Of a stretch of DNA of 10,969 nucleotides, positions 1-10,969 are shown one piece after another. The stretch spans positions 1-10,969 of the forward strand of contig CAYLZE010000055.1 in assembly GCA_964388035.1 (NCBI GenBank), read 5' to 3'. This DNA comes from an uncultured archaeon. GTDB lineage: Archaea > Asgardarchaeota > Lokiarchaeia > Sigyniarchaeales > SOKP01. The translations under genes were made by a program, and so were the position numbers. Every line of letters starts with the position of its first letter. Positions within the stretch are counted from its first letter, which is position 1. The notes under the pieces were generated by a model, which saw only the letters and a list, made by a program, of their open reading frames with translations, had not been told where the DNA came from and searched no databases.

Positions 1-1839
1 CTCTGATTGAACGGAACGGGATGTCCCATAAGTAAAAAGTCTGATATCGCTTCCAATCGTATTATCGATAGTAGTTCCAATTCCCGCTCTCATTGATTCA
101 AGCATCACGCTCATCCCAATTAAGAAACTTACCGTGAGCGCGATCATTGAATAACTTAGAATCGTGCGTTTACGATGCCTTAATATGTTTTTCTCGGTTA
201 ATAATTTAGTTTGCTTGAGATAAGGTCCAAAGAAAAATATTATACCTTTTGAGAGTAAGCGCACAGCAAGGGCAGTTAAAATAATGATACCAAGTAAAAT
301 GAATGTTGGCCCTGCAATACTAGTTAATCCAGCCGTTCTAAGACCCGGTCCTTGACTTATTGAATAGATGGAATCCACGCCCAAGTAAATTAACCCTATT
401 CCAATCAGAGCATAAACAATTCTTTTTTTATAGGGTTTCTTTTCTCGTTCGCTTTTTTCTTCGATTGGATTTAAACATTCTATTAATGGCTTCCTGCTTG
501 CTTTATAACTAGGATAAAGTGATCCGGCTAAACAAGAACCTAATCCCACGGCGAAAGTTATGATGAGGGTGGTTGGATTCAACACGATTTCAAATTCAGA
601 AGGAGCAAAACCCATTCCACCCGAACTTTGAACCAACCCTTGCAGAGTATTTACAGTAAGAGAAAAAATGGCATAAGATATGAAATAGGATGCGACAGTT
701 CCAATCCCTGAGCCTACCAATCCCATTACTACTCCTTGGGTCAAGAATAACCGGAAAGTTTCAGATTTTGAAGCCCCTATGGCTTGAATCATTCCCGTTT
801 CATATTCCTGTTCTTCTCGGATGATATTAAAGATATTCCAAATTAAAACGATTGAAAGAATTAGGGATACCAGACTGAACATTAAAAACATGGTTCTAAA
901 AGTATCCATGGAAATGTTAATGCTATCAAGATAACTGGTTTTTAAATCAACCGTTTTCCAGTATTTTCCATTTTTTAATTGAGATAATTCATGTTGAACG
1001 TTTTCCATTACACCAGCAACGTTATAGATGCTATTTGCACCAATTGCAGCTAAAGTATATTCTCCTTTATGATTTTGCGTACCATCCACGAGTGCATGAG
1101 CATTATCAATATTACAGAATAGTAATGGTCCCGATTGAGAAATAGTGCTTGATTGGTTAGTTTCGGGATTGAAATCAACCGCTTCTGCATTATCCCGTAT
1201 TATGGCAGCTACAGTATACTCAGGCCACGTTCCTGTATTTTGCTCTTTATAACCAAAAGAATCTCCACTTACTGGAAAAATCCATAGACGTGAACCAGCA
1301 TTAATGTTTTTATTCAATAGTATTTGTAAAGATTCCGTAATTACCACTACTTTATCCCCCGTCTTTTGGTCTTTATAGGCAAGGAGATCATCTATAGAGG
1401 TGGCACCAGATAATGCCGGCACTGCAGCAATAATATAGGGGTCTGAACCTAAAGCGTTCTCATCCTCGCTATTGATATCGAGACCATAAACTTGGGTATA
1501 CGTGCTATTTTCAGCTTGATTCCCTTTATCCGTTCCGCTCACAAAAACATTAAATCCTGAAATTCTATATGCAACGTGAGCAACATTATCCGTGTTTCTT
1601 AAAATATTGTCTATTTCTCCGGGTTGGAACCAACCATCATCATAATTCCAGCGTACGAGCGAATCGGCTGGGCCTAATTGTTGGTTAATCGTGTTTAACA
1701 TCATGGCATTAAAAGAATCAGAAACAATGTTAATTCCTCCGAATAAAGAAACGCCGATAACTAATGTAATTGCGGTTAAAATGTATCGTGCCTTTCTTCT
1801 TCTCATGTTGCGTAGAGCAATTCTTAAAATTACTCCCAT
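1..1839 (-). CDS. FtsX/MacB-family ABC transporter permease (double-repeat type), 3' end outside the window
   Basis: Hand translation from ATG 1839 gives MGVILRIALRNMRRRKARYILTAITLVIGVSLFGG (MacB N-terminal motif plus TM1). The FtsX motif REEQEYETGMIQAIGASKSETFRLFLTQGVVMG lies near 720-820, and a second repeat KNILRHRKRTILSYSMIALTV near 130-195. The segments read are all in the same frame, which runs to position 1. Confidence 0.92.
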   Translation of the reverse strand, partial: MGVILRIALRNMRRRKARYILTAITLVIGVSLFGGINIVSDSFNAMMLNTINQQLGPADSLVRWNYDDGWFQPGEIDNILRNTDNVAHVAYRISGFNVFVSGTDKGNQAENSTYTQVYGLDINSEDENALGSDPYIIAAVPALSGATSIDDLLAYKDQKTGDKVVVITESLQILLNKNINAGSRLWIFPVSGDSFGYKEQNTGTWPEYTVAAIIRDNAEAVDFNPETNQSSTISQSGPLLFCNIDNAHALVDGTQNHKGEYTLAAIGANSIYNVAGVMENVQHELSQLKNGKYWKTVDLKTSYLDSINISMDTFRTMFLMFSLVSLILSIVLIWNIFNIIREEQEYETGMIQAIGASKSETFRLFLTQGVVMGLVGSGIGTVASYFISYAIFSLTVNTLQGLVQSSGGMGFAPSEFEIVLNPTTLIITFAVGLGSCLAGSLYPSYKASRKPLIECLNPIEEKSEREKKPYKKRIVYALIGIGLIYLGVDSIYSISQGPGLRTAGLTSIAGPTFILLGIIILTALAVRLLSKGIIFFFGPYLKQTKLLTEKNILRHRKRTILSYSMIALTVSFLIGMSVMLESMRAGIGTTIDNTIGSDIRLFTYGTSRSVQSE

Positions 1840-1898
1840 TTTAATCTTCTCTTTCTTTTTTTTGTAAATTCATGATTAGTTTTTTAAAAAAATGAGGT

Positions 1899-1914
1899 AT
1901 TATAAATTCTTTCG
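1899..1914 (-). promoter_or_regulatory. Putative archaeal BRE-TATA promoter of the permease gene
   Basis: Minus strand reads CGAAAGAA-TTTATAAT about 60 bp upstream of ATG 1839. Confidence 0.5.
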
Positions 1915-2342
1915 AACCAAAGGTTACTAAAAAAATTAGCATATTGGTCTCAAGATCATTTTTTTAAAATTCTTGCAATATAGAATTTCTTGATTAATAT
2001 CAATTCTGAGTATATTTTTTATAAGTTAATATTTTATAATTTTAAATGAAGGGGTTGAGTTAACAATTAGCGTTTAAAAGTATTTAAGAATGAGAGAAAT
2101 GCACCAGGGAAAAAAGAGATAGTTAATAAAATCTATTATTTCAATAATTTTACAGTCATAATCATTTGTATTTTATTTTTTTTTATGTAATTATCCATCC
2201 AATAAGAACCCAAATCATGATCGGGGAAAATAAATAGTTAAAATATAAATTTATAATAAAAAAACAATTGTAGAAATTCTTTATTTAAGAAAGAGTTGAT
2301 ATGACAATACTTCATGCATTTAAGAGACTGTAAATTGATATC

Positions 2343-2663
2343 ATGAATAAGCAGAAAATTGACATGGATATTTACGATGAGATATTAAATTCTTATGAGA
2401 AGACAAAGAATGATCCAAATGAAAAAGAAATACAATTTTGCAAATTAATCATAAAAATCATGCAATCAAAGTCTTTAGAACCAGAGTTAGAGAGTTCTCT
2501 AATTTTTTTAATGGGCATCTTTGAATCCAAAACACATTTATATTCCAAATCTGGTACAGATCATAAAAAATTTGACCCCATTCAGGAATCATTAGTTAAA
2601 CTTGTGTTACTGGAGGAATATTTATATAGTAAAGATATAGACAGATTTTTAACTATTGAATGA
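2343..2663 (+). CDS. Hypothetical protein, 106 aa, probably helical
   Basis: Non-overlapping ORF in very AT-rich DNA. It is preceded by ATTGATATC, the same 9-mer that precedes the MBL start. No recognisable motif. Confidence 0.65.
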   Translation: MNKQKIDMDIYDEILNSYEKTKNDPNEKEIQFCKLIIKIMQSKSLEPELESSLIFLMGIFESKTHLYSKSGTDHKKFDPIQESLVKLVLLEEYLYSKDIDRFLTIE

Positions 2664-2728
2664 AGAAATCCTTTATTAAAAATATTTATTAATTGAAAAA
2701 GAATAGAATAAATTCAATTTATAATAAT

Positions 2729-3919
2729 TTAAATTTTTCCTTTTAAATTGTCAGCTGAGAATGGTCCTTTTTCTCCAATCAATTCACGAGCCTCATCAAC
2801 CTTTTCCCATACATTCCATAGTAATACACCCCTAACTCTACCATCCTTCAAGTAATAAATCACCCCTTCTTCAAATTCCTCCTTCCAATCTTCCACTATC
2901 TCTAAAGAAGAATTCAATTCACCTACTGCCTCATATCCAAGTTCAAAAAGATCGGAATAAAATAGGGATAAATAATCGTAAGGTTCCTTTTCTCCCGCCA
3001 TGTTTTTTCCAGCGATTTCCCCCATCGAAAGGGCGTTATCCTCGTGTTCAACGCGAATGGATTTTTCAAGTAAGGAATTTCGGAAGTTTGCAACATCTCC
3101 CGCAGTATAAATATTAGGATCGTTCGTTTGAAGTAAATTATTTACGACGATTCCGTTATCCACTTTTAAATTAGATTGTTTGGCTAATTCTACATTTGGT
3201 TGAATACCCAAACCTGCCACAATAGTATCAAATTTATAATTCTTTCCGCTTTTGGTATCAACAGAAAATTCTTTTCCTTGCTTCTTTATATTCACGACCA
3301 ATTCTCCAGGATAAACCTTGACTCCGTTTTCGCGATAATAATCATTGATATAATCGCTCAAATTCTTAGGAAAAATTAGAGCACAAATCCCGGTTTCAGG
3401 AAATAATATGGTCACTTCTGCTTTAGGTTTATGCATTTTGATAGCTGCAGCAATCTCCGACCCGATAAATCCACCCCCAATCACACCAAACCTCTTATCT
3501 TTATCAACAAGCTTTTTCAACTGTTTATAATCTTCAAGAGTCCTATAATAAATTATTCCCTCTTCTTGAATATTTGGAAGTTTCCTTGGAGTTCCCCCCG
3601 TAGCTAATAAGAGTTTTTCATATGCAAATTCATCGTTTTGATCATCCATTACTATCTTCTTAGAACGGTCAATTTTGACTGCAGTGCGAGTGAGATGTAT
3701 TTCGGCATCAGTTTCAGTCGAGCCCAAATCAATATCCTCAACATCGTCTTCCCCCTTCCAGAGACCCTTAGAGAGGGGAGGACGTGCATATGGAGGATAT
3801 TTATCATTACTTATGAGTCCAATGGTTCCACTGGAATCAATTTCACGAATTCCTTCAATCGCAGTACTTGCTGCCATGCCCCCACCAATTATAAGATATT
3901 TATAGTTAAATTTAGTCAT
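2729..3919 (-). CDS. NAD(P)/FAD-dependent oxidoreductase, ferredoxin-reductase/AIF-like
   Basis: FAD-binding IIGGGMAA, PYARPPLSK, LLLATGG, NAD-binding VIGGGFIGSE, IYTAGDVA, RVEHEDNA and C-terminal GVIYYL..GVLLWN motifs. GGAAGTGA ribosome-binding motif upstream. Confidence 0.93.
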   Translation of the reverse strand: MTKFNYKYLIIGGGMAASTAIEGIREIDSSGTIGLISNDKYPPYARPPLSKGLWKGEDDVEDIDLGSTETDAEIHLTRTAVKIDRSKKIVMDDQNDEFAYEKLLLATGGTPRKLPNIQEEGIIYYRTLEDYKQLKKLVDKDKRFGVIGGGFIGSEIAAAIKMHKPKAEVTILFPETGICALIFPKNLSDYINDYYRENGVKVYPGELVVNIKKQGKEFSVDTKSGKNYKFDTIVAGLGIQPNVELAKQSNLKVDNGIVVNNLLQTNDPNIYTAGDVANFRNSLLEKSIRVEHEDNALSMGEIAGKNMAGEKEPYDYLSLFYSDLFELGYEAVGELNSSLEIVEDWKEEFEEGVIYYLKDGRVRGVLLWNVWEKVDEARELIGEKGPFSADNLKGKI

Positions 3920-4413
3920 TTATTTCACTTCCTGCTATTTTGATTTGTAATATCAATCATATTTGGATTAGAAAACAATAAAATACCTTGAATAGTTCAA
4001 AATTTAATTAAGTCCGTTCAATATTCAGTTAAATACCTTTATAAATTCAAATACTAGAAAATATTAGTCAGAGTTGAATAAATAATATGATGAAAAAAGA
4101 GTATTTAATGTACTCAAGTTCTTTGCAAAACCAGGTAACATTATTAATATGAATTGTACTTCTTGGAAAGAAGTTATTCAATTAAGAGATAAGCCCATGA
4201 AATTATTAAGCAATGAGGATAATTATAATAGGATGATTTATTAAAAGGATGGATTTGAATGTAAGGGTTCTCTTTTTAAATAAAATTCCAAAGTGTTAAT
4301 ATTTACATTGTTATCTGTTCTTTAATCTTTTCTTCTATTTTGAAATCAGAAGAATCAAATTGCTTATTTTTTTTTATATCATAATGAAAAAATCTTAAAG
4401 AACGATTGATATC

Positions 4414-5445
4414 TTGACAGAATATAAATCAGAAATTAAGGTAATTGAAGGAATAACTAAGATTAAAATCAACGTACCTTTTGCGGTACGATATGTAAGC
4501 GTTTATTTATTCAAAGCGGGAAGTGAATATGTGCTTTTTGATGCGGGGTTGAATATGGGAAATTGGAAGGAAATATTCTTTGCTGCTTTGGATGAAATTG
4601 GAGTATCCATTAAAGATGTTAATTATTGCTTCATATCTCATGAGCATCTGGACCATGAGGGATTAGCTAATACATTTAAACGGAGAAATCCAAATATGAA
4701 AATTTTAATGCATGATATTACTCATGAAATGCTCAAGTGGGAATCTGACGAAGAAAATATGGGTCACATCAAAAAGGATGCAGAGGAAATGGCTCGGATG
4801 ATGATGAAATATGGCATAAGTGAAGAACAAGGAGAGAAATTGGTACAATGGTTTACCATGTGGCCTAGATACAGAAAGTACGTGAAACCTGATATAATAC
4901 TTCATGATGGAGATGAAATACCTATCAGTAACGATGTACTGAAAATAATTTGGACTCCTGGACATAGCTTAGGGCATATTTGCGTTTATGATACCAATAC
5001 AAGTTATTTGTTTGGGGGTGACCATATATTATCTCGTATTACACCACATATTGGAAACTTCGCAATTAACCCTGTGATAAAACAAAAATATACCGATCAA
5101 GATTTCCACAACATTTTAAAGCGATATCTTAGCTCCTTGGATTTAATCGATAAATTAAATCCTAAAATTATATTTCCAGCCCATCAAGACATTATTTATA
5201 ATCCCCATGAACGCATTGAAGAAATAAAGGCTCATCATGATAAACGCTTGCGGGAAATTTCAGAGTTAATAAGAGATAATCCAATGACTCCCTTAGATAT
5301 TTCTTTTGAACATTTTGGTAATGAATTAGATGATATAAACCGATTTTTAGCGATGAGTGAAGTTTTAGGACACCTCATATTTTTAGAGGAACAAGGAAAG
5401 GTTAAAAGAATAGAACGTGATGGGAAGATATACTTTCAAAGTTAA
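4414..5445 (+). CDS. MBL-fold metallo-hydrolase with probable C-terminal winged-helix extension (TTG start)
   Basis: LFDAG, SHEHLDH (HxHxDH), TPGHSLGH, GGDH and PAH metal-binding motifs. C-terminal LAMSEVLGHLIFLEEQGKV helix. TTTATAT at 4373-4379 upstream. Confidence 0.92.
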   Translation: MTEYKSEIKVIEGITKIKINVPFAVRYVSVYLFKAGSEYVLFDAGLNMGNWKEIFFAALDEIGVSIKDVNYCFISHEHLDHEGLANTFKRRNPNMKILMHDITHEMLKWESDEENMGHIKKDAEEMARMMMKYGISEEQGEKLVQWFTMWPRYRKYVKPDIILHDGDEIPISNDVLKIIWTPGHSLGHICVYDTNTSYLFGGDHILSRITPHIGNFAINPVIKQKYTDQDFHNILKRYLSSLDLIDKLNPKIIFPAHQDIIYNPHERIEEIKAHHDKRLREISELIRDNPMTPLDISFEHFGNELDDINRFLAMSEVLGHLIFLEEQGKVKRIERDGKIYFQS

Positions 5446-5543
5446 AATAAAGTTTTAAAACTGATTCATTTACCCGAAGCTAATTCCAATACATTTTAAG
5501 TAGAAAATAAGATAATTAAAAAAAATGAATTAGTAACTTTAAT

Positions 5544-6440
5544 TTAAGAAGGCATGGTGAATTCTGTAATCTCAGGCAATACTTCAAGTTCGGGATAGAT
5601 TTTACCCGGGAGAGGAGGAGTTCCATTATATACTTCTTCAATATTGATTGAGCCCAAGGTAACTCCTCTATATTTTTTAAATCCCAGGAATGTTCCTTTG
5701 ACAACTTGCGCAATAAATTCCATGGTCATCCCATAAACGGCCACTTTAGCATTTTCAGGTATGGCTTTTAGTTGGCTTTCGTACATCGTTAAGGGAAAAA
5801 CTAATTTCGTGTAATCTGCAGCTAATAATTGAAAACAAGGAATGACAATTGGATATCCATCATGGGGATCCAAAAATGCGATAAATTTAGGATTCATGGC
5901 CCCCGTAAAAATTTGCCTTCCGAATTTATCTAATCTCACTTCTTTCGAGTTGGATTTGGCGGCCCCTTTTGCAATTTTATTTAGAATAATTCCTTTCAAT
6001 ACCTTACCGATAGACACGTCTTGGAGAGGAGAAGCGGAGATAACGTCATTATAAAACACCCTCCAGACATTCATTACTGTAGCATATCTCATTTCCTTGC
6101 TTGTATTAAAAAAGTCGATATCTTCTCCTTCCTTCCTTATTTCTTTAAAGTTCGCTTTGATTTGGAGCATTTGCATGGGTTTTTCAATGGACATGTATAG
6201 ATATCCGTGCTTTGGACGTTTTTGAATGTATTCTTTTGAATTCCCATGTAAGAATTGTCCCCAGACAATTTGCTTGCTTGATTTTGCACGATTGGTTACA
6301 ATAAACGTAAGATGAGGCCATCCTTTTTCATCAATTGTAGAGACTAATTTAACCATCATTGGCGCATGAGTGAATTCTTGCATTTCTCTACTCAATTCAT
6401 TTTTCCAATTACTTGTTATATTTAGATTTTCCAATTTCAT
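5544..6440 (-). CDS. Tandem pyridoxamine-5'-phosphate-oxidase-like (FMN/F420-binding split-barrel) protein
   Basis: Two related halves: VKLVSTIDEKGWPHLTFI...GNSKEYIQKRPK and PKFIAFLDPHDGYPIVIPC...IPENAKVAVYG. Start moved from 6500 to ATG 6440 (or TTG 6434, 5 nt after GAGGTGA), just downstream of the GRE stop. Confidence 0.75.
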   Translation of the reverse strand: MKLENLNITSNWKNELSREMQEFTHAPMMVKLVSTIDEKGWPHLTFIVTNRAKSSKQIVWGQFLHGNSKEYIQKRPKHGYLYMSIEKPMQMLQIKANFKEIRKEGEDIDFFNTSKEMRYATVMNVWRVFYNDVISASPLQDVSIGKVLKGIILNKIAKGAAKSNSKEVRLDKFGRQIFTGAMNPKFIAFLDPHDGYPIVIPCFQLLAADYTKLVFPLTMYESQLKAIPENAKVAVYGMTMEFIAQVVKGTFLGFKKYRGVTLGSINIEEVYNGTPPLPGKIYPELEVLPEITEFTMPS

Positions 6441-6447
6441 CACCTCT
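6441..6447 (-). promoter_or_regulatory. Shine-Dalgarno-like element between the GRE and split-barrel genes
   Basis: Minus strand reads TAA-AGAGGTG-ATG-AAA-TTG. GAGGTGA is complementary to the 16S rRNA 3' end. Confidence 0.65.
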
Positions 6448-8958
6448 TTACATTGCATGCATATCTCTCGATATGATTTCTTCTTGTAATTCTTTTCCAA
6501 TAGTTATGAAATAAGCATTGTATCCCGTGACTCTTACTAATAGTTCTTTATAATTTTCAGGATGCTTTTGTGCATCCCGTAGTAAGTCTGCATTTATCAT
6601 GTTGATTTGCAAAGCTGTACCGCCATTCTCGATATATCCTCTTAGATACGATTTGAATTTCTCGCGATGTTCTTTATCCTTCAAGAGTACACCGGGATTA
6701 AAAGTTATGGTGTGAGATGCTCCATTTGGTAGATAATTAATATAAGATCCTTCTTCGGTCTTTCCGCCTAATACTTTTCCTACAGAATTGGTCACGGCTG
6801 TTGGACCGCTGTTTGCAACTCCTGTAGTGGGACATATTGCATTAGACAAGAATGAACCGTTATTTCTTCCATCGGGAGTTGCTATCGTCCTTGAGGCATC
6901 TGGTCCAGCCCAATAATTCCAAGAGAGCATTCCCGGACGATATTGACAGTTATTTGGGGTTTTATATTTCCATGTTTCATCACACCAAGTTTTCATGACT
7001 TTCCGTGCTAATTCATCATAGTCTTCATTATTAATTCCATATTTTGGAGCTTTATTTTTAAACAGCGTTTGCATTACTGCTTCTTCCTTTCTTCCTTTAT
7101 AATCATGCAATAAAGCTTGCTTTATTTGAGAAATGGTATATTTCTTCTCTTCATATACATATTTCTTAACTGCCAAGAGAGAATCAACCGTGGTGGCAAA
7201 TCCTACTCCCTCAATGGTTATGAAAGCTAATTCAGGTCCCCCATTTCTTACATCGAGCCCTTTTTCTGCGCACCCCCTAATAATTGTTGAAACAAAAGGA
7301 GTGGGAAGCAATTCTGCTCTTAATTCTTCTTGAGGATTGTAAAGATCAACCACATGTTTTATCATGAATTTTACTTGTATGGTCCAAGCATTCCAAAATT
7401 CGTCCCAAGTTTTGAAGTCTTCGGGATCTCCACTTTTAGGTCCTAATTGTTTTTTACTTCTCTTGGGATCGTTGATGAGCATGGGCATATTTTTCCCATT
7501 CCACAACGTGAGTTCAATGCTTTTAGCTAAATTAGGATTGCAGTTAACTGTTCCACTGCGATCATTTCCTTGCATCGTATTCTCAAGACATCCAACACAT
7601 GCATAATTCCATGCGTCTTTTTCTGAAATTCCTTCCAATATCATCCCGGCTATAGAGCGTTCATCAAAATTCAATAAGAAAGGTGCCCCTTGAGATCGAG
7701 AGACCATAGCAATAATCACATTTAATAATCGATCGGGAGTATTCTTATGCAATCTTATGTTCGGTTTAGGTTCTAAGCTCGGAAACCACTCATCTACCAC
7801 TTCTAAAATTGTATAGGTTAATTCATTGGTAAGGTCTTCCCCATTAGGGCCACATCCTGATAAAGTAATGAGCTGTCCAAAAGAAGAATTAATTCCGTGC
7901 TTTCCTCCCATGCACATTAAAGCATCATATGCCGTATGACAATGAAACCAAAAGCTCCCTAAAATTTCTTTTGCAAACTCCTTGGTGATATTTTTTTCTT
8001 TAATTACATCCTTTTCGTACAGATCTCCTAAAATTATATCAAACCTACCGAACGAAGTTCCTGCTCCGGGATATGATTCTTCTGCCATGATCATCATGTG
8101 TGTCATCCATATCGCTTGTACACCTTGCCAAAAGGTTTCAGCAGGTCCCCAAGGCACCCTTTCCAAGCTTTTTGCCATCTCGTCGAGTTCTTTTACTCTT
8201 TCGGGAGTAGTCGCAACTTCTTTTAGCTTTCGGCACTTTTCTGCATACTTTTTAGCCAATTTCCTAGGAATTTCCGCTGATCGCATCATTGCTCGTAATT
8301 CATCTCCCTTGGGACCTTGTTTTTCTTGTTCAGAAAGTTTTTCATAATGTTGTTTTATTGATTCATAAATGTACTTAAATCCTTTCTTCACGACCATCTC
8401 ATAATCACAGATAATATGACCAGAACACGCTCCTGCATTGCCAAATCCGTTATAATGAAAAGCTTTTATGGCATTTCTATTTGTTAATGCTTTTTTCCAA
8501 TATTGTTTTGTTTGCTTTTTTGTAAAACATTTGCTTAATAACGTGCTAAAACGACCCCCCGCAAGAAGATCATTTTCAGAAATGATTTCTTGAGGAACGT
8601 AATCCAATATGACTGTTTCAAAGAATAAGGACCGTCTTTCAGGCAGAGATAGGTCCCAGAAATCTTCGGGTAATTTTACCGGGATAGCCATTGATTCTGC
8701 AGAATAATATGCCCCCTTTCCTTTATTGCCGATCATATCCAGGATATCAGGACCCACATAAAATTCTGCTTCATAGAGTATTACATCCCAATCAACACCA
8801 GTAGTGAAAAACATGAATTGATTATTCCAACTTCTTTCATATCCACTAAAATAATAATCTCTAAGCCATTTAGAGCGTGGTAATAAGTCATGTGCTTGAG
8901 CAACAAGAAATTTTGGCTCATTCCCTTTTGTGACTGAAATATTATCGATTTTACTCAT
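6448..8958 (-). CDS. Glycyl radical enzyme (PFL2/eliminase-decarboxylase-like superfamily), substrate unknown
   Basis: 836 aa. Glycyl radical loop LLVRVTGYNAYF (Gly812), thiyl loop YACVGCLE (Cys457, Glu459), and SFGRFD, GEDLTNELT, ATPDGR, APKYG motifs. Lacks the Cys-Cys pair of true PFL. Confidence 0.95.
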   Translation of the reverse strand: MSKIDNISVTKGNEPKFLVAQAHDLLPRSKWLRDYYFSGYERSWNNQFMFFTTGVDWDVILYEAEFYVGPDILDMIGNKGKGAYYSAESMAIPVKLPEDFWDLSLPERRSLFFETVILDYVPQEIISENDLLAGGRFSTLLSKCFTKKQTKQYWKKALTNRNAIKAFHYNGFGNAGACSGHIICDYEMVVKKGFKYIYESIKQHYEKLSEQEKQGPKGDELRAMMRSAEIPRKLAKKYAEKCRKLKEVATTPERVKELDEMAKSLERVPWGPAETFWQGVQAIWMTHMMIMAEESYPGAGTSFGRFDIILGDLYEKDVIKEKNITKEFAKEILGSFWFHCHTAYDALMCMGGKHGINSSFGQLITLSGCGPNGEDLTNELTYTILEVVDEWFPSLEPKPNIRLHKNTPDRLLNVIIAMVSRSQGAPFLLNFDERSIAGMILEGISEKDAWNYACVGCLENTMQGNDRSGTVNCNPNLAKSIELTLWNGKNMPMLINDPKRSKKQLGPKSGDPEDFKTWDEFWNAWTIQVKFMIKHVVDLYNPQEELRAELLPTPFVSTIIRGCAEKGLDVRNGGPELAFITIEGVGFATTVDSLLAVKKYVYEEKKYTISQIKQALLHDYKGRKEEAVMQTLFKNKAPKYGINNEDYDELARKVMKTWCDETWKYKTPNNCQYRPGMLSWNYWAGPDASRTIATPDGRNNGSFLSNAICPTTGVANSGPTAVTNSVGKVLGGKTEEGSYINYLPNGASHTITFNPGVLLKDKEHREKFKSYLRGYIENGGTALQINMINADLLRDAQKHPENYKELLVRVTGYNAYFITIGKELQEEIISRDMHAM

Positions 8959-9003
8959 AATATCACTTTTTTTTTAGATTGATTTATAATTTAAATAAAT
9001 TAT

Positions 9004-9031
9004 TTCCCAAATTGGGATTCCCAAATTGGGA
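9004..9031. repeat. Perfect 14-bp tandem repeat x2 (TTCCCAAATTGGGA), each copy containing a palindrome; putative operators
   Basis: 9004-9017 and 9018-9031 are identical, and TCCCAA-A-TTGGGA is an inverted repeat. Lies 46-73 bp upstream of the GRE ATG. Confidence 0.85.
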
Positions 9032-9054
9032 TATAAAAAAGTAATCAAGGTGAA

Positions 9055-9079
9055 AATATAAATCTTCCCTTTTTGGGAA
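9055..9079 (-). promoter_or_regulatory. Putative BRE-TATA for the GRE unit, overlapped by a third palindrome TTCCC-TTTTT-GGGAA
   Basis: Minus strand reads GGGAAGA-TTTATATT (TATA 9055-9062). The palindrome at 9065-9079 shares the TCCC-N5-GGGA consensus. Confidence 0.55.
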
Positions 9080-9285
9080 AGATGCAAATCTTGAAGAAAT
9101 CATTCAAAATTAAAGGTATAGAGGTAAGAACAATACCTTTATGCTCAAAAAACTAATTCCCGGTTCTTTTTCTGTTATACATTTAATTTTGACAAGATTT
9201 TATCCTGGCTTTTGAGCTTAACAACAAAATCCTAATCTTTTTCTTAAATTATTAAATTTCTTACTTAAAAGAAATTATTTTTCCA

Positions 9286-9840
9286 ATGGAAGAATTAGAT
9301 ATTCTTAAAATCGATGATCGAGGTAGAATTGCCATCCCTCTATCTATTCGAGAAATGCTTGATCTTCTTGGGAAAAAAGAACCAAGACTTTTAGTAACTT
9401 GGACACAAAGTGAAAAAGAGCTTAAGCTTAGATTTCTTGATCCTGCTTTAAAACATTTAGATATCAATAAACTAAAACTTCAATTGGAATTAAAAAGTAA
9501 AGAGAAATTTAAAATTTTAAAAATTGACAAGGGTGGGAGGATTGGTCTTACCAAACTGTTAAGAGACCACTTAGAGCTTGAAAAATATTCTTATATCATG
9601 GCCATTAGTAAACCAACAGAAAAAAACACAATTCTAAAGAAAGCCATGGTTCTTCAAATTAAAATTAAGGATACCTATGAATGGAGAGTAATTTGTCCCA
9701 TACCTGAAAATTTAGACGTATATGAAAAAATGTTGAGAGAACAGCATAATATTGATAATATTCAATTTTTTATGACCGATCCATATTATGAGAAAAAAAA
9801 AGTATTAGAAAGAAAATTAACACATCTTTTATCAGACTAA
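9286..9840 (+). CDS. Putative transcription regulator with two AbrB/SpoVT/MraZ-like domains and a C-terminal extension
   Basis: Internal repeat ILKIDDRGRIAIPLSIREMLDL and ILKIDKGGRIGLTKLLRDHLEL matches the AbrB/MraZ D.KGR..IP...R...L signature. Confidence 0.75.
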   Translation: MEELDILKIDDRGRIAIPLSIREMLDLLGKKEPRLLVTWTQSEKELKLRFLDPALKHLDINKLKLQLELKSKEKFKILKIDKGGRIGLTKLLRDHLELEKYSYIMAISKPTEKNTILKKAMVLQIKIKDTYEWRVICPIPENLDVYEKMLREQHNIDNIQFFMTDPYYEKKKVLERKLTHLLSD

Positions 9841-9911
9841 TTGGCAAATATTTACTAATATAAATATCAAAATTATAGAGAATTTAGTTCAAAATAGTAA
9901 ATTGGTAAAAA

Positions 9912-10637
9912 ATGGAATTAGATATATTAATAATTGCTAATGGAATCTCAAGTCTCATCGTTTCAATTGTATCCATTATCACGGGTTTAAAGATAGCTTC
10001 AAAGTATTTTCGATATAAAGAGCGGGTATTATTATTTGTAGGCATGACTTGGTTATTGATGTATGAAGCATGGTGGGGGCCCTCAATTTCATTTATATTA
10101 TTACTTCTTACAAATCAAACTTTACCCATTAGATTGTTTTTCTTAATATCCGTGAGTTTTACGCCTGTAGCGATTTGTTTATGGATGATCGCTTTTTTTG
10201 ATCTTGTTCATGAAAAAATGCTCAAACCCATCGCAATCATCTTTTCAATTCAAATTATCCTTTTTGAAATTTATGCTGGCTATTATCTCACTACTGACTA
10301 TTCGGTAATTGTTGAGAGCGTGGGTTTTATCGATGCAAGATATAAATCTTTTGTATTGCTCTTCTTTATCGAGGTTTTATGCCTATTTATAATAACAGTC
10401 CCGCTTTTTGTAAGAGAATCTATTCGTTCCGATAACCTAGAAGTCAAATTAAAAGGGAAATTCATATTATTTGGTTTCATCTTTGCATTAACAGGGTGGG
10501 TATTAGACGCATTTTTAGAATTAGATCTTTTAACCTTATTAATTTACAGGGGATTATTAGTGGTAAGCTCAATTACATTTTATTTCGGTTTTTTTCTGCC
10601 TAAATCATTGAAGCGGTATCTTTTAAGAGAGAATTAA
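9912..10637 (+). CDS. Stand-alone seven-transmembrane protein, function unknown
   Basis: Seven hydrophobic segments in 241 aa by eye, basic loops (SKYFRYKER, VKLKGK) and a C-terminal FFLPKSLKRYL tail. Confidence 0.8.
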   Translation: MELDILIIANGISSLIVSIVSIITGLKIASKYFRYKERVLLFVGMTWLLMYEAWWGPSISFILLLLTNQTLPIRLFFLISVSFTPVAICLWMIAFFDLVHEKMLKPIAIIFSIQIILFEIYAGYYLTTDYSVIVESVGFIDARYKSFVLLFFIEVLCLFIITVPLFVRESIRSDNLEVKLKGKFILFGFIFALTGWVLDAFLELDLLTLLIYRGLLVVSSITFYFGFFLPKSLKRYLLREN

Positions 10638-10741
10638 AGCCTTTCTATTTCACTACTCAATTTCTAAATGCTTTTTTAATTTCTACTAATTCTCTAAGCG
10701 TTACGGGAAATCAGAAAAAATAGGGGAATGTACATTAATTA

Positions 10742-10969
10742 TTAATCAGGCGTTAATTTTAACCCGCATGCCCCGCAAAACTTTTCTATTCCTTTTATTG
10801 GAGCGCCACAGCTAGGACAATATCCTTTTGCTGCTGGTTTATCTCCACCACAAACAACACAATAATCTTCATCTTCATATTCAGCCCCGCAATTTGGGCA
10901 ATATTTTCCTCTTTCTTGTGGAATATTTTGAGATGGTACTTGCGGCTGTACTTGTGGCTGTACTTGTGG
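10742..10969 (-). CDS. C-terminal part of a double-zinc-ribbon protein with a Pro/Gln-rich linker, 5' end outside the window
   Basis: Hand translation: PQVQPQVQPQVPSQNIPQERGKYCPNCGAEYEDEDYCVVCGGDKPAAKGYCPSCGAPIKGIEKFCGACGLKLTPD*, with four CxxCG knuckles. Confidence 0.9.
   Translation of the reverse strand, partial: PQVQPQVQPQVPSQNIPQERGKYCPNCGAEYEDEDYCVVCGGDKPAAKGYCPSCGAPIKGIEKFCGACGLKLTPD
10936..10969. repeat. 12-bp coding tandem repeat (CTGTACTTGTGG), about 2.8 copies, truncated by the window edge
   Basis: Identical copies at 10946-10957 and 10958-10969 and a partial variant at 10936-10945. Encodes PQVQ on the minus strand. Confidence 0.85.

Follow-up and report, generated by a model that had tools for sequence, protein, structure and literature searches.

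Which role does a two-barrel protein play next to a glycyl radical enzyme (GRE), and is the adjacency of the two genes more than a coincidence? The question arises from the analysed window, positions 1-10,969 of contig CAYLZE010000055.1 (C55 in the following) of the Asgard archaeal assembly GCA_964388035.1 (Lokiarchaeia, Sigyniarchaeales). The first-pass annotation had noted a GRE gene tightly followed by a gene for a protein with two PNPOx-like halves, ending convergently at an MBL gene, and this observation was confirmed. The GRE reading frame (6448-8958, minus strand; 836 aa) ends with TAA at 6450-6448. It is followed by a 7 nt spacer, AGAGGTG (6447-6441, minus strand), resembling a Shine-Dalgarno (SD) sequence, and by an ATG at 6440 that opens a frame of 298 aa (5544-6440, minus strand) ending with TAA at 5546-5544. 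GAGGTG directly abuts this ATG, which is unusually close. In the orthologous junctions of two other loci, L097 and L098, the same SD lies 7 nt upstream of a TTG, and the true start may therefore be the in-frame TTG at 6434-6432, yielding 296 aa. Purine-rich SD-like spacers of about 7-17 nt occur at the same junction in the orthologues L096-L100.

The MBL-fold gene (4414-5445, plus strand) is convergent, and the 98 nt spacer between it and the barrel gene contains a T8 run (5518-5525, minus strand) 19 nt after the barrel stop codon, resembling an archaeal terminator at the end of the unit. No comparable T-run lies between the GRE and the barrel gene, which together with the 7 nt spacer makes co-transcription the likeliest reading. 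The region upstream of the GRE gene (8959-9285) is shared with a divergent gene and contains TCCCAATTTGGGA twice in tandem (about 9004-9031) and a third TTCCC-N5-GGGAA; an operator function is inferred from sequence alone. The divergent gene (9286-9840, plus strand) encodes an AbrB/MraZ-like regulator of 184 aa with weak MraZ and AbrB matches, whereas the gene at this position in L097 encodes an ArsR-type wHTH. It is followed by a gene for a strongly hydrophobic, multi-pass membrane protein of 241 aa (9912-10637, plus strand) without a Pfam family, of which 58-62% identical copies lie at the same place in L096-L099 and in the locus L063.

To classify the GRE, we compared it with domain profiles and solved structures. 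It matches PF02901 (1.3e-120) and PF01228 (1.9e-21), and possesses the glycyl radical loop R809-V-T-G812-Y (6520-6534, minus strand), within a segment LLVRxTGYNAYF conserved across the subfamily. The Cys loop reads C454-V-G-C457-L-E459 (7582-7599, minus strand), with the thiyl Cys457 and Glu459 at +2. The motif GCLENTMxGNDRSGTV is at least 90% conserved in Asgard and bacterial-type members, but the extra C454 is not conserved in the bacterial-type members. The closest solved structure is B12-independent glycerol dehydratase of Clostridium butyricum (DhaB1/DhaB2; PDB 1r8w, E 1.8e-92). H181, C457 and E459 align with its H164, which contacts the substrate hydroxyl, C433 and E435; C457 also aligns with the loop Cys of HypD. 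The protein shares fold, domains, the glycyl loop and the Cys-x-Glu loop with the GRE 1,2-eliminases (glycerol and propanediol dehydratase, CutC, HypD, IslA, HpsG/HpfG), and a two-cluster ferredoxin insert in the activase is a further common feature.

The substrate-binding residues, however, are replaced. H281, S282 and D447 of glycerol dehydratase correspond to Ala299, Gly300 and Val471, and Asp278 of HypD, which binds the amine, to Gly298 (residue number inferred from the tag offset). None of the NCBIfam equivalog models was reached: TIGR01774 scored 401 bits (cut-off 678), the trans-4-hydroxy-L-proline dehydratase model NF043068 350 bits (cut-off 1100) and the pyruvate formate-lyase model TIGR01255 92 bits (cut-off 994). 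Pyruvate formate-lyase proper is further excluded by the lack of an adjacent Cys-Cys pair. The protein is also not a fumarate-adding GRE: MasD (7.8e-60) and BssA (1.6e-51) are more distant than glycerol dehydratase (E values of 1e-32 to 1e-60 for BssA, MasD and HpdB), and the operon holds only the GRE and the barrel gene, without genes for small Fe-S subunits. A previous genome paper labeled Asgard PFL2-type GREs as alkyl- or benzylsuccinate synthases on the basis of 29-33% identity (PMC8163825); those genes may or may not belong to this subfamily, but our data give no support for such an assignment of the subfamily analyzed here. We therefore regard the protein as the catalytic subunit of an uncharacterised PFL2-class GRE.

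Is the neighboring protein a tandem split barrel? Sequence searches with the window protein found nothing in Pfam, NCBIfam or PDB sequences; for PF01243 there was no hit even at an E-value of 10, whereas 12 of 31 close relatives and 19 of 20 distant relatives matched this family (best E 3.9e-11). AlphaFold2 (pLDDT 84.5, pTM 0.83) predicted a split barrel for residues 10-144 (6009-6413, minus strand), matching FMN-binding and PNPOx-like proteins with VIA Z scores of 13.2 (Swol_0183, 3in6), 12.4 (Ldb0262, 2htd) and 12.3 (HupZ). Residues 145-298, modelled alone (pLDDT 88.8), matched the same proteins with Z scores of 11.6 (2htd), 11.2 (HupZ) and 11.0 (3in6); here linker helices and a C-terminal barrel lacking the S-K motif span residues 145-272 (5625-6008, minus strand). 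The two halves align in register, but weakly (hhalign P 7e-4, probability 26%). The top full-length Foldseek hits were YcgR-N plus PilZ c-di-GMP receptors, but with TM values of only 0.2-0.4 and an rmsd of 15-20 Å, and neither the RxxxR nor the D/NxSxxG motif was found on reading the sequence.

The family comprises 82 homologs of about 292-296 aa, of which the named ones are Asgard, and 360 representatives at 50% identity clustering. Of the 26 positions that are at least 94% identical family-wide, 14 lie in the N-terminal barrel (T35, P42, H43, I47, G61, F63, G66, S68, K69, P76, G105, N112, R118, Y119), five in the linker helices and C-terminal barrel and seven in a tail, Y271-N-x-x-P-P-x-x-G-x-x-Y-P283 (5592-5630, minus strand). 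This tail is the most conserved segment (mean top-residue frequency 0.68 over residues 265-285), although AlphaFold2 gives a pLDDT below 50 for residues 274-289, and is inferred to be a candidate contact with a partner or ligand. Other small FMN/F420 split-barrel proteins, including those of COG3576 (Ldb0262, HupZ), Swol_0183, the Desulfovibrio vulgaris FMN-binding protein and the mycobacterial FDORs (MSMEG_3380, Rv2074), share the fold with each half (Z 9.4-13.2). These are homodimers of chains of about 120-150 aa, whereas here two barrels are fused in one chain, only the first keeps the PNPOx_N motif, and a conserved tail is added. None of them is known as a GRE partner.

We next asked whether the pairing is conserved. 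In 40 of 40 loci retrieved around barrel homologs, the GRE subfamily, its radical-SAM activase (AE), which carries a two-cluster ferredoxin insert, or both lie next door. Among 80 Asgard genome loci, the barrel gene lies just downstream of this GRE subfamily, of its activase or of both in 74: 41 with the order GRE>AE>barrel plus one with the GRE gene in two pieces, 19 AE>barrel, 6 GRE>barrel, 5 GRE>barrel>AE and 2 AE>GRE>barrel. Six show the barrel alone, five of them at contig ends. The same holds for 64 of 80 metagenome loci seeded with a distant barrel clade (GC 0.29-0.69), including 45 GRE>AE>barrel and 13 AE>barrel, with GREs 48-54% identical to the window GRE over full length and otherwise unrelated flanks; one family member is named as bacterial. 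Among 400 Asgard genomes, 156 hold both genes, 14 only the barrel, 25 only the GRE and 205 neither. Genes that rarely co-occur, a different fold or a lack of co-transcription had been named beforehand as grounds for rejection; instead, the two genes co-occur and are adjacent far beyond chance, the protein is a predicted tandem split barrel, and co-transcription is the likeliest reading. Yet the first-pass interpretation as a two-component radical system is only partly supported and is incomplete: the conserved unit is a three-gene cassette of GRE, ferredoxin-insert activase and barrel.

The window pair departs from this cassette in having no activase, neither in the window nor elsewhere on C55. 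Six TIGR02494 hits above the cut-off lie elsewhere in the genome, of which only one, on contig C11 (76942-77913), is clearly cassette-type, with 72% identity to a canonical trio activase. The next closest, on C2 (60%), sits beside a different GRE. Four of the five other activases (on contigs C58, C2, C156 and C54) sit beside other GREs in loci where no barrel homolog was found, and the fifth (C187) lies next to a GRE fragment at a contig end. The genome holds three GREs of this subfamily and three barrels, in tandem on C55, divergent and 96 nt apart on C63, and dispersed on C11. In phylogenetic analyses, the window-type GREs and the window-type barrels each formed a clade (SH-aLRT 100 and 99), and these pairs occur as extra copies in genomes that also hold the canonical cassette. 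Within Asgard, GRE and barrel patristic distances correlate at r = 0.91. The barrel hence tracks the GRE and not the activase.

These observations bear on a possible function as a low-potential FMN electron carrier, comparable to flavodoxin for the PFL activase, that would reduce the [4Fe-4S] cluster of the cassette's activase for cleavage of S-adenosylmethionine. In favor of this possibility, the activase is the immediate upstream neighbor of the barrel in 61 of 80 Asgard loci, AE>barrel stays together where the GRE has moved 9-50 kb away or onto another contig, and the D. vulgaris FMN-binding protein is among the best structural matches (Z 11.0 and 9.7). The physiological reductant of most GRE activases is not known. 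However, besides the three barrels facing a single clearly cassette-type activase, most of the window-type pairs sampled (the window, L097, L098 and L099; L100 is a short contig) lack an activase within the retrieved flanks, although L096 keeps one. We therefore consider this function unlikely.

The co-duplication and matching copy number of GRE and barrel would also fit a non-catalytic accessory subunit, functionally like BssB/BssC of benzylsuccinate synthase or HpdC of 4-hydroxyphenylacetate decarboxylase, that stabilizes the enzyme or gates movement of the glycyl-radical domain during activation, with the barrels serving only as a scaffold or small-molecule sensor. BssABC and HpdBC likewise are GREs whose gene clusters always carry an extra, subfamily-specific protein besides the activase. 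The direct succession of GRE and barrel in the window-type clade and the conserved tail left disordered in the monomer, as expected of a partner-binding peptide, are consistent with this view. Split-barrel proteins acting as binding partners exist, and GluTR-binding protein (4n7r_C) is among the structural matches (Z 8.8 and 8.1). On the other hand, known GRE accessory subunits are small Fe-S proteins, whereas this protein has 298 aa and no invariant Cys. The PNPOx-type ligand-site motif is invariant across Asgard and bacterial-type clades, which a pure scaffold would not need, and in the canonical cassette the barrel is separated from the GRE by the activase gene and a gap of roughly 100-250 nt before the aligned part of the barrel. 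A purely accessory function thus appears doubtful.

A third possibility is that the barrel protects or services the radical enzyme, as an oxygen- or peroxide-consuming flavoprotein or haem protein (Anf3-like or HupZ/HutZ-like) keeping the oxygen-labile glycyl radical alive, or as a binder of a cofactor or substrate analogue. A rubrerythrin gene directly precedes the GRE in 16 of 80 Asgard loci and on C11, and HupZ, HutZ, ChuZ and Anf3 are among the structural matches (Z 8.4-12.3). Rubrerythrin is, however, confined to part of the Lokiarchaeia loci and was not among the recurrent gene clusters of the metagenome loci. No conserved His is placed like the haem ligand of HugZ/HutZ; the only family-wide invariant His is H43, in the PNPOx-type strand motif. 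Protection would also not explain the strict specificity for one GRE subfamily among the 10-11 GRE genes or fragments in this genome. This function is very unlikely.

Our analysis establishes that the window encodes the catalytic subunit of an uncharacterised, eliminase-type GRE, followed by a pseudo-dimeric protein with two predicted PNPOx-like split barrels, that both genes belong to a three-gene cassette found in Asgard archaea and in metagenome contigs of much higher GC, and that the window pair is a co-duplicated paralogue of it without its own activase. In contrast, activation of this GRE in trans by the single cassette-type activase on C11 is inferred, and cofactor binding, complex formation and activity are no more than proposed. 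The first-pass annotation had proposed a subunit, a redox partner or a downstream enzyme for the GRE product, and our data do not decide among these roles. As a tentative best explanation, less likely than not to be correct, we suggest a GRE-bound flavin or F420 oxidoreductase. In this view, the protein would serve the GRE itself, bind one FMN or F420 in the N-terminal barrel, with the degenerate C-terminal barrel replacing the second subunit of the usual homodimer, and dock on the GRE, possibly through its tail. It would carry out the redox half of a two-step conversion, most likely reducing or otherwise processing the reactive carbonyl, enal or imine product of a radical 1,2-elimination. The substrate is not glycerol, a simple 1,2-diol or trans-4-hydroxyproline.

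A cofactor site is plausible because both halves are predicted FMN/F420-type split barrels, relatives, though not the window protein, match PF01243, and the invariant residues cluster in the N-terminal barrel in the G-x-S-K ... P-K pattern that binds the cofactor phosphate in PNPOx-like proteins. The conserved motif positions are S68, K69, P76, R118 and Y119, and a bound FMN, FAD, F420 or haem is supported by this motif conservation only. The F420 biosynthesis genes cofD and cofH are present in the genome. Against this explanation, the closest sequence relatives with structures (HupZ and Ldb0262; E about 0.01) have no proven flavin chemistry, the position of the activase between the GRE and the barrel in most loci and the persistence of AE>barrel pairs fit an activase-linked role about as well, and the lack of an invariant Cys and of an NAD(P)H-binding domain leaves the electron source open. 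More speculatively, and unlikely on present evidence, the barrel could be an obligatory flavin or F420 subunit, which would make this the first GRE to couple radical C-O (or C-X) elimination directly to flavin redox chemistry, for example in cleaving the glycerol ether or ester backbone of lipids, with the flavin subunit reducing the enal or carbonyl product. Only weak hints point to a lipid-like substrate: an SCP2 lipid-carrier gene inside the cassette in the loci L102-L105, FadR-type regulators and a PlsC-like acyltransferase beside it in some metagenome loci, and the conserved membrane protein accompanying the window-type pair.

A conserved split-barrel third gene is not known for the characterised GRE 1,2-eliminases, and in the literature searched no paper described the trio or mentioned both glycyl radical enzymes and split barrels. 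LssP, a PNPOx-annotated protein of unknown role, is expressed from the operon of the limonene-activating GRE (PMC12583861); this is a fumarate-adding enzyme with small subunits, encoded in a large catabolic operon, and LssP may or may not be homologous to the present tandem family.

GREs carry out chemically hard anaerobic reactions, and each newly assigned subfamily has revealed a new pathway. This subfamily is present in about 45% of the 400 Asgard genomes sampled (181 of 400), in single-contig genomes of 4.3-6.0 Mb in a sister family, which may be cultured strains, although this is a guess, and on many sediment, wetland and sludge metagenome contigs. A conserved flavin-fold third component has no known precedent among characterised GREs and gives a concrete handle for assigning function. 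The window adds a natural experiment in the form of a duplicated GRE and barrel pair without an activase, which argues that the partner serves the enzyme and not its activation machinery.

We first examined the gene layout of the window. The ORF at 6448-8958 on the minus strand encodes an 836-aa protein with a PFL-like domain (PF02901, 1.3e-120) and a glycyl radical domain (PF01228, 1.9e-21). Its stop codon, TAA at 6450-6448, is followed by the 7 nt AGAGGTG and then by an ATG at 6440, which opens a 298-aa frame ending at TAA 5546-5544. A T8 run lies 19 nt after that stop, and the next gene, encoding an MBL-fold hydrolase at 4414-5445, is convergent. The observation of the first-pass annotation, a GRE gene followed after 7 nt by the gene of a 298-aa protein with two PNPOx-like halves, is therefore correct at these coordinates. 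Its interpretation as a two-component radical system is partly supported. One nuance concerns the start codon of the barrel gene. The SD abuts the ATG at 6440, whereas the junctions of the orthologous loci L097 and L098 use a TTG 7 nt after the same SD. The in-frame TTG at 6434-6432, 6 nt after the SD, may therefore be the real start.

The GRE is divergent from a gene for a 184-aa AbrB/MraZ-like protein (9286-9840, plus strand). In the AT-rich spacer between them, the palindrome TCCCAATTTGGGA occurs twice in tandem (9004-9031), and a third copy, TTCCC-N5-GGGAA, lies at about 9065-9079. Judged from the sequence alone, these are likely operator sites. In L097 the gene at the position of the regulator encodes an ArsR-type wHTH, so the regulator has been swapped while the GRE+barrel pair and a neighboring membrane protein were kept. 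This 241-aa multi-pass membrane protein (9912-10637, plus strand) has no Pfam family and is conserved at 58-62% identity at the same position in loci L096-L099, which carry window-type pairs, and in L063. It may be a transporter or a sensor for the substrate of the GRE. Elsewhere in the window, an AIF-like pyridine nucleotide-disulfide oxidoreductase (2729-3919, minus strand; PF07992 1.5e-54, with AIF_C) and a MacB/FtsX-type permease that runs off the window start (1-1839, minus strand) show no evident link to the GRE unit.

Direct sequence searches with the 298-aa protein in Pfam (at E 10), NCBIfam and PDB sequences gave nothing usable, and hits to ribosomal protein S11 at E above 0.1 were considered noise. 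An AlphaFold2 model built on 31 homologs is confident (pLDDT 84.5, pTM 0.83). An exhaustive structural comparison placed residues 10-144 with FMN-binding and PNPOx-like split barrels (3in6, Z 13.2; 2htd, Z 12.4; HupZ, Z 12.3; MSMEG_3380, Z 11.2; Desulfovibrio vulgaris FMN-binding protein, Z 11.0). Residues 145-298, modeled alone (pLDDT 88.8), match the same proteins (2htd, Z 11.6; HupZ, Z 11.2; 3in6, Z 11.0). The two halves align in register, but only weakly (hhalign P 7e-4, probability 26%). The Pfam family PF01243 is hit by 12 of 31 close relatives and 19 of 20 distant relatives, always in the first half. The top Foldseek hits suggested a PilZ/YcgR-like protein, but we rejected this reading because of poor TM and rmsd values and the absence of the c-di-GMP motifs.

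In a joint alignment of 51 family members, 26 positions are at least 94% identical. Fourteen of these lie in the N-terminal barrel, including G66-x-S68-K69 and P76, a pattern that binds the cofactor phosphate in PNPOx-like proteins. Five lie in the C-terminal half, and seven lie in the short tail Y271-P283, which is the most conserved stretch, although AlphaFold2 leaves it at pLDDT below 50. No Cys is invariant. We interpret the protein as a fused pseudo-dimer with a single retained ligand site and a tail that would contact a partner or a ligand, but this reading is an inference. Among the best 150 of 360 representatives of the family, none is longer than 337 aa, giving no indication of fusion proteins.

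The best solved relative of the GRE is B12-independent glycerol dehydratase (1r8w, 1.8e-92), followed by HypD, IslA, PflD of Archaeoglobus and CutC, whereas BssA, MasD and HpdB are much further away. No NCBIfam equivalog cut-off is approached, and even the PFL2-3 subfamily model scores 401 bits against a cut-off of 678. In the alignment to 1r8w, the equivalents of H164, C433 and E435 are kept (H181, C457 and E459). In contrast, the diol-binding H281, S282 and D447 are Ala299, Gly300 and Val471, and the amine-binding Asp of HypD is Gly298. The subfamily has its own strongly conserved signatures, shared by Asgard and bacterial-type members: EESYPGxGxSFGR, GCLENTMxGNDRSGTV and RPGMLSWNYW. An extra Cys454, three residues before the thiyl Cys, suggested RNR-like disulfide chemistry, but we rejected this as a family feature because the position is Pro in the bacterial-type members. 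A P5C reductase gene near the cassette in six metagenome loci prompted a HypD-like reading, which we rejected because the Asp278 equivalent is missing and because this neighbor is confined to loci sharing the same regulator genes. The chemistry is thus probably a radical 1,2-elimination or a close variant on an unidentified substrate, and the assignments as pyruvate formate-lyase, glycerol dehydratase and HypD fail their defining features.

The gene pairing is conserved far beyond chance. The barrel family has 82 close homologs, the named ones being from Loki-, Thor- and Promethearchaeota, and 360 representatives at 50% clustering. One distant member is named as a proteobacterial PNPOx-family protein, and atlas clusters are commonest in Chloroflexota. 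In 40 loci fetched with 9-kb flanks from diverse Asgard genomes, every barrel gene had a GRE of this subfamily, an activase (AE) or both beside it, down to 42% GRE identity and 25% barrel identity. In 80 Asgard loci from the species-representative genomes, we found 41 GRE>AE>barrel arrangements, one more with the GRE gene in two pieces, 19 AE>barrel, 6 GRE>barrel, 5 GRE>barrel>AE and 2 AE>GRE>barrel. Six showed the barrel alone, five of them at a contig end. In 80 metagenome loci seeded with a distant barrel clade (GC 0.29-0.69), 45 were GRE>AE>barrel and 13 AE>barrel, and most barrel-only cases lacked upstream sequence. The GREs of these loci were 48-54% identical to the window GRE over full length, and only the three genes were shared between loci. 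In three of the metagenome loci (L202, L210 and L218), a second, different GRE, 28-29% identical to the window GRE, directly follows the barrel gene.

Across 400 Asgard genomes, 156 hold both genes, 14 only the barrel, 25 only the GRE and 205 neither. These are MAGs and are related to one another; hence the Fisher P of 1e-65 for co-occurrence is not a valid probability, and we rely on the counts only. Genomes of the sister family f3 also hold the trio. Where AE>barrel lacks a nearby GRE, the GRE is usually still in the genome, 9-50 kb away or on another contig. This very frequent adjacency of activase and barrel favors a role of the barrel as an electron donor for the activase, but the copy numbers described below disfavor it, and we consider it unlikely. 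Some GRE orthologs in other Asgard MAGs carry in-frame stops (G163:C97:86-1879, G182:C41:77260-79716 and G267:C33:20000-22489; 3 TAA, 1 TGA and 1 TAA) and could be pseudogenes, assembly errors or interrupted genes.

The host genome of the window (5.47 Mb, Lokiarchaeia-type) has three GREs of this subfamily and three barrels. The tandem pair in the window is on contig C55, and a divergent pair lies 96 nt apart on contig C63. A dispersed set is found on contig C11, where the GRE at 56.9 kb is preceded by a rubrerythrin gene. There, 17.6 kb downstream of this GRE (76933-81308, locus L094), the order is activase > 468-aa PLP-dependent decarboxylase (PF00282) > barrel paralog > DUF447 protein. The genome has six GRE activases. 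Only that at C11:76942-77913 is clearly cassette-type, being 72% identical to a canonical trio activase and carrying Radical_SAM plus a two-cluster ferredoxin insert. The next closest, on contig C2 (60%), sits beside a different GRE. Four of the five other activases (contigs C58, C2, C156 and C54) sit beside other GRE subfamilies in loci where no barrel homolog was found, and the fifth (C187) lies next to a GRE fragment at a contig end.

The window pair belongs to a distinct clade formed with L096-L099; L100 is similar by identity but was not included in the trees. Within this group, GRE identity is 74-76% and barrel identity 62-68%. In separate trees, the window-type GREs form one clade (SH-aLRT 100) and the window-type barrels form one clade (SH-aLRT 99). 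GRE and barrel patristic distances correlate at r = 0.91 within Asgard; part of that correlation is shared species history, but the paralog split is not. The window-type pairs occur as additional copies in genomes that also hold a canonical cassette, for example ABR01, H3B.172 and SRP214966_co7_76. Most lack an activase, and they keep spacers of about 7-17 nt with an SD as well as the divergent gene for the 241-aa membrane protein. Of the 260 GRE positions that are at least 90% conserved in both canonical Asgard and bacterial-type members, seven are changed in this clade, including N341H in all five members and D715A/T. We interpret this as a duplicated, diverging GRE+barrel module that would rely on the cassette activase in trans and may take a related substrate.

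Hints about the substrate are weak. In one clade of Asgard genomes, a 120-aa SCP2 (sterol/lipid carrier) gene lies inside the cassette, between the barrel and the activase (L102-L105), and some metagenome loci carry FadR-type regulators, a PlsC-like acyltransferase or the P5C reductase. A sulfatase lies beside the cassette in 36 of 80 Asgard loci. In 38 of 80 Asgard loci (within L111-L175), the cassette is followed by DUF447, archaeal dihydroneopterin aldolase (PF04038), a GHMP-kinase-like gene and an AIRS-like gene, whereas in others a sulfatase, an NMO-like gene and an H+-pyrophosphatase follow. The former set resembles tetrahydromethanopterin biosynthesis genes, but we judged it to be local synteny because these genes were not among the recurrent gene clusters of the metagenome loci and are absent from the window-type loci.

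No characterized GRE system is known to have a conserved split-barrel component, and no paper in the literature searched combines glycyl radical enzymes with split barrels. Papers retrieved on pyridoxamine 5'-type proteins, flavoproteins or Asgard archaea did not describe this cassette. The nearest precedent is LssP, a PNPOx-like protein of unknown role in the limonene fumarate-adding GRE operon (PMC12583861). Asgard PFL2-type GREs, which may or may not include this subfamily, have been labeled alkyl- or benzylsuccinate synthases on 29-33% identity (PMC8163825); the subfamily analyzed here lies closer to the eliminases than to BssA or MasD.

The conserved gene pairing, the split-barrel fold of the models and the separate paralog clades result directly from our analysis, whereas cofactor binding, activation in trans and the role of the barrel are inferred. 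The copy-number pattern of three GREs, three barrels and one clearly cassette-type activase, the co-duplication without an activase, and the absence of barrels from the other GRE-activase loci of the same genome all argue that the barrel serves this GRE and not activases in general. The invariant PNPOx-type motif argues for a bound ligand, most simply FMN or F420. These two could not be resolved, because structural Z-scores for the two kinds of protein lie within about 2 of each other and the genome can make F420, judging from cofD and cofH (the latter at C11:49223-50260), which score above cut-off. Our preferred but tentative explanation is a GRE-associated flavin or deazaflavin oxidoreductase that handles the reactive product, or the redox balance, of the radical elimination. 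A non-redox accessory subunit in the manner of BssB/C or HpdC appears less likely, and a protective or haem-type role is the least likely of the alternatives, but none of these, including the electron donor role, is excluded by computation. What sets this system apart from the GRE systems characterized so far is a new, conserved third component, encoded together with a GRE of unidentified substrate.

Follow-up and report, generated by a model that had tools for sequence, protein, structure and literature searches.

A CXE-type glycyl radical enzyme encoded beside a tandem split-barrel protein in an Asgard archaeon: a putative eliminase or isomerase, probably with a substrate other than the known ones

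The window, by which we mean the whole 10,969-nt stretch of asgardarchaeal DNA analysed here, encodes on its minus strand the catalytic subunit of a glycyl radical enzyme (GRE) followed by a protein of the split-barrel type. The three best metagenomes with DNA of the window derived from salt marsh (two) and sediment (one). The features of the locus, in the direction of transcription of the GRE gene, are as follows.

9005..9078, no strand assigned: three TCCC-N5-GGGA palindromes, candidate operator, located upstream of the GRE gene, 59-120 nt from its start
6448..8958, minus strand: GRE catalytic subunit of the CXE type (P0001), 836 aa, from the ORF and its translation, Pfam, PDB and AF2
8449..8958, minus strand: first ~170 residues, in which the N-terminal helices of GREs are elaborated in a way specific to the family, from Pfam and alignment extents
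8416..8418, minus strand: His181 (G180-H181), general-acid position, from the alignment of the GH pair, invariant in 91/91
8038..8082, minus strand: EESYPGAGTSFGRFD segment, residues 293-307, from alignments and conservation
7870..7893, minus strand: INSSFGQL segment, residues 356-363, from alignment and conservation, with G361-Q362 invariant
7546..7605, minus strand: Cys (thiyl) loop YACVGCLENTMQGNDRSGTV, residues 452-471, with catalytic Cys457 and Glu459
6910..6939, minus strand: barrel strand RPGMLSWNYW, residues 674-683, from alignment and conservation
6700..6729, minus strand: PNGASHTITF segment, residues 744-753, from conservation
6520..6534, minus strand: glycyl radical motif RVTGY, residues 809-813, radical site Gly812, from motif and conservation
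6441..6447, minus strand: ribosome-binding site AGAGGTG between the GRE stop and the partner start, read directly from the sequence
5544..6440, minus strand: 298-aa partner, a split-barrel protein of the tandem PNPOx-like type, from profile matches and AF2/Foldseek

The 836-aa ORF is a genuine glycyl radical enzyme. It contains both superfamily domains, the PFL-like barrel domain (PF02901, 1.3e-120) and the C-terminal glycyl radical domain (PF01228, 1.9e-21), and its RVTGY motif fits the glycyl radical fingerprint RVxG[FWY] (PMC13450708). The minus strand codes for it, the plus strand across 6448-8958 being full of stops; the first-pass annotation had overlooked the minus strand as well as the coupled split-barrel partner and an activase acting in trans, both described below. 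Glycerol dehydratase 1r8w is the best PDB sequence match (1.8e-92; profile match 7e-157), and the AF2 model aligns with structures of GRE dehydratases at TM 0.72-0.78 in Foldseek. The model has pLDDT below 50 in the Gly domain, in the Cys loop and at residues 352-360 and 679-716; it is unreliable at the active-site loops, so that the aromatic-lined pocket put forward in the first-pass annotation is conjectural. The Pfam PFL-like match begins at residue 143; family members align from residue ~20 onwards, all other GREs only from ~170, and residues 106-139 weakly match glycerol dehydratase residues 46-77.

Every active-site motif that had been listed for this protein from the sequence was present at the residues given for it. 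GACSGH spans residues 176-181 and ends in His181, which aligns with glycerol dehydratase His164 and HypD His160 after the first barrel strand; His164 is the proposed general acid of glycerol dehydratase (PMC13450708). YACVGCLE (452-459) holds Cys457, which aligns with Cys433 of glycerol dehydratase and the catalytic Cys of HypD, and Glu459, which aligns with glycerol dehydratase Glu435. MLSWNYW corresponds to residues 677-683 and NGASHTITF to 745-753, and YP is a real insertion of two residues relative to glycerol dehydratase in the alignment.

Conservation was assessed in 91 distinct homologues, comprising 69 sequences of Asgard group A, 14 bacterial sequences and 8 of Asgard group B. The fingerprint was unchanged in all 91 archaeal and bacterial sequences, with identities down to 43%, and consists of H181, Y296-P-G-x-G-x-S302, G361-Q362, VGCLENT..GNDRSGTV, R674..LSWNY682 and P744-N-G-x-S748. 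Within EESYPGAGTSFGRFD the invariant residues are Y296-P297-G298-x-G300-x-S302; in the Cys loop they form the stretches V455-T461 and G464-V471, including Cys457 itself and C457-L458-E459 as a unit. The barrel strand has invariant R674, G676, S679, N681 and Y682 and near-invariant L678 and W680, while Trp683 is replaced by Phe/Tyr in group B. P744, G746 and S748 are invariant and N745 occurs in 89 of the 91 sequences; R809, T811 and G812 of the glycyl radical motif do not vary. Such invariance of the segment cores across 91 homologues is far beyond chance. The extra Cys454 pointed out in the first-pass annotation is not a family feature: the position holds Cys in 55 of the 69 sequences from group A, Val/Ile in group B and, without exception, Pro in the 14 bacterial sequences, and because it is not conserved it has no evident role.

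The earlier claim that this fingerprint belongs to no characterised GRE class held. The protein scored far below the cut-off of every NCBIfam equivalog model (bits/cut-off: HypD 350/1100, HpsG 347/1000, HpfG 336/1000, CutC 286/1050, IAD 257/1100, HPAD 186/1150, PFL TIGR01255 92/994) and also failed the PFL2-3 subfamily model TIGR01774 (400.9 bits, cut-off 678.2), as did a family relative (P0121, 404 bits). Characterised GREs were compared through HMMER alignments, and trees were computed without them. Members of the family score 460-890 bits and the next GREs at most 340 bits; in the tree, which was built without characterised GREs, they form an isolated clade with a stem support of 100, and midpoint rooting splits this clade from all other sequences. 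No characterised sister group was found, the nearest outsiders being unassigned sequences that pass only the generic PFL2-3 model. Judged by these scores and branching patterns, the family is a deeply branching, uncharacterised GRE lineage. The substrate-binding residues of glycerol dehydratase are reportedly His281/Ser282, Tyr339, Asp447 and Tyr640. By positions counted on the 1r8w alignment, they are replaced in the family by Ala/Pro299 (His281), Gly300 (Ser282), Gly361 (Tyr339), Val471 (Asp447) and Leu678 (Tyr640).

The family is present in 52 of 151 sampled Asgard genomes (about a third), often in several copies, and its hosts include the cultured Lokiarchaeum ossiferum, Hermodarchaeota MAGs and a few anaerobic bacteria. 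Its members are named 'formate C-acetyltransferase' or 'pyruvate formate lyase family protein' in the source annotations. The cluster of TCCC-N5-GGGA palindromes upstream of the GRE gene is the only one of its pattern in the 5.47-Mb genome, and the palindromes are absent upstream of orthologous GREs. Neighbouring genes are inconsistent across the family and include MFS transporters, an S1 sulfatase, an NMO-like FMN enzyme, and a GH38 mannosidase with a PfkB kinase; beyond activase and partner they are lineage-specific and give no consistent hint at the substrate. We rejected the MBL-fold gene at 4414-5445, accompanied by an SCP2 gene in relatives, as an alkylsulfatase candidate, as its best PDB match was the unassigned structure 2zo4 and no sulfatase was matched.

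The downstream partner protein matches profiles of HupZ (1.2e-7), the FMN-binding protein 3in6 and COG3576 2htd. Its AF2 model (pLDDT 86) has HupZ and FMN-binding and F420-binding barrels as best Foldseek hits, each half aligning at per-target TM 0.6-0.73 with HupZ, FMN-binding and F420-binding proteins. Atlas clusters of the partner carry PNPOx_N, and Pfam PNPOx_N scored 21.8 bits on the copy on contig C63, under the cut-off of 28.1. On the basis of these profile and model matches the partner is probably flavin-binding; it has few invariant residues and no cysteine clusters. The GRE stop codon TAA (6450-6448) and the partner ATG (6440-6438) are separated by a gap of 7 nt, and because this gap holds a ribosome-binding site, the two genes are predicted to be translationally coupled.

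A cassette of GRE, radical-SAM activase and split barrel occurs in Asgard archaea, including Lokiarchaeum ossiferum at CP104013.1 432863-443355, and in Chloroflexota and Desulfobacterales; no published description of it was found in a literature search. Among 92 distinct GRE loci, the partner adjoins the GRE gene in 63, the activase in 64 and both in 57, and neither is nearby in 22. GRE and partner co-diverge, with a Spearman correlation of 0.93 across 69 loci; the partner in the window is closest to the partners of orthologues of the window GRE. The genome of the window has the cassette dispersed: it encodes three copies of the GRE, three of the barrel protein and a single activase, the last on another contig. 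Contigs C63 and C11 carry the two GRE and two barrel copies outside the window; the window has no activase gene, and the cognate activase is encoded at C11:76957-77838. Against TIGR02494, with a cut-off of 174, this activase scores 328 bits; its identity to activases of orthologous cassettes is 57-74%, and as the single cognate copy it would have to act in trans. The other five GRE-activase pairs of the genome are without a split-barrel partner.

Among characterised systems, the best sequence and fold matches are the glycerol dehydratase DhaB1/DhaB2 of Clostridium butyricum (1r8w) and the propanediol dehydratases 5i2g and 9rcp, which share with the family the Cys-x-Glu loop, the His after the first barrel strand and the Gly motif, as well as a radical-SAM activase that is a separate protein with a ferredoxin-like insert. 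The archaeal enzyme differs from them in its YP insertion and elaborated N-terminus, with a Foldseek identity of only ~25%, and its neighbour is the split-barrel partner instead of an alcohol or aldehyde dehydrogenase. The trans-4-hydroxy-L-proline dehydratase HypD (6vxc) likewise has a CXE loop, a His160 equivalent to His181 and an aligned Tyr-Arg pair (673-674), whereas its Asp278 is replaced by Ala/Pro299 in the family. In the isomerases YbiW, PflD and HplG (8id7, 8id0, 7vua) the CXE loop deprotonates a substrate hydroxyl; the definition of the CXE motif and the roles of its Cys and Glu and of the His in eliminases and isomerases follow PMC13450708. YbiW matches the fold at TM 0.75, and one subclade of the family has sugar-related neighbours (GH38, PfkB, MFS), but sequence scores of the three isomerases (205-233 bits) are below those of the dehydratases and no phosphosugar-pathway genes are conserved across the cassette neighbourhoods of the family.

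Retention of the Cys-x-Glu loop and of the His found in dehydratases makes elimination-type chemistry reasonable, and the most probable assignment is a 1,2-eliminase of the CXE type or an isomerase that opens rings. In the proposed mechanism, the activase would install the radical on Gly812, Cys457 would become a thiyl radical and take hydrogen from a hydroxyl-bearing carbon, Glu459 would deprotonate the substrate hydroxyl, and His181 would protonate the leaving group on the adjacent carbon. Such a course would lead either to 1,2-elimination or, as in YbiW/PflD, to ring-opening isomerisation. Known substrates would be ruled out, since Gly300, Gly361, Val471 and Leu678 stand here where glycerol dehydratase has its glycerol-holding residues. 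Placed in the pocket by the glycerol dehydratase alignment only, the putative replacement set comprises Y296, S302, Q362, N460, T461, D466, R467, S468, R674, S679, W680, N681, Y682, N745 and S748, and this invariant, family-specific set suggests a larger, polar, possibly anionic hydroxylated substrate. The barrel protein would most likely be a flavin-type partner present in stoichiometric amount, which serves as an accessory subunit or else catalyses the next redox step. We thus consider it fairly probable that the locus encodes a CXE-type GRE working with an activase and split-barrel cassette in 1,2-elimination or ring-opening isomerisation of a substrate that is none of the known ones.

The partner also raises the prospect that GRE and split barrel form a holoenzyme. 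HPAD (alpha-gamma), BSS (alpha-beta-gamma) and MASS (alpha-beta-gamma-delta) resemble the cassette in that the catalytic subunit is encoded with small conserved accessory proteins, yet known accessory subunits of GREs are HiPIP-like [4Fe-4S] or rubredoxin-like only (PMC13450708), whereas the partner here, at 30 kDa, is a PNPOx-like tandem barrel and lacks cysteine clusters. It is possible, as a tentative proposal, that the GRE and the tandem split barrel form a new holoenzyme with a flavin- or heme-type accessory subunit and a reaction outside the current GRE catalogue. The alternative that the holoenzyme performs chemistry new to GREs, such as radical elimination linked to a flavin-dependent reduction or oxidation, or control of the radical by flavin, appears unlikely, although it draws on the retention of the coupled partner across two domains of life, its paralogue-by-paralogue co-divergence with the GRE and the five GRE-activase pairs of the same genome that do without it. 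The few invariant residues of the partner speak against such chemistry, as do the 22 of 92 loci without partner or activase, which may be extra paralogues served in trans.

Decarboxylation, which the first-pass annotation had placed beside elimination as the expected new chemistry, is the less likely of the two. HPAD-type decarboxylases have the CXE motif too (Cys503/Glu505), and a new decarboxylase of the aryl- or alkyl-acetate type would also fit the conserved aromatic residues W680 and Y682 and the GntR regulators of the FCD type that precede the bacterial cassettes. Such regulators typically sense carboxylates. Decarboxylases nevertheless have the lowest scores among the CXE classes (IAD 257, HPAD 186 bits), the dehydratase-type His181 is invariant and no HPAD-type gamma subunit is encoded, which makes this reading rather improbable.

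Zhang et al. 2021 (PMC8163825) interpreted single-Cys GREs of Asgard archaea, possibly of the same family, as Ass/Bss, and the family is found in Hermodarchaeota MAGs. A hydrocarbon-activating X-succinate synthase of the alkyl-/benzylsuccinate type, as proposed for these Hermodarchaeota GREs, is nonetheless very improbable here: BSS and MASS structures score 152-206 bits compared with 314 for dehydratases, the eliminase Glu and His are invariant and the conserved pocket residues polar, and the cassettes, as surveyed for ORFs of at least 70-80 aa, encode the split barrel as partner and no HiPIP-like beta/gamma genes. Least credible is a pyruvate or 2-oxoacid formate-lyase, which the database names of family members imply and Asgard metabolic models assume, as with the 2-oxoacid-formate lyases invoked for MK-D1 (Imachi et al. 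2020), since the Cys loop has Gly456-Cys457 and not the adjacent Cys-Cys that is essential in and restricted to PFL and TdcE (PMC13450708), TIGR01255 reaches 92 bits against a cut-off of 994, and PFL is the weakest full-length PDB match.

A 2026 review (PMC13450708) notes that every PFL-like GRE of characterised function is bacterial and that validation is missing for entire clades, most of all for those from archaea. The PFL2/PflD of Archaeoglobus fulgidus (2f3o) is also an archaeal PFL-like GRE, the function of which is debated (PMC13450708); it belongs to another clade (257 bits) and a split-barrel partner has not been reported for it. If the holoenzyme proposal is true, the enzyme described here would be the first PFL-like GRE from archaea to have its function assigned, the split-barrel partner would represent a new class of accessory proteins among GREs, and the '2-oxoacid formate-lyase' step in models of Asgard syntrophy and eukaryogenesis would be replaced. 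With the invariant fingerprint the family can be recognised precisely, and a few residues stand out as targets for mutation. Genome-based metabolic models take the family for pyruvate formate-lyase or for hydrocarbon-activating enzymes; if it is neither, the fermentative or syntrophic metabolism inferred for the archaea most closely related to eukaryotes would need partial revision.

The 836-aa glycyl radical enzyme (GRE) P0001 is encoded by the single long ORF that an ORF search returned at window positions 6448–8958. The first-pass annotation had reported an ORF at these coordinates, which exists, but its strand needs correcting to minus; the plus strand carries many stops there. Pfam identified a PFL-like (1.3e-120) and a Gly_radical domain (1.9e-21), and every segment previously singled out was found in P0001 with the residue numbers as stated, i.e., GACSGH (residues 176–181), EESYPGAGTSFGRFD (293–307), INSSFGQL (356–363), YACVGCLE (452–459), MLSWNYW (677–683), NGASHTITF (745–753), and RVTGY (809–813). 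The following features surround the GRE gene:

2729–3919, minus strand: AIF-like FAD oxidoreductase, with matches to solved structures
5544–6440, minus strand: tandem split-barrel protein (barrel protein), 298 aa, ORF 7 nt after the GRE stop
9005–9078: three TCCC-N5-GGGA palindromes, 59–120 nt upstream of the GRE start
9286–9840, plus strand: 184-aa protein with two AbrB/MraZ-like repeats, divergent from the GRE
9912–10637, plus strand: multi-pass membrane protein of 241 aa, no Pfam family assigned

P0001 failed all curated NCBIfam models by a wide margin (bits vs cut-off: HypD, 350 vs 1100; HpsG, 347 vs 1000; HpfG, 336 vs 1000; CutC, 286 vs 1050; indoleacetate decarboxylase, 257 vs 1100; HPAD, 186 vs 1150; PFL, 92 vs 994), as well as the generic PFL2-3 subfamily model (401 vs 678). 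Its closest solved relative is the B12-independent glycerol dehydratase (GDH) 1r8w (1.8e-92), followed at similar distance by HypD, IseG, A. fulgidus PFL2, propanediol dehydratase, and CutC. When 1.84 billion cluster representatives were searched exhaustively with HMMER, a sharp gap separated P0001 and its close homologues (the family, 460–890 bits) from all other GREs (≤340 bits), with alignments starting around residue 20 in family members and only around residue 170 in every other GRE. The family came out as a clade of its own (stem support 100) when 153 sequences were placed in one tree, and the midpoint root separated it from all remaining sequences; the closest non-family proteins were PFL2-3 proteins, likewise without assignment. 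The proposal that P0001 belongs to no characterised class is thus borne out by the failed models, the bit-score gap, and the isolated clade. The AF2 model of P0001 (mean pLDDT 78) adopts a GRE fold but does not discriminate among propanediol/glycerol dehydratase, HypD, CutC, and YbiW (TM 0.72–0.78).

Residue conservation was assessed in 91 distinct homologues (69 of Asgard group A, 14 bacterial, 8 of Asgard group B) with identities down to 43%. Nearly all positions of the fingerprint G180-H181, Y296-P297-G298-x-G300-x-S302-x-G304-R305-x-D307 (Y296 and P297 near-invariant), G361-Q362, V455-G456-C457-L458-E459-N460-T461, G464-N465-D466-R467-S468-G469-T470-V471, R674-x-G676-x-L678-S679-W680-N681-Y682, P744-N745-G746-x-S748, and R809-x-T811-G812-Y813 are invariant, and W680, N465, and G469 each deviate in 1–4 of the 91 sequences. 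The 'extra' Cys454, earlier regarded as distinguishing, is not a family feature, because Cys occupies this position in only 55 of the 69 group A sequences and is replaced by Pro in all bacterial and Val/Ile in group B sequences. With positions counted on the 1r8w alignment, the glycerol-binding residues of GDH are replaced: His281 by Ala/Pro at position 299 (with which HypD Asp278 likewise aligns), Ser282 by Gly300, Tyr339 by Gly361, Asp447 by Val471, and Tyr640 by Leu678. This agrees with the earlier view that the substrate-contacting segments differ from those of known GREs. GDH Cys433, Glu435, and His164, whose catalytic roles are given in a 2026 review (PMC13450708), correspond to Cys457, Glu459, and His181. 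Judged by this alignment, the catalytic triad of CXE dehydratases is retained, the substrate-holding positions are swapped, mostly to smaller residues, and a different invariant set of polar and aromatic residues is present instead. The whole fingerprint set is common to the three family paralogues of the source genome, and this speaks for a single type of substrate throughout the family. Five proteins inside or directly beside the family clade (P0125, P0127, P0128, P0165, P0139) are probably non-catalytic GRE-like proteins, because the catalytic Cys (P0125, for example, reads Gly-Phe-His-Glu) and/or the entire glycyl radical domain is lost.

These sequence features support P0001 as a GRE with dedicated radical-SAM activation, in which Cys457 would carry the thiyl radical, Glu459 lies two positions further along, and the His of the dehydratases is kept. 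By analogy with established GRE chemistry (PMC13450708), hydrogen would be taken from a carbinol carbon, Glu459 would deprotonate the hydroxyl, the leaving group on the neighbouring carbon would depart with assistance of His181, and the hydrogen would be given back. Overall, such a cycle would amount either to a 1,2-elimination or to an isomerisation with ring opening, the type known from YbiW, PflD, and HplG. A new flavin-coupled chemistry is a possible alternative. Elimination or decarboxylation had been proposed initially; retention of Glu459 and His181 supports the former, while a decarboxylase, although CXE is also present in HPAD, is disfavoured by the model scores and by His181. An X-succinate synthase, as put forward for Asgard GREs (PMC8163825), is unlikely given the eliminase Glu and His, the apparently polar pocket set of the family, the weak matches of BSS and MASS to P0001, and the failure to find HiPIP-like subunits among cassette neighbours of at least 70–80 aa. 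A PFL or 2-oxoacid formate-lyase is excluded, because the Cys-Cys pair is missing and the PFL model score is far under its cut-off; '2-oxoacid-formate lyases' were assigned to MK-D1 by Imachi et al. 2020.

Across the family, the candidate eliminase belongs to a cassette with a radical-SAM activase and the barrel gene, which is scattered in the source genome. Gene context was compared at 92 distinct GRE loci, taken from 151 genomes of the phylum and from named GTDB records. At 63 of them a barrel gene lies within 5 kb of the GRE, and at 64 an activase does; 57 loci have both genes close by and 22 have neither. The commonest gene order, GRE, activase, barrel, also holds for Candidatus Lokiarchaeum ossiferum and for MAGs of Chloroflexota and Desulfobacterales, and the family is present in about one third of the sampled Asgard genomes and also in bacteria. 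The bacterial cassette clade (L136–L154) is sister to Asgard group A to the exclusion of group B (support 99), which indicates that the whole three-gene cassette moved between domains. At 16 of the 92 loci, a DUF447 gene comes after the barrel gene.

In the window, the GRE stop codon (TAA, 6450–6448) and an AGAGGTG ribosome-binding site precede the barrel ORF, for which Pfam returned nothing above threshold. A profile of 18 barrel homologues matched HupZ (1.2e-7), the FMN-binding protein 3in6, and the COG3576 protein 2htd. PNPOx_N is also present in Atlas neighbours of the barrel protein. The AF2 model (pLDDT 86) has two split barrels, each predicted half resembling HupZ and PNPOx-like proteins that bind FMN, F420, or heme; in some lineages the protein has a single barrel and is 136–161 aa long. 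GRE and barrel pairwise identities correlate at 0.93 over 69 loci, which, as these come from related genomes and are not independent samples, shows joint duplication and inheritance of the two genes but not physical contact of their products. The window barrel protein is closest to barrels adjoining orthologues of the window GRE, not to its paralogues in the same genome, whose other GRE-activase pairs lack a barrel protein. We favour a stoichiometric partner of the GRE, because the barrel gene is retained, translationally coupled, and co-diverging paralogue by paralogue; the protein may serve as an accessory subunit or may catalyse an adjacent redox step with a flavin.

The source genome (5.47 Mb, 33% GC) encodes about 11 GREs and 6 activases. 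Its three family GREs (66–70% identity) lie on the window contig C55 and on contigs C63 and C11, and its three barrel copies beside the C55 and C63 GREs and 20 kb from the C11 GRE. The single cassette-type activase (C11:76957–77838) stands in a row (C11:76957–81300; L021 8934–13309) with the adjoining group II PLP-dependent decarboxylase (468 aa), third barrel paralogue, and DUF447 protein. Since this sole copy sits on C11, the window GRE must be activated in trans. Five further GREs with an adjacent activase fall in other, likewise unassigned clades and share 28–37% identity, except for the C127/C58 pair (63%).

Neighbouring genes provide weak and inconsistent substrate hints. MFS transporters occur at 9 GRE loci. 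Some Lokiarchaeia loci have an S1 sulfatase (11 loci), an enzyme of the NMO-like FMN type (13), or a TrxR-like flavoprotein (13), and five or six bacterial loci have a GntR/FCD regulator immediately upstream. The S1-family sulfatase and nitronate-monooxygenase-like enzyme often lie behind the cassette (L056, L063, L101–L135, and other Lokiarchaeia loci); subclade L057–L059 instead has upstream genes for a GH38 alpha-mannosidase, a PfkB kinase, and an MFS protein, with SCP2 encoded between barrel gene and activase. The window GRE neighbours an MBL-fold hydrolase, the AIF-like oxidoreductase, the double-AbrB/MraZ-like protein, and the 241-aa membrane protein. The oxidoreductase resembles eukaryotic apoptosis-inducing factor 1 (218 bits) more than bacterial putidaredoxin/ferredoxin reductases (156 bits). 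The membrane protein, kept upstream of the GRE throughout the five-member window subclade and also in L115, may be a transporter for the GRE substrate. MacB/FtsX-type ABC permease genes (window 1–1839, minus strand; L023 5345–7196) lie a few kb from the C55 and C63 GREs, both adjoining an MBL-fold gene, and these pairs may be what is left of a block that was once duplicated.

Two of the three palindromes upstream of the window GRE are identical and abutting, and the cluster is unique in the 5.47-Mb genome, which has 68 lone sites elsewhere. As they were not found upstream of orthologous GREs, they are likely a lineage-specific operator. The 184-aa AbrB/MraZ-like protein, whose gene and the GRE diverge across this region, is a candidate regulator; orthologous loci have another gene (235–238 aa) in its place.

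Every PFL-like GRE characterised to date comes from bacteria, and archaeal clades are without validation (PMC13450708). GRE small subunits known so far are only HiPIP-like or rubredoxin-like (PMC13450708), and full-text literature searches found neither a split-barrel GRE partner nor this family described. The family thus stands as an orphan of the CXE type among GREs, its probable partner, the barrel protein, is of a new kind, and both matter for the study of Asgard metabolism and of GRE enzymology.
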